The position numbers were made by a program, and so were the translations under genes. Under the pieces are notes generated by a model that was not told the DNA's origin, did not search any database, and was given only the letters and a program-made list of their open reading frames with translations. This document shows, piece by piece, positions 1 through 64,000 of a stretch of DNA of 64,000 nucleotides. Position 1 is the stretch's first letter; the number at the start of each line of letters is the position of its first letter. Source of the stretch: an uncultured cyanobacterium (lineage in GTDB: Bacteria > Cyanobacteriota > Cyanobacteriia > Cyanobacteriales > Nostocaceae); contig OY970166.1 of NCBI GenBank assembly GCA_963706595.1, positions 352,001 to 416,000 of the forward strand. The letters are read 5' to 3'.

Positions 1-629
1 TCTAAGTGAATCCACGATAACCACTGCCGACCACTACCAAGGGGTCCACCTGCAAAAAGTTTGAAAGGTGTAATCATTTTGCCCAAAGCGCCACCATTTC
101 CCAGGACAATACCCAAACGCAGAATCACCAGACGCACACCAGCATCTTTGACTTTTTGGGCTTCTGCTTCCCAGGCTTGACAGACTTGAGCTAGAAAATC
201 GTTTCCAGATGAACTTGTTTCATCAAAGGTAGCTGTTTCACTGGTTCCATAATAACCAACAGCTGAAGCATTGACTAACACAGAAGGCTTAGGATCAGCT
301 TTGGCTATTGCTTCGACTATTTTCTGTGTACCTAACTGGCGGCTATTGAGGATTTTCTGCTTTTGTTCTGGTGTCCAGCGTTCTTCGGCGATGGGTTCTC
401 CGGCGAGATTAACGACACCATCACAACCAGCGATCGCATCTTGCCAAGAACCAGATATTGTGGGTGTATAGTCCTGAATTTCTACATTAGGAAAAGCCCC
501 GGCTGGAAAAACTTTTTGAGCAGAGGAAGTGTTACGAGTTAACACTAATATTCTATGACCATCTTTGTGCAGTCTTTGCACCAGACGACTGCCGACAAAT
601 CCTGTGGCCCCAGTAATGGCTACTTTCAT
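1..629 (-). CDS. TIGR01777-family NAD-dependent epimerase/oxidoreductase (3' end runs off window)
   Basis: Manual translation from ATG at 629: [17 protein letters not shown] (Rossmann motif), later [18 protein letters not shown] and LRLGIVLG segments. Confidence 0.85.
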
Positions 630-669
630 AATGCAAATGCACCTCAAGCAAACCCCTATTTTAACTTGG

Positions 670-1107
670 TTAATCTTCTATATCTTCATCTTCCGCCATT
701 CCCGGATTTATTAGCGTAATATCATACTCGCTATCATCCGTTTGTCTGGATACGTGAGTATCTTGTAATAAATAATAAATAGCACGTATCTGAGGACCAA
801 AGACTATCTCATCTTCATTTTTGAGATCGTGAGATGGCATTTTACGTCCATTAACTATCATACCGTTAGCACTAGGCTTTCCTTTAGCATCACCATCGAC
901 AATCCGATAATAATAACTATTACGACTATGCTCTCGTGGCATTCTCACTAATGTGGCATGGCGACGGGAGACAAACTGAGACATTAAACGAATATCACAC
1001 TCTCGGTCTCTGCCAATAGAGTAGATAGTTTGTTCGAGAGGAATTTCCTTGCGGCCTTGGTCATCCTCAATAATCAGTAGATGGCTTTGATTATTTTCCG
1101 TTACCAT
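670..1107 (-). CDS. FHA domain protein
   Basis: IGRDRECDI...VSRRHA...SANG FHA motifs. Confidence 0.9.
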
Positions 1108-1365
1108 TGATATATCTTTATTACAATCGGTTAAAGTTTAAGTAATTAAAATTAACGTAGTATATTATTTCTGACTCTTTGTGAAGTAGTCTGAAAAAAA
1201 CTGTTAAGTTTGTACCTCAGCAGATAAGAAAATGTTACATCGTTTTCTGCCATTCTTACCCATTAAAGTTTTGGAGTAATGAGTTTGATCAGCATGGCAT
1301 TTTACTTGAAAGTGTTCTACAGACTCAGTGGTACTGTTGCTCCAAAAGGAGCTGCAATCAGTCTT

Positions 1366-1399
1366 GGTTACACTTAAGTATCGATACTTAAGTGTAACC
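1366..1399. repeat. Perfect 34-bp palindrome, possible terminator/cruciform
   Basis: GGTTACACTTAAGTA-TCGA-TACTTAAGTGTAACC. Confidence 0.9.
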
Positions 1400-1457
1400 T
1401 GAGATGGATAAAAAACAGTATTTGATTGACAATATGGATTGTTTTCAATAGCAGTTT

Positions 1458-3983
1458 TTACAGGCGATGAGCTAGTCTCCTCAATAAAATCGAGTTGGTA
1501 ACAACACTAACAGAGCTAAAAGCCATTAATGCTGCTGCTCCAGAAGGACTGAGGACAAAACCAAAATTTGGTAACAATACGCCTGCTGCTAAAGGAATGC
1601 CGGTGGTATTATACGCAAATGCCCAGAACAAATTTTGGCGAATTTTGTTGAAGGTGGCACGACTAAGCTGAATTGATGCCACAACATCATTTAAGCGATC
1701 GCGCATCAAGACAATTTCCGCAGTTTCCATGGCCACATCTGTTCCGGAATACAAAGCAATTCCCACATCAGCTTGGGATAAAGCTGGCGCATCATTAATT
1801 CCATCGCCAACCATGGCGACAACTGAGTGGGAAGTGGGGAGTGGGGAGTGGGGAGTGGGGAGTGGGGAGTGGGGAGTGGGGAGTGGGGAGTGGGGAGTGG
1901 GGGATTGTGATCTTCCTTGTAGCTGGAGAGATTTGATCACATCTGCTTTTTTGGCTGGGAGAACTCCGGCCATCACATCAGCGCTATCTAGTCCTAATTG
2001 TTTAGCTATAGCGTGAGCTGCTTCTAATCTATCGCCACTAAGTAGTATTACCCGTAAACCCATCTCACGTAACTGGTTGACTGTCGCCTCAGCATCCGGT
2101 CTGAGGGTATCTTGAACAGCAATTAGTCCGGCTAAATTCCCCTCAACGGCTACACCCACCACCGTTTTACCATCTTCTGCCAGATGTTGAGCCATTTGTT
2201 GTGCAGCGTCATCAGCAAAAACTCCGTGCTTACTCAACCAGTCCCAGTTACCTAAAAGTACAGACAAACCCTCAACAATGGCAGATACGCCTAATCCAGG
2301 TTCTGTGTGAAAGTCCACAGCATCAGGAATAAATAACTTTTGCTCCTGCGCGGCTTGTTGAATGGCTTTAGCTAGGGGGTGATAAGTACCGCTTTCTACG
2401 GCTGCTGCTAGTTGCAGGAGAGAGTAAGGTTGATGATCATCCCATTCCGCAAAGGGTAGACAATCAGTAACGGTGGGATTGCCTGTAGTCAGAGTGCCTG
2501 TTTTATCAAATACAACTGTATCTAACTGGTGTACTCTTTCCAAGACATCGCCACCTTTGATTAACAAACCTCGTTCAGCACCGATGGCGGTTCCCACGAG
2601 AATTGCTGTGGGTGTAGCCAGTCCTAAAGCACAGGGACAAGCCACAACCATGACGGCGATCGCCAGTTTTAAGCTCGTCAGCACGGGGCTTGCCGTGAGC
2701 GTAGCCGAATGGGAATGGGTCGAAACGCCATCCATCGCCTCTGGAGTAGAAAGTGGCGCGTGACTCATCATATCCATGCCACCAGATACAGTGATATCAG
2801 TCCAGATATGAGTGCCAAAAAAGAACCAAAAAACAAATGTCAACACAGAAGCCGTCAACACACCATAAGTAAAGTAACCGGCGACTGTATCGGCTAATTT
2901 TTGGACTGGGGCTTTCCGGGTTTGGGCTGTTTCTACTAAAGTTACGATTTGTGCCAAAGTAGTATCGCTACCAGTTCGAGTTGCGACTATCGCGATCGCA
3001 CCTGACTGATTCAGAGTTCCTGCGGCTACCAAATCCCCTGGCTGCTTCATCACTGGTACTGCTTCCCCAGTCAGCATCGACTCATTCACCGTGGTTTGCC
3101 CAAACCGCACCTCACCATCAACGGGAATTTTATCTCCTGGTAGTACCTGCAACCATTCGCCAACGCGTACCTTTTCCGCAGGAATCTCCACAATATTTGT
3201 TCCCAAACCTAATTTTTCCGGGTTTGGATTGGGAATCAAGCGGGCTATTTGTGGTTGGAGTGACAGCAATTCCCTAAAAGCGGCTGAGGCTCGACCTCTA
3301 GCTTGTTGCTCTAAAGTCCTACCCAAGAGAATAAAACCCAGCATCATCACCGGTTCATCAAAGAAACATTCCCAACCCATTTGCGGGAACAGTAATGCGA
3401 TTAAACTCGCAGTGTAAGCTGTCAGCGTTCCCAATCCCACGAGGGTATTCATATTAGGCGCATTGCGTCGCCATCCCCGCCAACCATCGACTAAAATTGG
3501 ACGACCAGGAATTAATATTGCCACTGTTGCCAATCCACAGTGAAACCAGATGTTATTCAAAATTGGCAGGATTTGACCACCCATGCTGCCAAAATGTCCA
3601 ATTCCCGACAACACCAGCAATACCCCAGCAATAATTAACTGCCTAAATGAAGAACGCATTTCTCGGCGCTTGCGTTCTTCGGCATCTGGGAGGGTAGATT
3701 CGCCTGCTACTTTTTGGCTAGCTTGACGCGGTTGAGCAGGAAATCCAGCTGATGTCAATCGCTGTGCTAGTGCATCTTGGTCTACCTCACCAGGTTCTGT
3801 GTCTACCACTGCTACCTCCGTAGCCAGATTCACACAGGCGCTTTTGACTCCTGGATATTGCATTAGCTGTCGTTCTACAGCGCTTACACATCCAGCACAT
3901 TTCATCCCCCCAACATCTAGGATAATTTTTTCGGAAGTCGGGGCTGGTTCTGGAGTAAGCTGAGTTTTCGGGGCAAGTTGCAT
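1458..3983 (-). CDS. Cu-transporting P1B-type ATPase (CtaA-like)
   Basis: GMKCAGC HMA motif, [23 protein letters not shown] and MAFSS motifs. Confidence 0.9.
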   Translation of the reverse strand: MQLAPKTQLTPEPAPTSEKIILDVGGMKCAGCVSAVERQLMQYPGVKSACVNLATEVAVVDTEPGEVDQDALAQRLTSAGFPAQPRQASQKVAGESTLPDAEERKRREMRSSFRQLIIAGVLLVLSGIGHFGSMGGQILPILNNIWFHCGLATVAILIPGRPILVDGWRGWRRNAPNMNTLVGLGTLTAYTASLIALLFPQMGWECFFDEPVMMLGFILLGRTLEQQARGRASAAFRELLSLQPQIARLIPNPNPEKLGLGTNIVEIPAEKVRVGEWLQVLPGDKIPVDGEVRFGQTTVNESMLTGEAVPVMKQPGDLVAAGTLNQSGAIAIVATRTGSDTTLAQIVTLVETAQTRKAPVQKLADTVAGYFTYGVLTASVLTFVFWFFFGTHIWTDITVSGGMDMMSHAPLSTPEAMDGVSTHSHSATLTASPVLTSLKLAIAVMVVACPCALGLATPTAILVGTAIGAERGLLIKGGDVLERVHQLDTVVFDKTGTLTTGNPTVTDCLPFAEWDDHQPYSLLQLAAAVESGTYHPLAKAIQQAAQEQKLFIPDAVDFHTEPGLGVSAIVEGLSVLLGNWDWLSKHGVFADDAAQQMAQHLAEDGKTVVGVAVEGNLAGLIAVQDTLRPDAEATVNQLREMGLRVILLSGDRLEAAHAIAKQLGLDSADVMAGVLPAKKADVIKSLQLQGRSQSPTPHSPLPTPHSPLPTPHSPLPTSHSVVAMVGDGINDAPALSQADVGIALYSGTDVAMETAEIVLMRDRLNDVVASIQLSRATFNKIRQNLFWAFAYNTTGIPLAAGVLLPNFGFVLSPSGAAALMAFSSVSVVTNSILLRRLAHRL
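1825..1903. repeat. Heptamer tandem repeat (GAGTGGG)n, STRR-type, in frame within the ATPase
   Basis: About 11 heptamers encoding (TPHSPLP)n just before VVAMVGDG. Confidence 0.9.
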
Positions 3984-4089
3984 GACAAGTGTTGGGTTCG
4001 CTACGAAACTTCAACGCTTCAATAAAAGCGTCTCTCATTTGAGCGTAGGCGAAATTCGGAACTATGACAGAACGTCAATGATATTAATT

Positions 4090-4305
4090 TTATAAATTTA
4101 TGGCCTTGGGTTGAGTTTTACTGCGGCTGCCTCTGAGATAAGTCATGTAAATCACAGATCCAACTTGTATGGGCGCGATCGCAATCAGACTTTTGACAAA
4201 ATAATTAATGTCTAAAATAGACACTGTGTGGAAATAACCCATACCCACCAGCAGGAAAAACACCCAAATAAGATATTTTCGTTTAATTTTTAGCATAGCC
4301 GTCAA
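4090..4305 (-). CDS. Small hypothetical membrane protein
   Basis: 71-aa ORF with two hydrophobic segments, co-oriented with neighbours. Confidence 0.55.
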   Translation of the reverse strand: MTAMLKIKRKYLIWVFFLLVGMGYFHTVSILDINYFVKSLIAIAPIQVGSVIYMTYLRGSRSKTQPKAINL

Positions 4306-4352
4306 AATGAATTACCAGCACGCATTCAGGAATCATCCTATGAAATAAATTT

Positions 4353-4628
4353 CTAGAACCAGCCCTGCTTATTCACAAAGTAGGTATTAACAAACTCTTC
4401 AGGGGACTTGTTCAAGTAGATCATGCCTTCAATTAACCCCACAAGTTGCATAATTAACAAACTAATGCCGTAGGTAAAAAACCCGCCAACTAAAGCAATA
4501 AGCAGCATGATAAAGCCTTCTGGGGCATATCCTAGAATAAATTTATGCGCTCCAATTCCTCCGAAAATAATGCCGCAGTAACCAGCAAGAAGTTGTTTGG
4601 TTGGTTGACTAGAATTTAAATTAGCCAT
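4353..4628 (-). CDS. TM2-domain (NINE) protein
   Basis: LLAGYCGIIFGGIGAHKFILG TM2 motif; ATG at 4628 preceded by GAGGAG RBS. Confidence 0.85.
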   Translation of the reverse strand: MANLNSSQPTKQLLAGYCGIIFGGIGAHKFILGYAPEGFIMLLIALVGGFFTYGISLLIMQLVGLIEGMIYLNKSPEEFVNTYFVNKQGWF

Positions 4629-5324
4629 ATTAGTTTTACTCCTCGGAAAATGGTGATAAAATTTTAATTTTAGTGACAACAAAAATTGTCAAATATATTT
4701 GTTTCGTAAATATATTTTGAATTTTCTGTTATGAGAATTTCGCCCCAATATCTATAGATAAAGCAGTCTGTATACTTTAAAAGCAAAATCAACAATATAA
4801 TACAGAGGAACTATTACTCAGTATCTTTGAAAATATTGTGCTATTTGCTAACTCCTTTAAACTATAAAAAGGCTACTTTAACTAGGTTTTGTCCAGATTT
4901 TCAGCTAAGGTATATTTTCCACTTAGCCCTGATAATTAAAAATCGCACATTTGTTGCTGCTAACTAAAACACTGTTTAATTAAAATTACTTGTATTATTT
5001 GTAGATGCATTTCCTTTTTGGTGAGGAAACAAATTTTACAAGCACAGCAGTAGTTCAGAATTAGAGGAGAATTGCATGGAGTCACAATAGGATTTGTAAC
5101 ACAATGATTACTGCCAAAATGGCAAATAAATACAATAGGTATCTCAGCGATTGCTGAAGTTACCCAGATAATACTCGATGTTTAGCTAAACATTTTGTAA
5201 TTGATTTGACAATATTGCTGGACTGATATTTGCCAGCAGAATTTTTCTGCTCAACACAATATTTATAATCTATAAAGATGTAAGCAAATAATTTTAATAT
5301 TCGCAACCGTATTATGAAATTATA

Positions 5325-6893
5325 TTAATTACCACTACCTAAAATGAATAGACTGAGTAGGGTTCCACTATTCCAGAGACTATGAAGCAGCATGGGAGCC
5401 AAGAGATTGCGCGATCGCGTGTAAACTACACCTAAAACCATCCCCAACGCTGTCAGGGGCAGGATTTCCGATAAACTCAGGTGAGCGATCGCAAACAACA
5501 AACTACTCAAAATAATTGCAGGCCAAACAGGGACATAACGAGTCAGAGAGGGCAGTAAAAAGCCCCGAAATAGCAGTTCTTCAAAAATAGGAGCTGCGAT
5601 CGCCGCAGTAAAGAAAAACAGCCCCAGAGCCACAGTATCTTGGCTTTCCAGCGCCAACTGTAACAAAGGATTACTACCACCCTGACCTTGCCATAATTGT
5701 TGATTAACCAACGACACCACCACCACTATTGGTAAAGCAGCGCAATAACCCCCGAATCCCCATAAAATCCAGCGATCCTGCAAACGGAAGCGAAACCAGT
5801 TTTCTGGTAGCGGAAAAAAGCGCTTGAGCGATAAATAAAGCACCAACAGCGCCCCTGAAGCCACCATCATGTAACTCACTAAAACAGACAAAGCCTGAAG
5901 TCGGACATTCACAATAGGGCGAGGGATGGGAAGCAGCATCACCAAAACAGGTACAAACAGTTGCCCCATAAAGAAAAAGCCGACCACAAAAACCTGTAAA
6001 ATCGTTTCTGCACCCCAAGGCGTTGACCAAGGCAAATCACCATTTTGAGCCAAGATAGCTGATTTCCCCTTGATCAAACGCTGACCAATCAAGACAACCA
6101 GTAATATCAGACCAGTTAATGCCGTAACAGTGGGAATTGTGGCAATTAAAGCTAATTTCACCACAGCTTGGGTCGCAGCTTCTTGTTGTTCCGCCTTAAC
6201 TGTTGATAAAGCTTCTTCTCGTTGCTGGAGTTGGTAAAGTTGAATTAAAGAAGTATAGCGAAACCAGCCATCTAAATTTTTATTAATCAGCTGTTGGGAA
6301 TTAGGTAAAAGTCGAGCAGGATCACGCCATATTCCACTCAACACAGCCGCAGTTTCCCGAAATTCGGGATTAATTTGAGAGCCTTGCGCTAATTCACCCC
6401 AAATCTTGATAGCTGTATCGGTTTTTTCTTGCTTTGCTTGTAAAATTCCTAGACGTAAATCTAAATCAGCCTGTAATTTTTGCAGTTGTTGGAGAGATTT
6501 CTGCAACTTTCCCTGCTGTTCCTGACGCGAAGCTTTAGTGTCAGGAGGCGCATCTGGCAAAGGTTTTGGGGGTATGGGAAGAGCCTGAAATTGAGTCAGT
6601 TGTTTTTGAGCTTTGTCCAAATTAGTTTCAACTGACTGACGCACCTGCTGATATTGCTTTGTAGCACTTTCTAGGGGTTTCTCTCCCAGAATCGCAGCTT
6701 GAATTACTGATAGATTTTCGTCATTACTATCTTCTGGCTGCCAAGCTTGCGCTTGTAGAGCAATATTAGTTTGGTACAATTCCAACGTCGTCTGGAACTG
6801 CGGCTCTTGCAAAGTACCAAATAAAGACGAAACTGACAACAGGATTGCTATCGGCGTTAGGACAAAAAATAAAATCAACCGCTTAATCGTCAT
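5325..6893 (-). CDS. CPBP (CAAX/Abi) family intramembrane metalloprotease
   Basis: EELLFRG, FAIAH and HSLWN motifs. Confidence 0.9.
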   Translation of the reverse strand: MTIKRLILFFVLTPIAILLSVSSLFGTLQEPQFQTTLELYQTNIALQAQAWQPEDSNDENLSVIQAAILGEKPLESATKQYQQVRQSVETNLDKAQKQLTQFQALPIPPKPLPDAPPDTKASRQEQQGKLQKSLQQLQKLQADLDLRLGILQAKQEKTDTAIKIWGELAQGSQINPEFRETAAVLSGIWRDPARLLPNSQQLINKNLDGWFRYTSLIQLYQLQQREEALSTVKAEQQEAATQAVVKLALIATIPTVTALTGLILLVVLIGQRLIKGKSAILAQNGDLPWSTPWGAETILQVFVVGFFFMGQLFVPVLVMLLPIPRPIVNVRLQALSVLVSYMMVASGALLVLYLSLKRFFPLPENWFRFRLQDRWILWGFGGYCAALPIVVVVSLVNQQLWQGQGGSNPLLQLALESQDTVALGLFFFTAAIAAPIFEELLFRGFLLPSLTRYVPVWPAIILSSLLFAIAHLSLSEILPLTALGMVLGVVYTRSRNLLAPMLLHSLWNSGTLLSLFILGSGN

Positions 6894-7067
6894 CTATTCC
6901 CCTTAAAAAATTCACCAGAGTAACGCGTACCCTTTAGAAATTATCTCAATAAAAAGCCAAAGCTTGATCAATATCTTAATATAGCGGTATGCACTTGAAT
7001 CAAGTACATCATAGCCCCCTCCTCGCTTCCACCGGAGGGGGTTGGGGGTGGGGTTGTATCTCACTTA

Positions 7068-8651
7068 GGGACTTCCAAGGAATAAAATCCCCAACTACTA
7101 ATAATGATAATCATTGTAGAGGGGAGAAGTCAGGGCTACCGTTCGGTAGCCCTGACTTCCCTTTTTGTAGTAAATTCAATGATGTTAGGTACAATTTTTC
7201 GAGGAGCTAAGAGTGTCAATTGAATTAACTGATTCGCTCTCAAGTTTGCTTAAAGAAACAGCAACTCAATTGAAAAGTGCAGCCAGACGGCGTTTCCAAG
7301 CGCAAACTGTGATGTCTTTAGGCTACGGAGGACAACTACTAGCTCAAAAAGAATTAGGATGGGATAGAAAAACTATTCGCAAAGGTATTAAAGAATTAAC
7401 TAGTGGGATGACCTGTATCGATAATTATTCGGCGAAAGGGCGTTACAAAGCAGAAGAACATTTACCAAACCTTTTAGAGGATATCAAAAAATTAGTTGAT
7501 TCCCAAAGCCAAACTGACCCAAGTTTTAAAAGCCAAAGACTATATACACGCCTCACAGCAAGTCAAGTAAGAAAGCTGTTGATAGAGAAATTTAGTTATA
7601 GTGATGAAGAATTACCCACATCAGAAACAATTCGCATCAAATTGAATTATTTAGGTTATCGACTTAAACGGGTAGCAAAAGTACTTCCTCAAAAAAAATC
7701 CCCGAAACGGATGCAATTTTTGAGCAATTAGCAATAGTTAATCAATCGGCTTTGAATGACAAGAGCATTTTACGTTTAAGTCTTGATGCCAAAGCTCGTG
7801 TCAATATTGGCGCTTTTGACCGAGGTGGTAAAAACAGGACTCCAACTGAAACTGAAGACCATGATTATCATCCGAAAACAACTGTGACTCCTTATGGGAT
7901 ATTCCTTCCAGAACTAGATGAGCTATTTTTATATTTTACCGAATCCAAAGTAACGAGTGATTTTATTGTTGATGTATTAGTAGACTTTTGGAAAACACAG
8001 AGTAAGCGATTTCCTCTAATTAAAACACTTATTCTTAATCAAGATAACGGTGGAGAGAACAGTTCTCGACGTACCCAGTTCATGAAACGTATAATTGAGT
8101 TTGCTCAGGAATATCAGTTAAACATACGTTTAGCTTATTATCCACCCTATCATAGTAAGTACAATCCAATTGAAAGAACTTGGGCAGTCCTAGAGAACTA
8201 TTGGAATGGTAGTATTTTGGATGAAGTAGAAACGGCGTTAAATTTTGCTCAAAATATGACATGGAAAGGTAAGCATCCTCTTGTTAAATTAGTAACTCGA
8301 ACTTACGAAAACGGAGTTAAGCTTACTAAACAAGCTATGTCAGAAATTGAGAAACAAATCGAGCGACTCACCAATTCTAACTCTGAACACTTCCCGAATT
8401 TAGGTAAGTGGTTTATTGATATCTGTTGCGCGCCAACTTAATGTTGGTCAAGGAATAGTTAAATTATTACTTTGATAAATTGATTTTCACTGCACCCTAC
8501 AGCCCTTAGAGTGTAGATATTTTTCATGCTGATTTTTTCAGAGAAAGTGCTTGCCGACGGCAAGCACTTTCTCTTCCCCTAGCAATGATTATCATTCTCC
8601 AAAAAACATTTTCTCTTAAGTTTTTTGGGTAATTTATTATTTGGAAGTCCC
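7068..8651 (+). mobile_element. ISAzo13-family insertion sequence
   Basis: Terminal IRs GGGACTTCCAA (7068) / TTGGAAGTCCC (8651); 3-bp TSD TTA at 7065-7067 and 8652-8654. Confidence 0.88.
7213..8441 (+). CDS. ISAzo13-family DDE transposase, two ORFs joined by a -1 shift at the A8 run (7691-7698)
   Basis: Shift restores QKKIPETDAIF; ORF2 has SLDAK, DHD, DNGGEN, YYPPYHSKYNPIER motifs. Confidence 0.85.
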
Positions 8652-8807
8652 TTAACTGATTAACCGCTATATTTTGAGTCTGTTAGTTGTGAATCAGAAT
8701 ATGCCGGGGTCATGGTTAGCGATCGCCACTGGAATCGATACAATGGTAATATCATGACTCAGTAAGCAATAGCGCCATCTGGGGCTAACCCTAAAATTCT
8801 GGTTTTA

Positions 8808-9485
8808 ATGAGCAGCGATATTCAACTCAACCTCTTCGATGACACCAACTCGAACCCACGAGATTTAATCCCCACAAACGCAAAAATCCCTATTAAACCC
8901 GGAACATACAACAATATGACCGAGTTGACACAGGATTGTAATCAGTGCCATCGTTGTGGCTTGGGAGACAATCGGACTCATGCTGTTGTCGGGCGCGGTC
9001 ATCTCCAAGCACCAATTATGCTCATTGGAGAAGCACCCGGTCAAAACGAAGATGAAACCGGTTTACCATTTGTAGGTAGATCAGGACAATTGCTAGAGAA
9101 CATATTAGCATCTGTGAATCTGAGTACCGAACACGATATATATATTGCCAATATTAATAAATGTCGCCCACCAAAAAACCGAGCGCCCAACCCTGATGAA
9201 ATGGCGGCTTGCATACCCTACTTACTAGAACAAATTCGCCTTGTTGACCCGAAAATCATCTTACTCACAGGTGCAACTGCGGTCAAAGGTATCACTGGCG
9301 ACAAGCGAGGAATTACAAAAATTCGCGGTCAGTGGTTAGAGTGGGAAGGGCGTTTATGTATGGCAATTTTTCACCCCTCTTACCTGTTGCGTAATCCTTC
9401 TAAAGAAGTTGGTAAGCCTAAATGGTTGATGTGGCAAGATATCCAAGCAGTGCGTGCCAAGTTGGACGAAATCACTATGAACTAG
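8808..9485 (+). CDS. Uracil-DNA glycosylase family 4
   Basis: CxxC Fe-S ligands, GEAPG, FVG, KCRPP, HPSYLLR. Confidence 0.92.
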   Translation: MSSDIQLNLFDDTNSNPRDLIPTNAKIPIKPGTYNNMTELTQDCNQCHRCGLGDNRTHAVVGRGHLQAPIMLIGEAPGQNEDETGLPFVGRSGQLLENILASVNLSTEHDIYIANINKCRPPKNRAPNPDEMAACIPYLLEQIRLVDPKIILLTGATAVKGITGDKRGITKIRGQWLEWEGRLCMAIFHPSYLLRNPSKEVGKPKWLMWQDIQAVRAKLDEITMN

Positions 9486-9497
9486 GAAAAGTAAAGA

Positions 9498-9880
9498 ATG
9501 TACACAGAAGATCGGTTAAAACAAAAGCTATAGGAAAAAATTAGCCGGTTGTCTCCTGAACACATTTTGCTAGTTACCGACTTTATAGACTCTTTAGATC
9601 AGCCAAATTCAGACCGAATTTTTACTTTAGCAGACTGCAAAGCTTTCTGAGCCAGCTTTGCAAAAAGTCGAGGATAACCCTGATGATGCTGAATATGATC
9701 AACTATGAATTTGGCGATGTTGTTTTAGTTATTCTTCAGTTGCAAATACAACATTTTCATAGAGAAGTTTAATGGGAAACTCAAATTCGATACTTGATAG
9801 AGTGATAATTTCAGACTGGCTTCAATTTAGCCAAATGATCAAATCTGGAATAGCGGCTGAAAGAACTGTAGTTAATACAG
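9498..9880 (+). pseudogene. Decayed type II TA pair (small antitoxin plus PemK/MazF-like toxin)
   Basis: Antitoxin frame from ATG 9498 has an internal TAG and a frameshift and ends LSEPALQKVEDNPDDAEYDQL* (9708); overlapping ATG 9695 reads MINYEFGDVVLV then stops early. Confidence 0.55.
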
Positions 9881-9907
9881 GGAATCGGTTAGCACAGGAG
9901 AAAAAAT

Positions 9908-10243
9908 ATGTGGGACTTAATTATATTTTTAGTATGTGTTTTCGGAGCTTTGTTCGGCGCAATATATCTTTATATTAATTCTGCTTCATCTGCTAAAAAG
10001 AAAAAACGTCATCGTTATCGAGAAATTACTCGCCACAATACTCGCAACAATAATAGTGTTTGGAGTAGCTCAAATATCCCCGATTATGGTAGCTATAACT
10101 CTAGTAGCAGCAGTGGTTATGGCGACAGCAGTAATTGCGATAGTAGTGGATATAGTAGCAGCAGTAATTGCGATAGTAGTGGTTATGGTAGCAGCAGTAG
10201 TTGCGATAGTGGTGGTTCTGACGGCGGTAGTAGTTGTGATTGA
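9908..10243 (+). CDS. Small membrane-anchored Ser/Gly/Cys-rich hypothetical protein
   Basis: CAGGAG RBS upstream; N-terminal TM, basic patch, three 11-aa SSGYxxSSxCD repeats. Confidence 0.6.
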   Translation: MWDLIIFLVCVFGALFGAIYLYINSASSAKKKKRHRYREITRHNTRNNNSVWSSSNIPDYGSYNSSSSSGYGDSSNCDSSGYSSSSNCDSSGYGSSSSCDSGGSDGGSSCD

Positions 10244-11082
10244 CGCATCCGCACACTACCCGCCTGACAATCTCGCAACCAAGTTTTAACTGCTTGGGCA
10301 ATTACACCCTTGCTACTATCCCTGGGGGGCGATACTACTTGTTGTTGTTGAGGATAAGCACCAATTTGGGTAAACATCATTACTAAACGCCACCCAGAGT
10401 TTGTTTTTGTTAATAGAAGCCAGTGAAACTGTTGCGATTCAACGATTTTACCAGCTATATACTGCCGTTCTAAAGTAGTAAAGAAAACTTGCTCTATTCC
10501 TGTTGCTTTACTTTTCTGCTCATCGGCGTTGTATCCACCAGAGTTAATGGGTAGGGGCTGAAACTCTGGTTTTCCTGCTAGTATCACATAACTGTAAATA
10601 TCACTGCTACGACTGCGACGGCGGGCGCGTTGAGTAACACGGTTTGCATAACTTGGTAAATCTTGCAATAGCTGAGTAGTTAATAATTCTAAACTTTGTT
10701 CAGAACAAGTCGAACTTAAGCCATTTTTAACTGCTTGACTCTGAGTTAGGAAAACAGGTGTATTGGCCTCACTGTTCACGGGATATGGAAAAACCAACGC
10801 GAAACCTAACCCCCTAGCCCCCTTCCCTACCAGGGAAGGGGGAAAAGTCAAAGCCTCTCCCCTTGTAGGGGAGAGGTTTGGAGAGAGGTTTTCTAGATGC
10901 CGTGAAAAGTCAGGTGTATTGGCAAATGCTGAGTTATTGATGCTATTTGCCGCTACTAGCCACAAGCCGAAAGCGCAAAGCCATAAGCCATAATTTTTGT
11001 TTTTGACAAATCCAAAATCCAAAATCCTCAAGCCCCTAGATTTATCTGTGGAATCAATCAAAATCCAAAATCCAAAATCCAA
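10183..11082 (-). CDS. Conserved-type cyanobacterial hypothetical protein with in-frame MITE insertion; start uncertain
   Basis: LLQDLPSYANRV...QVFFTTLERQY core; the first ~25 codons derive from heptamer repeats. Confidence 0.7.
   Translation of the reverse strand: MDFGFWILIDSTDKSRGLRILDFGFVKNKNYGLWLCAFGLWLVAANSINNSAFANTPDFSRHLENLSPNLSPTRGEALTFPPSLVGKGARGLGFALVFPYPVNSEANTPVFLTQSQAVKNGLSSTCSEQSLELLTTQLLQDLPSYANRVTQRARRRSRSSDIYSYVILAGKPEFQPLPINSGGYNADEQKSKATGIEQVFFTTLERQYIAGKIVESQQFHWLLLTKTNSGWRLVMMFTQIGAYPQQQQVVSPPRDSSKGVIAQAVKTWLRDCQAGSVRMRQSQLLPPSEPPLSQLLLLP
10767..10914. mobile_element. 148-bp MITE, copy 1
   Basis: TIRs CCTCACTGTTCACGG / CCGTGAAAAGTCAGG; 8-bp TSD TGTATTGG at 10759-10766 and 10915-10922. 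Confidence 0.88.
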
Positions 11083-11099
11083 AATCTAAAATCTAAAAT
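11008..11099. repeat. AAAATC(C/T) heptamer tract with embedded CAAGCCCCTAGATTTATCTGTGG dispersed repeat
   Basis: Related composite at 19737-19824; related CAAGCCCCTG motifs at 46928-47056. Confidence 0.75.
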
Positions 11100-11119
11100 T
11101 GTGTAGTTAACTGATACTT

Positions 11120-12500
11120 TTAACCGAGACATTCTCCGACATTTGAGATATCGTGAACATCCAGTACAACATCACCAACTGAGTCAGTGAAGGTGGTATC
11201 CCACATTGCCTTGAGGAAAATCCCCACGGCTCCATTAAAATCACGCGGTATTTCATAACCACAATTAGGGCAAAAAAAGTTCTTAGAACTACCAAGTTTT
11301 CTATGAGTGTTACCGCATTTAGTGCAAGTCTTCGATGTATATTCTTCAGTTATCCTTACCAATTTGGAACCGTAGCGGTTACACAAATGCTCAAGGGTTT
11401 GAGAGAACTGATAGAATGCCCAAGTCATCATCGCACGGGAAGTCTTATTTCTTAACTTCCGCTTCTTTTTAACAACCATTTGGGAAGTTTCAAAGGTGGG
11501 AAGTACAATCACATCGTAGTTTTTAGCTAGATATGACCCGACTTGTTTATGGCACTCAGAGCGTAGATTCTTGATTCTGGTTCTGAGTCTTTCCATCCCA
11601 AGTCTTATTTTGTATCTCAGACGCTTAAACTTATTTCCAACGCTACTATCATGTCTTGATTTTAGTTTATCCAGGTGTGAGCAAAGTTTAGCTATTTTGC
11701 TGAAATCCCCATTGCCAAACTCCAAGAAATCGCTACCGTCAAAACCAGTCATAAAAGTTCTAATGCCGGGATCAAGTGCGATTACTTTATTTGTCACACT
11801 TACCGTTTGCTCCAATTCTACGGGGAAGTGAGCGAACCAACGACCTTTGTTATAGGTCAATTCTGTTGACCCATCAGTTAGAATGCAAAAGTCTTGTCCT
11901 CTAAATTCAGGTGGTGGTAGATGTTTGGTAGTTGACACCATCCACCTACCATTTTTGTAAGCAGTAGGGTCAAACTGAATGGTTAATTTCTGGTCACGAA
12001 TACTTCGGAATTTGGCAATTTTTAGTCCGGCTTGAGGATGTGGTTTTTTATCTTGACCCTTACCAATAGTCTTTGGATTCTTAGCCGTTTCTGACCATGC
12101 TTTGTACGCTTCCATTGAAGCGTTGTCTAGTATCTTAGAAACGTTTAAGTCTAAACACCATTGGGGTATTAATCCAGAACCTTTAAGCATGGTTCTAAAC
12201 CCCATCTTTCCACCTTTCTTGCCTACTTTACTAAAACCTTGATTTTCGTTCAGATAGGCGATTGAGATGTTATAAACTTTACGAACAGCAGCAACCCATT
12301 TCTTCCAAATAATCTCAAGTTCCTTTACTGGGTATACTCGGTAGCTCACTGTCTTCAGCAACTTGTTTTTTGTACTTTCTAAGCCCGTACAATCGACAAC
12401 TGAAGACATGGATAATGGCAAGGATATCTTCGACCATTTCCCGTTCTGGGCTGAGGTTCGTTTGGTTGAGAACCAATATCTCAGTCTGCTGCCTAGCACA
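11120..12500 (-). CDS. tnpB: TnpB RNA-guided nuclease, Fanzor2/pro-Fanzor-like; start uncertain (frame continues upstream)
   Basis: RuvC-I ALDPG, VIVLPTFET, TEEYTSKTCTKC...CPNC zinc finger, RuvC-III RDFNGA. Confidence 0.88.
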
Positions 12501-13000
12501 ATCCATGAGATAAGATCGAACCCAAAGCGACAAAGCCGATCTTTGTGGGCAATGACAACAAGTTTGCAAGTGTTTGTGAGAACTCTGTCCAGTAAGGTTT
12601 GAAGACCTTTTCGTTTGAAATTGAGTCCGCTTCCGATGTCGGTGATGATTTCTGCGTCGGGGTAACGAGCAGCAAGAAACTCAATTTGTTGAGAGAGGTC
12701 GTTTTTCTGACCGCGACTTGAAACCCTGGCATATAAAAGGGTAGCTCGTTCATCTGCGGGATTACCGCGTCGAACAGGGATAACTGAATCGAGGTTATAT
12801 CTTCTTTGCCCCCCCTGAGTGAAGATACCTTCAATTTTCCCGTCTTCAAGCCACCTTTCGAGCGTTTTGGTGCTGACTCCCAGTCTGGTAGCAGCGACTC
12901 TTGGAGGTACATAGTTTATTGGCATGGACTAAGTTTGTTACTTGTCCTACTATACCACAAAATGTCTGGGTATGTCTGACTATGTTAGGGTAAATTAAGT
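11124..13000 (-). mobile_element. IS607-family element (serine recombinase TnpA plus TnpB)
   Basis: GG dinucleotides (minus strand) at 13001-13002 and 11124-11125; GACAT/ATGTC short repeats near both ends; no TSD. Confidence 0.82.
12315..12925 (-). pseudogene. tnpA: IS607 TnpA serine recombinase, frameshifted at ~12500
   Basis: N-terminal HTH, YARVSS catalytic motif, DIGSGLN, DRLCRFGF; C-terminus ILVLNQ...EMVEDILAIIHVFSCRLYGLRKY lies in another frame. Confidence 0.88.
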
Positions 13001-13734
13001 CCTATTTTTAACTCCTCAATAATCTTATTCCAGGCTAACTCAGGTTCAGCCGCCGCAGTGATGGGACGACCAATTACGAGGTAGTCTGCACCGGCTTTGA
13101 TAGCTTGGGCGGGGGTAAGCGATCGCCTTTGATCTCCCTTATCTGCCCATGAGGGGCGCACACCTGGACAAACGAGCAAAAAGTCATCTCCACAAGTTTG
13201 GCGTAACTGTGCAACCTCCTGGGGTGAGCAAACAGCCCCATTCAACCCGCATTCCTGCGCCATCAGGGCCATTTCTAAAGCATATTCTGGTAATTCCAGA
13301 GGAACTTTCAAATCAAAAGCCAGTTGTCTCGAAGAAATACTCGTCAGCAGGGTAATGGCAATTAATTGCGGTGGTTTAACGCCCGCTTGGGTTGCCCCTA
13401 CCTGTACCGCTTCAGTTGCCGCTTTCAGGGCATCTTTGCCAGCCGTGGCGTGAATCGTGAGTAAATCCACCCCGTAACTAGCAGCACTACGACAAGCCCC
13501 CGCTACAGTATTGGGAATATCGTGAAACTTTAAGTCTAAAAATATCCGTTTTTGCCGGGATTTTAAAACTTCCAGGATTGTGGGACCAGAACTAGTAAAT
13601 AATTCTAAACCCACTTTCCAGAAACTTACTTGCGGCAATTGATCTACAAGCGCGATCGCACTTTGTAGATCCGGTACATCTAAAGGCACAATTATTTGGT
13701 CATTAGCCCTTCGGCTACGCTCAGGGTAAATCAT
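12985..13734 (-). CDS. pyrF: Orotidine-5'-phosphate decarboxylase
   Basis: [12 protein letters not shown] signature; VIGRPI. Confidence 0.97.
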
Positions 13735-13747
13735 TGGTCATTAGTTA

Positions 13748-14947
13748 TTAGTTCTTTACCAGTCGGACAAACTTATTTTTACCAACTTGCAGCACACGCC
13801 CGTGTAATTCACTAGACTGCTCAAAAGTGGTATCAAGATCAGTGATGCGATCGCCATCGAGACGCACCCCACCTTCTTGAATTTTGCGTTTACCTTCCCC
13901 TGTACTTTTGCACAAACCAGTGACATTGAGAAGATACGCTAACTTCACAGGAAACTCTGACACTTCAGTTAGGGAAAACTCTGGAACTGCGCCTTCCTTC
14001 CCGCCGCTTTTTGCAGCTTCCTTAGCCTCATTAGCGGCTGTCTCACCGTTGTAATGTTTAACGACCTCATAAGCTAAAAGCATTTGGCGATCGCGGGGAT
14101 TTTCTGGCAATTTTTCCAAAGGTAAATCCGTCAACAATTCAAAATACTGAGACAGCAAATTATCAGGAACACCTTGTAACTTCTGATATTTTTGGGCAGG
14201 GTGTTCTGACAAGCCCACATAATTACCCAGGGACTTAGACATTTTTTGCACACCATCTGTACCGATTAAAATCGGTAGCAGCAGCCCAAACTGGGGCTTT
14301 TGTCCAAAATGGCGTTGCAAATCTCGCCCCACAGCGATGTTAAACTTCTGATCAGTTCCCCCTAATTCCACATCTGCCTCGACAGCCACAGAATCATAGC
14401 CCTGCATCAATGGATATAGGAACTCATGGATAAAAATAGGATTCTCTTTTTTATAACGTTCAGCAAATCCCTCCTTAGCCAACATCTGCCCCACCGTCAT
14501 CGTCGAGAGTAACTCCAGAATCTTCCCTAAATTCAGCCCGGAAAGCCATTCAGAGTTATAACGCACCTCCAAACGTCCTGGTGTGTCAAAATCCAGAATA
14601 GGGCGCACTTGGTCAAGATAAGTTTGAGCATTTTGTGCCACATCTGCCTCTGTTAGCTGACGGCGTACCTCAGATTTACCTGTAGGATCGCCAATACGAG
14701 CTGTAAAATCACCAATAATGAGAACTGCTGTATGACCAGCATCTTGAAACGCGCGCAGTTTGCGTACTGGTATGCTATGACCAAGATGAATATCAGATCC
14801 TGTCGGGTCAATTCCCAATTTGATCCTTAAAGGTCGGTTCGTAGTTACCAAGCGCTTCTCTAAACTGTCAGTTTCACTATCAGCATCAATTGGTTGGGGA
14901 AAAATTTCTACTATTCCACGATGTAGCCAAGAAAAATTTTGCGTCAT
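13748..14947 (-). CDS. tyrS: Tyrosine--tRNA ligase
   Basis: [13 protein letters not shown] (HIGH), KMSKS, GGTDQ, C-terminal S4 domain; ATG at 14947. Confidence 0.97.
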
Positions 14948-15120
14948 ACTCAGAGATTCGCTATTAACTACGCTTTTTACTTTATAAGTTGGGTTGGTTA
15001 TATTCACTGGCAATTTGTCCGTACTCTAATCTACCGAATTAATATAATTGCCAAAAACTAACCGCCTGACTTCATTGAATTAATTACAGTTATATTTACC
15101 AGTGAGGAAGTAAGAACGCC

Positions 15121-17042
15121 GTGTCGTCTTCTAGGACTTTTACAAATAAGCAGCCACAACGTCAGGCTTCATCGGGTTTTGAGTTTTTGAAAGGAGTAGG
15201 CCAAGTAACGGGCGGTACTCTGCTATCAATCACAATGCTGACAAGCTCTATTGTAGCCGGAGGGCTGGTTGGTCTGGCTATTAGTTTCCGTAATTTACCA
15301 GATGTCAGACAGCTACGTAACTTTTTGCCATCAGAAACAACTTACATTTATGACATTAATGGCAAACTGTTAACAAGTCTTCACGGTGAAGCCAACCGAG
15401 AAGTCATACCCCTAGATAGAATTTCCCCAAATCTGAAACGGGCAGTATTAGCCAGCGAAGATAGTCATTTTTACGACCATCACGGCATCAATCCCAGTGG
15501 TGTCGGACGGGCTTTAATCGTTAACTTGGTAGCAGGTAGGGTGCGAGAGGGCGGCTCTACCATCACCATGCAGTTGGTGAAAAATTTGTTTTTATCTCAA
15601 AAACGTGCCTTTACTCGGAAGTTAGCGGAAGGAGTACTGGCAATTCGATTAGAGCAAATTCTCAGCAAAGACCAAATTTTAGAAATGTACCTCAATCAAG
15701 TTTATTGGGGTCATAATAATTATGGTGTACAAACGGCAGCACGCAGCTATTTTGACAAATCAGCAGAAATATTAACCTTGGCTGAGTCAGCAATGATGGC
15801 GGGTTTAATCCAAGCGCCAGAAGAATTCAGTCCCTTTGCGAGTATGGAATTGGCAAGACGCAAACAAAGGGAAGTTTTGGGGCGGATGCTGGAATTGAAG
15901 TGGATCAGCCAGCAAGAACATGATGATGCTCTCAAACAAGAGATCAAATTTGGTCGCATCAGGTCATTCCAAGGTAGTGCCTTACCTTATGTCACTAATA
16001 CTGTGTCTCAAGAATTAGTCCAAAAATTTGGGCGTGAGGCGTTGATTAAAGGTGGAATGCGTGTGCAAACCACTGTTGATGCGGAATTCCAAACGATGGC
16101 GGAAAAAACTGTCACTAAGTGGCAGTAACAACTTGAGCCGTCAAGGGTTGCGTGATAATCAAATTGCTCTGGTAGCCATTGACCCCCGCACACATTTTAT
16201 CAAAGCACTGGTAGGCGGTGTAGACTCTAAAACTAGCGAATTCAACCGTGCCACCCAAGCCCAGCGTCAACCCGGTTCTGCTTTTAAACCCTTAGTATAT
16301 TATGCTGCTTTTGCTACTGGTAAATATACACCAGACAGCACAGTACAAGATTCGCCAGTCAGTTATCGAGATGGTAGCGGTTGGTACAGTCCGAGAAACT
16401 ACGACGGTGGCTTTCAAGGAGCAATATCAATACGGTCAGCCTTAGCCCAGTCTCGCAATATCCCGGTGATTAGGTTGGGTAGAGCTATAGGCATGAATAA
16501 AGTCGTAGAAACCTCCCGTACCTTGGGAATCATGAGTCCGATGGCACCTGTAACTTCCTTACCACTGGGAGCTATAGGCATTACACCCCTGGAACTAGCT
16601 AGTGCTTACGCTACCTTTGCTAATTATGGCTGGCAATCACCAGCCACAGTGATTGCTCGTGTTACCGATAGTAGTGGTAATGTCTTGCTAGATAATACAC
16701 CCAAACCCCAGTTAGTTCTAGATCAATGGGCATCAGCAGCAACTATCGATGTGATGCGTTCCGTAGTCACTTCGGGGACTGGTAAAGGTGCAGATATTGG
16801 TCGTCCCAGAGCGGGTAAGACAGGCACAACTTCATCGGAAAAAGATATTTGGTATGTCGGTACTGTGCCACAGTTGACAACTGCTGTCTGGATAGGTAGA
16901 GACGACAACAGACCATTATCTAGAGGTGCAACAGGTGGCGGTATGGTAGCTCCCATCTGGAAAGATTTTATGCAGCAAGCTCTCAAAGGTGTACCTTCAG
17001 AGAACTTTAAACCACCTTCTGGGTTTGCGCCCCAAACCCTAA
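15121..17042 (+). pseudogene. Class A penicillin-binding protein (PBP1A family) with two apparent frameshifts, possibly assembly errors
   Basis: Transglycosylase EDSHF/GGSTITMQL/RKLAE; transpeptidase SAFK, SRN, KTG in the next frame; shifts near 16125 and 17030. Confidence 0.85.
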
Positions 17043-17103
17043 ATAAGAAGGGATTTTGGATTAACTGCCCATCCAAAATCCCTCACATAAAATTCATAAT
17101 TCA

Positions 17104-17427
17104 CTATTGCTGTTTTTCTAGTTCGGTTTTCATCCGCTGTAGGGTAAGATTCATTTGCTCAAACATCTGTTGCGGAGTCACACCGAATTGACCTAATTGT
17201 GTCTTGAGTTGCTGCACAGTCATCTGCGCCATAAAATCTTCTGACAGCTCGAATCGCTTCATAAAGACGCGATAGCGATCCATCATAGTTTCCATTTGCT
17301 CAATAAACAGCTTTTTGCCCTCGCGATCAAACTTGCCGTAGTTATTGCCAAGATTGATTAGGGCTTGATAATCTTCAAACAGCTGTTTTGCTTCTTGCTG
17401 AACTATATCAGAGTCAAAGAATCCCAT
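17104..17427 (-). CDS. DUF1825-family cyanobacterial protein
   Basis: MGFFDSDIVQQEAKQLF...FDREGK...KRFELS pattern. Confidence 0.8.
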   Translation of the reverse strand: MGFFDSDIVQQEAKQLFEDYQALINLGNNYGKFDREGKKLFIEQMETMMDRYRVFMKRFELSEDFMAQMTVQQLKTQLGQFGVTPQQMFEQMNLTLQRMKTELEKQQ

Positions 17428-17667
17428 TTTACTTATATTCAACTGAGTATTGAGACTCAGCAGCTTAATATTTTTGCCTCTGTCACTATTTTAGTCTAGG
17501 GAATTCATCTAGGGAACAAGTTTCGGTTTCAGTACGGTTTTTTACCGGAATTTCAACACTTGACTGGGGGAGAAGAAGCAGGGGAGCAGGGAGCAGGGAG
17601 CAGGGGGGAGGAAGCAGGGGAGCAAGGGGAGGAAAGATTTTGACTTCCTATTTCCAATAATTAATGA

Positions 17668-18096
17668 CTAATGATTAATGAAATCCAACATGATGCGCTG
17701 ATGTATAGTACCTAAAGGTCGGATTTCATCGGCGATGGGTGAATAACACTTACCTTGGCGAATGTCTTCGGGCGTTAATAATCCCATGTCCCAGCCTTCG
17801 TTTAAAACAAGTTGGTTTAATTCTAGTAGGAGTGGTGCATGAAAGACATGACGAACAACAGCATCATCTTCATAACAAGCGAATTTTACAAATGATGGTA
17901 GGGTGTAGCCGATTTCTTCGATAACTTCTCGCTTCACTGCTACATCGGGCGTTTCACCAAGTTCGATATGTCCACCGAATAGCCCCCAGTAACCAGGGTA
18001 GAGAATACCAGGGATATTGTCTCGCAGTTGCATGAGAAACTTGTCTTCTTGGTAAAGAATTGCGATCGCCACATGGACTGGTTGCTCATTCATCAA
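17668..18096 (-). CDS. NUDIX hydrolase
   Basis: GGHIELGETPDVAVKREVIEEIG Nudix box. Confidence 0.92.
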   Translation of the reverse strand: MMNEQPVHVAIAILYQEDKFLMQLRDNIPGILYPGYWGLFGGHIELGETPDVAVKREVIEEIGYTLPSFVKFACYEDDAVVRHVFHAPLLLELNQLVLNEGWDMGLLTPEDIRQGKCYSPIADEIRPLGTIHQRIMLDFINH

Positions 18097-18124
18097 TTTA
18101 TACTAGTAATTTATCTTTAAAATC

Positions 18125-18526
18125 TTAACTTTCCTCTATGTAGGCTTCCCCAAACTCTTGGTCAGCTAAGGGAATACTTTTGTAGCGAACTTTACCCTTA
18201 ATTACTACTTGCTCCCCCTCTTTGAGATTGGGTTGGTTAGTAATCACCCAAATTTTACCAGTAGAGTCATTAATTTGATATGCCCATTGCTTAACTAAGG
18301 GAACTTGTTTTTCTACCTTACCTTGGACGTAAACTATAGTTTCCTGGTCTGTTTCTGGTTTAATTTCCTGTATCAGGGTGACATTACTACCAATAGTGAA
18401 TTTACCGACGTTTAAGCTCGGTGTTTTCCAGGAACTACAACTATAAAGTCCCGCTACAAGTAACAAAGCCATCCCTACGCGGTAAGGAATAATACTGTCA
18501 AGGTGAAATCTTTTTGTTGGTTTCAT
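18125..18526 (-). CDS. Hypothetical lipoprotein (OB-fold-like)
   Basis: Hydrophobic leader with LYSC lipobox-like motif; YQINDSTGKIWV. Confidence 0.65.
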   Translation of the reverse strand: MKPTKRFHLDSIIPYRVGMALLLVAGLYSCSSWKTPSLNVGKFTIGSNVTLIQEIKPETDQETIVYVQGKVEKQVPLVKQWAYQINDSTGKIWVITNQPNLKEGEQVVIKGKVRYKSIPLADQEFGEAYIEES

Positions 18527-18784
18527 GAAGTCAGTTCCCTTTCGTAAATTTAAGGGGGATTATTCCCCATTCCCCATTACCCTTTATATTTCATTCCTTC
18601 GCTGTTCAGATGAGGCTGTTGATCTGAGAAGATAAACAATATGAGTATAGTCTTGTGAATAGAACGACGCTAAGGCACTAAGCAGCAAGGCCTTCATAGT
18701 CAATAGGCAAAAGTTATTTACGACTGTTGACTCGGCTGCAAAGACAGCAAATGTGAATTAAAGGCGAGTCTTGTAGGGATTCTC

Positions 18785-19660
18785 ATGGAAACAAAAACTG
18801 CCAAACTTCTCGATGGTAAAGCTTTAGCTGAAAAAATTCATCAGGAACTTTCAGCTATGACTACCCAAACACAAGCAAAAATTGGGCGATCGCCTGGTTT
18901 AGCTGTATTAATGGTGGGGGATAACCCAGCCTCAGCTGCTTATGTACGCAACAAAGAACGAGCTTGCGCTAAAGTCGGTATTACTTCTTTTGGCCAGCAT
19001 TTTCCCACAGAAACCACCCAAGGGGAACTAGAATCAGTCATTGCGGCACTCAACCAAGATGAACGTGTGGATGGTATTCTCGTCCAGTTACCTCTCCCTA
19101 GCCACTTGGATGCGGTAGCCCTGTTGAATAAAATCGACCCAGACAAAGATGCTGATGGACTGCATCCAGTTAACTTGGGGCGCTTAGTGCGGGGAGAGGC
19201 TGGTTTACGCAGTTGTACACCCTATGGTGTCATGCGGCTATTGCAGGAATATGAAATTTCTTTGCCGGGAAAACACGCTGTGGTGGTGGGACGCAGTATT
19301 TTAGTAGGCAAACCAATGGCATTGATGCTACTGGAAGCTGATGCGACTGTTACCATTGCTCACTCGCGATCGCTCAACCTTGGTAAGATCACGAAGAATG
19401 CTGATCTGATCATTGCAGCTGTCGGTCGCCCAGGATTAATTACTGGCGAGATGGTAAAATCAGGCTCCGTTGTGGTAGATGTGGGGATGAATCGTGTAAC
19501 AGATGCCAGTGGCAAAAGTCGCTTAGTCGGTGATGTTGACTGGGAATCAACGGCTGGTGTAGCGGAATATATCACTCCAGTTCCTGGTGGTGTTGGTCCG
19601 ATGACTGTTGCCATTTTATTGCAAAATACCGTCGCCAGCTATTTGAAAAAGGCGAAGTAG
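18785..19660 (+). CDS. folD: Bifunctional methylenetetrahydrofolate dehydrogenase/cyclohydrolase
   Basis: [36 protein letters not shown]. Confidence 0.97.
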
Positions 19661-19914
19661 TTGTGAGTTGTGAGTTATGAATTCTAAATTTTTAACTCCT
19701 CACCCCTCACTCATGACCAATAATGGCTTAATGGTACAAGCCACCAGATTTATGTGTGGAATCAATCGAAAATCCTCAAGCCCCTAGATTCTAAATCCAA
19801 AATCCAAAATCTAAAATCTAAAATTGTTTGACTTTTTCTGTGCCAGAGCATCTTAAAATTGTGACGGATCAGATAAACAGCCAAACGTCCCTAGAAATTG
19901 AAGGAATTTTAAGA

Positions 19915-20844
19915 ATGGTAGCAGCTGATAACCTCCAGAAACTCAAAGAGGAAGCCACCTTTAACCTAGCCGCCTATCTCAAAGAGCGGCAAAAGCTTTG
20001 TGAAACTGCTCTGGATCAGGCTATTCCGGTCATTTATCCAGAAAAGATTTATGAATCCATGCGCTACTCGCTATTAGCTGGAGGTAAGCGTCTGCGCCCC
20101 ATTCTCTGCCTTGCTACCTGTGAAATGATCGGCGGCACAATTGAAATGGCCATGCCCACAGCCTGTGCAATGGAGATGCTCCATACAATGTCGTTAATTC
20201 ACGACGACCTGCCAGCGATGGATAATGATGATTACCGTCGTGGGAGGTTGACAAATCACAAGGTTTATGGTGACGATATTGCAATTTTAGCTGGAGATGG
20301 CTTGTTGGCTTATGCTTTTGAATTTGTTGCCACTCAAACCCCTGAAAACGTTTCTAGAGAGCGAGTGTTGCAGGTGATAGCTCGTCTCGGCAAAGCCTTG
20401 GGGGCTGCTGGCTTGGTGGGCGGTCAAGTGGTTGACTTAGACTCAGAAGGTAAGACAGATATTCCTCTAGAAACCCTGAATTTTATTCATAACCACAAAA
20501 CGGCGGCTCTTTTAGAGGCTAGTGTTGTTTGTGGGGGCGTAATCGCCGGAGCATCTTCAGAAGATGTGCAACGACTTTCTCGCTATTCTCAAAACATTGG
20601 TCTGGCATTTCAGATCATAGATGATATTCTGGATATCACTGCTACACAGGAGCAATTAGGTAAAACTGCTGGTAAAGACCTCATCGCTAAAAAAGTTACC
20701 TACCCCAGCCTTTGGGGAATTGAACAATCACGCTCCAAAGCTCAACAGCTAGTGGAAGCAGCCTGTAAAGAATTAGAAACATTTGGTAAATTAGCACAGC
20801 CACTCAAAGCGCTGGCTCACTTTATTACCAGTCGCAATCACTAA
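19915..20844 (+). CDS. crtE: Geranylgeranyl diphosphate synthase
   Basis: [34 protein letters not shown] at 19915. Confidence 0.93.
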
Positions 20845-20933
20845 ATCAAACCTGGATTTGGGATTTTGGGTTGCATTGAAATATTTCCTCAGAAAATAAT
20901 TGCTGCTAAATTTACTCACCGAACCAAAACACC

Positions 20934-21389
20934 ATGCAGGACATAGGCCACATTTTAGATAACCGGGTGCTGTTGGTTGCTCTGGTAGCTTGTTTAATTG
21001 CTCAAGTATTGAAACTTGTAGTTGAGGTAGTCAAAAATCGGAAACTGAATGTCCGTGTTTTAGTGACAACTGGAGGTATGCCCAGCGCCCATTCAGCTTT
21101 GGTGACAGCTCTAGCAGCTGGTGTAGGACAAAGTCTTGGTTGGGCATCGCCTGAGTTTGCTTTGGCTACAGTTTTTGCCATCATCGTCATGTACGATGCC
21201 GCCGGAGTCCGTCAAGCTGCTGGTAAACAAGCGCGAATTCTCAATCAAATGATTGATGAATTATTCCATGAAAAACCAGACTTTAGCCAAGACCGTCTCA
21301 AGGAATTATTGGGACATACACCAGTGCAGGTGATAGCTGGTTCAGCTTTGGGTATAACCATCTATTGGTTAGCTCGGTCTGCGTACTAG
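20934..21389 (+). CDS. Divergent PAP2 (DUF212) family protein
   Basis: TGGMPSAHS, YDAAGVR, LKELLGHT. Confidence 0.9.
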   Translation: MQDIGHILDNRVLLVALVACLIAQVLKLVVEVVKNRKLNVRVLVTTGGMPSAHSALVTALAAGVGQSLGWASPEFALATVFAIIVMYDAAGVRQAAGKQARILNQMIDELFHEKPDFSQDRLKELLGHTPVQVIAGSALGITIYWLARSAY

Positions 21390-21483
21390 TACAGTTCAGC
21401 CTAAATAGCACAACCGTTTGAAACCAATGAAAAGTCTATAGAATCAGCTGTTTGACTTTTGACTTCCGCCCTGCGGTGCTAGT
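21386..21483. repeat. ~100-bp dispersed repeat with imperfect terminal IRs between convergent genes
   Basis: CTAGTACAG ... CGGTGCTAG ends; internal TTTGACT heptamers. Confidence 0.5.
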
Positions 21484-22158
21484 CTATAAACGCACAGATG
21501 ACCGCAGTAAAACTACCCTACTGCCATCTACTAGAACCGCAAAAAAACCGCGTTCGGTCAGCCTTTGTAGGGTTTTGTATGCTTCTTGTTGGTTGCCAGT
21601 ATAAACTGCCAATAAGTAAGGGCGTTGTCCGTAGGAAGCAAAACCTATGTTACCTCCTACTACTTGTTGGACACTATTGACCAACTCTGGTTTGTTAAAA
21701 TACTCTACCAATACAGCATAACCATCTCCTAGTACTTGGGGATTAAAGCTGATTGTCTGAGATGGATTTGGTGCTTGTGTGACATTACCTGCCGTTGGTC
21801 TTGTCGTGATGATGGCAGATAAACCGACAATATTATTGACATATCTCGCCCAACGATTAGCATCGTCAATGCTGTTAAATCCTCCTATCCGCGTCACTGT
21901 ATCAGTGAGATATTGGCAAGTTGTAGCTTGAATTTGGTTGGGTAAGGCACTACGTAGCTGTTTCTGACTATTGGCTGTGGGACTAACTACCAGCAAAAGA
22001 TATTCCCCAGGGCGGGGTTGTTGACAAACGGGAATATTTTGTTGGGCAGTGACATTGGTCATGCTACCTATCAAGCCTGCTGCTGTAAGTGCTAATGCAC
22101 TAGATAAAGTATCAAATTTCTGCACAGAATTGGGACGCATAAATTGGATTTTTTCCAA
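21484..22158 (-). CDS. Hypothetical secreted protein
   Basis: 224-aa ORF with signal-peptide-like segment ending VTA/QQ. Confidence 0.7.
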   Translation of the reverse strand: MEKIQFMRPNSVQKFDTLSSALALTAAGLIGSMTNVTAQQNIPVCQQPRPGEYLLLVVSPTANSQKQLRSALPNQIQATTCQYLTDTVTRIGGFNSIDDANRWARYVNNIVGLSAIITTRPTAGNVTQAPNPSQTISFNPQVLGDGYAVLVEYFNKPELVNSVQQVVGGNIGFASYGQRPYLLAVYTGNQQEAYKTLQRLTERGFFAVLVDGSRVVLLRSSVRL

Positions 22159-22451
22159 AGATTTTAAAAATGCCTTTTTTGTTCCCCTACTTTCAGGACA
22201 GGTTAAAAACCTGCCCCAAATTGTCCTCGCTGGCGAAGTTGATGATTTCTGACTTCGTGTTGAGGGTTTGTAGTCAGCACTTTAGTGCTTAACACAAAGA
22301 AAGAAACGGTAAGCTGTTGAACATTCAAATTGCACAATTTGCAGGGGACAGATGCCCATCCCACAAGAGTTTTATTTAAAATGTTGTGCAAAATCAGGTT
22401 TTTCAGCCTATGAGAAGATCAGGACTAAAGTCCTGACTAGGAAGTAGTATA

Positions 22452-22781
22452 TTAAGAGACTGAGGTCAGAGATGCTAAAGGATCTGAGATTGTCTGGGAA
22501 GGAGCCTGAAATTCTCCTGTAATCACATACTCTAATCGCAGTTTAAGCCAGGTAATAAATTGGGAATTGGTGGAAATAATAGCGGCGGCTGGTTTAGGAC
22601 ACTGCGCTTTTACCTCTGACATCTCAGGTGATTCTAAAAAAGCTGGCTGCTTCACTAACCAAAAATCAATTTCTTTTTCTTGTTCATGGTAGTGACGAGT
22701 GCGTTCTTTGAGGATTTCTGCGGTTGGTTCTTCTTGTATCAGGAATTTTTGACTTGCCAAAGCGTAATAGTATGTTTTCAT
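22452..22781 (-). CDS. ycf54: Ycf54, MgPME cyclase accessory protein
   Basis: YYYALASQKFL..EEP..EILKER...DFWLVKQPAFL...WLKLRL. Confidence 0.92.
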   Translation of the reverse strand: MKTYYYALASQKFLIQEEPTAEILKERTRHYHEQEKEIDFWLVKQPAFLESPEMSEVKAQCPKPAAAIISTNSQFITWLKLRLEYVITGEFQAPSQTISDPLASLTSVS

Positions 22782-22862
22782 TTTTTTAACCTTTGTTTAC
22801 TATTCAATAATTTAAGGGTACAGAGCTACATCATGTACCCCTAAAAAATAATTAAACCAGAA

Positions 22863-23645
22863 TTACCTGATCAAAGCACTGAAAGGACAAGCACTGGTTT
22901 TTGCTTCGCCCGTGCTAGGTTTTTCTTGCCAATGCCATAATTGTGCGAAAAAACTCCAAAAATTTGGTTGTTTCTGCTTTTGTTCAGCAGTTTCTTGTTT
23001 TCCGCTTGCTGTCAGCTTCTCTAAGAACTTGGTGTTGTCATAGTAGTGTTCCAAGGAAAGGATTTTCAAGTCCTCGGTAACGTGGGCAACGCTCATGCCA
23101 ATCACTTCTATTGTCTCTCCTGTGGGGGCGTTGTTTTTGTATGCGCCCTTAAAATGTCCCCAATGCCGCCACTTAAAGGCTACGGTGGGAGGGGCTGAGA
23201 ACACTTCTAGAACTTCCCACAGAAATCCGTCAGGAAATGCTGTATGGAAGAGGCTTGTGGATGTTTCAAAGTTTTCTTCAGCAGCTTTGTAATGTTGGGT
23301 ATTGCCAATTAAGAGTTTGTAAGTCCCTGACTCGACTACATCTGATATTGTGTAGCTAGGACCTCCATTGGTACTCATGCGGAACTTTTCATTTACAACT
23401 GATATCCACTGCTGGGGGTTGGTTTTGAAGTTCGCTTCTACATCGAAGGTTCTCACCAAGTTCTGAACTATGGCTTCTAGTGAGTCTTGGGGATGATTAC
23501 GTGTACTTTCTTTGGCTAGGTTTTCGTTGGAACGGGTATAATCGGGAAATTTGCCATAGCGCCATTCGATATCGGTACTCTGTTCTAGTACTTTATCTCT
23601 GTGCTGTACCCAAAGGGGTAGGTTGTTAGACTCTGTTGAGGTCAT
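22863..23645 (-). CDS. SnoaL-like / pathogen-related-protein family
   Basis: WRYGKFPDY, LEAIVQNLV, FPDGFLWEVLEVFSAPPTVAFKWRHWG; ATG at 23645. Confidence 0.75.
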   Translation of the reverse strand: MTSTESNNLPLWVQHRDKVLEQSTDIEWRYGKFPDYTRSNENLAKESTRNHPQDSLEAIVQNLVRTFDVEANFKTNPQQWISVVNEKFRMSTNGGPSYTISDVVESGTYKLLIGNTQHYKAAEENFETSTSLFHTAFPDGFLWEVLEVFSAPPTVAFKWRHWGHFKGAYKNNAPTGETIEVIGMSVAHVTEDLKILSLEHYYDNTKFLEKLTASGKQETAEQKQKQPNFWSFFAQLWHWQEKPSTGEAKTSACPFSALIR

Positions 23646-23720
23646 AGCAGTTTTTACTGAAAGATTTAACTCCAAATTTCTGGATTTCGCAGTTACAACC
23701 CCTCTGTTTTGAAAGTCTTT

Positions 23721-23781
23721 AGACGCGATAAATCGCGTCTCTACAAGAGTTTTTAGACGCGATGAATCGCGTCTCTACAAG
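23721..23781. repeat. Two tandem REP-like palindromes AGACGCGAT(A/G)AATCGCGTCTCTACAAG
   Basis: Copies at 23721-23747 and 23755-23781; a copy identical to the second at 61377-61403. Confidence 0.85.
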
Positions 23782-24491
23782 TGTATGGCTTGTTTCATTT
23801 CGCGGACGGCTCTTTCTATGCCTACTAATGCGGCGCGACTGATTATGGTATGACCAATGTTCAGTTCTTCCATTCCTGGTAGTGCAGCTACGGGATAAAC
23901 GTTCCAGTAGGTGAGTCCATGACCTGCGTTGACGCGTAAGCCTGCTTTTATTGCTTGTTCACATCCTTGAGCTAATACGGCTAATTCTTGCTGGCGATGG
24001 GTTTCGTTTTTAGCCTCAGCGTACTGTCCGGTGTGCAGTTCAATAAATTGCGCTTTTACCTTGACAGATGCTTCAATTTGTGCTGGCTGTGCGTCGATAA
24101 ATAAACTAACGGGAATACCAACGCTCTGCAATTTATCTACTATCTCACCTATTCTAGCAATTTGTCCGACAATATCTAATCCGCCTTCTGTGGTGACTTC
24201 TTCGCGCTTTTCGGGGACTAAGGTCACATAATCTGGTTTAATATCGAGAGCGATCGCTAACATTTCGTCTGTAGCGGCCATTTCTAAATTGAGATGCGAT
24301 CGCACTGTCTGACGCAAGAGTTGCACATCTCTGTCTTGAATATGTCGCCGATCTTCCCGCAGATGCACTGTAATACCATCTGCACCCGCTAATTCTGCTA
24401 GTACCGCCGCCGCTACGGGGTCTGGTTCCACTGTCCGCCGCGCTTGGCGAATGGTGGCGATGTGGTCAATGTTAACGCCAAGTGTAGGCAC
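23775..24491 (-). CDS. pdxJ: Pyridoxine 5'-phosphate synthase
   Basis: [40 protein letters not shown]. Confidence 0.97.
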
Positions 24492-24617
24492 CCTTGTATC
24501 TCCCTATCTATAATCCCTAAGTTTTGATTTTAAAGGATTTTAGAGACTGCTTCAGCAAATTTGAATCGATGCAATTTATAGTGGTGCGATCGCCAATAGT
24601 AATTAAGTCACTTAACC

Positions 24618-25400
24618 TTAACTCGAAGCACTGGTATAAAAACGTAGGGCAAACCGCCAAAAACCACTGGAAACCCAGAACAGCACCACAGCTAAAACTC
24701 CAGCACCTATTGTCCAATTAATTTGACCCCGACCCAGCATCGCTTCTGCTGGTATAGTTGTTAAAAATGCCACTGGGACTACAAAAGTGAAGAAAAAACG
24801 GTAAGCCGTCGGATAGGCTACCATGGGATATCTGCCAGCTTCTAACAAACCCCGTAAAACTTCAGTGGCGTTGTATATTTTGACAAACCAAATGCTAGTT
24901 GCACCCAGCATAAACCACAAGCTATAAAGAATTACCAAGCCGAATAATAACGGCAATGCACTCATGAGGTAATTATTGATTGCCAAACCCAGGTTTGTAC
25001 CTGCATAGCCGATGATTATACTGCCAAAAACTAAATCTGGCAGTCCCCAAGGTGACAAGGTATGAGTGGAAAGCCAAAATTGACTGCGGATAGGTTTAAG
25101 TAAGACGAAATCTAATGTACCTTCTTGGACGTGGCGAACAATGCGATTTAAGTTGGGGGCGAGAAAGGTAGCTGCAAAGCCTTGTAACAATGTAAAAATT
25201 CCCAGAACCAACAAAGCGGCTGACCATGACCAGCCGGTAAAGGTGTAACCAGTACGGTAAAATAAGAATAATCCAAAAAGACTGCCTGCGAGATTACCCA
25301 CACTGCTGAGGGTAGCTATGAGAAAATTGAGGCGATACTCCATCTCAGCTGCGATCGCAGTACTCCAGAATAGCTTTAAGACTTGCCAATATCTTCTCAT
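24618..25400 (-). CDS. ABC-2-type transporter permease (DUF990-like)
   Basis: EMEYRLNF, GTLDFVLLKP, GRYP, YTSASS; ATG at 25400. Confidence 0.85.
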   Translation of the reverse strand: MRRYWQVLKLFWSTAIAAEMEYRLNFLIATLSSVGNLAGSLFGLFLFYRTGYTFTGWSWSAALLVLGIFTLLQGFAATFLAPNLNRIVRHVQEGTLDFVLLKPIRSQFWLSTHTLSPWGLPDLVFGSIIIGYAGTNLGLAINNYLMSALPLLFGLVILYSLWFMLGATSIWFVKIYNATEVLRGLLEAGRYPMVAYPTAYRFFFTFVVPVAFLTTIPAEAMLGRGQINWTIGAGVLAVVLFWVSSGFWRFALRFYTSASS

Positions 25401-25518
25401 CTTGCACCCTGAACCCAATATATTGTCAGCATAGCTAATCACCGGCAATCTTGGCCATACGATCAACTATTCAACCTAAAATGAAAGTATCGTGCATAAA
25501 GTGAATTCCCAAGTTTAA

Positions 25519-25701
25519 ATGATCAAACTCGACCAGTTTTTAAAGTTTATGGGTGTAGCCTCAACTGGAGGACAAGCCAAACTGATAATTATTGATGGTG
25601 GCGTAAAAGTCAATGGTGAAGTTGAAACCCGACGCGGACGAAAATTAGTATTAGGTGACAAAGTAACAGTAGAAGGAAAAACTTTCGAGGTCGATCTATA
25701 A
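25519..25701 (+). CDS. RNA-binding S4-domain protein (YbcJ/YaaA-like)
   Basis: IKLDQFLK..G...TGGQAK...VKVNGEVETRRGRKL. Confidence 0.92.
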   Translation: MIKLDQFLKFMGVASTGGQAKLIIIDGGVKVNGEVETRRGRKLVLGDKVTVEGKTFEVDL

Positions 25702-25734
25702 TCTAAAGCTTCCCTCCACAAATATATCCTTAAC

Positions 25735-25790
25735 ACCCTACCCGGCTTTTGGCTAGCGCCAAGCTTACCTTTTCCACTAACGGGTAGGGT
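25735..25790. terminator. Inverted repeat downstream of the S4 gene
   Basis: ACCCTACCCG (25735-25744) / CGGGTAGGGT (25781-25790); long loop, no clear U-tract. Confidence 0.3.
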
Positions 25791-25976
25791 TCGGAGTATG
25801 ATAATTAATGCACCGAATATGATCAGCGAAAAACATCTGGTTTGCAGCTTTAAATTACATTAAACTGTTATGGAAAGGGCAAAGATGCCCGCCTATATTA
25901 TGCCAATCAAATGGCGATTAGCTTATGAATTATTTAACATTTACTTTTAAATTGAAAATTAAAAACTATATTTGTT

Positions 25977-25992
25977 TGTAACTGATATTACA
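25977..25992. promoter_or_regulatory. Putative NtcA-binding site
   Basis: TGTA-ACTGATAT-TACA, a perfect GTA-N8-TAC, ~480 bp upstream of the oxidase operon. Confidence 0.6.
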
Positions 25993-26474
25993 AAATCATA
26001 ATTTACGAATGTTCCATGTTGGACATTCAAAGCTTTTCATGTATGCAATATATGATAAATGCAAGCTAGTTTACATTATGAAAATATTTTTTTGAATTTT
26101 ATAAGCATTTTTAAAAGTTTATCTTAATTTTTTTGACAATTCGTAAAAAAATCTTTAAGCTAAAAGATAGGTTACACAAATCCAACAGAATATAGCAATT
26201 TTGTTAGATAAATTAAAAATTGCTGTTGTAGATGATCGACATGAACAAATGAATTGAACTAAATCATTGATGATAAATAGTAACTGCATCGTGTTGATCT
26301 ACAAGTAAAGACCTAGCAGTGCTATATCTTGACATTGACCGGATTTCGCCACATATATCTGATAGCCTGCGTGGCGTAGCCATACAAATTCCGGTCAAGT
26401 GCAAATAATTGTAGTGGTGTGAGGGCTGTCAATATTGACGATTGAGGTGCAATAGATATGTCCAGGAGAACACA

Positions 26475-26975
26475 ATGCTTGAGTATCTGACATCATTGAA
26501 TGACCATAATTTGCCGTATCCAGATACGATGCACCCCATCGTTGTCCACTTCGTAATTGCGATGGTATTGTTTGCATTCTTCTGCGATATACTAGGGTAT
26601 TTTACTGGTAGAACTCATCTTTATGAGGTGAGTTGGTGGAATATGTTTGTGGCGACAATCGCTATCTTCGTGGCGATTATTTTTGGTCAATTTGAAGCAG
26701 GTTTAGCACAACCTTACGACTTAGTTAAATCAGTGTTGAATGTACATACATTAGTGGGTTGGTCTCTGTCTGGAATTATCGCTTCAATTACAGCTTGGCG
26801 CTATGTGATTCGTAGCCGCAACCCTTACAAATTGTCGATTCATTATATGTTAGCTGGGTTGTTTTTAACCGTGATTGTGGGCGTGCAAGTATATCTCGGA
26901 GATCAACTGGTTTGGGTATATGGACTGCACACAGTACCAGTTGTTGAAGCAGTCAAGGAAGGTATCTTGCCATGA
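26475..26975 (+). CDS. DUF2231-family membrane protein
   Basis: HPIVVHF motif, multiple TMs; CAGGAG RBS before ATG 26475. Confidence 0.85.
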   Translation: MLEYLTSLNDHNLPYPDTMHPIVVHFVIAMVLFAFFCDILGYFTGRTHLYEVSWWNMFVATIAIFVAIIFGQFEAGLAQPYDLVKSVLNVHTLVGWSLSGIIASITAWRYVIRSRNPYKLSIHYMLAGLFLTVIVGVQVYLGDQLVWVYGLHTVPVVEAVKEGILP

Positions 26976-27577
26976 ACTCTGAACTCATTGATCAATTAAG
27001 CGGACAATTGGGCGCAAATGGATTACCTTACTCCATTCCCATTCATCCCAACTTAGTCCATCTGACTTTGGGTTTGTTCATCATTGGAATTACCTTTGAT
27101 ATTGTCGGGATGCTGTTCCCCTCCCAAAAATGGATCTTCAAGTTTTTGGCGATTCCTGTAGAACGTGCCAACTTCTTTGATGTGGGTTGGTACAACATGA
27201 TAGGCGCGACTATCATTACTATTTTCACAGTAGCCGCAGGTTTTTATGAAATGCTGCTGGCCACCCCACCAGCCGACGTGAAAAGTGCCTGGGGAATGCA
27301 GGCAATGGAAACGATGCTTTGGCATGGTGTTGGTGGCGTATTCTTACTAGCGCTGATTTCTGGCATGACCATTTGGAGAGGATGGCAGCGCTTCGTTTGG
27401 AGTGAAGACGCAGACCAACAAGTGCAGTGGAGTTATCTCGCCACAGGTATCGCAGTGATGTTAATCCTGTACGTCCACGGCACACTAGGGGCGCAAATGG
27501 CGGCTGAGTTTGGCATCCATAATACAGCAGATAGCTTGTTGCGCTTGGGCGAAGACCTCAACACAATGCTGAAATAA
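26972..27577 (+). CDS. DUF2231-family membrane protein
   Basis: HPNLVHL motif; ATGA overlap with the previous gene. Confidence 0.85.
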   Translation: MNSELIDQLSGQLGANGLPYSIPIHPNLVHLTLGLFIIGITFDIVGMLFPSQKWIFKFLAIPVERANFFDVGWYNMIGATIITIFTVAAGFYEMLLATPPADVKSAWGMQAMETMLWHGVGGVFLLALISGMTIWRGWQRFVWSEDADQQVQWSYLATGIAVMLILYVHGTLGAQMAAEFGIHNTADSLLRLGEDLNTMLK

Positions 27578-27635
27578 CCAATGTTGGTCATTTTCGATGA
27601 ATGACTCATGACTAACAACTAAATGACGAACAATT

Positions 27636-28562
27636 ATGGAAGTGCGGAAGATTTTAAATATTTTCACCGTGTTTGTGGGTGCAATCATCGTGACTGTCAT
27701 CAGTCTCTGGATAGGACATCAGGCTTATACCTGGCTTCCACCCCAAGCAGCAGCAGAGTCAGTGCTAATTGATGATTTGATTAGCTTCTTAGTTACCCTG
27801 GGGGCGTTCATTTTCTTGGGCGTAACCAGCACTCTGATGTATTCCCTGATTTTCCATCGGGCGGAAAAAGGCGACCTCACAGATGGCCCCCACATTGAGG
27901 GTAATATCGCCTTAGAAGTTGTCTGGACAGCCATTCCGATTATGTTGGTGTTGTGGATTGCTAGCTATAGCTACCAAGTCTACGAACAAATGGGAATTCA
28001 AGGGCCGATGGAATTGGTACATTTGCATAATCCTGTGGGCATGGAATCGGCTTATGCAGCCCCAAAAGATGAACCAGTACCAGCCTTGGGCGAACCTGTA
28101 GAAAAAATTGACGTATTGGCTAAACAATGGGCGTGGGTGTTTCACTACCCTGAAAGAAACGTTACCAGTACCGAATTGCATTTACCAAGCGATCGCCGGG
28201 TACGTTTAGCACTAACATCAGAAGATGTGCTGCATGGCTTCTATATTCCTGCATTCCGCCTCAAGCAGGATATAATTCCCAACCACACCATAGACTTTGA
28301 ATTTACCCCCATCCGTGCGGGACAGTATCGGTTAACCGACTCCCAATATAGCGGTACATACTTTGCGACCATGCAAGCCAATGTAGTCGTGGAATCTCCC
28401 GAAGATTACCACCAATGGCTATCCCACGCTGCAACCCAACAACCCACAGCAGCACACAATCAAGCAGCCTCCGAGTATGCCCAAGCAGCTAGTCAGTCAG
28501 TCAAAACTGGTTGGACTACCGTAGCACCTGCGGCATCTCCTGTAGTCAATTATCCTGGTTAA
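27636..28562 (+). CDS. coxB: Heme-copper oxidase subunit II, ARTO type (no CuA ligands)
   Basis: LEVVWTAIP, QWAW, DVLHGF; CxExCGxxH replaced by DSQYSGTYF. Confidence 0.9.
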   Translation: MEVRKILNIFTVFVGAIIVTVISLWIGHQAYTWLPPQAAAESVLIDDLISFLVTLGAFIFLGVTSTLMYSLIFHRAEKGDLTDGPHIEGNIALEVVWTAIPIMLVLWIASYSYQVYEQMGIQGPMELVHLHNPVGMESAYAAPKDEPVPALGEPVEKIDVLAKQWAWVFHYPERNVTSTELHLPSDRRVRLALTSEDVLHGFYIPAFRLKQDIIPNHTIDFEFTPIRAGQYRLTDSQYSGTYFATMQANVVVESPEDYHQWLSHAATQQPTAAHNQAASEYAQAASQSVKTGWTTVAPAASPVVNYPG

Positions 28563-28576
28563 TAGGAAACTCACCG

Positions 28577-30238
28577 ATGACAAATATCCCTCTCGCAGGC
28601 ATCAGTCACCCTGGTGAGAAGCCAGGCGGCTGGAAAACATACTTCAGCTTTAGCACCGACCATAAGGTAATAGGTATACAGTACCTTGTCACCTCATTCA
28701 TCTTCTTTCTCGTCGGCGGTATCTTCGCAATGGTAATTCGGGGAGAACTAATTACACCCGAATCAGACTTAATTGACCGCACCGTATACAACGGAATGTT
28801 CACCATGCACGGCACTATCATGCTGTTTTTGTGGACATTTCCCTCCCTAGTCGGCTTTGCTAACTATCTAGTACCCCTAATGATTGGGGCGCGAGATATG
28901 GCATTTCCCCGACTTAACGCCGTTGCTTTTTGGATGGTGCCGGTAGTCGGAACACTGTTAATGGCCAGTTTCTTAGTTCCTGGTGGCCCCGCCCAAGCAG
29001 GTTGGTGGTCTTATCCCCCAGTTAGTCTGCAAAACCCCACAGGTAACTTAATTAATGGACAAGTGCTGTGGTTGCTAGCAGTAGCCATATCCGGCGTATC
29101 CTCAATTATGGGGGCAGTTAACTTTGTCACCACCATTGTGAAAATGCGCGCCCCAGGTATGGGCTTCTTTCGGATGCCTTTATTTGTCTGGGCAGTATTT
29201 AGCGCCCAAATTATCCAATTATTTGGACTACCTGCACTGACAGCCGGTGCAGTCATGCTGTTACTAGACCTCACAGCTGGCACAGCCTTTTTCAACCCCA
29301 GTCAAGGGGGTAATCCAGTCATGTTTCAGCATTACTTCTGGTTTTACTCCCACCCAGCCGTTTACGTGATTATTCTGCCCATCTTTGGTATTTTCTCAGA
29401 AATCTTCCCTGTCTACTCCCGTAAACCATTGTTTGGCTACAAAGTAGTTGCCATTTCCTCAATGTTAATTGCCGTAGTCAGTGGTATTGTCTGGGTACAC
29501 CACATGTATGTCAGTGGTACACCAGGCTGGATGCGGTTGATATTCATGCTAACCACCATGTTTGTTTCCGTACCCACAGGCATTAAAGTATTTGCTTGGG
29601 TAGCCACCATTTGGGGCGGAAAACTGCGGTTAGATACAGCCATGCTGTTTTCCCTCGGTGCTTTGGTGATGTTCGTCTTTGCAGGCATCACAGGCATTAT
29701 GCTGTCCTCCGTACCTGTAGACGTTCACGTAAACAATACATACTTTGTAGTCGGTCACTTTCACTACGTTCTCTTTGGCACAGTGACAATGGGCTTATAT
29801 TCTGCCATCTACCACTGGTTCCCCAAAATGACCGGCAGAATGTACTACGAAGGCTGGGGTAAACTACACTTTTGGTTAACATTTATTGGCACTAACCTCA
29901 ACTTTTTGCCCATGCACCCATTAGGGTTGCAAGGAATGTTACGCCGAGTTTCCTCCTACGCCCCAGAATACGAATTTTGGAACATTATCGCTAGCTTAGG
30001 CGCTTTCCTCTTAGGAATGTCTACCCTACCCTTCATTTTCAATATGGTAGTTTCCTGGATGCAAGGCGAAAAAGCCCCCGATAATCCTTGGCGCGCCATT
30101 GGACTAGAGTGGATGGTTTCTTCACCACCCCCAGTAGAAAACTTTGAACAAATTCCCATCATCATCTCTGAACCCTACGGCTACGGCAAAACAGAACCCT
30201 TAACAGCCAACAACCCCGCATTAAAAAACGCAGACTAA
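28577..30238 (+). CDS. coxA: Heme-copper oxidase subunit I
   Basis: TDHKVIG, TMHG, FWFYSHPAVY, WVHHM, GHFHY, GMLRR; ATG at 28577. Confidence 0.95.
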   Translation: MTNIPLAGISHPGEKPGGWKTYFSFSTDHKVIGIQYLVTSFIFFLVGGIFAMVIRGELITPESDLIDRTVYNGMFTMHGTIMLFLWTFPSLVGFANYLVPLMIGARDMAFPRLNAVAFWMVPVVGTLLMASFLVPGGPAQAGWWSYPPVSLQNPTGNLINGQVLWLLAVAISGVSSIMGAVNFVTTIVKMRAPGMGFFRMPLFVWAVFSAQIIQLFGLPALTAGAVMLLLDLTAGTAFFNPSQGGNPVMFQHYFWFYSHPAVYVIILPIFGIFSEIFPVYSRKPLFGYKVVAISSMLIAVVSGIVWVHHMYVSGTPGWMRLIFMLTTMFVSVPTGIKVFAWVATIWGGKLRLDTAMLFSLGALVMFVFAGITGIMLSSVPVDVHVNNTYFVVGHFHYVLFGTVTMGLYSAIYHWFPKMTGRMYYEGWGKLHFWLTFIGTNLNFLPMHPLGLQGMLRRVSSYAPEYEFWNIIASLGAFLLGMSTLPFIFNMVVSWMQGEKAPDNPWRAIGLEWMVSSPPPVENFEQIPIIISEPYGYGKTEPLTANNPALKNAD

Positions 30239-30306
30239 ACTCCCTCCGCGCACCTTTGCGCTTCCCTTCGCGTTCCTCTGCGTTTAAAAAAGGAGAATTC
30301 CCCTCA

Positions 30307-30918
30307 ATGGACAGTTCCATCAACCCAGACGAATTACAACTACCTCATCACACAGGGGTTGAACACGAACACGACGAAGAAGGCAACAAAATGTTTGGCT
30401 TCATCGTGTTCCTCCTCTCAGAAAGCGTCATCTTTCTCAGCTTCTTCGCCGGCTATATCGTCTACAAAACCACAAGTACCAATTGGCTACCAGCCGGAGT
30501 TTCCGGACTAGAAATCAGAGAACCTGCAATCAACACAGTCATACTGGTTTCCAGTAGCTTTGTAATTTATTTGGCAGAACGCGCCCTGCAAAACCACAAC
30601 TTAAAGGGTTTTCGCATATATCTTGCCGCCACAATGGCAATGGGTAGCTACTTTTTAGTAGGACAAGGAATTGAATGGAGTAACCTAGAATTTGGCTTTA
30701 CTTCCGGGGTATACGGTGGAATGTTTTACCTGCTAACTGGTTTTCACGGTTTGCACGTTTTCACCGGTATTCTGTTGCAGTCAATTATTTTTGTCCGTTC
30801 TTTTTTCCCTGGGAACTACGATTCCGGTCACTTTGGCGTAAATGCCACCTCGTTATTTTGGCACTTTGTCGATGTGATTTGGATTGTTTTGTTTATCCTA
30901 ATTTATCTTTGGCAATAA
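30307..30918 (+). CDS. coxC: Heme-copper oxidase subunit III
   Basis: FLLSE, LTGFHGLHV, FWHFVDVIW; ATG at 30307. Confidence 0.93.
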   Translation: MDSSINPDELQLPHHTGVEHEHDEEGNKMFGFIVFLLSESVIFLSFFAGYIVYKTTSTNWLPAGVSGLEIREPAINTVILVSSSFVIYLAERALQNHNLKGFRIYLAATMAMGSYFLVGQGIEWSNLEFGFTSGVYGGMFYLLTGFHGLHVFTGILLQSIIFVRSFFPGNYDSGHFGVNATSLFWHFVDVIWIVLFILIYLWQ

Positions 30919-30922
30919 ATTT

Positions 30923-30955
30923 TTGGGGATGCTTCGATGGTGTCCCCAATTCTTT
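30923..30955 (+). terminator. Putative intrinsic terminator after coxC
   Basis: TTGGGGATGC...GTGTCCCCAA stem followed by TTCTTT. Confidence 0.5.
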
Positions 30956-30982
30956 AACTTAGATTAATCACTGATAATTAAA

Positions 30983-31078
30983 GTAGGTTGGGTAGAGGAA
31001 CGTTAACGTAGTTTGCCGAAGGCGTAACCCAACATTTTCACGAATTTGTTGGGTTTCACTTTGTTCAACCCAACCTAC
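30983..31078. repeat. REP-like inverted doublet
   Basis: GTAGGTTGGG ... CCCAACCTAC ends with internal AACCCAAC/GTTGGGTT palindromes; another GTAG-type half ends near 31172. Confidence 0.7.
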
Positions 31079-31198
31079 AAAAATATATTTTATGATCAGA
31101 AAATTAACCAGTAGTGGCGTGGCAAGCTTAAATTATTGACGGTGCGTTGCGCTGCGCGACAACACACCCTACACTCATTTGTCTTTACATGAGTATTA

Positions 31199-32245
31199 TT
31201 ATTCACCCCAACGATGCCATTGGCGAAAATTAGATCCAGCACTTACTGCCAAACCAATCTGATGCTGTGATGATAGTTCATCGTGACCGCCTTCGTTAGC
31301 GCCAATGTAATACATTCGGAAACTACCATCATCCATTGGCACTACACAAGGCGTACCGACTGCCCGTGCATCCCAATAACCAGAACCTTTTTCAGCATGG
31401 GAAAAGACGGGGACATCTGTATCTTTTTGCCAATGAATACCATCCTCAGAAATGGCTAAACCAATGGAGTGATAACCACTGTTATTCACACCTTCATAAA
31501 ACATTAAATATTGTCCTTTGATTTTTAAGACATGGCGAGTACCAATACCTCTCTCATCAAAACTCCCAGACTCGCCCGCCCCTAAAATCTGACCAACTTT
31601 TTCCCAACGCAAACCATCGGTTGATACTGCTAAACCGACTAAAAAACCTTTTTCTGGGTTGAGGGTGTGGTAGTATAATTTCCAAGTTCCATCATCATCG
31701 TGCAATACTTGCGGCCAAGCACAGAATAGGGCATCAAATTCACCATCTTTCCCTACATCGAGAATTGCCCCTTGGTAAGCACCTTCCAGCCGCACCCAAT
31801 TTATGCCATCACGGGAAATAGCACAGCCAGGGCGCATCTGTAAACCTTTAGCTGAAAATTTACCGATATCGACAACGGTGTGGTTCCCGCCAAAGTACCA
31901 CATCCAATAAAGACCGTCGTGAAAGTTGACGTTACTGACACCAACATGGGCAGAATCAAAGCGGTGAGTATCCGGGTGAGGTTCCAACACAGAACCCATT
32001 GTCAATTGTCCTTTGACTCGTTGCCAATTTACCCCGTCTGGGGAAATCGCTAAACCACAGCGCCCAGTTGGTAAGTTAATTTGTCGGTCAAAAGCAGCAT
32101 CTCGACCGTAGTACCACATCTTCCAGCTTCCATCGGGACAGCGCATAACCTGTGGTGCGGACACTCTCTCGGAGTCCCACCAGCCTTCTGTTCCTGGTGT
32201 TAAGACTAGACCGGGTTGATTTATTTGTGTTGTTTTTTCGCTCAT
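31199..32245 (-). CDS. Five-bladed beta-propeller glycoside hydrolase-like protein (GH32/43/130 type)
   Basis: Repeated blades: MWYYG/LYYH/MFYEG/MYYIG and GLAxSxDGxxW. Confidence 0.75.
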   Translation of the reverse strand: MSEKTTQINQPGLVLTPGTEGWWDSERVSAPQVMRCPDGSWKMWYYGRDAAFDRQINLPTGRCGLAISPDGVNWQRVKGQLTMGSVLEPHPDTHRFDSAHVGVSNVNFHDGLYWMWYFGGNHTVVDIGKFSAKGLQMRPGCAISRDGINWVRLEGAYQGAILDVGKDGEFDALFCAWPQVLHDDDGTWKLYYHTLNPEKGFLVGLAVSTDGLRWEKVGQILGAGESGSFDERGIGTRHVLKIKGQYLMFYEGVNNSGYHSIGLAISEDGIHWQKDTDVPVFSHAEKGSGYWDARAVGTPCVVPMDDGSFRMYYIGANEGGHDELSSQHQIGLAVSAGSNFRQWHRWGE

Positions 32246-32500
32246 GAAGTTGGAAGATAAATTAAATCGTTGCTGATTTCAAATATTAATTTTTCTCACG
32301 CACCAGCGTTCGCGCAGGGTGCCGGAGGCTCTAGCGCAGCACGGAGTGCGTTAGGCGCAAAGGCGCAAAGAAAAAGAAGGTAGTTTTGGCATTTTATACT
32401 CTGATTCAGCAACGCCAATTAAACGAACCACAGAGGCACAGAGAACACAGAGAATTGAGGAAGAAAGAGTTTTCTGTTATTGAGTGAATTTCTGCTTTCT

Positions 32501-32609
32501 ATATAGCGGTTCTCGGTTGAGTGAGATACAAGAACCCCACCCCCAACCCCCTCCGGTGCAAGCGAGGAGGGGGCTATGATGTATTTCATTCAAGTGCATA
32601 CCGCTATAT
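32501..32609. repeat. Intact ~109-bp MITE-like element
   Basis: ATATAGCGGT / ACCGCTATAT terminal IRs; same family as 6979-8672. Confidence 0.85.
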
Positions 32610-32625
32610 TATTTGTTGTTAATTT

Positions 32626-33792
32626 TTAAGAGTAATTTACCACAGAAGGTTTGTAGTTGTACAGCCACTGTTCAAATTCAGCATCACTCACCTGTGCTTG
32701 CTGCATCATTTTACTCAGATAGGTTTCGCTATCAGCCTCATAAGCGCGCTTCGCTCCAACTGCGTTACGAATTTGGATAATTTGGGTGCGGGGTTTACGA
32801 CTATTTTCATAATTAGCTAAAGCTGCGCCAATGTTGGGTGCATTATTAAGATATTGGGCTAGTTCCCAGGCATCTTCAAAGGCTGTATTGGCTCCCTGTC
32901 CTAGTAAGGGTACCATTGGATGGGCGGCATCGCCTAAGAGTGTGACTCTGCCTTGACTCCAATTTTGTAGGGGTGGTCTGTCACATATCGGGCGTTCTAC
33001 AATGTCTTCGGCGTTCGTTGCTGCTAATATTTCCTGTACTGGTTCTGCCCAACCAGAAAAGTTTTCTTGGATACGAGACTTAATATCAGCAGGACTTTGG
33101 GCAATAAATCCATCTGGACAGAGAGAAGCTGCACTCCAAAATACATATCCGCGACCCAAGTCGAAGAATCCGAAAATTTTGCCGTCGGATGCTGTCATGG
33201 ACATGACTTCATGAGGAAGCAGTTTTGGGTGACTGTATTTGAGAACAGATCGCCAAGACATCCGACCAGCATAATCAGGCTCTCCGTCTCCAATCAATGT
33301 CTGCCTAACTACTGAGTTTATCCCATCAGCGCCAATTAACACATCTGCCTGCACGGTTTTTCCACCTTCAAAGCAGATTTGGACTTCTTGCTCATTTTGC
33401 TCAAAATTGATGCACCTATGGTCAAGGTGGATGGCTTCAGGTGGTAGTTGAGAGGCGAGGATTTCTTGGAGACGCGACCACCGAATTTGTAACATTGGTT
33501 GACCGTATTTTTCTAGGAGTGTGACGGATTTCTGCCCAATCAATTCGCCGTTGCTTTTGTGTAAATTCAGCTTTTGAGTTTGGCTACCCGCAGCTTTTAA
33601 TAACTCAGTGATTCCCGGTGCAATAGCTTCAAGGCTATGTAAGCCATTTGGCACAAGGCTCAAACCAGCACCCACTGGTCGCAAAAAACGCGCTTTTTCG
33701 TAGATGTGGGCATTTATGCCTTGTTTTCGGAGTGCGATCGCCACAGATAAACCACCAAGTCCTGCCCCGATAATTGCTACTTTATTAACCAT
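32626..33792 (-). CDS. FAD-dependent monooxygenase (aromatic hydroxylase family)
   Basis: IIGAGLGGL, GADG, LLGDAAH, GQGAN. Confidence 0.92.
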   Translation of the reverse strand: MVNKVAIIGAGLGGLSVAIALRKQGINAHIYEKARFLRPVGAGLSLVPNGLHSLEAIAPGITELLKAAGSQTQKLNLHKSNGELIGQKSVTLLEKYGQPMLQIRWSRLQEILASQLPPEAIHLDHRCINFEQNEQEVQICFEGGKTVQADVLIGADGINSVVRQTLIGDGEPDYAGRMSWRSVLKYSHPKLLPHEVMSMTASDGKIFGFFDLGRGYVFWSAASLCPDGFIAQSPADIKSRIQENFSGWAEPVQEILAATNAEDIVERPICDRPPLQNWSQGRVTLLGDAAHPMVPLLGQGANTAFEDAWELAQYLNNAPNIGAALANYENSRKPRTQIIQIRNAVGAKRAYEADSETYLSKMMQQAQVSDAEFEQWLYNYKPSVVNYS

Positions 33793-33811
33793 GCTTTAAG
33801 TATTATTTTTA

Positions 33812-35128
33812 TCAAGTATTCAGCAATTTCTCGTTTGATTTTTTCACTTTTGATATCCAACTTTGATATAAATTCAAAATTTCTGAGTAGGAAACGGTGG
33901 TTTCAAATATTAAGTTAATTAGTGAAGGTGGGAAAAATTTTGGCAACAGTCTGTGCATAGTTTTGGCAATATTTTCTCTCAAAATCAACTCAATAAATAA
34001 TCCGGTAGATGTGGGAAAAGCATAGTCTCCTAGTTCTACTAAGGCGTAGCCGTCTGGTTGACGGCGAATAGTAAATTGTTTGAGAGATTCAGCTAAATTG
34101 TCAGCATATTCATTCAAAATATGATCAAAAACTTTTGCATCTTCTAGCGCTGCGTTACAGCCTTGACCAATGGAAGATGATACCGCATGAGCCGCATCTC
34201 CCATAATTAGTACACTATCACCTTGATGATAATGGCTACAGCGAATCGTTAAAATTTTAGCAATTGGTCTTTCGAGGAAAGCTTGCGCTTCTTCTTCTGT
34301 CATCATTTTAGCAATTTCTGGAAAATTCTCTTGAAAGTATGTAACTACTTCTGCTGTGCTAGAAAGACCAGCTATCTGATTGTTTTCGCGGGGAAAATTA
34401 ATGGCTCCACTCATCGTCCCATCGGCTTGATGCAGTGCTACCATGAGTGTACCGTCTTTTAGTCTCCAAGTGTGAATGTTGTCTGATTTGAGGTGAGGAC
34501 TGGAGTTTTGGCTATTTTCTAAGAAAATTGATTTGTAGTCAGTGGGGTAATATTTTTTTTCACATTCAAAATTTTCTGTACTCTGGAAACCTTCTCTGAC
34601 CGCAGAATTAGCTCCATCCGTACCAATTAACAAGTCATAATCAACCGTAAAATCCTGTTTTTCTGCAACTCCTGAAGCTTCTGCGATATTTTTTAAATTG
34701 ACAGTTTTTGCTGCAAAATCTACGGAAGTACATTGACAATTGAAGTGTATTTTTAGCCGACTTTCGTCATAATTTCGGGTTAACTCTTTTAATAGCACAA
34801 TTACTAAATTAGTCCGGTCTAGAGTAACTAGAGGATTTTTTCTCGGTGTCAATCTCGACTTACCATTTTTTTGGTGAAAAAGCGTTCCTGTCATTTCCAC
34901 ACTGACTGCTTTGACTGCTGCTTCTAAACCCTCAATTTTCCTCAAAGCACTCATTCCCCTTTCGTTAAGAGATATGGGGAAGGTTCGGGATTTTGAAAAG
35001 GAGATAATTCGAGGATCGCTGCGACCCTCATAAATGTTAATCTGGTATTTGTCGCCACGACGTAAAAGATAGTGAGCAAGGAGAATTCCGCTAGGACCAG
35101 CACCGATAATTGCTACTTTTTTGACCAT
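33812..35128 (-). CDS. FAD-dependent monooxygenase, kynurenine 3-monooxygenase-like
   Basis: IIGAGPSG, YEGRSDPR...SRTFPISLNERG, GTDG, GDAAH, GQGCN. Confidence 0.8.
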   Translation of the reverse strand: MVKKVAIIGAGPSGILLAHYLLRRGDKYQINIYEGRSDPRIISFSKSRTFPISLNERGMSALRKIEGLEAAVKAVSVEMTGTLFHQKNGKSRLTPRKNPLVTLDRTNLVIVLLKELTRNYDESRLKIHFNCQCTSVDFAAKTVNLKNIAEASGVAEKQDFTVDYDLLIGTDGANSAVREGFQSTENFECEKKYYPTDYKSIFLENSQNSSPHLKSDNIHTWRLKDGTLMVALHQADGTMSGAINFPRENNQIAGLSSTAEVVTYFQENFPEIAKMMTEEEAQAFLERPIAKILTIRCSHYHQGDSVLIMGDAAHAVSSSIGQGCNAALEDAKVFDHILNEYADNLAESLKQFTIRRQPDGYALVELGDYAFPTSTGLFIELILRENIAKTMHRLLPKFFPPSLINLIFETTVSYSEILNLYQSWISKVKKSNEKLLNT

Positions 35129-35643
35129 GTTTCTAGGTCTTACGCATTGATGGACAGACTAGAATATTTAATCCTGATTCTGAATTTTAAATTCAAATAT
35201 AAAAGCTTGTCATGAATCTTCAGAAGGATTTAGTCGCAACCGCAAAATATCTGAGACACCGCAACCCTATGATGTATTGAATTTAACTAAAAGGAACTCA
35301 TTCTGAATAGCATTTTTGTACTAATAAAGCTTGCACACGGAGCAGCAAATAAAACTTCAGTAGATGTTACAATCTGGGGCGTAATTTTGGGTAACAACAA
35401 AGGCTAATGGGTTAAATATAACTTTGATGTCTACTGAATTAATTGCTGAACTTTAGTACCACTTTCTGTGCAAGAACGGAAATAGGCTATTTTGGGATGC
35501 GATCGCTACGCCCCTCGCAGGTATCGCAACGAAAAAACTTAGCTTTATTGAGAATTTATGGATGTAAATGTATAATAATTTTCTTCTCGAAGCTTGATTT
35601 AGCGTAGCTTCATAAAGAATTAAGATGATACTTAAAAATCTCT

Positions 35644-36660
35644 ATGAATATGAGAAAAAAATCTGTTTTAGCTCTACTGTGTGTAATAACGCTGTCTATT
35701 ACGGTTTTTGGTTTTCATTCACTTAATGCCCAAGAAAAATCTATGCACAAAGGATTAATTAGAACAGAAATTGAACGGTATTTACAACAAAGAAGATTCA
35801 GTAAGACGGGTGAAATTGTTAGACACATTGAGGTTCAAAATGTACGCCGTAGTTACAATTTATATATTCCTGCATCGTACAATCCCAATAAACTAATGCC
35901 AGTAGTATTAGGTTTTCATGGAGGAACAACTACTGCACGGAGATTTGCACGAACGACAGGATTTAACAAACTAGCTCATGAGAAAGGATTTATTATTGTC
36001 TATCCCGAAGGAATTAAAAGAAACTGGAATGATGGACGTGATGCTCAGGGTTTACCAACTCAAGATGATGTCAGATTCGTTACAACTATAATTGAAGATT
36101 TAAATAAAAATATCAATATTGATAGGCGCAGAATTTATGCTGTAGGCATTTCTAATGGTGGTTTTTTGACGCAAAGATTAGCATGTCAATTATCAGATAA
36201 AATAGCAGCTTTTGCTTCAGTCGGATCAACACTAGCCGAACCACTGCAATATAATTGTCAAACGAAAAGACCAGTATCTATTATGATGATTAATAGTAAA
36301 GAAGATAAAATTGTACCTTGGACAGGAGGCAGGATGAGTAAAGGTAAAGGAGGAAATATTCTATCTGTGCGTTCGACTATCGAGTTTTGGCGAGATAAAA
36401 ATCGCTGTAATTCCAAGAACCCAAAAATTCAGAGAATTGGTGATAATGAACCAGATGATGGAACTAGTGTAGAAGTGACTAGTTACTATCAGAAATGTAG
36501 TAATTCTGAGGTTGTTTTAGTAGCAATTAGCGGGGGTGGTCACACTTGGCCTAGTGGTTCTGATCAACCTCAGTGGGTTGTAGGCAGAACTAGCCGTAAG
36601 ATCAACGGCAGTCAATTTATTTGGAACTTCTTTGCGCGTCACGCTCTAGCTGAAAATTAA
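35644..36660 (+). CDS. Secreted alpha/beta-hydrolase, PHB-depolymerase/LpqC-like esterase
   Basis: Signal peptide; FHGG, GISNGG nucleophile elbow, GGGHTWP. Confidence 0.85.
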   Translation: MNMRKKSVLALLCVITLSITVFGFHSLNAQEKSMHKGLIRTEIERYLQQRRFSKTGEIVRHIEVQNVRRSYNLYIPASYNPNKLMPVVLGFHGGTTTARRFARTTGFNKLAHEKGFIIVYPEGIKRNWNDGRDAQGLPTQDDVRFVTTIIEDLNKNINIDRRRIYAVGISNGGFLTQRLACQLSDKIAAFASVGSTLAEPLQYNCQTKRPVSIMMINSKEDKIVPWTGGRMSKGKGGNILSVRSTIEFWRDKNRCNSKNPKIQRIGDNEPDDGTSVEVTSYYQKCSNSEVVLVAISGGGHTWPSGSDQPQWVVGRTSRKINGSQFIWNFFARHALAEN

Positions 36661-36661
36661 A

Positions 36662-37050
36662 TTAGGTGAAAACAATACTGAAATAAAAAAGTAGGGCGTA
36701 ATAAAATGCTTCATACAAAGCCAAAGTACTAGGCGAAAATCCAGCTTGACTGTAAGCACGGTTTAAGGCTCGCATCTGTCCAACGCTGCGAGGGGCGGTC
36801 ATGCCCAAAGCTTTACTATCACTAGATCCAGCTACTGTTTTCATGACTGCATAAATGCGATCGCCATCTCGTTCGGCATCAGCTAATCGCTTCACTAATA
36901 GCCCACAGATCCTGGGCTGTTAACCAATTTAATTAATTTATCCAAATTCTGGAGCGACTGATCTAACGCACTATCGCTACAAAACTCTCTATCTAAAATA
37001 CCAATACCACCTGCACGAATTACAGCAGCTGCAATACCAGGATGCTGTAG
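36662..37050 (-). pseudogene. Remnant of a type I (Pfa-like) polyketide synthase
   Basis: KS fragment KRLADAERDGDRIYAV...GSSD.KALGMTAP...GQ.RAL.RAY truncated at YEA; upstream fragment HPGIAAAVIRAGGIGILDREF ends in a stop. Confidence 0.7.
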
Positions 37051-37856
37051 TTCAAATTAATTAAGTTTTCAAACCCCCTCCAACCCGGCAAAGTTCCCTT
37101 GGTGGATTACTAGAACGATGAAAAAAAGATACTTTTAAAGGTTTATTAATTATTCAATAATAATTCCTTAACTTTTGAATTGCATTATATACCAGTGGTT
37201 ATAAAAATTTCCCAGGATTTATGAACAACTGTAAGGTAGGCGTTTCACTTGCACAGACAAGCTCCTTGGGGGCGGGGTTTGGGGATTGAAAAAGAAGCAG
37301 GGGAGCAGGTAGCACCGGAGCAAGGGGGAGTAAGAAATTACTTTAAACTTTCGATTACTTAACAACCATTCCTCTTCTCTCCTGTCCCCTGCACCCTTCC
37401 CCCTGCCTTTTGTTGATTACACCTTACCCCCTAAACCTTTTCGATATGTTCGCACGACGTTTCTCTACAATCGCAACCGATTCACCGTAGTTTTTCTAGG
37501 GCAATTAAACGGTTTTCTCAATAGACAACTGGTGGAAAAGAATGTAGAGACGTGACATATCACGTCTTTACAAGGGTTCTAAGAAACGCACATTTAATTT
37601 TTTCCACCAGTTGTTGAATAAAGGCATTCTGGGGGGAATCCCTAGAATGGCTGATTGATACTTTACCTGCTAGTCAAGGCCACACCTACATTTGACCAGG
37701 TAATACCCAAACATTAGATCGTATTTTAGTAACTTCCAATCTCTCCCAGTCGGACAAAGTTGAGGCGGTTCACTCAATAGTGAATTTGCCGAAACTATCC
37801 AGAATTCCAATGATCATCACCCTGTTTTTACCACTTTTGATTTTTCTAAACCTACT

Positions 37857-40800
37857 ATGTCTAAAATTCAACTGAATCCCATTGGAACCTACGAAACTGG
37901 CATCTTTGACGCTAGCGCTGCCGAAATAGTCGTCCATGATCCACAAACTCAACGCCTATTTGTAGTCAATGCCAGCACTCCGGCAGTAGATGTACTAGAT
38001 ATTAGCGATCCTACTAATCCTACCAAGCTGTTTTCCCTTGATCCATCTGCCTATGGGGCGACCGCGAACAGTGTTGCGGTATTAAACGGCATCGTGGCAG
38101 TAGCTATTGATAATGTTGTGGCTACAGATCCCGGCAGCGTGGTATTCTTCGACACTGATGGTAATTTCCTGAATGCTGTCACCGTGGGAGCCTTACCTGA
38201 TATGTTGCTGTTTACCCCCGACGGCAGCAAAATACTGGTAGGTAACGAAGGAGAACCCAACAGTGCTTACACCATTGATCCAGAGGGTTCTGTCAGCATT
38301 ATTGATATTTCCGGTGGCGTTGCTAACCTGACTCAAGCCAATGTAAGCACCGCCGACTTCAGAGGCTTTAATGACCAGAAAGAAGCTTTAATTGCCTCTG
38401 GAGTTCGCATTTTTGGCGATAACGCTACTGTAGCTCAGGATGTAGAGCCAGAATACATTGTAGTTTCTAGTGATTCTCGTACAGCCTATGTAGCCCTGCA
38501 AGAGAATAACGCCATTGCGGTAGTAGATATTGAGTCTGGCACAGTCACTGATATTTTACCCCTTGGTTATAAGTCCCACGGTGTGGAGTTATTTACCTTT
38601 GACCGCACAACCCTACCTGCCTTTGATGGTACTACTAGCGTAGAACCTGCTATCAGTGGGGAGATTTTGCTGGGTGGCTTGTCTGGGATGTTCTTTGAAC
38701 GGATCACCGATTCGGGAAATCTGCAATTTATTGGTGTACCCGATCGCAATCCCTCCAGCACCCGCGATACTACAGGAGATGGTAGCAATGATGCGCGGGT
38801 GTTTCCCTTTGCCGATGCACCCACAGAAATCGTCCGCTTTGAGCTAGACCGCAATACTCGCCAAATTACTGTTACCGAGCGTGTGCAACTGTTCCGTGAA
38901 GATGGTACAACCCCTGTCACCCGCTTACCTAACATACAGGGCGATGATGATGGTTTAACCCCCATTGCTCCCGATGGAACTGTGTTGGACTTCGACCCCT
39001 ACGGCGCTGATTTTGAAGGGGTGTTGCGTACAGAAGATGGCAGTTATTGGTTAGTAGACGAATATCGCCCCGCCATTTACCACTTCAACGCTCAAGGCAT
39101 TTTGGTTAATCGCTTTGTAGCTGAGGGTACTGCTGCAAGTGCTGGGCAACCTGTAGGCACATTTGGTTCAGAAGTTCTACCTCCCGAATACGCCCTCAGC
39201 AGAGATAATCGAGGCTTTGAGGGACTAGCCTACCAAGATGGTAAGGTTTTTGCCTTTGTGCAAAGTCCCCTGAATAACCCCAGTTCTCGCAACTCAGAAG
39301 TAATTCGCATTGTAGAATTAGATGTAGCTACCTCCACCGCCACAGGTGAATACCTCTACGTACTAGAAGGTGGCGACAGCGATAAAATTGGCGATGCAGT
39401 TTCCCTGGGAGCAGGTACCGGCGAATTTTTAGTAATTGAGCGAGACTCAATAGCAGGTCGTGATTCCATTAAAAATGTCTTCCGCATTAACTTAGCAGAA
39501 GCCACCAATTTGATGACTGTGGATGCCGACACCTTGCCTGCTGGAGCTACCTTTGATAGCTTATCTGCCAGAGAACTACGAGCCTTGGGCATTAATCCCG
39601 TGGGTAAAACTCTAGAAGTGGATTTAGCCAAGATTGGCTATGACTTTGTGGATAAACCCGAAGGATTGGCTTTAATTGATGCCAATACCATTGCTGTCCT
39701 CAACGATAATGACTTTGAGGCTGGCCCTTTAGCATTGGGATTGATTGATCTACGCAGTCTAAATAATCCTCTAGATGTGAGCGATCGCGATGGGGCTATC
39801 AACCTCACCAACTATCCTAATCTGTATGGTACATACCACCCAGATGGAATTGCGATCACCGAAATTAACGGTCAGACCTACATCGTCACTGCCAACGAAG
39901 GGGATGCGCGCGACTACGACGGATTCAGCGAAGAAGCTAGGGTAAAGGACTTGATACTCGACCGCGATGCCTTCCCCCACGCGCGTGAACTGCAAGCTGA
40001 TGAAAATTTGGGTCGTCTGACAGTCACCACCGCTAATGGTATGAGTGATGGGGTCTTCTTCAAGTCCAACCTCACCGGCGCTCAAGAAGCGGTTCCTGTC
40101 ACCACTGAAGCTAGTGGTAGTGCCGTCCTGAAACTGAACGAAGACCGCACCGCTCTGAGCTACGAGTTGACCGTGGAGGGTCTGGACTTTGGCTCCATTT
40201 TAGGATTAAGTCCCCAAACCCCTGATACCGCCGATGATGTGACAATGCTGCATTTACATGAAGCAGCAGCAGGGGCAAATGGACCAGTGGTATTTGGAAT
40301 TTTAAGCCCTGACCAAGACCCGGAACTGAGCTTTACTACTAATCAAGATGGTTCCACTACCCTTAAAGGCATCTGGCGGGAAAGTGACCCAGCTAACAAG
40401 TCTTTGAGTGAATTTATCCCTACCTTAGTCGATGCCAGCATTGATGATCAGGTGAATTTGTACTTCAATGTCCACACTGAGGGCAACCCTGGTGGTGAAA
40501 TTCGCGGACAATTGACCTCAACCCTAGCTTACAATGAGCTATACGCCTTTGGTGGACGCTCCTTTGCGATTTGGGATACTCAGGGAAATCTGGTGTATGA
40601 CAGTGGATCTGACTTTGAGCGGATCACAGCCGTGCAGTTCCCTGACAACTTCAACTCCGACCACAGCGAAACCAACTTTGATAACCGCAGCGATAATAAA
40701 GGCCCCGAACCAGAAGGGGTAGCCATTGGTGAAATCGACGGACGCACCTATGCCTTTGTGGGTCTGGAGCGCCTGGGCGGCGTAATGACTTACGACATTA

Positions 40801-43703
40801 CCAATCCGGCTGAGGCGTTCTTTGTAGACTACTCCAACAACCGCGACTTTAGTGAAGCTTCTGATTCAGGAATGGTTGGGGATTTGGGTGCTGAGGGTGT
40901 GATTTTTATTGATGCCGCAGATAGCCCTAATGGTGAACCTCTGCTAGTGGTGGGCAATGAAGTCAGTGGCACTACAACCCTGTTTGAAATTGCTCCTGCT
41001 CCCTTCACTCTGCAATTGTTCCATTTTGCTGACCAAGAAGCAGGTACTCCCGCTTTTGAAGACGCGCCTCGCTTCTCGGCGGTACTGAATGCCCTCAAAG
41101 CAGAGGATATTGATCAAGATGGTGTGTCTGGCTTCGACAATACCCTGATTCTTTCTTCTGGCGATGCTTACATTCCGGGTCTGTTTCTGAATGCTTCTGA
41201 ATCCGTTTATGGTGGTGTAGGCCGGGGTGATATTCTGATTCAGAATGCCTTGGGAGTACAGGCGATCGCCTTTGGAAACCACGAGTTTAACCTCGGTACG
41301 GCGGTGGTTAGAGATTTGATTGCTGGTGATGCAGCAGATAATTTCCCTGGAACTGCTTTCCCTTACCTGAGTTCTAACCTGGACTTCAGCACCGATAGTA
41401 ATTTGGCTGACTTAGTTGTTCCCGATGCCCAAGCTCCTGAACCTAACAGCATTGCCGCCAGCGTGGTGATTGATGTCAATGGCGAGAAGATTGGGGTTGT
41501 TGGTGCTACCACGCCAACTCTGCCCGTGATCTCTAGTCCGGGAGATGTCACTGTTAACCCAGAATCATTTAATGTCAATCCTACCTCTGCCCAACTCGAT
41601 GCCCTAGCAGCTGAGATTCAAGCTGATGTCGATGCCCTGTTAGCGGCTAACCCCGATGTTAATAAGGTGGTTGTACTGGCTCATATGCAGCAGTTAGCTA
41701 TTGAGCAGCAGTTGGCAACCCGGTTGAGCAATGTCGATATTATTGTGGCTGGTGGTTCCAACACCCGCTTAGTGGATGAAAGCGATCGCCTCCGGGCTGG
41801 GGATACAAATCAAGGAACCTATCCCATATTCACCACCGATGCTGATGGTAAACCAGTAGCGATTGTCAATACCGACGGTAACTACAAATACCTGGGTCGT
41901 TTAGTTATCGACTTTGATGACAACGGTGTAATTATCCCAGACAGCTATGACTCAGCCATTAGTGGGGCTTACGCTACCGATGCTCAGGGAGTGGCAGATT
42001 TGGGGGCTGAGGCTCTGGTTGATCCGCAAATTCAAGCCATTGTCGATAACCTGCGTGATGTGGTTGTGCAGCAGGAAAGCAATGTCTTCGGAATTAGCGA
42101 GGTATATTTGACTGGCGATCGCAACAGTGTACGACGGCAGGAAACCAACTTGGGCAACCTCACCGCCGATGCTAATTTGGCATTAGCCAAGGAAGTAGAA
42201 TCCGAAGTGGTGATTTCCTTGAAGAACGGCGGCGGTATTCGCAACAATATTGGTCGAGTAGTTGTACCTACAGGCAGCACCGGGGAATCTGAAACTCTAC
42301 CCAACGAAGCCGTAACAGATGCTGACGGTAATATTGTCAAGCCCGAAGGTGGCATTTCGGAAAACGATATCGCCAACGCCCTCAGTTTCAATAATGGCTT
42401 GACATTGGTAACTGTTACTGCTGAGGAACTCTTAGCTTTGGTAGAACACGCTGTAGCTTCTAGCACTTCAGATGATTCCGCAACTCCGGGAAGTTTCCCT
42501 CAAATTGCTGGCTTCTCCTTTAGCTTCGACCTCTCCCGTGAACCAGGTAATCGCGTTCTCTCTCTAGCCATTGAAGACGAAACAGGCAAAGACCTGGATG
42601 TAGTGGTGGAAGCAGGGGCAATCGTCGGCGACCCCAACCGCACCTTCCGCATGGTTACTCTTAACTTCCTAGCTGGCGGCGGTGACGGCTATCCTTTCCC
42701 TCAAGGCGAAAGTGCCAACCAAGTAGATTTAGCTCAAGCCATCGATGCCCCCCGCACGGGTAACGCGACCTTTGCTCCTGATGGCAGTGAGCAAGATGCT
42801 TTGGCAGAGTACCTATTCCAAAACTTCCTAGATACACCCTTTAGTGAAGCAGATACACCTCGTGAGCTTGATCAACGACTGCAAAATCTAGCCTTCCGAG
42901 CTGATACAGTTATCGATCCCCTCACAGTGTTTAGCGGCACTCCTGGTACTGATGACTTGATGTTAACCAGCGCCCAATCTGGATTCACAGTCTTTACAGG
43001 TGATGGCGATGACGATGTAGACGCAAGTCAGGCTTCTCCAGCGCAGATATACGGCGGTAGAGGCAACGATACAATCTTAGTCGGTAGCGAAACTTACGCC
43101 AGTGGTGGAGACGGTGATGATACTTTGCTCCTTGGCGCAGAAGGTGCAGCTGGTGGCAGTGTGTTAGATGGCGGTAAGGGTAATGATACTATTCGAGTCA
43201 TCGAAGCGGCTGAGTCTAACATCCTGCTAGGGGGTGCTGATAACGACAACCTACAGGTTGCTGAAGGCAGTGGACAAATGCTCTTTGGTGGTTCTGATAG
43301 TGATGTGTTGCGTTCTAGTCCCGACGGTAACAATCGCCTCTACGGTGGTTCTGGTGATGACACATTGTACTCCACAGTAGGCGATCGCCTGTTTGGTGGC
43401 GATGGCGATGATAGCCTCTACGCCGGACAAGGAGGTAACAATTTACTCTGGGGTGGTGCTGGCGCGGATAACTTCTGGCTAGTAGTTGGTGGTTCCTTAC
43501 CCGATGCTGCCAATGTCGTCAAGGATTTTGAAATCGGAATAGACCGCATCGGTATGAGTGGCATTACTTCTAACCAAGTAAGTTTCCTTGGTCAGAACGG
43601 CGATACCTTAATTCAAATTGGCGGTGCTGATGTCGCTCTACTCGAAGGAATCAGCCAGAACCAACTGAATATCAACGATTCTAATCAGTTCATCTTTGCT
43701 TAA
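37857..43703 (+). CDS. Large extracellular phosphatase: choice-of-anchor-I/alkaline-phosphatase-like + phytase-like + CHRD + 5'-nucleotidase + RTX repeats
   Basis: GALPDM, VTANEGD, RSDNKGPEPEG; DEYRP, NRGFEG, NDNDF; HLH...YFNVHT...GEIRGQL; HFADQE, SSGD, GNHEF, NGGGIR, GGDGY; GGxGxD repeats. Confidence 0.88.
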   Translation: MSKIQLNPIGTYETGIFDASAAEIVVHDPQTQRLFVVNASTPAVDVLDISDPTNPTKLFSLDPSAYGATANSVAVLNGIVAVAIDNVVATDPGSVVFFDTDGNFLNAVTVGALPDMLLFTPDGSKILVGNEGEPNSAYTIDPEGSVSIIDISGGVANLTQANVSTADFRGFNDQKEALIASGVRIFGDNATVAQDVEPEYIVVSSDSRTAYVALQENNAIAVVDIESGTVTDILPLGYKSHGVELFTFDRTTLPAFDGTTSVEPAISGEILLGGLSGMFFERITDSGNLQFIGVPDRNPSSTRDTTGDGSNDARVFPFADAPTEIVRFELDRNTRQITVTERVQLFREDGTTPVTRLPNIQGDDDGLTPIAPDGTVLDFDPYGADFEGVLRTEDGSYWLVDEYRPAIYHFNAQGILVNRFVAEGTAASAGQPVGTFGSEVLPPEYALSRDNRGFEGLAYQDGKVFAFVQSPLNNPSSRNSEVIRIVELDVATSTATGEYLYVLEGGDSDKIGDAVSLGAGTGEFLVIERDSIAGRDSIKNVFRINLAEATNLMTVDADTLPAGATFDSLSARELRALGINPVGKTLEVDLAKIGYDFVDKPEGLALIDANTIAVLNDNDFEAGPLALGLIDLRSLNNPLDVSDRDGAINLTNYPNLYGTYHPDGIAITEINGQTYIVTANEGDARDYDGFSEEARVKDLILDRDAFPHARELQADENLGRLTVTTANGMSDGVFFKSNLTGAQEAVPVTTEASGSAVLKLNEDRTALSYELTVEGLDFGSILGLSPQTPDTADDVTMLHLHEAAAGANGPVVFGILSPDQDPELSFTTNQDGSTTLKGIWRESDPANKSLSEFIPTLVDASIDDQVNLYFNVHTEGNPGGEIRGQLTSTLAYNELYAFGGRSFAIWDTQGNLVYDSGSDFERITAVQFPDNFNSDHSETNFDNRSDNKGPEPEGVAIGEIDGRTYAFVGLERLGGVMTYDITNPAEAFFVDYSNNRDFSEASDSGMVGDLGAEGVIFIDAADSPNGEPLLVVGNEVSGTTTLFEIAPAPFTLQLFHFADQEAGTPAFEDAPRFSAVLNALKAEDIDQDGVSGFDNTLILSSGDAYIPGLFLNASESVYGGVGRGDILIQNALGVQAIAFGNHEFNLGTAVVRDLIAGDAADNFPGTAFPYLSSNLDFSTDSNLADLVVPDAQAPEPNSIAASVVIDVNGEKIGVVGATTPTLPVISSPGDVTVNPESFNVNPTSAQLDALAAEIQADVDALLAANPDVNKVVVLAHMQQLAIEQQLATRLSNVDIIVAGGSNTRLVDESDRLRAGDTNQGTYPIFTTDADGKPVAIVNTDGNYKYLGRLVIDFDDNGVIIPDSYDSAISGAYATDAQGVADLGAEALVDPQIQAIVDNLRDVVVQQESNVFGISEVYLTGDRNSVRRQETNLGNLTADANLALAKEVESEVVISLKNGGGIRNNIGRVVVPTGSTGESETLPNEAVTDADGNIVKPEGGISENDIANALSFNNGLTLVTVTAEELLALVEHAVASSTSDDSATPGSFPQIAGFSFSFDLSREPGNRVLSLAIEDETGKDLDVVVEAGAIVGDPNRTFRMVTLNFLAGGGDGYPFPQGESANQVDLAQAIDAPRTGNATFAPDGSEQDALAEYLFQNFLDTPFSEADTPRELDQRLQNLAFRADTVIDPLTVFSGTPGTDDLMLTSAQSGFTVFTGDGDDDVDASQASPAQIYGGRGNDTILVGSETYASGGDGDDTLLLGAEGAAGGSVLDGGKGNDTIRVIEAAESNILLGGADNDNLQVAEGSGQMLFGGSDSDVLRSSPDGNNRLYGGSGDDTLYSTVGDRLFGGDGDDSLYAGQGGNNLLWGGAGADNFWLVVGGSLPDAANVVKDFEIGIDRIGMSGITSNQVSFLGQNGDTLIQIGGADVALLEGISQNQLNINDSNQFIFA

Positions 43704-43765
43704 GCGTTAGACAGATAGCTGTGGAAGTTCAGCCAATCAAGCTGGACTTCTCCTACCGAGTAATT

Positions 43766-44236
43766 GTGCTGATAATGACAACCTCCAGGTTGCTGAAGGA
43801 CGTGGGCAAATGCTCTTTGCTGGTTCAAGTAGTGATGTACTGCGTTCTAGCCCCGACGGTCATAATCGCCTCTACGGTGGCTCTGGTGATCACCAATTGT
43901 ACTCCAAAGTAGGCGATCGCCTACTTTGGTGGTGATGGCAATGATAGCCTCTACGCCGGACAAGGCGGTAACAATTTACTTTGGGGTGGTGCAGGCGCAG
44001 ATAATTTCTGGTTAGTAGATGCTGGTTCAACACCAGATGCTGCCAATGTAGTCAAGGATTTTGAAATAGGAATAGACCGCATCGATATGAGTGGCATTAC
44101 TTCTAACCAAGTTAATTTACTTGCTCAAAACGGCGATACCTTAATTCAAATTGGTGGTGCTGATGTCGCTCTACTCGAAGGCGTGAACCAAACTCAGCTT
44201 GATCTCAATAATGAGCAGCAGTTTGTCTTTATCTAA
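43766..44236 (+). pseudogene. Diverged, frameshifted duplicate of the RTX C-terminus of the preceding gene
   Basis: Aligns to 43234-43703; extra base at CTACTTTGGT (~43923); no start codon. Confidence 0.85.
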
Positions 44237-44370
44237 CAAGTTTTAGGAAACAGCAGCCAACAAACAGCACTTCTAAGCACAGTCAGTCAACAAATATTTA
44301 ACCTCACCCATATTTTCTCTACTCCTGGGAAAACAGCTACTTCCCGAACACAGGTTTGCATTTCCAAACC

Positions 44371-46863
44371 ATGCAACTGAACTTGAATTTTTCAGGTAAT
44401 TACAAATCACAAGCGACTGAAATGAATCTAATAAATACAGAAGCAGAAAACATCCTCAAGACAATAGAAGCTCAAGCTATTCAAGAAGCCGCAGAAGGTA
44501 TAGTCAATGAGTCCAGAATATTTGGTACTGATGGTGAAGATGAAATATTAGCTCCCAGCACAGGAGATATTCAAGTATTTGGCTTGGCTGGTAATGACAT
44601 TCTCGACGCTACAACCTCCCAAGGAGAGGTGATGTTATTTGGGGGACTAAATAATGACACGCTGATTGGTGATCATAACCATACGCTCTACGGTGGTGAA
44701 GGGGATGATAGGTTATTGGCCGCAGGTAGTATTGGCCGAAATAAATTATACGGTGGTGCTGATAATGATACTCTGATTGTGGTTGAAGGCAGCCATAATG
44801 AGCTTTACGGCGGAGACGGTAACGATAGGCTGACTATCTCAGATGGCGGTGGATTCAATCGTCTGTACGGGGACGAGGGGAACGATGTTCTTGATGCCTC
44901 TAGCGGTACTGGGAATAATCAACTGTTTGGCGGATCTGGTCATAACCGCTTGATTGCAGGCGCAGCAACCGATGAACTGTTTGGTGGTGAAGGAGATGAT
45001 CAGCTATTTGCGGCTAACGGTGGTATTCTCACCGGGGGCGGGGGAGAGAATACTTTTTACCTCGCCAATGCCTCAATTCCCACTGAATATGCTGTAATTA
45101 CAGATTTTAAACCAGGAAGCGATAGCGAAGCGCTGCGAAGCGATCGCCTTGTGGTTGCTGGTCTACCCGATCTCACCGGGGTAAAGGTGGTATTGGAAGA
45201 TGCAGACACCCTTGTAATTGGTCTGTTGTCTGACAGAGAAGTACCCTTAGCCCGGCTCGTAGGTATCCAGCCGAATGCCTTGGTAGCAGGTCGTGATATC
45301 TTTTCTCAGCAGCAGGACGGTCCTCTAGTACCTGTCAATATTCTGATACCTGACCCAATAGACCCTGACCCGGTAGACCCTGACCCAGTAGACCCTGACC
45401 CAGTAGACCCCGACCCAGTAGACCCCGACCCAGTAGACCCAGTTGAACCTAACTCCATTAACCTGCTCCCCGGTGATTTTGAAATTACCGAGATTGCTTT
45501 CATTGATATTCTCAATGATACCAATCTTCTAGAGAGATTCACACAGGACATTCCAGATAGTGAGTTATATACACAACTGTTGTCATTCACCATTGCCCCC
45601 ACTCCTGGCTCTGATCCAGACATCTTCTCTGGTAAAATTCAGAGGGCAGAACTGATCTTTAATGAAAGACCGTCAAACGCTCCCGACTACAACGCCTTGG
45701 TGAAGCTGATTGACGGTCAGTTATTCCTCTCTGACTTCAATCCCAACGCTGGCTTAGGTACAGTCCTGCGAGACCGGGATGGTAATGGTAGTTTTGATGG
45801 GGCGACACTGTTCTTAAAAGACAATGCCCAAGGAGATTTAAATCCAACTCTTGAGTTGATCAGTGACCTTGGTGTGCCAGTGGTAATCAGGGTTAATCAA
45901 AATAGTCCCCTAACGGTGACTATCACAAACGGTCAAAGCGACCCATTAACAGCAATCTTTGGTACTACCTTTAAATTTTCTGTAGAAGGCTCAACTGCTT
46001 CCTCTCAGGTGCTGGAGGCGATTTTCCGAGATGGTACAACTCAAACGCTTCTCACCACTTTAGGCGATGCTTCTGGTCTACCTACCAATATCAACGAAAT
46101 CCTGACTAATCTCCAGTCATCCCTGGGTACTAAGGACAGCGACGGCAGAACGGTGCGGTTTCAACTGCGGGAGATTGGAACTAATGCCATTACCGAGTTA
46201 ACTATTGGAGACGTTACTCCCAGTAGCTTTGGGCTATCAGGTGGTGAGTTCAACATTGGGGCAGAGATTATTGGCGCAACTGACGTTGAAATTTATACCC
46301 AAGAACTTGAAGTGAATGGTGAAGGCTTTCAAGCCATTAGCCTGAGAGACCTCACTCCTATTGCTGCTCCTGGGGACGACACAATCACTATTCAGGTCGA
46401 AGCTACCCTGCACCGGGAAGCGGACTTTAATAATCTGGTGGGTTTTTACTTAGCCCAAAGAACTACAGGCGCAGTGGTCGATCCCCTGACGGGTCTCAGT
46501 GTAGCTGACCTTGGTAATGGTCAGGAATATCTCAGCGCGGTACGTGACAACTCGGTGCTGACTGGTAGGGTTGCTAATAACCAAACCGGGGCGCTTGCTA
46601 ACAATGGTAGATTTGAAATGCTTACCAGTATTGACCTATCTGCTCATGTCCTGCTACCCTTCTTGGTGGCAAATGGCGATATCAACTCAATAAAATCTGA
46701 CTTTAGTAACCTCTATGTAGCCAGTATCGGTACTAACTTTGACCGCAGCAACCATGTACAATTGCTGGGGAACAACATCTTCGGCTTTGAGGATTTATTC
46801 GGGGGTGGTGACCAGGACTTTGATGACATGATTGTTGAGGTAAAAGGACTAAGCTTGGTATGA
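44371..46863 (+). CDS. RTX Ca-binding protein with PDPVD repeats and C-terminal DUF4114-like domain; start uncertain
   Basis: LYGGxGxD repeats; READFNNLVGFY...FGFEDLFGGGDQDFDDMIV. Confidence 0.82.
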   Translation: MQLNLNFSGNYKSQATEMNLINTEAENILKTIEAQAIQEAAEGIVNESRIFGTDGEDEILAPSTGDIQVFGLAGNDILDATTSQGEVMLFGGLNNDTLIGDHNHTLYGGEGDDRLLAAGSIGRNKLYGGADNDTLIVVEGSHNELYGGDGNDRLTISDGGGFNRLYGDEGNDVLDASSGTGNNQLFGGSGHNRLIAGAATDELFGGEGDDQLFAANGGILTGGGGENTFYLANASIPTEYAVITDFKPGSDSEALRSDRLVVAGLPDLTGVKVVLEDADTLVIGLLSDREVPLARLVGIQPNALVAGRDIFSQQQDGPLVPVNILIPDPIDPDPVDPDPVDPDPVDPDPVDPDPVDPVEPNSINLLPGDFEITEIAFIDILNDTNLLERFTQDIPDSELYTQLLSFTIAPTPGSDPDIFSGKIQRAELIFNERPSNAPDYNALVKLIDGQLFLSDFNPNAGLGTVLRDRDGNGSFDGATLFLKDNAQGDLNPTLELISDLGVPVVIRVNQNSPLTVTITNGQSDPLTAIFGTTFKFSVEGSTASSQVLEAIFRDGTTQTLLTTLGDASGLPTNINEILTNLQSSLGTKDSDGRTVRFQLREIGTNAITELTIGDVTPSSFGLSGGEFNIGAEIIGATDVEIYTQELEVNGEGFQAISLRDLTPIAAPGDDTITIQVEATLHREADFNNLVGFYLAQRTTGAVVDPLTGLSVADLGNGQEYLSAVRDNSVLTGRVANNQTGALANNGRFEMLTSIDLSAHVLLPFLVANGDINSIKSDFSNLYVASIGTNFDRSNHVQLLGNNIFGFEDLFGGGDQDFDDMIVEVKGLSLV
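45349..45441 (+). repeat. 15-bp coding tandem repeat (PDPVD)x6
   Basis: CC(T/C)GACCC(A/G)(G/A)TAGAC units. Confidence 0.92.
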
Positions 46864-47316
46864 CCTGAAGAGGCAGGGGAGCAGGGAGCAGGGAGAAGGA
46901 TTTTTAATTCCCCAGCCAACAGGGATACAAGCCCCTGCATTTATGTATGCCAAACATAAAAATATTTATTATGCCTACGGCACGCTGCGCGAACGAGACA
47001 CGCAAGTGCGAAAAATAATGCGTCCTTTTCCCAAGCCCCTGTATTTACGCATGGGGTTCTCCCCCCTGCACCCCGCCCCCTGCCCCTTGTCCTCTTGCTT
47101 GACCTGATGCAATGATGGATACTCAGGAACCCTAGTGATAGAGATCATCTGTTGCGCCTACAATTTGCAGACAATAGATAGCTACGTTAATGCTCCAGGT
47201 GAACCATGCGATCGCCTGGAGTATTGTTATAATGTCAGTCATGACTAATCACAAAGAACTGATATTGTCAACTTTATATTTAACTCAAAGCCTGAACAGA
47301 CTTTATGGTAACAATT

Positions 47317-47550
47317 ATGTTGCAATCAATTGAAGGGGTTTATAAACAAGGTAAAGTAGAACTTACGGAATTACCGTCGGGTATTTCAGAAAGTCGTGTG
47401 ATTGTCACTTTTTTAGAGTCTAAAAAAAATCCCGTCAAAAAGCAAATAATGCAATTTGGGCTATTTTCTGGAAATCAACAGTCAACGGAAGCAGATTTTG
47501 AAATTGTTGAATTTCATGGAGATAGCGAAGACAATTTAGATTGGTCATAA
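47317..47550 (+). CDS. Putative antitoxin (DUF104-like)
   Basis: MLQSIEGVYKQGKVEL...SRVIVTFL, directly upstream of a PIN gene. Confidence 0.7.
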   Translation: MLQSIEGVYKQGKVELTELPSGISESRVIVTFLESKKNPVKKQIMQFGLFSGNQQSTEADFEIVEFHGDSEDNLDWS

Positions 47551-47556
47551 GTAATT

Positions 47557-47955
47557 GTGAAATACGTCATAGATACTCATGCTCTAATCTGGTTTCTCGA
47601 AGGTAATTTACGGTTAGGTGCAAAGGCTAAAGTTATCCTTTCGCAACCTGATGCTCAATTAGTTATTCCTGCAACTACCTTAGCCGAAGCTGTTTGGATT
47701 GTGGAAAGAGGTAAAACATCTATTCCTGATCCTAAAGATGTCATTTCAGTAGTAGAAACTGACCCCCGTGTGGTAATTTATCCACTTGATAAAGAGGTCA
47801 TTCAAATGACTATGAGCTTATCTGTGATTAATGAAATGCACTATAGGCAAATTGTAGCAACTGCGCTAGTTTTAGCCAGTAAAGGTGAAGTTGTGCAGTT
47901 ATTGACCTGTGACCAAAATATAACTGCGTCGGGCTTAATTGCTATTGTTTGGTAA
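47557..47955 (+). CDS. PIN-domain (VapC-like) toxin
   Basis: YVIDTHALIWFL, LAE, LLTCD; third acidic position appears to be Tyr (MHYR). Confidence 0.85.
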   Translation: MKYVIDTHALIWFLEGNLRLGAKAKVILSQPDAQLVIPATTLAEAVWIVERGKTSIPDPKDVISVVETDPRVVIYPLDKEVIQMTMSLSVINEMHYRQIVATALVLASKGEVVQLLTCDQNITASGLIAIVW

Positions 47956-48081
47956 TTCGTAGATGAAGGCGATCGCACTCCATTATTCTCATCTCCTACT
48001 CTCTGCGCCTGGTGCGCCTGGTGCGTGATACAAATTCATACTTGTAATCAGCAAAGGCTAAACTTTCAAAAACATGATCCG

Positions 48082-48921
48082 CTAAAATCCAAAAGCTAAA
48101 GTATCCAACATATATTTACTTTTTTCCCGTCCAACCTCTAGATAAATCTCTAGCAGTTCTTCATAAGCAGTAGTTCCTCCTACAACACTCCAAAAGTCAT
48201 TTCCGATAACTACAGCTTCATCAAAAGGTAAATAACTTTTTGCTTGCGTCCATTTATAATCAGATTTATTTACACCATAAGGATTATACGGCATTGCATA
48301 GTAAGCTTGTACTTGAGGACGGTTGACTCCGCGCAGTAGATGAAATCTCAATAAACGTTGGAGAACTTCTAAACATTGTCCTTTGTTGGGTTTAGGAGCT
48401 TTAATTTCAAAGAAAAATTCTGTCCCATCTTTTGCAAGAATATAAAGGTCTACGCGAACAATCTTTGTTTCTAAATCATCACTGCGACGAGCATTAAGCA
48501 CTGCTGTAATCATCTGCTCAAAAGATGGTTTTCCTTGCTCCCTTTTTGCAGCAGATTCATAATTTTGTTTTTGCAGTTCAGCTTCTGCAAAAGCTGCAAT
48601 ACTTACTTCAGTTTTAATATCATAACCTCGACGTACATCTTGATGATGTTCGAGAGCGATTAAGCGAGCGCATTCTTCAAAAGAATTACCTAACTTTGTA
48701 CTCAGCCCTCTTTCAAATTGATTTATCCGGATTAATTCTGGGGGAATAAGTGCAGCTTGAAATGGCTTTAATTCTCCATTAGATGAGTGTCTTGATAAAT
48801 ACTCTGTTGCTGTGGTAGGTTTTAAAATATTACGTCCTTTATATTCATCTATAAGACCTTGAATAAAACCCTCTAAATAACCTTTAATTGCTGCACGAGT
48901 ATTTGCACTAATAGCTACCAT
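48082..48921 (-). CDS. Type II restriction endonuclease, TdeIII-like
   Basis: FERGLSTKLGNSFE, VDLY...FEIKAPKPN PD-(D/E)xK, YAMPYNPYG, FW; adjacent C5 methylase. Confidence 0.8.
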   Translation of the reverse strand: MVAISANTRAAIKGYLEGFIQGLIDEYKGRNILKPTTATEYLSRHSSNGELKPFQAALIPPELIRINQFERGLSTKLGNSFEECARLIALEHHQDVRRGYDIKTEVSIAAFAEAELQKQNYESAAKREQGKPSFEQMITAVLNARRSDDLETKIVRVDLYILAKDGTEFFFEIKAPKPNKGQCLEVLQRLLRFHLLRGVNRPQVQAYYAMPYNPYGVNKSDYKWTQAKSYLPFDEAVVIGNDFWSVVGGTTAYEELLEIYLEVGREKSKYMLDTLAFGF

Positions 48922-48935
48922 ATTTAAAATTAAAC

Positions 48936-50322
48936 CTATAAAATGATTTTTAACAAAGCATTTGCTAAATGATAGACTACAGGAACTGAAACAGCATTCC
49001 CAAACTGATGCTTGGCTGTAGTTTCATTCTCTGCAATTTGGAAACTTTCTGGAAATCCTTGCAATCTGGCGTAATCTTGTGCAGTTAAAGGTTTATATTT
49101 ATTCTGGTTATAAATTTGTTGAATAAATTTTTGCTTATACACTTCTGGTTGTTCACATTCTATAGATATAGTAGCTACATAATCTCTGGTTCCAGTTGCG
49201 GTTAAAGTTGCAATTGCATCAGCATGAGGTAGAAATATTTTAGAAATCCCGTTAATTCCTGAAGAAATTTTAGAATTTACAAATTCATAACCTTTCTCTT
49301 CTACAAGGCGCAGAATTTTTTTGTCCACTAAAGTATTGATTTCTTCTATCTCTAAACTAGGAATCAAAGATTTTAAAATTTCAAATCTTAAAGGATTACC
49401 ATCTTTTTCCCCATAAATTTTCTTTCTCCTATTTTTTAAGATAGTTTGGCAAATTAGCTTTTCTCTAGGATTGGTTTCTATTAATTCCCAAGAATGGATT
49501 GTAGTATGTCCATCTCTAATATCAGCAAAAGTAAAAAAATCGTTTAATTCGTCTATTTTTTGAAATCTTCCTCTAGAAGCAGGAATTTTACCATCAGTAA
49601 ATAAGATTTCTGGAGAAAATTTCTTTTTAGGTAAATTACTCTGTTGAATTCCAGGAATGAGAATCATAAAGCTTGAGACGTTGATTTAATGCTTTAGGAA
49701 ACGTAAACCCCCAACAATTCGCAATGTCATTTCTAATTCCCACAATAAATACTCTGTCTCTATCTTGAGGTAAACCAAAATCGTAGGAGTTTAGTACCTG
49801 ATATTTAACTACATAGTCAGATGATGTTAAGTTATTAAGTATGTATTCTAAACTTACTCTATTTCTTGGCTCAGTTAAACCTTTGACATTCTCAAATATA
49901 AATGCTTTGGGTTTATTTAGTTGTACAATTCTAAAAACATCAAGCCATAGTTGACCTCTGGGGTCTTGTAAACCTTGCATTTTACCCGCTATAGACCAAG
50001 GTTGACAAGGAACACCACCGACTATCATATCTATTTCAAAAGGCAGTTGATGTAAATTAGTAATATCTCCTAAATAGGCTTCTTCGGCATTGATACCACG
50101 AATAAAGTTTTTTTGATAAACTTTAATAGCTTCTTTATTAATTTCTGAATATCCTAAACAATTTCCGCCTAATTCTTCCAGGGGAATTCTAAAACCACCT
50201 ATACCAGAGAATAGGTCTACAAATGTAAATTTTGTTGTGCATTTGACGGTGTTGGTAGGTTGGAATAATTGAAATAATTCTAGTTGTTGTCCATAAATAC
50301 CTGTTTGCATTGGCGTGGTCAA
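48936..50322 (-). pseudogene. DNA (cytosine-5) methyltransferase split by a +1 frameshift near 49662
   Basis: DLFSGIGG, PCQ, ENV, QDRDR in ORF1; ARLQGF, FGNAV in ORF2. Confidence 0.88.
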
Positions 50323-50518
50323 ATAGAAAATTTAACAAATATATTCTAATTTTAGTATAAACCCTGTTAGCACATTCCCATCGGACATTGCCAAAGCGAT
50401 CGCCTCTGGTATGCTTGGCTAATGCACTCTTTGCAAATTTGCCAAAAGCGTAGATACTCACAGGATGATAGTCTGTGTATATTTAAATTAGGGTAACAGC
50501 AATATAAACAGAAAATGT

Positions 50519-50740
50519 ATGTCTAATTATCAAGATGTGCTTGAGCAAGCTAAAAGCCTTACTCCTGAAGAACAACTAAAGCTAGTTGAAGATTTATCAA
50601 GTTCAATTCGTCAACTGGTGACGATGACACCTAAGCCAAAACGCAGCATTCTAGAGTTACGTGGTTTGGGTAAAGACATCTGGAGTGGAATTGACGCTCA
50701 GGAATATGTCAATCAGGAACGTGATTCATGGAATGGTTAA
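50519..50740 (+). CDS. Small antitoxin-like protein; partner toxin apparently truncated
   Basis: SLTPEEQLKL...RSILELRGLG..IW..IDAQEYVNQERDSW; overlapping MEWLNDIK* stub at 50728-50754. Confidence 0.65.
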   Translation: MSNYQDVLEQAKSLTPEEQLKLVEDLSSSIRQLVTMTPKPKRSILELRGLGKDIWSGIDAQEYVNQERDSWNG

Positions 50741-50764
50741 ATGATATTAAATAAATAATAGATA

Positions 50765-51340
50765 TTACCAAATCATCTCCAAATTCAAAACAAAACTATT
50801 TAACACGTCTTCCCCTGACACCGTAGCAGGAGACTCCAAAACCTCAACCTCTTTTCCTTGTCTATAAATCTCAACTTGCCGAGATTTACGATTAATTAAT
50901 AAACCTAAACGCACACCATTATCTATATATTCCCTCATCTTTTCCTGTGCAACCTTCAAACTATCACTTGGGGAAAGTAATTCAACCACAAAATCAGGAC
51001 AGATTGGGGGAAACTTTTCTTTTTGCTCCTCACTTAAACTATCCCATCTTGCTAACTTTATCCAAGAAGCACTAGGAGAACGTATCGCATTATTTGGTAA
51101 AATAAAACCGACATCAGAACCAAAAGCTACACCTAGCGATTCATGATCATTCCAATTCGCTAACTGAGCAGTTAAACCAGCATTAATATTGCTAGATATA
51201 CCACCCAATAAAGGCTTTAATATCAGACTACCATCAGCATTACGTTCAAATCTAATTAATTCATTGATTTGACATAATTCAAAAAATTGATTATCTGCTA
51301 TTTGAATTGATGGAGGTAGATAGAGAGTGATAAAATCCAT
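50765..51340 (-). CDS. Uma2-family (DUF820) endonuclease-like protein
   Basis: PICPDFVVELLSPSD, KMREYIDNGVRLG; RSPSASW where the paralogue has RSPDASW. Confidence 0.9.
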   Translation of the reverse strand: MDFITLYLPPSIQIADNQFFELCQINELIRFERNADGSLILKPLLGGISSNINAGLTAQLANWNDHESLGVAFGSDVGFILPNNAIRSPSASWIKLARWDSLSEEQKEKFPPICPDFVVELLSPSDSLKVAQEKMREYIDNGVRLGLLINRKSRQVEIYRQGKEVEVLESPATVSGEDVLNSFVLNLEMIW

Positions 51341-51347
51341 ATTTGTC

Positions 51348-51665
51348 CTACACCAATGTCATAACTTTATTATATTCTTCCTTATGACTTTGTAAAGCAT
51401 CCCAAACATCAATCTTTTGCTGAAGATTTAACCACAATCTCGGTCCATTACCTAAAGCTTTACCAAGACGAATTGCCATATCTACAGTAATTGATTTCTC
51501 CCCATTAATAATTTCCTGAATTGTTTGATTAGATACTCCTAACATTTCGGCAAAATTGTTAGGATTAATCTCTAAATCATCTAAAATATCTGCTATTACT
51601 TCACCTGGATGTATTGGTCTTACTAATCTATTTTGAGTAATATCTTGTAAATTATTCATAATCAA
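51348..51665 (-). CDS. higA: HigA-family addiction module antitoxin
   Basis: PIHPGEVI, HTH, MAIRLGKALG...WLNLQ. Confidence 0.88.
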   Translation of the reverse strand: MIMNNLQDITQNRLVRPIHPGEVIADILDDLEINPNNFAEMLGVSNQTIQEIINGEKSITVDMAIRLGKALGNGPRLWLNLQQKIDVWDALQSHKEEYNKVMTLV

Positions 51666-51680
51666 TACTACTTAAGTATT

Positions 51681-52016
51681 TTAACTCACAGCATATTCTG
51701 TAAACTGCCTCATAAAAGGAGACTGAAAACCTAACACAATATCCTCCTTGGAAACTCCAGCAGCTACCAAATTAGCAGCAATATCATCCTCTGTACCATT
51801 CCATTGCAGCCAAATTTTTCCACCTTTAATATCAATATGAATGATACAACTATGTACCCAATCTTGACCTTCCCAACCGACATGAACTATTTGATAATGA
51901 TCACGTTCTGTATCAAAAATTGTCTCAACTTCTATATTGCCGTAAGCTGGTTTTTGCTCACTATATTCCTGTAATATTTGTTGTACAAGCTGGCGATACC
52001 TAGTTAATTTATCCAT
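51681..52016 (-). CDS. xisI: XisI family protein
   Basis: FDTERDHYQ..VGW, IHIDIKGGKIWLQ, GVSKEDIVLGF. Confidence 0.92.
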   Translation of the reverse strand: MDKLTRYRQLVQQILQEYSEQKPAYGNIEVETIFDTERDHYQIVHVGWEGQDWVHSCIIHIDIKGGKIWLQWNGTEDDIAANLVAAGVSKEDIVLGFQSPFMRQFTEYAVS

Positions 52017-52423
52017 TTAAAAATCACCTCTTTCTCTACATCGTAAACAAGCATTTTTAACCGATTCTCTGATATCATATCTTTGGGAAAATCAAGTTGA
52101 AAAAATGTTTTGTAAGTTGTTAAAGGGACTGCTAAATATAAAACACGCTCCGGTTGTAATCTTCTCAATGCACCTCGATAATTAATAAATTGTCCTAATG
52201 CTGTATGAAATTCCGAAATAGCAGACGATTTTTCTAAAAAACTTTTGACTTCGACTGCAATTTTTTGTCCTTCCCGTTCTGCGGCTATCAGCTTTTCTGC
52301 GGCCAAATCAATAGAAAGATTAACTCCTCCTACACTAATTGTAAGTGGGTCATTAGTAACTTGCCAACCATCTTTTTGTAAAGCTATTTTGACAACTCCA
52401 TGAAAAATATCTTTAGCTGACAT
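52004..52423 (-). CDS. xisH: XisH family protein
   Basis: MSAKDIFH..VKIALQKDGW, KIAVEVKSF, FHTALGQFINYR, LYLAVP. Confidence 0.92.
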   Translation of the reverse strand: MSAKDIFHGVVKIALQKDGWQVTNDPLTISVGGVNLSIDLAAEKLIAAEREGQKIAVEVKSFLEKSSAISEFHTALGQFINYRGALRRLQPERVLYLAVPLTTYKTFFQLDFPKDMISENRLKMLVYDVEKEVIFKWIN

Positions 52424-52565
52424 ACATATCTATAATTATATTGCTTATTCTATAATTACAGTACCAGGAAGCGATACCTTCGGTCAGCTTCCCTATCACA
52501 TTCCCCACATCCCCAAAACAGCGATCGCACATCTTTACATTCCCAATATCTAATACAACTTCATA

Positions 52566-53729
52566 TCATGAATCAATAGGTTTTTCCACAGCATTAGTTA
52601 GCACTTCATTTATCCAACTCTTAATATCCATACCAGATTTTTCCGCAGCAATATAAATTTTATGATGATTTTCAGGGGTTGTTTTAATCTGTATATTACC
52701 TGTAAATTTAGTTTTTACTTTTCCTTCATTTGCTTTAGCTGCACTGAACAATACTCCAATGTTTGACAATTTTGAAAGCTTTCTATCTATTTCTCCCCAT
52801 TTTTTAAGTGTATCATGAATGTTTTGCTCATATAGTAATTTTTTTGCTTGAACCTTCCAGTTGTCTATTTGTTTTTTTGATATATTTCCCATGCCATATT
52901 CATCTTTGATATATTGAAGAAAATTGTCTATATCTTCTTCACTAATAGGTGTATCATCTCTTTGATTAATTGGCTCATCATTAAGTAATTTTTCTAGTTC
53001 TTCGTAAAATATTTTAGATGAACTCAAGGAATTAATTACATAGATAATCATCTTATTTAAGATATGTATTCTTCTTATTAAATCATTAGATAATATTTGA
53101 TTAATGTTTTGGAAATATATCTTATCTGCTTCTAATTCATATTGACTCAGCACCTTTTCTATTAATTCATAATAGGTGATACAGTCATGTTCTAAAAACT
53201 TATTTAACAAACCTTTCGATTCTATATATTTAAGCAGTTTTTGCTCTTCCCAATGGTTGAGATTTTCATGATGAACAATTAGATCATATTCATAGTCTGC
53301 TGGATATAACGTAGCTGCTTTTAGAATCTCTATTATTATTTGATAATAAATTTTAACTAAGCAAATTATCACTTCATCTTCTCTCAACTTAGCCTCGTGA
53401 AAAGTGTCATTTCTTAACCGACGCATTTCTACTATGAATTGATATTGTTGTTCATCTACAACCCAACCAAATTCTTTTTTTATAAACTTTACTCTTTCGT
53501 TGAAATGCTCTCTTATCTCAATCATTACTCGATCATTTATTTCTAACTGATACTCATGTCGAGATTGACTAATAAAGTGACCTGTGATTATATCTGCTGA
53601 ACTATCTAGTAAAAAAAGGGCTATTCTAGCTCCGAGTATATTATTCTGTTTTAGTTGAAATTGAACAGCTTCAATTTGTTCAAGATGTTTAATAAGCTCT
53701 AAATCGGAAAAGTTTCTAGGGTATGCCAT
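52566..53729 (-). CDS. Uncharacterised protein: candidate HEPN (RxxxxH) domain plus C-terminal HicB-like RHH
   Basis: RIALFLLD helix, RNDTFH, terminal FTGNIQIKTTPENHHKIYIAAEKSGMDIKSWINEVL; very AT-rich; ATG at 53729. Confidence 0.6.
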   Translation of the reverse strand: MAYPRNFSDLELIKHLEQIEAVQFQLKQNNILGARIALFLLDSSADIITGHFISQSRHEYQLEINDRVMIEIREHFNERVKFIKKEFGWVVDEQQYQFIVEMRRLRNDTFHEAKLREDEVIICLVKIYYQIIIEILKAATLYPADYEYDLIVHHENLNHWEEQKLLKYIESKGLLNKFLEHDCITYYELIEKVLSQYELEADKIYFQNINQILSNDLIRRIHILNKMIIYVINSLSSSKIFYEELEKLLNDEPINQRDDTPISEEDIDNFLQYIKDEYGMGNISKKQIDNWKVQAKKLLYEQNIHDTLKKWGEIDRKLSKLSNIGVLFSAAKANEGKVKTKFTGNIQIKTTPENHHKIYIAAEKSGMDIKSWINEVLTNAVEKPIDS

Positions 53730-53841
53730 TTTAGTATTCAGTAAATGATAAATATTGTTTAACTTCAACAAAAAACCAATCAAAACTTTCTTTGATTGGT
53801 TACTTACACCTTAAAAAGCACCTTTTGTTATACATAATAAG

Positions 53842-54423
53842 CTACCAAATTATCCCTAAATTCAAAACAAACCCCTTTAAAACATCTTCCCCCGAAACCG
53901 TAGCAGGAGAATCTAAAACCTCAACCTCTTTTCCTCGTCTATAAATCTCAACTTGCCGAGATTTACGATTAATTAATAAACCTAAACGCACACCATTATC
54001 TATATATTCCCTCATCTTGTCCTGTGTAGTCTTCAAACTATCACTAGGAGAAAGTAACTCAATTACAAAATCTGGACAAATGGGAGGAAACTTTTGTTTT
54101 TCTTCATCACTTAAAGCATTCCATCTTTCTAACTTTATCCAAGAAGCATCAGGAGAACGATCTGCACCATTAGGCAATTTAAAACAGGTAGAAGAATCAA
54201 AAGCTATTCCCTTACCATCAGCATCAGTCCAATTAAATAATTGTTGATTTAGTCTACCATTACGATTTCCCGTTTCTCCTCCCGTTGGTGGCATAATTAT
54301 TAAATCACCATTTGCTGTTCTTTCAAATCTCAATTCCCGGTTGTTTTGACATAGCTGAAAAAACTGCTCATCAGTCATATCTATCACTGATTTTAAATTG
54401 ACAGTTAAAGCATTCATAGCCAT
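53842..54423 (-). CDS. Uma2-family (DUF820) endonuclease-like protein
   Basis: IMPPTGGETG, RSPDASW, PDFVIELLSPSD. Confidence 0.92.
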   Translation of the reverse strand: MAMNALTVNLKSVIDMTDEQFFQLCQNNRELRFERTANGDLIIMPPTGGETGNRNGRLNQQLFNWTDADGKGIAFDSSTCFKLPNGADRSPDASWIKLERWNALSDEEKQKFPPICPDFVIELLSPSDSLKTTQDKMREYIDNGVRLGLLINRKSRQVEIYRRGKEVEVLDSPATVSGEDVLKGFVLNLGIIW

Positions 54424-54619
54424 ATCCTACAATTACAAAAATTGTTATTTCGCCCAAATCATGAACTAATCTCTCTCTTCCTTTGCTCCTTAGCACCTTT
54501 GCGCGAAACCCACAACAATTATATCAAATTCCCAACACCTCTCTGCGCCTCTGCGCCTCTGCGTGAAAAAAAATCAACTCATTTAAAAATAGGCAGGTAT
54601 AAAACCTGCCCATGTAATC

Positions 54620-57600
54620 CTATTCTATGCCTTCAATCCGGTCTTCAACCTCTTGGTACAACTCGCGCAGACAATCTAAATTATCGTCGCTAGTCTCCCA
54701 ATAACCGCGACCATTCATTTCCAACAACGTGGAAACAATCTTGCGGAAAGAATGGGGGTTGAGATTCATCAACCGTTTCTGCATTTCTTCATCTTTGATG
54801 AAGGTTTCGTTGGTATCCTCATAAATCCAGTTATCCACAGCGCCGGCGGTCGCACTCCAACCAGTGGTATTTACTAACCGCTTGGAAAGTTCGCGTACAC
54901 CTTCGTAACCGTGAGATAACATCCCCTCGTACCATTTGGGATTTAACAACTTGGTACGCGCATCTAAACGCACGGTTTCGGTTAACGATCGCACTTGTGC
55001 ATTCGCTGTGGTAGTGTCTGCAATGTATGATGCTGGTGTCTTACCATCTTTACGCAGACTTGCGACTAACTTAGTAGGATCTGAGTCAAAGTAGTGGGAA
55101 ACGTCCGTTAAGCTAATCTCCGAAGAGTCCAGGTTTTGGAATGTAGCATCAGCAGTTTTCAAAGAGGTTTCAAACATCTGCCGTGACTCATCCATCACAC
55201 CGGGGTTATCGGAATTGAAGGAGAATGATTTCCGTCTCAGGTACATTTCCTGCAACTCGGCTTCACTATCCCAAGTGCTGTTTTCTACCGCCAAGTTGAT
55301 ATTTGACGAGTAAGAACCAGAAGCATTGGAGAATACGCGAGTCGCTGCTTGTCTGAGGTTAATTCCCATTTCCTCAGCTTGTTTCAAAGCGTGTTGGCGA
55401 ACAAAGTTCATTTCTAAGGGTTCATCAGCCTCAGCAGCCATTTTCACGCCTTGGTCTAGGAGGTTCATTTGGTTAATGAACAAGTCGCGGAATACACCAG
55501 AACAGTTGATAACTACATCAATTCTGGGTCGTCCCAACTCTTCCAAAGATATTAACTCTAACTTGTTCACCCGTCCCAAAGCATCGGGAACCGGACGCAC
55601 ACCAATCATCCACATGATTTGTGCCAGGGATTCACCGTAAGTTTTGATGTTATCGGTTCCCCAGAGAACACAGGCGATGGTTTCTGGCCATTTACCCTCA
55701 TTTTCTGCCTTGTTACGTTCCAAGAGCCGATCTACAACGATTTTGGCTGATTGGACTGCGGCGGCTGTGGGAATTGATTGGGGGTCTAGGGCGTGGATAT
55801 TCTTACCTGTAGGCAATACATCCGGGTTGCGGATGGGATCTCCACCAGGGCCAGGTAGAACATATTCGCCTTCTAAGCCTTGGAGTAATGCGCCGAGTTC
55901 GTTATCTGCACAAACTTGTTTTAAGCAGAATTCCAAATACTCAAACACTGGTTTTAAGGCTTCTGGGTCAACTTTGGGATAGCCGGCTTTATGTAAAGCT
56001 TCTACCCAAGGTTCTTTTTTACCCATGTTGAAGAAGTTCAACCGGGAAACCAAAGAAACTCTGCCTTCAGCGTCGGTTTGCGCTTTTACCAGTGCGCCCA
56101 CTGCGTCACGGGTGGCTAGGGTGATGTCTTGTAATAATTGGACATCTTCTAAGTTGCCGAGGTCGCTGTTTTTGTAAATGTCGTCTATGTCACGCCCGAT
56201 GCTGCTGGCAATTATCCGGGGTAAGCTGAGAAGTTCTTCTTCTTGACGATCTAAACTACCAATGTTAACTAGGGTAGCTACTGCTTCTTCCGCACTTGGT
56301 GGTTTACCAATGACGTGCAACCCACAAGGTAACAACCTAGATTCAATTTCCATTAACTTCCGGTAGACGCTACCAACGATATGATCTCGCTCATCGGCGG
56401 TCATGTCTTTGGCATCGGTTTCTGGTAAGTTAATATCTTTATCCAGGTTGACGATCCGGCATTTATCCATGATCGTGTTGACAATGGGAATACCGCGCCC
56501 ACTATCTTTTAAGGTTTGGTATGAAGCGATTAATTCGCTGAGTTCTTTCAAACCTTTGTATAACCCGGCGTTTTCTGCGGGTGGTGTCAGGTAGGAAATT
56601 GTTTCAGCGTAACTGCGGCGTTTGGCAATTGTCGCTTCACTGGGGTTATTGGCTGCGTAGTAATACAGGTTGGGAATTGAACCAATTAAGTTGTCTGGGT
56701 AACAGTCTCCAGACATCCCCATTTGCTTACCGGGCATGAATTCCAAGGAACCATGTGTACCAAAGTGCAGTACGGCATCCGCGCCCCAAATTTGCTCTAG
56801 GTAGGTGTAATAAGCTGCAAACCCGTGGTGAGGACTGGCTGAACGGGAGAACAATAGCCGCATCGGATCGCCTTCGTAACCAAATGTGGGCTGTACGCCG
56901 ATGAAGACGTTACCAAATTGTTTTCCGTAAATCAGCAGGTTCTGCCCATCGCTGTTGAGGTTTCCGGGAGGTGGTCCCCAGTTTTCTTCTAGGCGTTGGG
57001 AGTAGGGGGTGAGTGCTTCATACTCTGGGACTGACATCTTGTAAGCGATGTTCAGTTCTGGGCTGGAATACTGTGCCTGTGCATCGTGGATGACTTGTTC
57101 CATTAACGCTTGAGCGCTTTCGGGAACGTCTTGCACGTCGTAGCCGTTGTTTCTTAGCCCTTTTAATACTTCAAATATGGAACCGAATACATCTAAGTAA
57201 GCTGCGGTTCCCACGTTGCCTTTATCTGGAGGGAAGCTAAAAACGGTGATGGCAACTTTTTTGTCGAGTTTGGGCTTGCGGCGCAGGTTAGCCCATTTTA
57301 AGGCTCTTTGGGCTATGGCTTCTACTCGATCTTGGAGAGCGTGTGCTTTTCCTGTCGCCCCATCTCTACCTGATAAAATTATCGGCTCAATGGCTCCATC
57401 TAATTCAGGAATAGCAATTTGTAAAGCTACTTGAATGGGATGTAAACCCAAGTCGCTATCCATCCACTCTTCTGTGGTTTGGAAGACTAAGGGCAACGCT
57501 ACCATATAAGGACGATTCAGGCGTTTGAGTGATTCAATGGCTTTGGGATGGTCTTGTCTAGCTGGACCACCAACTAAGGCAAACCCAGTCAAGGAAATCA

Positions 57601-58606
57601 CTGCATCAATCAGCGTTGTGTTGGTAGTTGGTTCATAAAAGTAAGCATCCACGGGTTTGGAGAAATCCAATCCCCCAGCAAATACAGGAATTACTCTGGC
57701 TCCAAGTGATTCCAATTCCTGGACAATGGCTACATAATGGGCATCATCACCTGTGACTAGGTGCGTGCGTTGTAATACTAAACCCACACAAGGAGCTAAG
57801 GGATCTTTTAAATCACTAGAAATATCTTTGCGGGCGCTGTACCAATTCAGGTATTCTCTTATATCCTCAAACATCGTAGTCGCCAAAGGATGCCAAATTC
57901 CCATATCGGGATACACAACTGGCGCTTCATACTTAGCAGCAGCAAAGCTTTCTTTTTCTGCGCCTTTTAACACGTATTTATCAGCCAACATCAGCAGGAA
58001 GTTTTCCAGGTTTTCGGCTGAACCACCTAACCAATACTGAAAACTCAGCATGAAGTTACGCGCGTCTTGTGCTTTTTCCATTGGTAGGAATTTCAGCACT
58101 TGGGGGAGAGTTCGCAGCAACTTCAGCATTCCATCTTGGAAGCCAGCGCCGGATTTTTCTTTGCGCTTCTTCATGAAGTTGGCGATAACGCTCTTAGATT
58201 GCCCTAATTGCGCCAAAGAGAAGCTACCCATTTTATTCAGGCGCATTACTTCTGGCATGGAGGGGAAGACAACCGATACATCTAGATTATCACGATGTGG
58301 TTCAACCGCCGCAACTACTTTTTGTGCTAGGTCTTCAATAAAAATTAGAGAAGCAATGAATATATTAGCGCTGGCTATATCGCGCTTGAAATCCTCATAA
58401 TTGTCTGAGTTGCGTAGTTCTTCAATCAAGTAACCACTAATTTCAATGGCGACGCTGGGATGATTGGCGTTAATTTCCCGCACTGCTTGAGATAAGGAAC
58501 TTTGATATTGGGACTCAAGAACAATGTAAACGACCTTGATTAACTTACGTCCCCGTAAATCGTCAGGTGCAATATGTCGAATTGTGGACTTGACCTGGGT
58601 GAACAT
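54620..58606 (-). CDS. chlH: Magnesium chelatase subunit H
   Basis: 1328 aa; [43 protein letters not shown]. Confidence 0.96.
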
Positions 58607-58968
58607 TCAGATAGGCTCCTTTGAGGCGTGTTCTCATGAAGTTCATCATGGCTGATATGGCCGTTTGTAACTTCAATTATTTTCGGCAATAAGAGTTTTT
58701 TAGCAGAAAACTCCTATTCTGTGGGGATTTTGTCCCCTACATGACACAAAATGATATAAAAAACGTCATTTTATTTAACAAATCTTAATAAAGAATAAAG
58801 TATTTGCTGTTTATTTGTAAATTCTGTTGACATAAAGAATCTTTCATGTAATAAAAGATTCACACTGTCAGTATTGTGGTATTCTGGTTTTGAGTTTGAG
58901 GGCGATCGCTCTTGCTTTATCTAGCAGTGAGTGTTCGAGATGAGTTGAAAAGTTTATGTCGTTAATTT

Positions 58969-59631
58969 ATGCCCTTAGTAAGAGTCCCTATTGGTAGGAA
59001 ATATACAGTCACAGCTACTGGATCGCTAATAAAACAAGTCTGTTGTGAAAAATGTAATTATGAATATCAATATAAAGTTCAAAGGATTGGAACAGGTTAT
59101 GGAACGAGTTTATTATGGCTAGATAATGATGGGGCTAGTCAACGAGCTAATAGAAATGCTAGTTCTGATCTTGATAAAAAACTTGCCAGAGCAATAGAGC
59201 CAATTCCCTGCCCGTCTTGTCGCTGGTATCAGCGTAATATGATTAGCATCGTAAAGTTAAGGGAGGCAAAAAATACCTTACTCTTTGGTTTACTGACAGC
59301 ATTTGTCATTTTTTTAGTATCGTCGCTTGGAGCTTCAGTATTTAAGAAATTGGCCCCATTATTTTCAATTTTAATTCAGATTTCTGTTTTGTTGGTGCCG
59401 TTCTCATTTATAACCGCATCTGTTTGGTATATATTGTTTAATCCTAATAAGGATATTCCTTTGGGAAAATTAATTAGATATAAATTTATCAGTTTTAAAA
59501 ATAAATTTAAGTATAAAAACTCGATTGTAGTTAACTGTAGTAGTTGTGGTCAAAAAATCAGATTTCCTAATAAAGAAAATATAAAAATATCCTGTCCGAA
59601 GTGTAAATCAACATTTATTAATACGTTATAG
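58969..59631 (+). CDS. Hypothetical membrane protein with four CxxC motifs
   Basis: CEKC, CPSC, two TM segments, CSSC...CPKC; AT-rich. Confidence 0.7.
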   Translation: MPLVRVPIGRKYTVTATGSLIKQVCCEKCNYEYQYKVQRIGTGYGTSLLWLDNDGASQRANRNASSDLDKKLARAIEPIPCPSCRWYQRNMISIVKLREAKNTLLFGLLTAFVIFLVSSLGASVFKKLAPLFSILIQISVLLVPFSFITASVWYILFNPNKDIPLGKLIRYKFISFKNKFKYKNSIVVNCSSCGQKIRFPNKENIKISCPKCKSTFINTL

Positions 59632-59641
59632 AAGTTGCTGT

Positions 59642-60151
59642 GTGATCGCTTTTGGGGATGTTGGGTGCGATAGCGCAAGCGCTGACTTGTCAGTTCGTTT
59701 TTGGGGATGTTGGAGTGCGATCATTTTTTGGGATGTTGAAGTGCGATCGTTTTTGGGAATGTGGGAGAGCGATCGCTTTTTGGGGATGTGGGAGGGCGAT
59801 AGCGCAAGCGCTGACTTGTCAGTTCGTTTTTTGGGATGTTGGGGTGCGATCGTTTTTGGGATGTTGAGGTGCTATCACTGTTTGGGTTTGTGGGGTGCGA
59901 TCGTTTTTGGGGTGTTGGGAGTGCGATAGCGCAAGCGCTGACTTGTCAGTTCGTTTTTGGGGTGTTGGGAGTGCGATAGCGCAAGCGCTGACTTGTCAGT
60001 TCGTTTTTGAGATGTTGGGGTGCGATCGTTTTTGGGATGTTGAGGTGCTATCACTGTTTGGGTTTGTGGGGTGCGATCGCTGTTTAGGATGTTGGAGTGC
60101 GATCGCCTAAAATTAGAGTAGTGCGATCGCGAAGCGCTCCGTAGGAATCGC
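59642..60151. repeat. HIP1-anchored degenerate tandem array with four identical 24-nt inserts
   Basis: ~22-nt units TTTTTGGGATGTTGGGGTGCGATCG; GCGATAGCGCAAGCGCTGACTTGTCAGTTCGTTTTT at 59667, 59796, 59923, 59973. Confidence 0.88.
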
Positions 60152-60224
60152 CTGAATAATCTATAACTTGTGGCATAATCATAATGTAAATTTTAGGAAT
60201 AGAAATTTAAAATTTAGTATAATA

Positions 60225-60515
60225 ATGAATAAGTTGGAATTTACTTGGGATTCACAAAAAGCCGAGAGTAATATTCAAAAACATGGAATTTCTTTTGAAG
60301 AAGCAAAATCTGCCTTTGTTGATGATAATGCTCGTTTAATTTATGATCCCGATCATTCTCAAGGTGAAGATAGATTTATTTTATTAGGAATCAGTGTTTA
60401 TTATCGCCTTTTAGTTGTTTGTCATTGTTATCGAGAAAATGATACAATAATTCGGATTATTTCAGCTAGAAAAGCAAATAAACTAGAACAAAAACAATAT
60501 CAGGAGTTCCTATGA
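60225..60515 (+). CDS. BrnT-family toxin
   Basis: FTWDSQKAESNIQKHGISFEEA, EDRFILLG, IRIISARKA. Confidence 0.9.
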   Translation: MNKLEFTWDSQKAESNIQKHGISFEEAKSAFVDDNARLIYDPDHSQGEDRFILLGISVYYRLLVVCHCYRENDTIIRIISARKANKLEQKQYQEFL

Positions 60516-60727
60516 GAGAAAATTATGATTTTTCTAAATCCGTCAAAAATCCCTATTCTAAACAATTAAAAGAACAAGTTACAATTGATTTAGAAAAGGA
60601 GATTATTCAATACTTTGAAGAAATAGCTCAAGAAACAGGTATTTCTTATTTGAATTTAATTAATCTTTATCTGCGTGAATGTATGGAAAATAAACGCAAA
60701 TTATCGTTAATGGAAAGCAACAATTAA
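60512..60727 (+). CDS. BrnA-like antitoxin
   Basis: MRENYDFS...KNPY...VTIDL...YF...ETGISY.NLINLYL; ATGA overlap with toxin. Confidence 0.85.
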   Translation: MRENYDFSKSVKNPYSKQLKEQVTIDLEKEIIQYFEEIAQETGISYLNLINLYLRECMENKRKLSLMESNN

Positions 60728-60864
60728 TCGCCATTTAGGAATAAGTTGGGAGTGCGATCGCCCCTCTTGCTAAGGTGCGTTAAATTTCATTAATGAACTT
60801 TTTGTAGGCGTTGCTGATTTCATGTATGAAAATGATATTACGTGATTTCAAAACCCAATGACTA

Positions 60865-62118
60865 ATGACTAAACCAGTTGATATTCTGATTCTCTCGAAT
60901 GGACCCGGTGAGGTGACAACCTGGGTGCGTCCTGTTGTTAAGGCTTTACGGCAAGAACTGGGGGATGATCCTACTGTGGTGAGGATTTCTGTGGTTTTGT
61001 CTCCTTGTCCCAATGCTACGGGTAAGGAAGGGGCGATCGCTCTTTCATATCCAGAAGTTGACAGGGTACAATCAGCAGAGCATTTTTGGCAGTTTCTCCT
61101 GTGGGGTAAGACTTTTGAGAATTGGGAATGGCGCGATCGCGGTGTGGTAGTCTTCTTAGGTGGTGATCAAATTTTTCCCGTAGTCATTGGCAAAAAACTG
61201 GGATATCGCACAGTGGTTTACGCTGAATGGGATGCTCGTTGGCATAATTTGATTGACCGTTTTGGCGTAATGCAGGCTAAAGTTGCAGAAAAGGTTTCTC
61301 CAAAGTTTGCTCACAAATTTACGGTTGTGGGGGATTTGATGCTTGAGGTTTCAGAGGTTTCAGACGCTATGGATAAAGACGCGATGAATCGCGTCTCTAC
61401 AAGTGAAATAATTGGTTTACTTCCGGGGTCGAAAGCTGCAAAATTATCCCAAGGTGTACCATTATCTTTGGCTATTGCTGAATATATTCACGCAAAAAGA
61501 CCCGAAATCAGATTTGTGATTCCCGTTGCGCCGACGTTGGATTTACAAACTTTAGCGAGTTTTGCCGATGCACAGAAAAACCCTTTTGTCAATATATTTG
61601 GAGGGGTGTCGGCGACTTTAGTTGAATCTGAGTATCCAATGCTGAAAACTGAAACGGGTTTGTGTTTGGAATTGTGCAGAGAAAATCCCGCCCACGAATT
61701 ATTATCTCAATGTACTATCTGTTTAACCACCGTAGGCGCAAACACGGCTGAACTCGGTGCTTTAGCTGTGCCGATGATTGTTTTAATACCTACTCAACAA
61801 CTTGATGCGATGCGTTCTTGGGATGGTTTACCGGGATTATTAGCTAATTTACCTGGGGTGGGTTCTAGCTTTGCTAAGGTAATTAACTCGCTGGTGTTGA
61901 GTCGCAAAGGTTTATTAGCATGGCCGAATATCTGGGCGAAGGAGGAGATTGTACCAGAATTAGTGGGCAAACTACAGCCGCAAGAGGTTGCAGAAATGGT
62001 TTTGGACTTTTTGGATCATCCAGAAAAATTAGCAGCAATTAGGGCGAAATTACGCAGTGTTAGGGGTGAAAGCGGTGCATCTCAAAAGTTAGCAGGTTTA
62101 GTGCGTGATGTTTTGTAA
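60865..62118 (+). CDS. Lipid-A-disaccharide synthase-related glycosyltransferase (LpxB-like)
   Basis: ILSNGPGE, LLPGSK, GANTAEL, AWPN...IVPEL. Confidence 0.78.
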   Translation: MTKPVDILILSNGPGEVTTWVRPVVKALRQELGDDPTVVRISVVLSPCPNATGKEGAIALSYPEVDRVQSAEHFWQFLLWGKTFENWEWRDRGVVVFLGGDQIFPVVIGKKLGYRTVVYAEWDARWHNLIDRFGVMQAKVAEKVSPKFAHKFTVVGDLMLEVSEVSDAMDKDAMNRVSTSEIIGLLPGSKAAKLSQGVPLSLAIAEYIHAKRPEIRFVIPVAPTLDLQTLASFADAQKNPFVNIFGGVSATLVESEYPMLKTETGLCLELCRENPAHELLSQCTICLTTVGANTAELGALAVPMIVLIPTQQLDAMRSWDGLPGLLANLPGVGSSFAKVINSLVLSRKGLLAWPNIWAKEEIVPELVGKLQPQEVAEMVLDFLDHPEKLAAIRAKLRSVRGESGASQKLAGLVRDVL

Positions 62119-62121
62119 ATT

Positions 62122-62400
62122 AGCCCTGGCGACTAGAAGTCGCGGCTACACAGACAAAACCCACCTCCGTGGGTTGAAAAGCGAATTATATTCGCCTAAA
62201 ACTTTCTATTTTTTATCAGCCCTGGCGACTAGAAGTCGCGGCTACACAGACGAAACCCACCTACGTGGGTTGAAAAGCCTTAGTTTGTATTTAGTCCGCG
62301 CAGGCGGACTTTGTTTGTGTAGTAGCGAATTCATTCGCCTAATTTCTATTAGCTACACTAAACCCACCTACGTGGGTTGAAAAGCGAATTCATTCGCCTA
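62122..62400. repeat. 61-bp direct repeats plus partial and inverted copies (REP-like cluster)
   Basis: 62122-62182 and 62218-62278 differ at 2 positions; partial copy 62351-62390. Confidence 0.85.
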
Positions 62401-62427
62401 AAATTGTTAAATCTTTTAATATCGGGT

Positions 62428-62814
62428 TTAATCGGGAAAACTGGCGTTTTGTCGTCCCAGTTCGTAAATCCCGGAAATAATACAAGCCATGATCCCGAAG
62501 CTGATTCCCCAGCTACGCCCTAAGCTAATTTCTATCAGCCAGTTGGATAAAGCGCCAATTACCAGAAAAGGCACAATACTAAATAGGGAAGCATAAAAAG
62601 CGTTTTGGGATTCTCTGGCTTCCCGTGTCTTTTCAAATTCGGTTTGGCTGGTGTAAAGCGATCGCTCGGCAAAATTAAACCACCGATTTAGCTGCTCAAT
62701 GATTTTCTCACGGAGTGACGAAAAAGCGAAGTATAGCGCCAATGACCACACACTCGCACCAGCGATCGCTACTGTGTTTACCTCAAAACGGAAAGGAAAA
62801 ATTTCAGTGATCAT
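62428..62814 (-). CDS. Conserved-type cyanobacterial membrane protein
   Basis: MITEIFPF...LNRWFNFAERSLY...ESQNAFYAS...YELGR; ORF extension to 63012 runs through repeat DNA. Confidence 0.75.
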   Translation of the reverse strand: MITEIFPFRFEVNTVAIAGASVWSLALYFAFSSLREKIIEQLNRWFNFAERSLYTSQTEFEKTREARESQNAFYASLFSIVPFLVIGALSNWLIEISLGRSWGISFGIMACIISGIYELGRQNASFPD

Positions 62815-63117
62815 AGCTTGGGGATGTTCTGCAAATGGTCTTATAAGCAATTTTAAGCATAAACGCTCACGGAATTTCCTTGTCTTGCCAATTCTCTCGG
62901 TCATAGAGTATGGAACCTCACGGAAGAGGCGGGGGAGCAGGGAGCAGGGAGCAGGGGAGAATAGCCAGGGGAGGGGATTTAGGATAGATGAGGGGCGTGC
63001 CACTGCAATCATTTAGCGCATAACAGAATTACAATTTTGGTGATTAGTCCCTGTGGCTAGGGATAAATCAATTAGGCGATCGCTGTACGGAACTGCGATC
63101 GCTTCCCTCACCAAAAT

Positions 63118-63510
63118 TTATTCTTCTTGACCGTTGGTTGGGGCTGATGATTTGCTGAACAGAAACCACCATAGTTCTAGTCCAATTAACGCTATACCAC
63201 CTATAGTTACACCAACTTTTAATCCTAAAGGTTGGTCTATGGCTTCCTGACTTTTCACGTTATGAGAAAAAGCTAACGCAAAACCTAACCCCCTAACCCC
63301 CTTCCCTACAAGGGAAGGGGGAAAATTTAAAGCCTCTCTCCTTGCAGGGGAGAGGTTTGGAGAGGGGTTTTCCAGATCCAGTGAAAAGTCAGCTATGGCT
63401 TGAAATTGCCTAGTTTCCCCTGATGAATGGGTGGGTATTGCTGCTGATGCGGTTCCCATAGACAAACCGAAAGCAGTCAGGCTAGCCCACAGCAGATTTT
63501 TGCTGAACAT
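63118..63510 (-). CDS. Small membrane/secreted protein carrying an in-frame MITE insertion
   Basis: Signal-like N-terminus; C-terminal VTIGGIALIGLELWWFL; follows the P1B ATPase. Confidence 0.75.
   Translation of the reverse strand: MFSKNLLWASLTAFGLSMGTASAAIPTHSSGETRQFQAIADFSLDLENPSPNLSPARREALNFPPSLVGKGVRGLGFALAFSHNVKSQEAIDQPLGLKVGVTIGGIALIGLELWWFLFSKSSAPTNGQEE
63246..63393. mobile_element. 148-bp MITE, copy 2
   Basis: TIRs CCTGACTTTTCAC / GTGAAAAGTCAGC; 8-bp TSD TATGGCTT at 63238-63245 and 63394-63401. Confidence 0.88.
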
Positions 63511-63530
63511 TGGTTAAATTATTGTACGAT

Positions 63531-64000
63531 TCAAGATATGACTTTTGGTTGAAATTTACGCAATCTCAGGGCATTCGTGACTACAGAAACCGAAGACAAA
63601 GCCATTGCAGCACCGGCAAGAATCGGATTTAGCAACCAGCCAAAGAACGGAAACAGAATTCCCGCAGCGATAGGAATGCCAATAACGTTGTAGATAAAGG
63701 CAAAGAACAGGTTTTGGCGGATATTGCGAATGGTCGCCCGGCTGAGTTGAATGGCTGTGATGATTCCTTGTAAGTCTCCCGAAATCAGTGTAATATCGCT
63801 AGCGGCGATCGCCACGTCTGTTCCTGTACCAATAGCAATTCCCACATCTGCTTGTGCGAGTGCAGGCGCATCATTAATCCCATCGCCTACCATGGCCACA
63901 ATTTTAGCTTGACCCTTTTCACTTTGCAGAGATTGAATCATCGCCGCTTTTTGGTCTGGGCGCACCTCTGCAAATATTCGCTGGATGCCAACTTGTTGCG
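63531..64000 (-). CDS. P1B-type heavy-metal (Cu) ATPase, C-terminal part (PacS-like); 5' end outside window
   Basis: [32 protein letters not shown]. Confidence 0.88.

Follow-up and report, generated by a model that had tools for sequence, protein, structure and literature searches.

How can a mobile element settle inside protein-coding genes and leave their reading frames open? The question arises from a 64,000-nucleotide stretch of a contig from an uncultured cyanobacterium of the Nostocaceae, hereafter the window, in which two open reading frames (ORFs), A and B, each carry a copy of the same short element. A first-pass annotation of this DNA had described a non-autonomous transposon of 148 bp with an 8-bp target-site duplication, inserted in frame in two genes, and had proposed that its geometry lets it colonise ORFs as a portable peptide module, by analogy with the Rickettsia palindromic elements (RPE). 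Its placement of the two copies was right: copies A (10767-10914) and B (from 63246) are 86% identical across 147 aligned bases (BLAST E 6e-45), have inverted ends and are flanked by repeats that differ between the two sites. They also share one orientation and one stop-free frame in their minus-strand host ORFs, and the two peptides quoted for them were correct. This frame, s0, begins CCT GAC TTT TCA (P D F S). Coordinates are collected in Table 1.

Table 1. Positions, within the window, of the two element copies, their flanking repeats and hairpins, their host ORFs and a neighbouring gene
Feature	Position	Strand	Remarks
Host ORF A, 299 aa	10183..11082	-	no Pfam or NCBIfam family
Copy A, left target-site duplication	10759..10766		TGTATTGG on + strand
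Copy A, MITE of subfamily I, 148 bp	10767..10914	-	frame s0 peptide PDFSRHLENLSPNLSPTRGEALTFPPSLVGKGARGLGFALVFPYPVNSE
Copy A, inner hairpin	10818..10842		CCCCCTTCCC-TACCA-GGGAAGGGGG
Copy A, second inner hairpin	10854..10876	-	CCTCTCCCC-TACAA-GGGGAGAGG; terminator-like in coding sense by consensus scan
Copy A, right target-site duplication	10915..10922		TGTATTGG
Host ORF B, 130 aa	63118..63510	-	no Pfam or NCBIfam family; hydrophobic C-terminal segment
Copy B, left direct repeat	63237..63245		CTATGGCTT, 9 bases
Copy B, MITE of subfamily I	63246..63392	-	frame s0 peptide ADFSLDLENPSPNLSPARREALNFPPSLVGKGVRGLGFALAFSHNVKSQ
Copy B, right direct repeat	63393..63401		CTATGGCTT, 9 bases
CopA-like heavy-metal P-type ATPase gene, 3' part	63531..63998	-	neighbour of ORF B

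The flanking repeats of copies A and B alike are spaced 156 bases, or 52 codons, apart. The geometry behind this spacing may be 148 + 8 or 147 + 9, and both fit: copy B is 147 bp long if its duplication is 9 bp, and occupies 63246-63393 if the duplication is 8 bp. The 9-base readings come from the copy B repeat and from the sole autonomous relative with flanks read; most MITE copies fit 8 or 9 equally. What stands of the original 148 bp + 8 bp is the 156-base addition in both copies, while the duplication itself may be 9 bp. Copy A appears to be flanked by a repeat of 11-12 bases because its target resembles the element end. In the coding sense, the RNA of the element has a predicted fold of -72 kcal/mol (z = -5.2) with two GC-rich hairpins, one of them terminator-like, and this stable fold and terminator-like hairpin could hamper expression of a host gene. 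Among copies of the element, the hairpin loops occur in either orientation (TACAA/TTGTA, GGTA/TACC).

Neither host ORF matched a family in our Pfam and NCBIfam scan. ORF A probably starts at an internal TTG, because conservation begins near residue 25. As the first-pass annotation had proposed, signal-peptide-like N-termini, judged by reading the translations, precede both inserts: the segment immediately before the insert reads ...LWLVAANSINNSAFA/NTP in ORF A and ...GLSMGTASA/AIP in ORF B. The latter ORF follows immediately downstream of a gene for a copper-type P-type ATPase, and its single-sequence AlphaFold model was uninformative (mean pLDDT 53.5).

Both inserts belong to a larger family. 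Queries with copies A and B gave 51 BLAST clusters in this genome (G000), 21 of which were examined as full or near-full copies; the ~30 others consist of the central double hairpin only. The element ends are the inverted repeats (TIRs) CCTGACTTTTCACG / CGTGAAAAGTCAGG, and the whole element measures 148-149 bp and carries no transposase gene. An exact direct repeat of 8-12 bases, with a different sequence at each site, flanks 13 of the 21 copies. Direct repeats flank many copies in relatives too, and are single-copy at empty sites. Of 31 related genomes, 22 have matches, among them those of every one of the 10 other species in the genus. These TIRs, target duplications and many copies, together with ends shared with an insertion sequence (IS) and with filled and empty sites, confirm that the inserts are members of a MITE family.

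Comparison among the 11 genomes of the genus gives clean empty alleles for both host genes, and with the inverted ends, the target duplications and the many copies this bears out the non-autonomous transposon of the first-pass annotation. Gene A is filled in three of the 11 (G000, G003 and G010). Six aligned congeners show an exact 156-bp gap with a single target copy, and for G004 and G007 the empty state is read from BLAST coordinates alone. Gene B is filled in two (G000 and G003) and empty in the nine others, eight of which align across the site; the ninth, G007, matches on both sides and was aligned downstream only. The gene B copy of G003 has since gained a 21-bp tandem duplication that keeps the frame.

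The annotation had also anticipated an IS that shares the ends of the element, and a scan of species-representative genomes found one. A 2.1-kb IS of Nostoc linckia FACHB-104 (L111, 3001-5101) has 27-bp TIRs starting CTGACTTTTCACGGGATGTGG and encodes a 483-aa transposase; no target duplication was seen at this copy. The 483-aa protein matches Tnp_DNA_bind (2e-10), DDE_Tnp_1 (4e-6) and, below the curated cut-off, Dimer_Tnp_Tn5 (3e-4). A 76%-identical element is multi-copy on Nostoc plasmids, and L201, on a plasmid of Nostoc sp. HK-01, is bounded by perfect 27-bp TIRs (CTGACTTTTCACGGGATGTGGAAAAGG) and flanked by a 9-bp duplication (ATCTTCACT). Relatives on Nostoc and Halotia plasmids are annotated as ‘IS4 family transposase’. 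The TIRs of L111 and L201 open with the same 21-24 bases as the MITE ends, so that most of their length matches. Tn5 ends also begin CTGAC, and Tn5 makes 9-bp duplications. In its domain matches the cognate transposase resembles the IS4/IS50/Tn5 group, whereas the window element is 148 bp long, lacks a transposase and matches the IS at its ends only. These shared ends support an IS4-family, Tn5/IS50-like IS of the Nostocaceae as the putative parent.

The parent was sought closer to the window as well. When G000 was scanned for fuzzy TIR matches, no two of them lay an IS length apart, and exact matching in G003, G016, G001, G014 and G021 gave MITE-sized pairs only. No intact cognate transposase was found in the 11 genus genomes, where the best full-length matches are 32-34% identical and belong to an IS with different ends. 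Mobilisation of the MITE in trans is thus presumptive. Remnants in G000 comprise solo ends and a 47-residue fragment that is 83% identical to the cognate transposase. A seven-copy IS4-like element of G000 (479-aa transposase, 32% identical) was considered as a partner and rejected on its different ends (GCTATCCATTACCC...).

Within the family, an alignment (A2) of 30 copies and a census of 64 sources (21 copies from G000 and 43 loci from relatives) distinguish two subfamilies; the difference is a single base close to the 5' end as read in the coding sense. Subfamily I (..CCTC-TCTCCAAACC..) is 148 bp long and adds 156 bp in the 11 copies whose duplications are clear. Subfamily II (..CCCCGCTTCCATTCC..) is 149 bp long and adds 157 bp in 8 copies; in the more distant genome G016, 158-161 bp are added in 3 copies. 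All 12 subfamily II copies count as intergenic, because the open frames that span them are at most 93 aa long or are lacking altogether. Subfamily I, by comparison, occupies nine host genes and nine intergenic lineages, against zero and 12 for subfamily II (one-sided Fisher p = 0.003; the lineages and host genes were delimited by us from flanking sequence and motif, and related genomes are not independent). The sample for this test comprised G000 and the loci L034-L065, chosen only as full-length DNA hits, with orthologues merged. The frame-preserving geometry first proposed for the element as a whole is accordingly a property of subfamily I (156 bp); it does not extend to subfamily II (157 bp), which is found only outside genes.

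Six of the 21 copies in G000 lie in long ORFs: ORF A, ORF B, and the genes for an RluA-type pseudouridine synthase, a TonB-dependent receptor, a 1023-aa FGE-sulfatase-domain protein and a TPR protein, the last of these in the antisense frame a0. The host-gene Pfam domains (PseudoU_synth_2, FGE-sulfatase, TPR and TonB-receptor) all lie clear of the inserts. Across 15 host genes, a tally that adds six from L066-L073 (picked for long ORFs and excluded from the Fisher test), 13 inserts are read in s0 and two in a0, and the remaining four frames are not used. Copy B has two to five stops in each of the four unused frames and one TAA in a0. All 15 host genes thus use a stop-free frame, and genic copies do not fall out of frame as often as chance would have it. 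Frame s0 stays open in the intergenic copies of subfamily I as well, and the corresponding frame is open in 10 of 10 clean copies of subfamily II.

The encoded peptide also recurs in database proteins. With the 48-residue peptide of copy B as query, at least 96 proteins (among 200 candidates) reach E<=1e-3; of these 96 listed matches, 85 are 216-1796 aa long. Host labels among the matches listed include Nodularia, Nostoc, Anabaena, Trichormus, Calothrix, Fischerella and others, and all named peptide and DNA matches among those listed are cyanobacterial. The protein types among the matches listed are diverse: peptide synthetases, RluA, TonB receptors, porins, CHAT, WD40 and NB-ARC proteins, ABC transporters, DnaX, nitrite reductase and RsmB. 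We scanned seven database proteins with Pfam, and in five the insert lies ahead of or between domains or in an intein: in a porin it precedes the SLH domain, in RsmB it separates the NusB from the ferredoxin-like domain, in nitrite reductase one half from the other and in an ABC transporter the membrane from the ATPase domain, and in DnaX it sits within the intein. The sixth protein gave no Pfam hit. The seventh is a 300-aa fragment of a cytochrome c peroxidase, in which the insert (32-79) overlaps the start of a partial CCP_MauG match (68-114). In a library clustered at 50%, 132 representatives match the peptide; 119 of them are under 200 aa, and these short representatives are probably gene calls on the element itself.

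Changes that arose after insertion bear on whether the genic copies are read. All 11 later indels that could be defined in genic copies have lengths divisible by three: -12 and -3 in the TonB receptor of G000, +21 in gene B of G003, -12 in L066, -48 across the element boundary in the RluA gene of G000, and 9, 9, 12, 27, 36 and 54 among four TPR orthologues. The length changes of intergenic copies are +1, +3, +4, -1 or -2, -9 and others. Variable sites in orthologous inserts number 12, 19 and 15 by codon position, with no third-position excess, against 46, 34 and 86 in the coding flanks of the RluA and TonB-receptor genes, where third positions are in excess (inserts versus flanks, Fisher p = 0.03). 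The reading frame is thus maintained while the peptide sequence seems free to change, and from this combination we infer that the insert is translated. Filled alleles are also open across species, for gene A in three genomes, for RluA (615-622 aa) in four and for the TonB receptor in three. In the RluA host gene of G000, three 1-bp insertions upstream of the insert break the frame, so an ‘in-frame’ copy is not always in an intact gene. Segment by segment along the alignments, the insert is less variable than its flanks only where the host is the TonB receptor or gene B; for RluA and gene A its variability is close to that of the coding flanks. A pooled comparison of constraint (46 of 579 sites variable in inserts, 442 of 2423 in flanks) was rejected because the gene A flanks include fast-evolving non-coding DNA.

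The account that we consider probable is that of a MITE derived from an IS4-type IS, whose in-frame subfamily I copies are retained by host-gene selection in tolerant places. A transposase supplied in trans would recognise the ~27-bp inverted ends and insert the MITE with an 8- or 9-bp target duplication. Insertion could take place anywhere, and within genes purifying selection would spare only copies in a stop-free frame at tolerant places, such as just after a signal peptide, in an inter-domain linker or in an intein. Subfamily I, which adds 156 bp and is open in s0 and, for some copies, in the antisense frame a0, could survive this filter, and its survivors would be kept as an extra peptide of 43-64 residues rich in Pro, Gly, Leu and Ser. 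Subfamily II, one base longer, shifts the frame and occurs between genes only. We infer that the peptide is neutral. The frame-preserving geometry would then be a chance pre-adaptation filtered by host-gene selection, and need not be a design of the element. Of 5000 dinucleotide-preserving shuffles of copy B, 43% contain one open frame or more, so no such design is needed. Combined with a prior of one in three for a 3n length, this rate means that roughly one MITE family in seven would have both properties by chance, and a permissive geometry is unremarkable for one MITE family among many. The portable peptide module first proposed is therefore upheld as regards in-frame copies in many genes, and the geometry credited with colonising ORFs requires no design.

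Other readings of the genic copies differ in what they make of the open frames. Genes with an insert could be dead or dying pseudogenes whose open frames are residual; the genome paper on Anabaena sp. 90 read 15 intragenic MITEs as gene-disrupting and as causes of pseudogenes (PMC3542288), and the RluA orthologue of G000 is indeed frameshifted upstream of its insert. Yet the same filled alleles remain open in several species, the later indels keep to multiples of three without exception, changes in the coding flanks still concentrate at third positions, and the domains on either side of the insert are still in frame, all of which makes general decay very improbable. Excision after transcription or translation, in the manner of an intron or intein and leaving a protein without the insert, is scarcely credible, even though one database copy lies within the DnaX intein and RNA-library contigs of two relatives join 10754 to 10911 in gene A, skipping exactly 156 bases. 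Elsewhere along their about 510-570 bases, these contigs disagree with the window in 35-47 letters. This 6-8% divergence marks them as empty alleles from other species rather than spliced RNA, and the empty DNA alleles of congeners match them. Among the RNA runs, none contained half or more of the sampled words of gene A (best 0.26). Contigs assembled at gene A from four runs comprise only the empty alleles of relatives and one 271-base contig that is identical to the filled allele and whose source library is probably DNA. The transposon ends and duplications of the element likewise speak against excision, which would leave the 3n indels and the open frame without a reason.

Two further readings give the insert, or the element, a purpose. 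The peptide might have been co-opted and be retained because it is useful in itself, perhaps as a flexible linker or periplasmic spacer, since it recurs after signal peptides and between domains, persists across species and, with the TonB receptor or gene B as host, is less variable than the sequence on either side. We find this distinctly unlikely: the inserts have no third-position excess and their residues change freely, the RluA and gene A inserts vary about as much as coding flanks do, and most congeners live without the insert. Alternatively, subfamily I may have been selected as a transposon for its 3n length and open frame, with coding DNA as a habitable niche. Such adaptation of the element, which we hold to be unlikely, would fit the restriction of genic copies to the 3n subfamily (nine host genes, against none for the 12 intergenic copies of subfamily II), the openness of s0 in intergenic subfamily I copies and of the matching frame in all 10 clean subfamily II copies, and the presence of the peptide module in at least 96 proteins of many Nostocales genera. 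But the chance expectation of roughly one MITE family in seven already covers a 3n length with an open frame, that frame is rich in codons far from stops, and host-gene selection yields ‘only 3n copies in genes’ equally well.

A bolder proposal can be set beside retention by host-gene selection. Subfamily I, one base shorter than its sister, might have become a gene-dwelling element whose hairpin-encoded, Pro/Gly-rich peptide serves as a portable linker in the Nostocales; we regard this as possible, if doubtful. If it is true, the linker would be carried by peptide synthetases, TonB receptors, porins, ABC transporters, RsmB, nitrite reductase and the DnaX intein. It would then represent large-scale ‘exonisation’ of a bacterial transposon outside Rickettsia, in which inversions of the hairpin loops generate peptide variants.

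Small mobile DNA within genes has precedents. The small dispersed repeats (SDR) of Nostoc, which Elhai et al. are said to have described in 2008, are reportedly small mobile repeats of the Nostocaceae that lie in frame inside genes; they are said to be about 21-27 nt long and to lack IS-type ends, whereas the element described here is a 148-bp MITE with TIRs and target duplications. The closest parallel in behaviour is offered by the RPE (Ogata et al. 2000, 2002), described as palindromic elements of ~150 bp that occur in frame in many unrelated genes, encode a conserved peptide and are thought to be placed where protein structure tolerates them (PMC10969869). By that description, the cyanobacterial MITE is alike in occurring in frame in unrelated genes (15 host genes and 96 database proteins) and in encoding a conserved peptide. 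It differs in phylum and in sequence, which is unrelated as far as the description of RPE and our named matches, all of them cyanobacterial, go; in its clear TIRs, target duplications and identified autonomous IS4-type relative; and in that most of its copies are intergenic and a one-base-longer sister subfamily provides a natural control. The analogy with RPE drawn in the first-pass annotation is therefore apt for behaviour: the element is RPE-like and no member of the RPE families.

MITEs described earlier from the Nostocaceae, with one of which the present family may coincide, were compared by description only. Nezha, from Anabaena variabilis and Nostoc PCC 7120 (Zhou et al. 2008), is described as ~130-170 bp long, with TIRs and direct repeats, a stable hairpin, empty and filled sites between relatives, and the TIRs of ISNpu3, an IS absent from the host genome (PMC3184786). 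The element of the window corresponds in size range, TIRs and direct repeats, stable hairpin, and empty and filled sites, and its TIRs likewise match an IS of which no intact copy was found in G000. In-frame genic copies such as those seen here are not mentioned for Nezha in the account of PMC3184786. The MITEs of PCC 7120 (Wolk et al. 2010) are about 224 bp long, against 148-149 bp here, and their ORFs are reviewed as fusing with chromosomal ORFs (PMC10969869, PMC3184786). The ‘group 1’ MITEs of Anabaena sp. 90 have three sets of inverted repeats (PMC3542288), a layout that corresponds to the ends and two hairpins of the present element. As for earlier reports of cyanobacterial MITEs lying in frame within genes, the literature covered by our searches yielded no more than reviews and the genome paper on Anabaena sp. 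90, and in-frame copies of this family may have been mentioned before.

In-frame selfish DNA in bacterial genes has mostly been known from Rickettsia; here it occurs in free-living, genetically tractable cyanobacteria. The cyanobacterial case also brings an IS4-type parent and a built-in control, the one-base-longer sister that is never seen in genes. Together these make it possible to test how proteins tolerate insertions of 50 residues, whether the peptide is neutral, and how host genes sort the variants of a transposon. For genome annotation, it follows that intragenic MITEs in the Nostocales need not imply pseudogenes.

The RluA orthologue carrying the 148-bp MITE is 615–622 aa long and intact in four congeners. 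In its counterpart in the window's own genome (G000), locus L001 (G000:C1:1253963-1255895), a single extra base has been inserted at each of three positions upstream of the MITE, and a deletion of 48 bp has taken away the first eight bases of the element. Given a marker completeness of 94% in G000 versus 98–100% in most relatives, indel errors in the assembly may be involved.

Among other proteins that match the MITE peptide, the 875-aa Nostoc DnaX protein P0075 carries the peptide at residues 225–268, within a DNA polymerase III gamma/tau intein whose splicing domain spans residues 137–315. In the 1143-aa protein P0097, the MITE peptide is matched in four stretches; a Pfam scan of this protein found no Pfam family.

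Directly upstream of ORF A, the host of window copy A, lies a 601-aa ORF encoding both a serine recombinase (residues 11–143) and a TnpB-type endonuclease (residues 195–568) (see table). Runs of the heptamers AAAATCC and AAAATCT (window 11000-11100) extend over the 5′ end of ORF A as called mechanically, and protein conservation begins only past these runs. Near the window end, a doubled amino acid stretch in a mechanical ORF between two genes suggests a further dispersed or tandem repeat.

Coordinates of neighbouring features and other mobile elements
Feature	Location	Strand
IS607-type serine recombinase and TnpB-type RNA-guided endonuclease in one 601-aa ORF	window 11120-12925	-
Mechanical ORF with ALATRSRGYTD(K/E)THLRGLKS present twice	window 62105-62380	+
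Second MITE-like family, copies	G000:C1 437945, 3120546, 5008803, 5480954 (outside window)	
Third small element, ends GCTACGGTGTACACA...	G000:C1 4242212-4242736 and 1658755-1659078	
IS4-like element, 1624 bp, 479-aa transposase, ends GCTATCCATTACCC	G000:C1 65860-67483 and 6 more copies	

A match to the cognate transposase, the 483-aa IS4 protein of the Nostoc IS with matching TIRs, is found in the related genome G006 (G006:C3:37181-37582), where a 1603-aa open frame includes a segment with 70% identity to transposase residues 185–318. The 1624-bp IS4-like element of G000 recurrently occupies the loops of GGGGAGAGG-type palindromes, and one copy lies within a MITE-like core (G000:C1 3051263-3052983). 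G000 also contains a second MITE-like family of ∼159 bp, with four copies at ≥99% identity. Copies of both MITE-type families have the third small element inserted within their hairpin loops. The second family has the same 84-bp double-hairpin core as the MITE but different ends (TTACAGCAG...CTGTAA); this core appears to be a module common to different element families.

Follow-up and report, generated by a model that had tools for sequence, protein, structure and literature searches.

The window, a stretch of 64,000 nucleotides from an uncultured cyanobacterium of the Nostocaceae, harbors an insertion sequence composed of a serine-recombinase gene (tnpA) and a tnpB gene, which interrupts the 3' end of pyrF. 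The first-pass annotation had described it as an IS607-family element that carries TnpB and entered this part of pyrF without target duplication, and matches to Pfam and NCBIfam profiles as well as the vacant sites described below confirm this. The locus contains the following features:

12985..13734, minus strand: pyrF (OMP decarboxylase) as now read, an ORF of 249 aa (PF00215, 4.5e-57, residues 13-238)
13012..13016, minus strand: left flank AGGAG, the predicted TAM, present as host sequence in the vacant site of genome G002; 13013-13012 is the AG crossover dinucleotide
11111..13011, minus strand: IS607-family element, 1901 bp including the right-end AG (11112-11111)
12962..12987, minus strand: left-end subterminal repeats TAACAT, CAGACAT and CAGACAT, about 10 nt apart and conserved in relatives
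12949..12978, minus strand: promoter-like site that overlaps the left-end repeats (CAGACA, 18 nt, TG-n-TATAGT)
12315..12925, minus strand: tnpA, the IS607 serine recombinase gene, in two pieces owing to a 1-nt deletion between 12501 and 12500
12493..12912, minus strand: what is left (139 aa) of the N-terminal tnpB extension in the +1 frame, truncated by the tnpA deletion
11120..12925, minus strand: 601-aa ORF made by the deletion, leading from TnpA residues 1 to about 147 into the tnpB frame
11120..12349, minus strand: TnpB core of pro-Fanzor type, 409 aa, GTG at 12349, stop at 11122-11120
about 11111..11298, minus strand: predicted omegaRNA scaffold, reaching the right end, with only its last 9 nt past the tnpB stop
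11128..11152, minus strand: right-end subterminal repeats ATATC, ATGTC and ATGTC, inverted with respect to the left-end repeats
11091..11110, minus strand: predicted guide template TTAACTACACAATTTTAGAT, the first 20 nt of the right flank
11093..11107, minus strand: displaced original end of pyrF, ACT ACA CAA TTT TAG (TTQF and stop), recognized by comparison with locus L025 of G002

The tnpA product contains the PF00239 and PF00376 domains with an N-terminal MerR-like HTH, and its two pieces match NF033518 over positions 3-139 (134.7 bits, cut-off 110) and 142-187. The left-end subterminal repeats are presumed to be TnpA binding sites. The promoter-like site that overlaps them is a consensus match only, two such sites being found against 4.3 expected. 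The tnpB gene lies downstream of tnpA on the same strand, and its product scores 167 bits with NF040570 (guided_TnpB), for which the cut-off is 100. The pro-Fanzor regular expression of PMC10711439 (DPG...E-6-CxxC...CxxC...D) matches residues 385-562 of the 601-aa ORF and covers the RuvC triad D-E-D, which is intact, as is the zinc finger. The best solved relative is the Fanzor2 L79 (9b0l; E 3e-30 with the family profile). Judged from these motifs, the protein is a TnpB of the 'pro-Fanzor' type, with a DPG, a relocated glutamate and an IS607 TnpA as its partner.

A further feature of this lineage is the extent of the tnpB frame. The ORF starts 13 nt past the tnpA ATG and stays in the +1 frame for about 190 codons ahead of the nuclease core. 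In the window copy it is broken by the 1-nt deletion, and it is open across the whole of tnpA in 16/16 intact relatives (597-aa ORF; 67-89% identity), as well as in a second lineage whose TnpB is only 42% identical. Synonymous shuffles of tnpA lead one to expect 4-10 stops in the +1 frame (P 0-0.011 per copy), pS is about half as high in tnpA as in tnpB (0.385 vs 0.717), the alternative-frame motifs PYW and WFST are invariant across lineages, and none of the 14 canonical IS607 loci has a tnpA/tnpB overlap longer than 26 nt. The arrangement looks like dual coding, and we lean slightly toward a tnpB nested over tnpA whose extension is under purifying selection, belongs to pro-Fanzor-type elements only, and is maybe a bacterial forerunner of the N-terminal domain that sets the eukaryotic Fanzor2 apart from other TnpBs, a suggestion based on the position and length of its conserved C-terminal approximately 90 residues.

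Conversely, the long frame may not be a selected, translated part of tnpB, and could reflect a constraint at the RNA or DNA level or a translational coupling without any function of the peptide. This tentative alternative, to which we give a smaller but substantial share of the probability, is consistent with an AlphaFold2 model (38-sequence alignment) in which pLDDT stays below 50 for extension residues 1-185, and with the lack of relatives of the extension in Pfam, the PDB and the Atlas. A profile of the extension alone gave two chance matches and nothing else in the PDB at E up to 10, and an Atlas feature search with it reached scores of 0.83-0.85, which is chance level. The full-length profile aligns with Fanzor2 L79 from residue 188 only, and profile searches found no sequence homology between the extension and the Fanzor2 N-terminal domain. 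The open frame in both lineages, the expected stops, the lower pS of tnpA, the two invariant motifs and the absence of long overlaps from canonical loci all argue against a constraint unrelated to protein and for a nested, selected tnpB extension. No published description of a tnpB-over-tnpA arrangement was found in the available parts of the literature.

The base missing from the tnpA of the window is a C that is present in 14/14 aligned relatives, and also in metatranscriptome contigs from runs X1 and X5. These contigs were assembled from relatives, without strand or RNA ends, in the 4 runs examined of the 11 found; they carry pieces of related elements, and in X2 a relative's pyrF appears without the insertion. 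Where the window has GGATTGTG, relatives and near-identical contigs from the environment have GGATCTGTG, which contains a GATC site. Since tnpA is split, this copy of the element is probably stuck, and its altered N-terminus may impair TnpB. The frameshift could also be an assembly error, in which case the element would be intact and mobile, with normal ORFs for a 203-aa TnpA and a 597-aa TnpB. The possibility arises because the deletion falls at the GATC of the relatives, because the genome of the window (G000, one contig) has a marker completeness of 94.05%, against 98-100% in 9 of the 10 genus members, and because another frameshift exists in the window, where 1 of the 22 genes matched to G002 is affected (32 kb aligned) and none in the reverse comparison. 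We consider it unlikely, however: the deletion does not fall in a homopolymer, the window shows no depletion of GATC (2.77 per kb vs 2.34 in G002), and the genome has a single copy of the element plus one decayed remnant, which is consistent with a decaying family. A genuine deletion in a probably immobile copy is the more probable reading.

The ends of the element emerge from comparison with related copies and with the same site in other genomes. In the same-genus genome G002 (locus L025), the vacant pyrF site reads GAGGAG/TTAACTACACAATTTTAG (here and below, a slash marks the junction) and matches both flanks in the window. pyrF is intact in 10/10 same-genus genomes, and the element is present in none of these ten. 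All 27 related right ends terminate in ...GGTTAAAAGTATCAG (...GTATCAG), corresponding to position 11111 of the window, with the consensus (G/A)TT(A/G)AAAG(T/A)ATCAG, and the sequences diverge directly past this point in the 26 copies with a flank. The right ends compared include a second copy in the same genome, a 483-nt remnant identical at 482 of 483 bases; what adjoins this L002 remnant on its left does not recur at high copy in the genome. At the other end, left flanks read by eye end in RGAG in 24/24 copies, followed in all 24 by a 6-nt variable tip (TTAAAA in the window copy) and by ATAGGAC or a near variant (CTAGAAC, TTATAAG), and the border between left flank and element lies between 13012 and 13011. 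A second vacant site, that of the L052 copy in genome G068, reads ...CAG/TTACAACC, with AG immediately before the right flank. Between two GAGs, the flanks of the L054 copy depart from relatives by 21 nt, which makes its vacant site ambiguous, and this site was left out of the comparison. AG is found at both junctions in all copies read, and target duplication and terminal inverted repeats are absent, as is a GG core: 9 of the 24 left flanks are AGAG, without any GG, and the right end is ...TCAG in 27/27. The window copy itself has the six bases AGTTAA at both junctions, so that its crossover point can be fixed only by comparison with other copies. The vacant site of G002, the 27 right ends and the 24 left flanks together place the element at 11111-13011, with an AG crossover. 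Nothing on cyanobacterial IS607 ends was found in PMC9956272.

The repeated bases also allow an element delimited as AAATAGG...GTATCAG, with a target duplication of 4 bp (TTAA) or 6 bp (AGTTAA) as in DDE transposons. TTAA does occur on both sides in the window, and AGTTA on both sides of the L052 copy, but we rejected this very improbable reading, since the other 17 two-ended copies share little beyond AG between left tip and right flank (0-2 further bases), the TTAAAA-like tip moves with the element lineage across unrelated flanks, and the transposase is a serine recombinase. The GG crossover of the first-pass annotation (junctions ATAGG/ACTT and CTCGG/TTAA, excision yielding ...ELKIG and a stop, TAM (A)TAGG, guide TTAAAAGTATCAG...) agrees with the canonical IS607 core in the available parts of 10.1101/2023.11.20.567912 and PMC10711439 and with GG dinucleotides near both element ends, but is practically untenable, because TTAAAAATAGG and TTAAAAGTATCAG are missing from the vacant site of G002 and nine other same-genus genomes, the disputed 13 nt are invariant in 27/27 copies with unrelated flanks, and ATAGGAC or a near variant is internal to 24/24 left ends. 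The junction strings that it quoted are present on the minus strand (AAAATAGG/ACTTAATTTACCCTAA at 13008-12985 and ATGTCTCGG/TTAAAAGTATCAG at 11132-11111); judged by the G002 vacant site and the 27 right ends, the junctions were set 11 nt off on the left and 13 nt off on the right. Orthologues with a vacant site were the check that it had itself named, and the pyrF of G002 shows junctions different from those predicted. The AG crossover is thus retained, and we estimate at roughly 85% the probability that the insertion belongs to the IS607 family and to the 'pro-Fanzor' TnpB lineage of cyanobacteria, using AG, with the predicted guide and TAM as placed here, and probably stuck in this copy.

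Insertion occurred by a serine-recombinase crossover at the AG inside 5'-AGGAG/TTAAC-3', without target duplication. The site is four codons ahead of the pyrF stop and not in the last codon, as had been proposed. The start of the element, TTA AAA ATA GGA CTT AAT TTA CCC TAA, retains the Leu codon and adds a 7-residue tail and a stop to PyrF, and the old pyrF end has been shifted 1.9 kb downstream. The last 7 codons and the TAA of pyrF (13008-12985) are element sequence; that the element supplies a new tail and stop had been annotated correctly. PyrF now carries KIGLNLP before the stop in place of its last four residues, TTQF. In relatives, PyrF ends in ...EELTTQF or ...EELTTVG, in disagreement with the rebuilt ...ELKIG end. 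Similarly, the TAA at 11122-11120, annotated as the original pyrF stop shared with tnpB, belongs to the element and not to pyrF, being conserved within every element copy.

The left flanks yield NRGAG in place of the (A)TAGG proposed earlier, and this is the predicted TAM, here AGGAG. A TAM read from insertion flanks mirrors the target choice of TnpA and need not equal the requirement of TnpB. The origin of the guide in the right flank is supported by the 26/26 copies with a flank, in which the flank starts after ...CAG. The first 13 nt of the guide given earlier, TTAAAAGTATCAGTTAACTA, are the invariant element end, and the guide therefore starts TTAACTACAC; we infer, by analogy with CboIStron and ISXfa1, that the right flank from 11110, which begins with these bases, acts as guide. 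The TTAACTACACAATTTTAGAT stretch follows AGGAG identically in G002.

The last approximately 190 nt of the element would encode an omegaRNA scaffold ending ...GGUUAAAAGUAUCAG, and read-through of the transcript into the flank would append the guide UUAACUACACAAUUUUAGAU. The placement of the scaffold entirely within the 3' coding region of tnpB holds for nearly all of it, except the last 9 nt beyond the stop. Its structure comprises 44 pairs, 97.4% paired, with 12 compensatory pairs, against 5.0+/-1.4 in shuffles (0/500 as high) and 1-5 in slid controls. No Rfam family reaches the gathering threshold in locus L002, and window positions 10900-13200 give only a chance snoRNA match (E 0.37), with no RAGATH-18 at E up to 1. 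TnpB with this guide RNA would cut the vacant site, where AGGAG precedes a match to the guide as in G002, whereas the occupied site, with TATCAG in place of the TAM, would escape. Cutting of vacant sites would cause the element to be copied again into chromosome copies that had lost it.

The corrected anatomy replaces a plausible but wrong prediction with a directly testable one. As a sister genome offers a natural vacant target (AGGAG followed by TTAACTACACAATTTTAGAT), native sequences could serve to assay the homing of a pro-Fanzor-type TnpB, its TAM and its guide. It is from TnpBs of this lineage that the eukaryotic Fanzor nucleases are proposed to descend. Moreover, a GG core should not be assumed for every relative of IS607, since the lineage of the window element uses AG. 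The nested tnpB-over-tnpA frame, if true, would be a rare case of a long conserved dual-coding region in bacteria, and would bear on the origin of the extra N-terminal domain of Fanzor2.

The comparisons with known systems draw on the available parts of the papers cited. The CboIStron of Clostridium botulinum (10.1101/2023.11.20.567912) likewise combines a serine TnpA with a TnpB and has a scarless 2-bp core at both junctions. In CboIStron, as predicted for the window element, the left flank with its core serves as TAM, the scaffold stops at the core and the right flank supplies the guide; the TAM of CboIStron is TGGG, including the GG core, and its right end is TCGG. In both elements the right end mimics the TAM, which is a predicted one in the window, and differs from it at position -3 (TGGG/TCGG in CboIStron, RGAG/TCAG here). 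The window element differs by an AG core in place of GG, the lack of a group I intron, a TnpB with the DPG and relocated glutamate, and, in its relatives, a tnpB frame that spans all of tnpA.

For other IS607 TnpBs, the RAGATH-18 type represented by ISFba1, a TAM of 5'-AGGAG was determined experimentally (PMC11061315). They resemble the window element in being IS607-associated and RNA-guided, with AGGAG identical to the pentamer left of the insertion. In contrast, they have approximately 387 aa and occur mostly in Firmicutes, the catalytic glutamate of ISFba1 (D194A, E290A, D371A) lies about 80 residues before the last aspartate and not six before the CxxC, and their guide RNA carries the RAGATH-18 motif that was not matched in the window. 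ISXfa1 of Xylella fastidiosa (PMC10711439) shares with the window element an IS607 TnpB and has a right-end RNA, of about 150 nt, that extends past the boundary, as is predicted here; its fixed, core-derived flanking nucleotide is part of the scaffold and not of the guide; unlike the window element, it has a GG core and a GGG TAM.

GGG is also the TAM of ApmFz2 (PMC10711439), unlike the NRGAG predicted for the window element. In Fanzor2 an N-terminal part (residues 1-130) precedes the first strand, which aligns with residue 188 here (PMC11832414). The available text of PMC10711439 and PMC11832414 makes no mention that we found of an N-terminal extension or a tnpA overlap in pro-Fanzors. Finally, the cyanobacterial pro-Fanzor IS607 TnpBs of PMC10711439 are like that of the window in having the DPG, a TnpA partner and a glutamate that precedes the zinc finger by six residues.

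An IS607-family insertion in the tail of pyrF is real. The two reading frames concerned are:

13734-12985, minus strand: pyrF (PF00215, E 4.5e-57)
12925-11120, minus strand: 601-aa ORF 3' of pyrF, with MerR-type HTH and resolvase domains N-terminally and OrfB_IS605 and Cas12f1-like TNB domains C-terminally

Pieces of this ORF carry the NCBIfam labels IS607 family transposase (NF033518) and RNA-guided endonuclease TnpB (NF040570, 167 bits against a cut-off of 100). Since these domains and families match and the strings quoted in the first-pass annotation are present where it placed them, its overall account, an IS607-type element inserted in the 3' end of pyrF, is correct. The mechanism of IS607 is reportedly the subject of Kersulyte et al. 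2000 and Chen et al. 2018.

The ends of the element differ from those first proposed. The 3' part of pyrF was searched against 61 related genomes and the downstream sequence examined at 30 loci; the gene is uninterrupted in all ten same-genus genomes. Among these, G002 (locus L025) reads ...ATTGTTGAGGAG|TTAACTACACAATTTTAGATTTTAGATTTTGG..., the left flank of the window joined exactly to the right flank, and this empty allele refutes junctions at GG, as the flanks join elsewhere. When 301 genomes of the family were searched at the DNA level, 61 had element matches, but none of the ten same-genus genomes did. All 27 right ends finish in (G/A)TT(A/G)AAAG(T/A)ATCAG, and sequences diverge directly after ATCAG in the 26 copies with flank. 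Therefore, the 13 bases formerly assigned to the flank are element sequence, and so is the tnpB stop TAA (in GGTTAA), which had been taken for the original stop of pyrF. The source genome (G000) also harbors a 5'-truncated remnant of 483 nt (C1:5139300-5139782; L002:1501-1983, minus strand), 482/483 identical to window 11593-11111, which stops at GTATCAG like the window copy and has a different flank; the sequence adjoining it is not a high-copy repeat in G000. Left ends were read by eye, excluding L078, where short repeats replace the left end. In all 24 copies, unrelated flank is followed by RGAG, a 6-nt tip and ATAGGAC or a near variant (CTAGAAC and TTATAAG among them), the tip being moderately variable and co-varying with element lineage (TTAAAA, TTAGAG, TTAAAG, CAAAAG and others). 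Across copies, the two junctions share AG alone; this dinucleotide also directly precedes the right flank in a second empty site (genome G068, for the L052 copy).

Taken together, the empty sites, the shared AG and the conserved copy ends place the element at 13011-11111 (minus strand; 1901 bp with one AG counted), with AG as the crossover dinucleotide at 13013-13012 and 11112-11111. Three independent lines (empty sites, other copies and the same-genome remnant) thus show the earlier junctions to be off by 11 and 13 nt. AGTTAA is present at both junctions of the window copy; it was considered as a target duplication and rejected, as other copies show coincidence or weak preference instead. Three subterminal repeats per end, conserved in relatives, likely represent TnpA binding sites:

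12987-12962: left-end repeats TAACAT/CAGACAT/CAGACAT, ~10-nt spacing
11152-11128: right-end repeats ATATC/ATGTC/ATGTC, ~10-nt spacing, in opposite orientation to the left-end set

The flanks of another copy, L054 (genome G184), differ from the empty sites of relatives (L082-L092) by 21 nt (7 codons) between two GAG triplets, which could reflect either a recombinase-made deletion next to the insertion or an allele that was already present.

The insertion point lies four codons upstream of the pyrF stop, as given by the G002 empty site, and not in the last codon; the proposal that the element supplies a new PyrF tail was right. Its first bases retain a Leu codon and append KIGLNLP* (13008-12985), and the displaced end ACT ACA CAA TTT TAG now lies at 11107-11093. 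The native protein ends in EELTTQF* in G002 and in EELTTVG* or near variants (e.g. EELATVG*, EELNTVK*) in other genus members, not in the ELKIG* reconstructed from the GG junctions. The Pfam domain of PyrF reaches residue 238 of 249; the final residues vary among relatives, and the new tail is probably harmless. A block of TTTTGGA/TTTTAGA heptamers (window 11020-11100, minus strand; L025 in G002) separates pyrF from the following gene only in G000 and G002, with different repeat counts in the two. In the remaining eight members of the genus, the stop codon of pyrF overlaps the ATG of the gene after it (GGGATGA or AAATGA).

Against all 14 aligned relatives, the window copy is missing a C between 12501 and 12500 (GGAT|TGTG versus GG(C/A/T)T(C/G/T)TG), and the extra base is also present in 95-99% identical contigs from two RNA libraries. 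The deletion breaks TnpA at profile position ~140 and fuses the ~147 N-terminal residues with the tnpB frame, hence the 601-aa ORF. An assembly error is the less likely origin of the missing base; it is favored by G000 being a single contig with 94.05% completeness, by a frameshift in one of the 22 genes matched to G002 (a penicillin-binding-protein gene near 16122), and by the GATC site that the base would create. A genuine deletion would leave the recombinase dead and the element immobile. The other IS607 tnpA genes of G000 are of different lineages. The penicillin-binding-protein gene itself (602 aa in G002; window ~16060-16190, plus strand) lies in two frames near 16122 with several small indels, and is either a real pseudogene or the product of residual indel errors in the assembly.

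With the junctions wrong, the earlier TAM, (A)TAGG, its guide and the stop-codon swap fall as well. In excerpts of the CboIStron study (10.1101/2023.11.20.567912), the left flank, GG core included, forms the TAM (TGGG), the TCGG of the right end avoids cutting via position -3, and the scaffold terminates at the core; in excerpts of PMC10711439, the fixed flanking nucleotide of ISXfa1 is part of the scaffold. These systems are a close analogy, the counterpart here being left-flank RGAG versus right-end TCAG. Position -4 of the left flank is G in 15 copies and A in 9, and position -5 varies. The window copy has AGGAG, the experimentally determined TAM in 18 of 22 strains carrying RAGATH-18-type IS607 TnpBs, according to excerpts of PMC11061315. 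From this flank pattern and these parallels we predict the TAM 5'-NRGAG and a guide beginning at 11110 (TTAACTACACAATTTTAGAT). G002 holds exactly AGGAG followed by TTAACTACACAATTTTAGAT, so that the corrected element, ordinary but neatly resolved, has a natural vacant target for testing.

For the omegaRNA, 21 copies were aligned over their final 260 nt. Several stretches are invariant, third codon positions included, and the RNAalifold consensus has seven helices with 44 pairs. Standard pairs form in 97.4% of cells (shuffles 93.7+/-0.3%), and 12 pairs show compensatory changes (shuffles 5.0+/-1.4, 0/500 as high; slid partners 1-5). A long-range helix pairing ~11298-11287 with 11133-11122 points to a scaffold at about 11298-11111. 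Its proposed location within the tnpB 3' coding region was essentially right, only the last 9 nt lying past the stop. No Rfam family, RAGATH-18 included, matches the element. The G000 remnant keeps the whole predicted scaffold with a different would-be guide (AAAGAAGTTATTTGGGATGT). Moreover, ~330-nt mini-copies recur (L079 in G028; similar matches in G028, G235, G074, G066 and G289, query positions 1597-1921), each built from GAG, a left tip of ~9 nt and the final 325 nt of the element (omegaRNA region), with an identical breakpoint throughout; they may be non-autonomous guide-RNA carriers.

The TnpB fits the regex for Fanzor-like TnpBs of Yoon et al. (DPG, then a glutamate six positions ahead of CxxC, another CxxC, and D, as given in excerpts of PMC10711439). 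Its best solved relative is the mimivirus Fanzor2 L79 (PDB 9b0l; E 8.5e-22 with the single sequence, 3e-30 with the family profile), which would group it with "pro-Fanzor" IS607 TnpBs.

The most interesting feature, outside the claims of the first-pass annotation, is a tnpB frame nested over tnpA (relatives L052-L067, L077 and L080; in G000, L104:552-2196 and L105). All 16 full-length relatives, at 67-89% nucleotide identity, have tnpA as an ORF of 200-203 aa; their tnpB frame (+1) runs without a stop from an ATG lying 13 nt past the tnpA start, across the entire tnpA, to the tnpB stop, as an ORF of 580-607 aa, usually 597. This frame is disrupted in the window copy, with the following remnant:

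12493-12912, minus strand: remnant of the nested frame

A second DPG-type IS607 lineage, with two copies in G000 (L104:628-2196 and L105; C1:4648154.. and C1:1019764..) and 42% TnpB identity, has the same nesting as a 522-aa ORF. Its TnpB has lost both zinc-finger CxxC pairs (VSWT and SPSD instead) and kept the nested ORF. Used alone as a query, the extension retrieved 51 database clusters, mostly of 585-610 aa. Synonymous-codon shuffles of tnpA predict 4-10 stops in the nested frame (P 0-0.011 per copy, 14 copies), and the few stops counted all lie upstream of the ATG. Over 120 pairs of the 16 copies, synonymous divergence has a median of 0.385 in tnpA, 0.717 for tnpB codons 1-320 and 0.465 for the 3' part that bears the omegaRNA, with similar non-synonymous divergence; this shortfall extends over all of tnpA and peaks in the second half of the gene. 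Both lineages share motifs of the alternative frame, PYW and WFST among them, with little or no variation (P in 12/14). As a control, 251 genomes of the phylum were searched for IS607 tnpA and the best 30 loci inspected: in 3 the script found no tnpA, 12 have no downstream frame of at least 250 aa, 14 have a tnpB without DPG that overlaps tnpA by 0-26 nt, and one, the L054 copy again, is of DPG type with a 599-nt overlap. Nesting is therefore absent from all 14 canonical loci of this control. Together with the second lineage, these comparisons argue that the arrangement is specific to the pro-Fanzor type, and the nested frame looks like genuine dual coding.

Our literature search found no published description of tnpB nested over tnpA; the main text of PMC10711439 does not mention N-terminal, extension or reading frame, and the word overlap is absent from PMC3627910. 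AlphaFold2 gives the extension pLDDT <50 over residues 1-185, and it has no sequence relative in the PDB. According to excerpts of PMC11832414, an N-terminal domain of Fanzor2 (residues 53-130) is structured, and other TnpB structures show no such domain. This domain precedes the strand aligned with residue 188 here, and the extension occupies a parallel position, which is suggestive.

Follow-up and report, generated by a model that had tools for sequence, protein, structure and literature searches.

Pro-Fanzors are reported to be the closest bacterial relatives of the Fanzor2 nucleases (PMC10711439, Yoon et al., NAR 2023), and are described there with a DPG triplet at RuvC-I, a RuvC-II glutamate lying just before the first CxxC of the zinc finger, an IS607 TnpA partner and cyanobacterial hosts. 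The window that we analyzed, a stretch of 64,000 nucleotides from a 5.57-Mb bacterial chromosome in which the neighbors are ordinary bacterial genes, encodes a TnpB that resembles the pro-Fanzors of that source in all these respects; its nuclease core shows no difference from theirs, and what sets the window copy apart is a frameshift. The Fanzor2 of Acanthamoeba polyphaga mimivirus (ApmFz2, L79; structure 9b0l) is likewise similar in its aligned catalytic residues and its IS607 context (PMC11832414, PMC10530073). It possesses a structured N-terminal domain (RuvC-R, thumb) before the first WED strand, which is termed unique in the structure paper (PMC11832414) and with which the extension considered below aligns. 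The viral protein differs in coming from a virus of eukaryotes and in bearing an N-terminal nuclear localization signal, whereas the window copy is bacterial; 9b0l shares an identity of only ~20% with the window protein or its long-form relative, and the Fanzor2 guide RNA is reported to reach ~200 nt past the ORF (PMC10530073), whereas the element in the window ends 9 nt past the stop codon.

Two further systems delimit the comparison. ISXfa1 TnpB of Xylella fastidiosa is an RNA-guided IS607 protein with a ~150-nt guide RNA over the right end; compared by description only, ISXfa1 shares with our element a dinucleotide crossover and a target motif including that dinucleotide, but these are GG and GGG there as against a putative AG and RGAG here (PMC10711439). 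ISDra2 TnpB of Deinococcus radiodurans (IS200/IS605; 8h1j, 8exa) has the WED-REC-RuvC-zinc-finger fold in common with the window's model (Z 24.4, 342 residues), but is partnered by a Y1 transposase, lacks an N-terminal extension (its alignment starts from its own residue 1), and has the canonical RuvC-II glutamate and a hydrophobic residue in D-x-G, the latter traits as stated of TnpBs generally in PMC10711439. Canonical IS200/IS605 TnpBs carry the RuvC-II glutamate ~50 residues ahead of the zinc finger and are accompanied by a Y1 (HUH) TnpA, neither of which applies to the window TnpB. The window TnpB is one more pro-Fanzor, a kind already described in 2023 (PMC10711439), and we hold it to be very probable that it is the tnpB of a 1,904-bp IS607-family element of the cyanobacterial pro-Fanzor clade that works in the manner proposed further below.

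The element, its ends and the interrupted tnpA

The element and the parts of its tnpA are as follows:
11111 to 13014, minus strand: whole IS607-family element, 1,904 bp; near-identical relatives have one base more
12926 to 13014, minus strand: left end, which starts GAGTTAAAAATAGGAC, with GACAT repeats and a promoter-like site
12502 to 12925, minus strand: 5' part of tnpA, MerR-like HTH and resolvase catalytic domain, ~141 codons up to the missing base
12500 to 12501, no strand: site of the missing base, where near-identical contigs have one more letter (G on the plus strand), forming GATC
12315 to 12499, minus strand: 3' part of tnpA in another frame, inside an 84-aa ORF (12315-12569), continuing the TnpA of relatives (as in the relative P0105)

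The span of the element is exactly the region matched by a DNA metagenome contig (21 differing letters, one gap), the sequence of which diverges from the window beyond both ends. The right end, with ATGTC repeats that like the GACAT repeats were identified by eye, finishes AAGTATCAG 9 nt past the TAA stop; it recurs in a second, partial copy in the same genome (480 bp, one base different) and in relatives, where its terminal ...GGTTAAAAGTATCAG is conserved while the adjoining flank differs at every locus. The left-end block is conserved in all 16 loci displayed. It contains a promoter-like site (CAGACA, 18 nt, TG-TATAGT; 12949-12978), and in a promoter and terminator scan of the region against shuffles the count of promoter-like matches was not above chance. 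The last codons and stop of an upstream ORF (12985-13734) fall within the left end, and the element is inserted into the final codons of this gene. An empty site is furnished by contigs from three DNA runs, in which 11007 is linked to 13008 by 22 other letters; it reads ...GAGGAG then TTAAC..., and the AG (in AGTTAA) is common to the empty site and the joined element ends, the two bases preceding AG being R then G in 16/16 displayed loci. The locus thereby presents what defines an IS607 insertion, namely delimited ends together with crossover insertion at a shared AG dinucleotide, with no duplication of the target. A search of sequencing runs, all of them metagenomes in the form of contigs, returned none with the whole stretch (best share 0.62); contigs from RNA libraries are taken here as presence in such a library rather than as proof of transcription.

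The partner gene encodes an IS607 serine recombinase (NF033518, 134.2 bits against a cut-off of 110, over the 140 residues before the frameshift), with a PF00239 Resolvase match of 43.2 bits in its 5' part. The distance from the tnpA start to the start of the TnpB core is 576 nt here versus 577 nt in the closest relatives, and the extra G at 12500/12501 is present in both a DNA contig and an RNA-library contig. The preliminary description had placed the nuclease at 11120..12400, and its motifs do lie inside that span; the frame, though, runs on to 12925 as an ORF of 601 aa, the first 142 residues of which come from the N-terminal portion of the serine recombinase TnpA. As the sequence stands, the loss of one base at 12500/12501 both breaks tnpA and creates a TnpA-TnpB chimera, and it also interrupts the N-terminal domain that is carried by relatives in the clade. 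The same description had called the nuclease domain intact, which is borne out for the core, uninterrupted and predicted with a mean pLDDT of 84.1 over the window's own 459 residues, but not for tnpA and the N-terminal domain, which the 1-bp deletion severs.

We judge an assembly error and a real mutation to be roughly equally probable causes of this missing base because three further genes of the window are also split, specifically those for a penicillin-binding protein (Transgly 15106-16125, Transpeptidase 16046-17188), a C-5 DNA methylase (48939-50331) and an ISAzo13-type transposase (7189-8438). Were it an error, the true IS607 would be intact and autonomous, with both tnpA and a long tnpB of ~598 aa complete, and we give this nearly, though not quite, an even chance. 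The penicillin-binding protein gene has an extra C that is absent in all three aligned same-genus relatives, and the single-contig genome scores 94% complete as against 98-100 in seven of eight same-genus genomes. Furthermore, the ~99% identity of the element to metagenome copies and the partial copy with a single differing base indicate that it is young, and the missing letter would complete a GATC, a site that is often methylated and can be miscalled in long reads. Conversely, no homopolymer run underlies either the tnpA deletion or the extra C, and tnpA or tnpB is broken or cut in 15 of the 54 related loci, implying that real decay is common.

A +1 frame across tnpA and a proposed N-terminal extension of TnpB

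12493 to 12912, minus strand: first part of the TnpB extension, overlapping tnpA in the +1 frame; a 139-aa ORF that ends at the deletion, with PYW and LSLPTK motifs
12350 to 12499, minus strand: second part of the extension, sharing the frame of the TnpB core and containing RLRYWFSTK and a basic linker
11120 to 12349, minus strand: TnpB core (WED, REC, RuvC, zinc finger), 409 codons and stop, with a GTG start

In NCBI relatives tnpB is annotated from the GTG of MSYRVYP (12349 in the window), giving proteins of 405-409 aa. We observed that upstream of this point the TnpB frame remains open for at least 183 codons in 43 of the 44 loci with an intact tnpA, and that the +1 frame contains no stop in 39/39 loci with both genes intact, counts which overstate independence since pairs of these loci are related. 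Synonymous shuffles of tnpA yield a mean of 5.1 stops in this frame and are stop-free in 0.24% of trials, while the third frame across tnpA has a mean of 13.3 stops. At equal pN, tnpA shows roughly half the pS of the tnpB core (0.18 vs 0.36, 0.25 vs 0.47, 0.37 vs 0.61). Most loci conserve an ATG 183-194 codons upstream, usually 13 nt after the ATG of tnpA, and the +1 arrangement recurs in every one of the 50 distinct viral loci in which tnpA is full. The residues W108, L119, W147 and F148 are conserved in at least 90% of 84 sequences, although similarity of the extension among tnpA-overlapping loci is partly forced because tnpA is itself conserved.

The 139-aa ORF of the window, which has no Pfam or NCBIfam family match, aligns with the first 140 residues of 597-aa relatives, and the second part of the extension aligns by profile to residues 77-133 of Fanzor2 9b0l. 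The relatives possess a region homologous to the N-terminal domain of Fanzor2; in the window copy the frameshift cuts it, leaving the second half alone continuous with the core. For the model built from the sequence of the window TnpB itself, the alignment to 9b0l begins at residue 5 (chain residue 80), and a strand is formed by residues 12-16 inside a 10-residue block with a mean pLDDT of 82. The model of a 597-aa relative recovers 9b0l as its top structural match, with residues 104..575 on 53..518 (Z 25.8), whereas ISDra2 TnpB (8h1j residue 1) aligns to it only from residue 183. Within the extension of this model, two ordered pieces have a pLDDT of 58-68 with values below 50 elsewhere, and the first ~100 (104) residues are modeled as disordered.

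In seven viral loci tnpA does not overlap tnpB, six having no tnpA match and one a divergent gene, and a broader domain profile detects the extension domain in four of them (E 3e-11 to 3e-4), leaving unmatched the tnpA-less loci L156 and L160 and the divergent-tnpA locus L152. The frame equivalent to tnpA contains 8-20 stops in those loci that keep the domain. This broader profile was required since a first one, derived solely from the long forms of cyanobacteria, recovered 65 of 80 viral ORFs but among the tnpA-less loci only L171 (E 0.0012).

Taken together, we posit that the nuclease of the relatives is most likely a protein of ~597 aa rather than one of the 405-409 aa given by NCBI, with translation of the extension inferred from these comparisons. 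We further think it probable, with rather less assurance than for the identity of the element, that pro-Fanzors are in general ~500-600-aa proteins whose N-terminal domain is encoded by the +1 frame along the full length of tnpA and is the bacterial counterpart of the Fanzor2 RuvC-R/thumb domain. Such a tnpA-overlapping extension of TnpB was not found in the literature searched; in the main text of PMC10711439, its preprint and one supplementary file, there is no passage on an N-terminal extension of TnpB or an overlap of tnpA and tnpB.

It might be countered that the +1 frame over tnpA is untranslated, with TnpB starting at the GTG at 12349, and that a different constraint, on the tnpA DNA or RNA, accounts for both the open frame and the low synonymous rate. 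This would accord with the length of the NCBI-named relatives, with the predicted disorder of the first 104 long-form residues, and with canonical TnpB structures, which start at the strand matching MSYRVYP (8h1j residue 1 corresponding to model residue 183). We regard it as unlikely, as it leaves unexplained the zero stops in 39/39 loci against the 5.1 expected, the upstream ATG of most loci, the conserved tryptophans, leucine and phenylalanine, the alignment with the ordered N-terminal domain of Fanzor2 and the persistence of the domain after loss of tnpA. The production of a long form by programmed frameshifting from tnpA into tnpB was provisionally set aside as less likely because most loci keep a +1-frame ATG a few codons past the tnpA start.

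The 601-aa ORF of the window could be viewed as a selected, working TnpA-TnpB fusion in which an RNA-guided nuclease is headed by an HTH and a recombinase. This ORF has no interruption and bears the tnpA start codon, and the relative P0105 (600 aa) has MerR, Resolvase, OrfB and TNB matches in one protein. Nevertheless, this is very improbable, given that the ~99% identical copies possess the extra base, that tnpA is separate and complete in 44/54 related loci, that the last ~60 TnpA residues are absent from the ORF and lie in another frame, and that the fusion breaks the conserved extension midway through the segment aligning with the RuvC-R region of Fanzor2.

The catalytic site and the place of the TnpB in the Fanzor2 lineage

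11765 to 11773, minus strand: RuvC-I motif DPG in the context ALDPGIRTF, with D385 of the 601-aa ORF
11498 to 11500, minus strand: Pro476 (VIVLPTF) at the canonical RuvC-II glutamate position, from alignments to 9b0l and 9yyg
11345 to 11347, minus strand: alternative RuvC-II glutamate E527, the first Glu of ITEEYTSKTC, aligned with E467 of Fanzor2
11261 to 11326, minus strand: zinc finger CTKC-x14-CPNC, a motif in the ORF
11240 to 11242, minus strand: RuvC-III aspartate D562 of RDFNG, from the alignment to 9b0l and the pattern match

The TnpB core matches NF040570 (167 bits, cut-off 100) and PF07282 (68.8 bits). The DPG, VIVLPTF, ITEEYTSKTC and RDFNG motifs had all been read in the preliminary description, and each was recovered on the minus strand, with the four lying within one open frame. 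In the HMMER alignment to the mimivirus Fanzor2 (9b0l), D385 corresponds to D324, E527 to E467 and Pro476 to Gly416; alanine mutants of Fanzor2 D324 and E467 are reported to be inactive (PMC10530073). In the profile alignment to 9yyg, a TnpB-like chain with a canonical site, Pro476 is opposite the Glu of VEDLN. E527 is seven residues ahead of the first CxxC. The published pro-Fanzor pattern, DPG-x(120,160)-E-x6-CxxC-x(12,18)-CxxC-x(4,8)-D (PMC10711439), matches the window TnpB with spacings of 139, 6, 14 and 6 residues, in agreement with the earlier assertion that the arrangement typifies Fanzors and their IS607-associated bacterial relatives.

Another glutamate, E479 (LPTFE), lies three residues beyond the canonical position and is invariant in 12 aligned sequences; it was considered as a shifted canonical glutamate and rejected because it aligns with an asparagine in both Fanzor2 (Asn419) and 9yyg.

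Membership of the Fanzor2/pro-Fanzor lineage, likewise proposed at the outset, is supported by motif, sequence, tree and context. The best solved relative by sequence is the mimivirus Fanzor2 (9b0l), with an E of 5e-22 versus 4e-13 for the next chain, and a profile of the long forms run against solved chains retrieves the same structure at 3.7e-66, the next being at 1.4e-34. In a FastTree phylogeny of 73 rows, which holds no named Fanzor1 or Fanzor2 rows, has long branches among some viral rows and was midpoint-rooted for drawing only, the window TnpB falls within sets of 2, 6 and 11 rows bearing DPG and the alternative glutamate (SH-like support 97-99), its neighbors being cyanobacterial. This phylogeny, called for as a check in the preliminary description, sets the window TnpB apart from 18 canonical TnpBs of the same genome, which lie on the opposite side of a branch with a support of 100. 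Cyanobacterial names are attached to 79 of the 80 related loci from species genomes. Two short motifs of 9b0l were absent from all 269 collected proteins.

That the protein might instead be an ordinary IS200/IS605-type TnpB with a canonical site, similar to Fanzors in its motifs by chance, is scarcely credible even though at the fold level ISDra2 TnpB (Z 24.4) and Fanzor2 (Z 24.8) are tied as matches to the window's own model, for it is refuted by the proline at the canonical glutamate position in the alignments, by the match to the published pattern, by the separation from the 18 canonical TnpBs in the tree and by a partner that is a serine recombinase rather than a Y1 transposase.

The predicted guide RNA, the proposed working of the element and its implications

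11111 to 11300, minus strand: predicted guide-RNA (omegaRNA/reRNA) scaffold within the 3' coding region of tnpB, from synonymous constraint and hairpin covariation
11090 to 11110, minus strand: predicted guide, the flank directly outside the right end, from the mode of IS607 TnpBs (PMC10711439)

The 3' end of tnpB appears to harbor the guide-RNA scaffold. Synonymous variability declines from 0.47 gene-wide to 0.26-0.37 across the last ~55 codons, and two hairpins (11208-11230 and 11193-11204) are found in the predicted scaffold with 99.4% of cells paired and 11 compensatory cells, either value being reached by 0 of 500 shuffles; the first hairpin shows compensatory changes at two pairs. Some IS607 TnpBs are reportedly guided by a RAGATH-18-derived RNA downstream of tnpB. 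Scanning 9000-15000 against Rfam (E up to 1) recovered no guide-RNA or RAGATH family, the only hits being three weak unrelated matches. From the bases that precede and include the crossover dinucleotide, we predict RGAG as the target motif of the window TnpB.

In the working that we propose, a promoter in the left end would drive a single transcript. From it, TnpA, a serine recombinase with a MerR-like HTH, would be made and would move the element as double-stranded DNA with crossover at the AG dinucleotide. The guide-RNA scaffold of TnpB would be released by cleavage from the 3' end of the TnpB mRNA, finishing at the right end 9 nt past the stop, and TnpB would probably take the adjoining flank as guide and cut empty copies of the insertion site beside the predicted RGAG, presumably by means of a RuvC triad of D385, the relocated E527 and D562. 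In the relatives, the first ~188 codons of the ~597-aa nuclease would be read in the +1 frame across the entire tnpA, usually from the ATG lying 13 nt after that of tnpA, and residues ~104-182 of this long form would correspond to the structured Fanzor2 N-terminal domain (RuvC-R, thumb).

The catalytic arrangement has been textbook knowledge since 2023, and to it the window copy adds one member; the gene structure to which this copy led is the part that could matter. If the long form is real, the public annotation of the clade starts the gene ~190 codons too late, and bench tests with the annotated short pro-Fanzor form would have used a truncated enzyme; in tests of pro-Fanzors as compact genome editors, the short form should then be set against the long one. 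A bacterial precursor would also exist for the N-terminal domain of Fanzor2, and the origin of that domain would be a case of overprinting in a mobile element: a working part of a genome-editing nuclease of eukaryotic viruses would have been born, or long maintained, by overprinting a serine recombinase gene, with the extension domain kept as ordinary coding sequence after the loss of tnpA. Moreover, such a dual start, in which ATGs of different frames stand 13 nt from each other, would link the levels of transposase and nuclease translated from a shared mRNA, a coupling that bears on the balance of jumping versus homing.

Catalytic site and clade of the element

The IS607-family element (11111-13014, minus strand, 1,904 bp) presents a single minus-strand ORF from 12925 to 11120 encoding 601 aa, with the following domains:

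Domains of the 601-aa ORF (Pfam)
Residues 11-142, minus strand: MerR-like HTH and Resolvase domains
Residues 366-569, minus strand: OrfB_IS605 and Cas12f1-like TNB domains

NCBIfam recovers an IS607 family transposase in residues 1-140 (134.2 bits; cut-off 110) and the RNA-guided endonuclease TnpB family in the last 409 residues (167 bits; cut-off 100). Since the C-terminal part of TnpA sits outside this frame, in an 84-aa ORF at 12315-12569, the 601-aa ORF is a frameshift chimera formed inside tnpA.

The preliminary description had proposed a rearranged RuvC site, and each of its elements is present: the RuvC-I DPG (D385), VIVLPTF with Pro476 at the position of the usual RuvC-II Glu, an alternative Glu in ITEEYTSKTC (E527), and the RuvC-III RDFNG (D562). 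These residues fit the clade-defining pattern of Yoon et al. (PMC10711439), with spacings of 139, 6, 14 and 6 residues. The top Protein Data Bank chain by sequence is mimivirus Fanzor2, 9b0l (E 5e-22; runner-up 4e-13), the alignment pairing D385 with D324, E527 with E467 and Pro476 with Gly416; alanine mutants of Fanzor2 at D324 and E467 are reported to be dead (PMC10530073). The Glu of LPTFE (E479), which the preliminary description had skipped, is not the canonical one, because in a profile alignment to 9yyg, a TnpB-like chain with the canonical site, the Glu of VEDLN lies opposite Pro476, and the Asn that follows lies opposite E479.

The assignment to the Fanzor2/pro-Fanzor type of IS607 TnpBs is likewise supported by phylogeny. 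In a FastTree tree of 73 rows, built without named Fanzor sequences, the window copy nests within cyanobacterial sets combining DPG with the alternative Glu (support 97-99), and the 18 full-length canonical TnpBs of the genome fall together beyond a branch with support 100; a clustering of the window copy with canonical IS605 TnpB is not seen. With the TnpB core (from the GTG at 12349) as query, the combined pattern is found in 118 of the 150 nearest representatives of 50%-identity clusters; among 80 related loci drawn from species genomes, 79 carry cyanobacterial names. The genome holds 25 TnpB-like places. DPG, or descent from a copy with DPG, characterises four: the window copy with its partial counterpart, and a pair belonging to a type that lacks the zinc finger. 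In the others the motif is D-hydrophobic-G or indistinct, and a Glu placed seven residues ahead of the zinc finger is absent from all of them. Earlier work has already described the rearranged catalytic site, this clade, its occurrence in cyanobacteria and its relationship to Fanzor2 (PMC10711439, PMC10530073).

The type lacking the zinc finger represents another kind of IS607 element (42% identity) and has two copies on the chromosome holding the window (L091 834-2478, within G000:C1:4647300-4650600; and L092, G000:C1:1018900-1022200). It has the same long frame overlapping tnpA (522-aa ORF) and retains DPG, LPTFE and NEAYTSKT, with no CxxC zinc finger; its tree neighbours are other DPG rows devoid of a zinc finger.

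A probable N-terminal extension of TnpB overlapping tnpA

Many homologues are called as ~597-aa proteins, whose first ~188 residues are the +1 frame of tnpA and not TnpA. Among 54 related loci in which both genes are detectable, the TnpB frame is open for at least 183 codons upstream of the core in 49, and all five without it have a broken tnpA or tnpB; where tnpA is intact the frame is open in 43 of 44, the lone exception having a broken tnpB core. In the 39 loci that remain when the 15 with either gene broken are left out, the +1 frame across tnpA never contains a stop, synonymous-codon shuffles within tnpA yield a mean of 5.1 +1-frame stops (stop-free in 0.24% of trials), and the third frame carries a mean of 13.3. 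A +1-frame ATG lies 13 nt past the tnpA ATG in most loci. Over 32 loci (496 pairs, 375 of them in four bins), pairs matched for non-synonymous difference show about half as much synonymous difference in tnpA as in the tnpB core (by bin, 0.18 vs 0.36, 0.25 vs 0.47, 0.37 vs 0.61 and 0.52 vs 0.75). On viral contigs the +1 arrangement is also present at every one of 50 distinct loci whose tnpA is full; the share of tnpA covered by the open frame is at least 0.9 in 33, 0.7-0.9 in 14 and lower in the remaining 3.

Fanzor2 9b0l is matched at E 3.7e-66 by a profile made from 28 long forms; the alignment starts at profile position 136 and chain residue 77 and places SWFSTK on SWYEHRK. In Fanzor2, residues 53-130 are described as an ordered N-terminal domain absent from other TnpB structures, in which the 65-91 segment completes the RuvC fold besides contacting the guide RNA, and the 109-130 segment is a basic thumb on the target DNA (PMC11832414). 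A 597-aa relative with 91% identity to the TnpB of the window was modelled with AlphaFold2. In this model residues 1-104 have pLDDT below 50, mean pLDDT is ~58-68 in the blocks that hold a helix (110-118) and strands (139-141 and 150-154), and the core is confident from residue 183 on. The best structural match is 9b0l (Z 25.8, rmsd 6.0, 416 residues aligned), with model residues 104..575 set against 53..518 of the chain, whereas ISDra2 TnpB, a canonical IS200/IS605 member, aligns only from model residue 183 (Z 20.8).

As tnpA could itself force similarity among overlapping loci, we sought cases free of its constraint. Viral loci with no tnpA match carry 8-20 stops in the frame equivalent to tnpA. 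Their N-termini were searched with a domain profile made without these loci, which matched L133 (3e-11), L171 (4e-8), L149 (1e-5) and L146 (3e-4) and did not match L156 or L160, nor L152, a locus with a divergent tnpA; three loci with 5'-truncated tnpA remnants gave 1e-23 to 1e-28. Within the extension W108, L119, W147 and F148 are conserved in at least 90% of 84 sequences, and no Pfam or NCBIfam family covers it. Taken together, the Fanzor2 profile alignment, the AlphaFold2 model, the tnpA-less loci and the conserved residues are best explained by translation of the extension into a functional domain, which we regard as rather probable.

We found no description of such a tnpA-overlapping extension in the literature on Fanzor, IS607 or TnpB overlap or overprinting, though other papers and supplements may say more. 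In the relevant passages of PMC10711439, its preprint and supplementary text, PMC10530073, PMC3673617, PMC9956272 and PMC11832414, the nearest statements concern a partial overlap of IS607 ORFs, an Acanthamoeba copy with a 100-aa insertion at the ORFB N-terminus, and the Fanzor2 N-terminal extension, which is called unique (PMC11832414).

Element ends, target site and predicted guide RNA

We place the ends at 11111 and 13014 because a DNA metagenome contig ~99% identical to the window spans exactly this stretch and is unlike it beyond both ends. The right end, ...GGTTAAAAGTATCAG, is kept through the clade, and from the next base on the flank differs in every locus; the tnpB TAA stop lies 9 nt short of it. 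In contigs from three DNA runs 11007 is joined to 13008 with 22 other letters between, and this join is the uninterrupted insertion site in related organisms. Immediately outside the right end (11029-11102) lie tandem 7-nt repeats of the TTTTGGA/TTTTAGA type, which stand in for part of the 22-nt spacer of the empty site in related organisms; the genome has dozens of comparable stretches (~38 of 41 matches). Elsewhere in the window, a small ORF (9908-10243, plus strand), overlapped by ORFs in other frames and on the opposite strand, encodes a hydrophobic N-terminus followed by Ser/Gly/Cys/Asp-rich repeats of the SSGYGSSSSCDS type.

The insertion point is in the last codons of an ORF at 12985-13734 (minus strand), which by eye resembles orotidine-5'-phosphate decarboxylase; it now terminates in the element's left end (12985-13014), which supplies a new C-terminus and stop. 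In the uninterrupted site ...GAGGAG is followed by TTAAC..., and in the joined element ends ...ATCAG is followed by TTAAAA...; read together, they indicate that the crossover dinucleotide is AG. The bases preceding it are a purine then G in 16 of 16 loci among those listed, and we therefore infer a target motif of RGAG, which differs from the GGG motif and GG crossover reported for ISXfa1 (PMC10711439).

A second, 5'-truncated copy elsewhere in the genome (480 bp, one substitution; G000:C1:5139300-5139782, or 1501-1983 of locus L002) consists of the last ~157 tnpB codons and the right end, with the same CAG terminus and a different flank. It could provide a guide RNA for its own site.

At the 3' end of tnpB, the share of identical-residue pairs using different codons is 0.26-0.37 over the last ~55 codons vs 0.47 gene-wide (n=23 sequences), defining a tract at about 11120-11290. 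RNAalifold on 27 sequences predicts hairpins at 11208-11230 and 11193-11204, in whose 13 pairs 99.4% of cells pair, with compensatory changes in two pairs (11 cells) on third codon positions of GAVGIFLKA. Neither hairpin value was reached in 500 shuffles, and sliding the structure gives 45-59% paired cells and zero compensation. This fits a putative guide-RNA scaffold inside the tnpB coding region, ending at the right end of the element; an Rfam scan of the element region returned no family matching it.

The missing base and its consequences

The starts of tnpA and of the TnpB core lie 576 nt apart in the window vs 577 in the closest relatives, and one extra letter after 12500, making the site GATC, is present both in a near-identical DNA contig and in a contig from an RNA library. 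Whether the base is truly missing or its absence is an assembly error is close to an even call. An error is favoured by three more genes in the window being split between frames, by an extra C in the penicillin-binding protein gene that is absent from all three aligned same-genus genomes, and by the 94% completeness of this single-contig genome where seven of eight same-genus genomes score 98-100; yet real decay is frequent, with one or other gene broken in 15 of the 54 related loci.

Other features of the window
7189-8441, plus strand: ISAzo13-type DDE transposase, split across two overlapping frames; candidate explanations are gene breakage, a programmed frameshift and an error of assembly
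15106-17188, plus strand: class A penicillin-binding protein, Transgly and Transpeptidase in separate overlapping ORFs in two frames; extra C near 16123
48085-50331, minus strand: TdeIII-type restriction endonuclease and C-5 cytosine methylase genes, the latter split between two frames; GC is low (0.31-0.35) over 48-54 kb around them

The missing base separates the LSLPTK part of the extension from its YWFSTK part and lies within the stretch aligned to the RuvC-R part of Fanzor2. A structure model of the window's own 459 residues past the break is confident (mean pLDDT 84.1, pTM 0.74) and matches 9b0l (Z 24.8; 5..437 against 80..518) and ISDra2 TnpB (Z 24.4 over 45..437) in what amounts to a tie.

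If the deletion is real, this copy would be without a transposase and the N-terminal domain of its nuclease would be damaged; like the 480-bp partial copy, it could still supply a guide RNA. The main interest lies in the clade's putative dual-coding N-terminal domain, which the window copy displays only in broken form.

Follow-up and report, generated by a model that had tools for sequence, protein, structure and literature searches.

A minus-strand open reading frame at 11120..12925 of the window (the whole stretch of 64,000 nucleotides analysed here) encodes, as assembled, a 601 aa protein that begins with the HTH and part of the resolvase domain of the recombinase TnpA and continues as the nuclease TnpB. 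The locus raises the question of whether this is a natural fusion of a recombinase with an RNA-guided nuclease or a pair of overlapping genes in which one lost base has swapped the frames. Both readings were offered in the preliminary description. The explanation considered quite probable here, taken as a whole, is a dual-coding IS607 element of the pro-Fanzor type with an extended TnpB, carrying a frame swap in the window's copy. The tnpB frame of the pro-Fanzor lineage would begin inside tnpA, in the +1 frame; its start in this clade would be an ATG 13 nt past the tnpA ATG. Approximately 590 nt would then encode two proteins, the TnpA serine recombinase in frame 0 and a TnpB extension of about 185 residues in frame +1.

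The fused open reading frame and the missing base

The 601 aa open reading frame was found as described, and its domains were placed by Pfam. MerR/HTH_17 lies at positions 11–48 and Resolvase at 64–142, the latter covering profile positions 3–86 of 145 only. The nuclease part shows HTH_OrfB_IS605 (190–227), OrfB_IS605 (366–483) and Cas12f1-like_TNB (504–569). The list of open reading frames also contains the 139 aa frame at 12493..12912, which exists as stated earlier, and an 84 aa frame at 12315..12569. With an N placed between 12501 and 12500, TnpA becomes exactly 203 aa and the second frame 597 aa, opening at ATG 12912; the second-frame open reading frame of the preliminary description, with its start 13 nt after the tnpA ATG, is thereby reproduced. 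As assembled, the third base of tnpA codon 142 is 12500, the first base past the break. In the window's copy the first part of the tnpB frame meets a stop at 12493–12495, owing to the frame swap, and the second part of the overprinted domain (12347..12499) is in frame with the tnpA 5′ part. Coordinates are collected in Table 1.

Table 1. Features of the element and its flank, in positions of the window
Feature	Position	Strand	Remarks
IS607-family insertion sequence	11107..13012	-	pro-Fanzor (TnpB2) type
Left-end subterminal repeats	12960..12990	-	three RACAT motifs 10 bp apart; similar motifs in homologues
Promoter-like site	12949..12978	-	CAGACA, 18 nt, TG-n-TATAGT; tnpA ATG about 24 nt downstream; consensus match only
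601 aa chimeric open reading frame	11120..12925	-	TnpA residues 1–142, then 50 residues of the overprinted frame, then TnpB core
tnpA, 5′ part	12501..12925	-	codons 1–141 and first two bases of codon 142, up to the break; MerR-like HTH and N-terminal catalytic part of the resolvase; catalytic-serine motif YARVSS 12733..12716
Missing-base site	12500..12501	-	relatives have a minus-strand C here, belonging to a GATC
tnpA, 3′ part	12315..12500	-	61 codons and stop; out of frame with the 5′ part
Long tnpB frame, first part	12493..12912	-	+1 relative to tnpA; ATG 12912; Lys/Ser-rich leader; KPYWTE 12600..12583, SLPTK 12555..12541
Overprinted N-terminal domain, second part	12347..12499	-	RYWFST 12481..12464 and a basic stretch ahead of the canonical TnpB start
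Canonical TnpB core	11120..12346	-	from SYRVYP; RuvC-I ALDPG 11779..11756; shifted RuvC-II Glu in TEEYTSKT 11350..11327; zinc ribbon CTKCG/CPNCG; RuvC-III PRD 11251..11231; stop TAA 11120–11122
Putative omega/reRNA scaffold	11111..11420	-	overlies the tnpB 3′ end
Right-end subterminal repeats	11127..11144	-	two ATGTC motifs spaced 10 bp, in inverse orientation to the left-end repeats
Right-end flank CTACACAATTTTAGATTTTA	11087..11106	-	directly past the right end; matches the empty site of relatives

The comparison with other copies that had been proposed as a check finds a base between 12500 and 12501 in all five aligned homologues (L021–L025). The 98% identical copy L025 reads GATCTGTGC at this place, and two metagenome contigs of approximately 99% identity, from X1 (DNA) and X15 (RNA library), have a G put in behind 12500. 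The claim that one added base restores a 203 aa TnpA stands, but the base itself is most likely a C on the minus strand (G on the plus strand), as in L025, X1 and X15, rather than the T first suggested; the encoded residues are identical with either base. The X1, X2, X3 and X15 runs were represented by Logan contigs sharing no more than 0.68 of the words, and none of them carries the window's own variant at 12500; the X2 contig ends at 12487 and X3 is without cover at 12414–12570.

The X15 contig of the RNA library spans 12409–13014, although the presence of a contig does not equal transcription or translation.

Because both frames are open, base loss swaps frames instead of halting translation. 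A ribosome starting at the tnpA ATG would pass through the HTH and two thirds of the catalytic domain into the tail of the overprinted domain and on through the whole TnpB core, giving 601 aa, and one starting at the tnpB ATG would meet a stop after 139 codons. It is highly improbable that the 601 aa product is a real, selected recombinase/nuclease chimera of this strain, even though its open reading frame is unbroken, the HTH and the catalytic serine motif are retained and the nuclease core looks intact. The genome holds one copy only, and the 1 nt deletion is absent from the five homologues and the two near-identical contigs. Missing from the product are the final, C-terminal third of the catalytic domain of the recombinase (Resolvase positions 87–145) and the PYW...LP half of the nuclease N-terminal domain, and other 1-base frame breaks are found in conserved genes of the same assembly. 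Fusion open reading frames do recur in the databases, in approximately 11 of 44 matches, but nearly all are single sequences and all seven readable junctions differ. In none of the loci whose two genes are whole (57 bacterial, 43 viral) are these fused, and no TnpA–TnpB fusion conserved with a common junction was found among them. Thus the chimera is a by-product of mutation or assembly error and not a conserved design, and the suggestion of a natural chimera is not borne out. The 601 aa protein would most likely be without recombinase activity.

The second frame in related elements

Related loci were gathered via TnpA peptides or C-terminal TnpB motifs, independently of the overlap. The bacterial set comprised 86 loci. 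Both genes are whole in 57 of these, and every one of the 57 has its tnpB frame in +1 and open across 89–100% of tnpA. The 79 viral loci, which include giant-virus contigs, contain 43 with both genes whole; in each of these the tnpB frame is again +1 and is open over 61–100% of tnpA, with a median of 93%. The preliminary description had named frequent stops among homologues as evidence against dual coding, but no stop interrupts the overlap in any of the 100 whole loci. In contrast, the frame is closed in nine of nine canonical IS607 controls, where the genes overlap by 10–65 nt and the +1 frame of tnpA displays 5–30 stops (of 12 plasmid control loci, L120, L124 and L130 were excluded for want of an annotated adjacent tnpB).

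Synonymous-codon shuffles of intact homologous tnpA genes give an expectation of 4–7 stops in the +1 frame, with a probability of no stop of 0.0004–0.005 per gene, and the +2 frame of the same genes contains 12–14 stops. The two open frames exceed chance. For the leader alone, codons 4–64, the probability of no stop is about 0.29 per sequence, so an open frame there is not rare by chance, and the 20 close-clade sequences open over the leader are kin to each other.

The synonymous sites of tnpA are constrained. Fourfold-degenerate tnpA sites diverge approximately half as fast as those of tnpB. In the close clade the divergence is 0.286 for tnpA vs 0.554 for the tnpB-only region, lower for tnpA in 190 of 190 pairs; in the sister clade it is 0.352 vs 0.604, lower in 99.8% of 406 pairs, and between clades 0.565 vs 0.713. 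L117, with its first ATG at +265, was excluded from alignments A1 and A2. The constraint peaks where the second frame encodes KPYW, SWFST and the tail, and is weaker in the first 80 columns. W108, L121, P122, W147 and F148 are invariant across 48 second-frame sequences.

A comparison of second-frame identity with a +2 control was tried as a test of which frame is selected and was dropped. The between-clade excess identity of the second frame is 0.279 vs 0.214, partly mirrored by the +2 frame (0.239 vs 0.190); because both frames share the third positions of tnpA, the +2 frame is not an independent control, and the comparison shows constrained third positions but not which frame constrains them.

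The overprinted part also survives where tnpA is lost. The copy on plasmid alpha of Nostoc PCC 7120 has a stop in tnpA, and its long frame is open for 553 aa. P[YF]W..IS..LP is retained in six viral nuclease open reading frames that have no tnpA and many stops in the tnpA frame, and three of these tnpA-less viral sequences (L196, L184 and L191) keep SW[FYT] as well. A profile of the extension alone finds tnpA-less open reading frames with E-values of 2.4e-6 (L196), 3.8e-5 (L192) and 1.9e-4 (L173). The second-frame product is thus conserved independently of the first gene in the tnpA-less open reading frames and the PCC 7120 copy.

These observations bear on the notion that the open frame is a side effect of the composition or codons of TnpA, or of some constraint on the nucleotides themselves, for instance an RNA structure, and that no second protein is made. 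The third-position conservation that lifts the +2 identity would be expected from it, as would an extension-only profile without a match to a solved structure. Shuffles that keep composition nevertheless expect 4–7 stops, the +1 frame is closed in the nine other IS607 tnpA genes, which share the fold, the +2 frame is full of stops, the motifs persist without tnpA, and the structural range of the protein fits the N-terminal domain of Fanzor2. A side effect of this kind is barely credible. The alignments indicate that dual coding is real and family-wide, with a frame that is open and under selection throughout the family, in agreement with the first of the two earlier readings, including its N-terminally extended TnpB.

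The position of the tnpB start differs between clades. In the close clade all 20 genes are open from codon 4, at 58–100% TnpA identity; 17 of them have the ATG at +13, with an ATG at +10 or +4 in the remaining three. In the sister clade an ATG is conserved at +67 to +76, preceded by a purine-rich stretch; ahead of this ATG, codons 0–20 of 29 genes contain 40 stops, and right after it the frame is open. The B frame of the sister clade is often without ATG, GTG or TTG in the last ~150 nt of tnpA. The close clade often has a TTG or GTG near the canonical TnpB start in addition to in-frame ATGs at +193 and +268, all of them alternative candidates for the true tnpB start. RefSeq lengths of homologues are 391 aa for PCC 7120 and 402 aa for ATCC 29413. 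The pattern of starts suggests translation from the +13 ATG, and two close starts on one mRNA may compete and so set the TnpA:TnpB ratio.

It is alternatively conceivable that translation covers only the final 80–130 codons of the overlap and begins internally, for example at the ATG at +193 or +268, and that the openness upstream to +13 reflects kinship and chance. Viral relatives open their frame at varying points (61–100% of tnpA), the leader is poorly conserved, predicted disordered and readily open by chance, the synonymous constraint weakens over the first 80 columns, and both internal ATGs recur in the close clade. An internal start accounts less well for the 20 genes open from codon 4 at TnpA identities as low as 58%, for the ATG at or near +13 in every one of them, and for the sister-clade frame, which is closed before its conserved ATG and open after it, the pattern of a used start. 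An internal start is held to be unlikely, though not negligibly so.

Dual coding with a separate nuclease start must also be set against deliberate slippage, in which the ribosome or RNA polymerase would slip +1 inside tnpA to make TnpA–TnpB fusions on purpose, in the manner of IS1 and IS3, and the deletion would hard-wire the product. The tnpB frame is open behind every tnpA position, therefore any +1 shift gives a fusion, and the recurrence of database fusions is in keeping with this. However, no slippery run is conserved (the G7 at ~12820 and the A6 near the tnpA end are not retained in homologues), and the database junctions differ, nearly all in single sequences. Nucleases without tnpA keep the domain, and the solved Fanzor2 has its own N-terminus carrying it. 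A shift needs openness only downstream of its site, yet in both clades the open frame begins at a conserved ATG. Programmed slippage is very unlikely.

The extension and the Fanzor2 N-terminal domain

The pro-Fanzor lineage is defined by a DPG motif and a shifted RuvC-II glutamate (Yoon et al., 2023; preprint text, PMC10711439). Both are found here. ALDPGIRT at 11779..11756 carries the DPG at RuvC-I, where D286 and G288 do not vary across 148 sequences and P287 hardly does, and the probable RuvC-II glutamate, E428, invariant in the same sequences, is shifted toward the C terminus beside the zinc ribbon. It aligns with the NE of 'VNVNEYLTTKT' in the mimivirus Fanzor2 nuclease ApmFz2, the site of Glu467, which is given as catalytic in the available text of PMC11832414.

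A profile of the long protein matches the Fanzor2 structure 9b0l with an E-value of 1.2e-43, and the alignment starts in the overprinted part, at profile position 118 (residue 79), so that the 12347..12499 product is aligned to Fanzor2 from residue 79 onward. The canonical ISDra2 TnpB (8h1j) yields 1.5e-11 and is aligned only from profile position 157–158. An AF2 model built from 148 sequences has a pLDDT of 81.9 and matches 9b0l_P with a Z of 25.0 over 412 residues, model 9..481 corresponding to chain 53..518; other TnpB/Cas12f structural matches all begin at model residue 85–91. The best Foldseek match of the model is again 9b0l (E-value = 2.5e-23), at ~19–20% identity. The TnpB core is modelled with a pLDDT of 80–97 and a Z of 21.9 to 8h1j, so the protein is closer to Fanzor2 than to canonical TnpB by E-value as well as by Z. 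An earlier AF2 model from 48 sequences, with a pLDDT of ~25 over the whole extension, was replaced by the one from the 148-sequence alignment.

ApmFz2 has a disordered leader at 1–53 and an N-terminal domain starting at residue 53, whose residues 53–130 form RuvC-R and thumb; with this domain the RuvC fold is complete, and through it the enzyme contacts the guide RNA and grips the target DNA (PMC11832414, available text). In the model of the window's protein only two short segments of the extension are confident, and residues 28–47 and 65–86 fall below a pLDDT of 50. The extension-only profile, run against solved structures, gave no match to 9b0l at E-values up to 10 and one chance match at 0.87. 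The correspondence with Fanzor2 rests for this reason on the whole-protein alignment, the structural range beginning at model 9 and chain 53, and the short motifs. Within these bounds the alignment and the model indicate that the last ~80 residues of the extension (PYW...LP...SWF and basic tail) probably correspond to the Fanzor2 N-terminal domain; the first ~100 residues are a Lys/Ser-rich leader, predicted disordered. The dual-coding reading gains further from this probable correspondence and from the survival of the overprinted part in sequences without tnpA.

A wider proposal is tentative, and may well hold although we lean slightly against it. The N-terminal domain that distinguishes Fanzor2 and pro-Fanzor nucleases from every other TnpB would have been born de novo by overprinting on a bacterial IS607 recombinase, with the ~200-codon overlap translated from the +13 ATG and the two competing starts setting the ratio of recombinase to nuclease. 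The disordered, basic leader would later have become the nuclear localisation signal of eukaryotic viruses, and single-base indels at any place in tnpA would keep supplying chimeras as raw material for fused, possibly RNA-guided recombinases.

The mobile element and known systems

The inserted segment, 13007..11107, is 1901 bp long and its placement is ambiguous by the 6 nt AGTTAA common to both junctions. It lies in the last codons of pyrF. The empty site, with GAGGAGTTAA joined directly to CTACACAA, is present in nine same-genus genomes and shows no duplication beyond the shared AGTTAA. The X1 contig matches 11111–13014 and diverges beyond, and a partial second copy (L002) ends at 11111. The tips carry a terminal direct repeat (11107–11124 and 12995–13012), direct and not inverted; an inverted repeat is found only subterminally, 12960–12977 with 11127–11144, 83% complementary. 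By the available IS607 literature (PMC6188088) the RACAT motifs of the left end are candidate TnpA binding sites. A promoter scan of the region gave two sites vs 4.3 expected from shuffles, hence no excess.

These properties agree with IS607. TnpA combines a MerR-like HTH with a resolvase domain, and its 203 aa read-through aligns over the full length with homologues of 200–207 aa, though the gene is broken here. tnpB lies downstream on the same strand. Terminal inverted repeats and a target-site duplication are absent, and a short identical core is present at the junctions. Mobility is indicated by the empty sites in the nine genomes and by 77–98% identical copies in other genera.

The region 11111..11420 displays nucleotide conservation among homologues, and over the last ~140 alignment columns the synonymous differences of the close clade drop to 0.20–0.37. 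This genome has one full copy of the element and, elsewhere, one 483 bp fragment, which is a copy of this part of the element alone; two intact sister elements (L004 and L005) are present as well. The conservation points to a possible guide-RNA scaffold. Rfam over 10800–13200 gave three sub-threshold chance matches and no omega-RNA family, and RNAalifold of 14 right ends found compensatory change in 3 of 44 pairs, too little for a structure claim. From the TnpB mechanism as published in the available text of PMC8612924, the flank 11087..11106 may provide the guide of a read-through omega RNA.

Cas12 descends from TnpB and Fanzor nucleases, which are in development as compact genome editors. 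If part of the nuclease lies inside the transposase gene, most annotations start the nuclease ~100–185 residues late, as with the RefSeq lengths of 391 and 402 aa vs the 553 aa open frame; constructs made from them would therefore miss a domain which, in Fanzor2, makes the RuvC fold complete and keeps hold of RNA and DNA. Independent evolution of the two genes would be impossible, which would explain why the nucleotides of tnpA are so unusually conserved, and the additional domain of the eukaryotic Fanzor2 would gain a concrete origin in a bacterial overlap. Spread over more than a thousand protein clusters, a conserved same-strand overlap of 350–650 nt would rank among the longest known in cellular mobile elements. 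The 601 aa fusion is what a single indel must produce at such a locus and is not to be taken as a natural chimera without read support.

The nearest known systems are the cyanobacterial pro-Fanzor IS607 elements (PMC10711439; 10.1101/2023.08.09.552727; ISArma1-like, PMC3627910, Bao and Jurka, 2013), which as far as the available texts go have the same recombinase TnpA with TnpB, the DPG at RuvC-I, the C-terminally shifted RuvC-II glutamate and mostly cyanobacterial hosts. The preprint text of PMC10711439 contains nothing on a nuclease frame over tnpA or an overprinted domain and uses 'overlap' twice, in unrelated senses; the word is absent from the available text of PMC3627910. No description of a nuclease domain overprinted on tnpA was found in the available literature texts. 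The best match in sequence and structure is ApmFz2 (TnpB-like protein L79, 9b0l), whose N-terminal domain is absent from other solved TnpBs and is called unique among solved TnpB structures in the available text of PMC11832414, where its encoding over tnpA is unmentioned. ApmFz2 differs in being a eukaryotic-virus protein whose leader is a nuclear localisation signal, and the identity is ~19–20%.

Canonical IS607 elements (ISChh1 of Campylobacter and those of Clostridium, Bacillus, Agathobacter, Staphylococcus, Alteromonas, Ligilactobacillus, Natronorubrum and Methanocaldococcus) have the same genes in the same order and strand, often with a short +1 overlap. They differ in the limited extent of that overlap, in their many stops, and in a TnpB of 370–450 aa (574 aa in Natronorubrum) without the extension.

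In OrfAB of IS1 and IS3 a short overlap and a programmed -1 shift at a defined slippery site give a fusion that is the active transposase. The present element resembles them in having overlapping frames in an insertion sequence, where a frame change leads to a fusion protein. Unlike in IS1 and IS3, an entire gene lies within the +1 overlap, there is no conserved slippery site, and the fusions look accidental. Overprinted genes are also found in small viruses and phages, where a second protein is born inside an older gene in another frame, and as in those the young part is here predicted to be largely disordered. It differs from them in being no small protein of its own but the N-terminal domain of the nuclease encoded downstream. 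It belongs to a mobile element of cells and has been retained all the way from bacteria to giant viruses.

Frames, domains and ends of the IS607 element

The tnpA-tnpB region of the IS607-family element is present in the window as one uninterrupted open reading frame of 601 aa, in which TnpA-type domains are followed by TnpB-type domains (see table). Insertion of an N at 12501/12500 gives by read-through translation an uninterrupted TnpA of 203 aa and, in the second frame, 597 aa from the ATG at 12912. The preliminary description had reported the fusion and the 203 aa and 597 aa frames restored by one added base; the open reading frames, the Pfam domains and the read-through therefore show it to be accurate to the residue. 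All nuclease core motifs are kept in the 601 aa frame, i.e. DPG, the shifted Glu in TEEYTSKT, two CxxC pairs and PRD.

Coordinates of the element, its parts and other loci (window positions unless a residue range or another sequence is named)
Feature	Position	Strand	Remarks
601 aa ORF	11120..12925	-	ORF reading
MerR-type HTH	residues 11-48 of 601 aa ORF		Pfam
Resolvase catalytic domain, first part only	residues 64-142 of 601 aa ORF		Pfam; profile positions 3-86 of 145
HTH_OrfB_IS605	residues 190-227 of 601 aa ORF		Pfam
OrfB_IS605	residues 366-483 of 601 aa ORF		Pfam
Cas12f1-like TNB	residues 504-569 of 601 aa ORF		Pfam
TnpA remainder, separate frame	12315..12569	-	84 aa ORF
139 aa ORF over tnpA 5′ part, +1 frame	12493..12912	-	ORF reading
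Direct repeat at element tips	11107-11124 / 12995-13012
Exchanged PyrF C-terminus	12985-13014	-	last four residues replaced by seven
Tandem heptamers (GATTTTG)n	11040-11100		beside right end
ISAzo13-type DDE transposase	7189-8438	+	two overlapping frames, profile 1-71 and 59-296
Class A penicillin-binding protein	15106-17188	+	two pieces, transglycosylase ORF and transpeptidase ORF
C5 cytosine DNA methylase	48085-50331	-	two frames, profile 1-180 and 252-323
XisH/XisI pair	51684-52429	-
BrnT-type toxin domain ORF	60156-60512	+
L002, partial copy, same genome	G000:C1:5139300-5139782		483 bp
L005, sister-clade element, same genome	G000:C1:1018483-1021566		intact
L004, sister-clade element, same genome	G000:C1:4646873-4649956		intact
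L132, Nostoc PCC 7120 plasmid alpha copy	148493-150187 of plasmid

Nine same-genus genomes have the site uninterrupted, as ...GAGGAGTTAA|CTACACAA..., and the insert therefore consists of 13007..11107 (1901 bp), plus or minus a shared AGTTAA. Relative to this empty site, the target is not duplicated. The last codons of pyrF are replaced by the insert, the final four residues of PyrF (...EELTTQF in genome G002) being exchanged for seven encoded by the left end of the element. RACAT/ATGTY motifs, inverted and with a 10 bp spacing, are found near both ends and are probably TnpA sites. The flank past the right end is empty-site sequence, which would agree with the TnpB homing model as outlined in PMC8612924. 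The tandem heptamers beside the right end, which have dozens of matches in the genome and its relatives, are already present at the empty site in G002.

A distance of 9–13 nt separates the tnpB stop codon from the right end, which is placed at 11111 on the basis of homology and at 11107 if the shared AGTTAA core is included; the guide-RNA scaffold would therefore have to lie within the tnpB coding region. The support for this placement is conservation: synonymous divergence also dips at the tnpB 3′ end, as expected if the scaffold is there. L002, outside the window, is 99.6% identical to window 11111-11593, consists only of the tnpB 3′ end and the right end, and adjoins an IF-3-like gene. L002 may be what is left after a 5′ deletion, with the presumed scaffold still present.

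The missing base and the TnpA-TnpB fusion

The window lacks one base that is carried by all five aligned homologues, i.e. four full-length homologues from other genera (L021–L024, 77–82% identical) and a fragment (L025, 98% identical). At the break site the window reads GAT-TGTGCT and L025 reads GATCTGTGCT. The base is also present in contigs from two sequencing runs: a 2144 nt DNA contig (X1) with 21 positions differing from window 11111-13014, and an 806 nt RNA-library contig (X15) that spans 12409-13014. Both contigs have, on the plus strand, a G inserted behind 12500. The comparison with other copies suggested earlier thus recovers the base throughout. L025 (in G029:C72) leaves the element at the equivalent of window 12485 and a contig from run X2 leaves it at 12487, both running into unrelated sequence. 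These two independent data sets break off 13–15 nt past the frameshift site and may represent a truncated copy or another insertion.

The absence of the base may be a mutation or an assembly error, and the odds are close to even. An error would be in keeping with the source genome, which is one contig but only 94% complete by marker genes, compared with 98–100% in nine of ten same-genus genomes, and with three further frame-split genes in the window (ISAzo13-type transposase, penicillin-binding protein and C5 methylase). In the penicillin-binding protein gene the split results from one extra base near 16123, which is not found in any of five same-genus genomes. In addition, the absent base belongs to a GATC, of which it is the C. 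Nostocales methylate this motif, and such motifs are prone to errors in long-read base-calling. However, L004 and L005, which are 97% identical, differ by 53 substitutions without a single gap over 1739 bp; each carries a 200 aa TnpA frame and a 527 aa nuclease frame at +1.

Next to the split C5 methylase is a TdeIII-type restriction endonuclease that looks intact. Since an active nuclease alongside a defective methylase would be deleterious, the split suggests either an assembly error or a system that is no longer functional. The XisH/XisI pair and the BrnT-type open reading frame are ordinary cyanobacterial accessory genes.

With both frames open, every net −1 shift within tnpA fuses the N-terminal part of TnpA to TnpB. 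Residues 1–200 of the window frame, used as query in a protein database search, retrieved 44 proteins of 330–1052 aa, about 11 of which display TnpA-type and TnpB-type Pfam domains together. Nine of these are single sequences and two have 5–6 members; the junction is at a different position in each of the seven readable cases. No fusion is present in any of the 100 loci with both genes whole (57 bacterial, 43 viral), and the suggestion of a natural recombinase-nuclease chimera is not borne out. The window chimera is without the last (C-terminal) third of the recombinase catalytic domain and, on the nuclease side, without the half of the N-terminal domain that contains PYW...LP; it would be expected to have no transposase activity, and full nuclease activity would be doubtful. 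Two gene models, P0171 in the streptophyte alga Klebsormidium nitens and P0190 in the chytrid Quaeritorhiza haematococci, each contain resolvase and TnpB-type domains. These may be IS607/Fanzor2 loci whose overlapping frames are joined through predicted introns.

The open second frame and constraint on tnpA

Eighty-six bacterial loci were compared: 80 from species-representative genomes, found by TnpA peptide search, together with L021–L024, L004 and L005. Both genes are whole in 57; 22 have a whole tnpA with tnpB partial or absent, three a whole tnpB with a broken tnpA, and in four both are partial. The tnpB frame is +1 to tnpA and open across 89–100% of tnpA in all 57 whole pairs. In L021, L022 and L024, where tnpA is intact (200–207 aa), it measures 598, 606 and 610 codons from stop to stop and spans all of tnpA. 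The whole pairs fall into two clades, termed close (that of the window element) and sister, between which TnpA identity is only 46%. In the close clade the frame is already open 10 nt or less from the tnpA start in 25 of the 27 loci with a locatable canonical TnpB N-terminus, even in five with tnpB broken further down; the exceptions are L064 (tnpA deleted) and L068 (tnpB degraded). When viral contigs were searched with C-terminal TnpB motifs, 79 loci were recovered. Both genes are whole in 43 of them, some of which are on contigs with a giant-virus genome label, and in every one of the 43 the tnpB frame is again +1, with 61–100% of tnpA covered (median 93%). The second frame, for which the preliminary description had proposed dual coding, is thus open in every whole locus.

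The controls came from 12 other IS607 elements on plasmids, nine of which have a tnpB annotated next to tnpA. Each of the nine shows an overlap of only 10–65 nt between the open tnpB frame and tnpA, and 5–30 stops in the tnpA +1 frame, with 14 in an element of similar G+C (0.44). When synonymous codons were shuffled within each intact tnpA, preserving protein and codon make-up, 4–7 stops were expected in the +1 frame and only 0.04–0.5% of shuffles per gene had none; in the +2 frame these genes contain 12–14 stops. For tnpA codons 100–200 the probability of no stop is ~0.03 per gene, and this stretch is open in 49 of 49 genes. For the close-clade leader, codons 4–64, it is ~0.29; the leader is open in 20 of 20 genes, all related, and an excess over chance is here suggestive only.

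Synonymous sites of tnpA are constrained. Fourfold-degenerate divergence in tnpA is about half that of non-overlapping tnpB in the same elements (last 120 alignment columns excluded): 0.286 vs 0.554 in the close clade, lower in 190 of 190 pairs, and 0.352 vs 0.604 in the sister clade, lower in 99.8% of 406 pairs. Between clades the values are 0.565 and 0.713. The strongest dip coincides with the second-frame codons for KPYW, for SWFST and for the tail that precedes the canonical TnpB start. The first 20 columns in the sister clade, before the second-frame ATG, resemble tnpB-only sequence (0.47 vs ~0.51). Identity between clades is 0.279 in the second frame against a shuffle null of 0.214, and 0.239 against 0.190 in the +2 frame. 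The rise in both frames shows constrained third positions and does not tell which frame constrains them.

A probable Fanzor2-type domain in the second frame

Four lines of evidence support the view that a real protein domain is encoded by the second frame. W108, W147, L121, P122 and F148 are invariant across 48 second-frame sequences, and in the alignment W108 and W147 overlie TnpA Leu and Val codons whose third positions are free. The best solved relative of the long-protein profile is the mimivirus Fanzor2 (9b0l, E-value = 1.2e-43), with an alignment that starts within the overprinted part (profile 118 'ksWFst', residue 79 'NSWYEH'); ISDra2 TnpB aligns only from profile 157–158, the canonical start. 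The extension alone, i.e. the part before that start, gives no match to 9b0l in a profile search of solved structures.

In an initial AF2 model no part of the extension was structured. A better model, of L040 residues 96–597 with a 148-sequence alignment (pLDDT 81.9, pTM 0.78), has two confident segments there, one with a helix (model residues 7–27) and one with a strand (48–64), with half of the extension still of low confidence. Foldseek ranks 9b0l first (E-value = 2.5e-23), and a second structural aligner gives Z = 25.0 and rmsd 6.6 over 412 residues, pairing model 9..481 with chain 53..518. For all other TnpB and Cas12f structures the alignment starts at model residue 85–91.

The nuclease is also found whole without a TnpA match, in 15 viral loci. 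The extension-only profile matches several of these loci (L196, 2.4e-6; L192, 3.8e-5; L173, 1.9e-4; L166, 2e-3). In all six inspected, the would-be tnpA frame is full of stops and the nuclease keeps P[YF]W..IS..LP; SW[FYT] is kept in three (L196, L184, L191). In L132, tnpA has a stop at the tyrosine of YARVSS and the long frame is open for 553 aa; an identical element is found in Trichormus variabilis plasmid A (L133). This element may have retained the nuclease without its transposase.

In 17 of 20 close-clade genes an ATG is found at +13 nt from the tnpA ATG, arising from TnpA Tyr-Val (TAT GTN); the other three have it at +10 or +4. The close clade also has further in-frame ATGs, at +193 and +268, as well as TTG/GTG codons close to the canonical start. 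The sister-clade frame is closed until about +60, and 28 of 29 genes have an ATG at +67 to +76 downstream of a purine-rich stretch, which by manual count contains AAGGA or GAGG in 17 of the 28. In many sister-clade genes the tnpB frame is devoid of ATG, GTG and TTG throughout the final ~150 nt of tnpA. In viral relatives the frame opens at varying points. The conserved second-frame ATGs and the missing late starts in the sister clade favor independent initiation of TnpB, which would occur near the tnpA 5′ end.

The extension profile matches 1546 cluster representatives at E ≤1e-3 (1136 at 1e-10), many of them 500–650 aa. Gene callers thus already predict long proteins, including 597 aa 'putative transposases' at JGI that match the window. 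RefSeq starts late, giving 391 aa for the PCC 7120 homologue and 402 aa for that of ATCC 29413; the long frame of L132/L133 is the 553 aa one.

Overprinting was tested here on cyanobacterial, phage and giant-virus loci. Full-text literature searches, with supplements and ISfinder entries outside their scope, gave no statement that the Fanzor2-type N-terminal domain is encoded within tnpA or that any large part of tnpB overlies it, and no papers pairing TnpB with 'overprinting' or Fanzor with 'overlapping reading frame'. The domain itself has already been described structurally, as residues 53–130 of Fanzor2, and is reported in that account as absent from every other solved TnpB (PMC11832414). 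As outlined there, RuvC-R (65–91) completes the RuvC fold and touches the guide RNA, the basic 'thumb' (109–130) clasps target DNA, and residues 1–53 ahead of these are a disordered nuclear localisation signal. The window TnpB is of the pro-Fanzor lineage type, a lineage outlined in PMC10711439 as mainly cyanobacterial and marked by DPG and the shifted glutamate.
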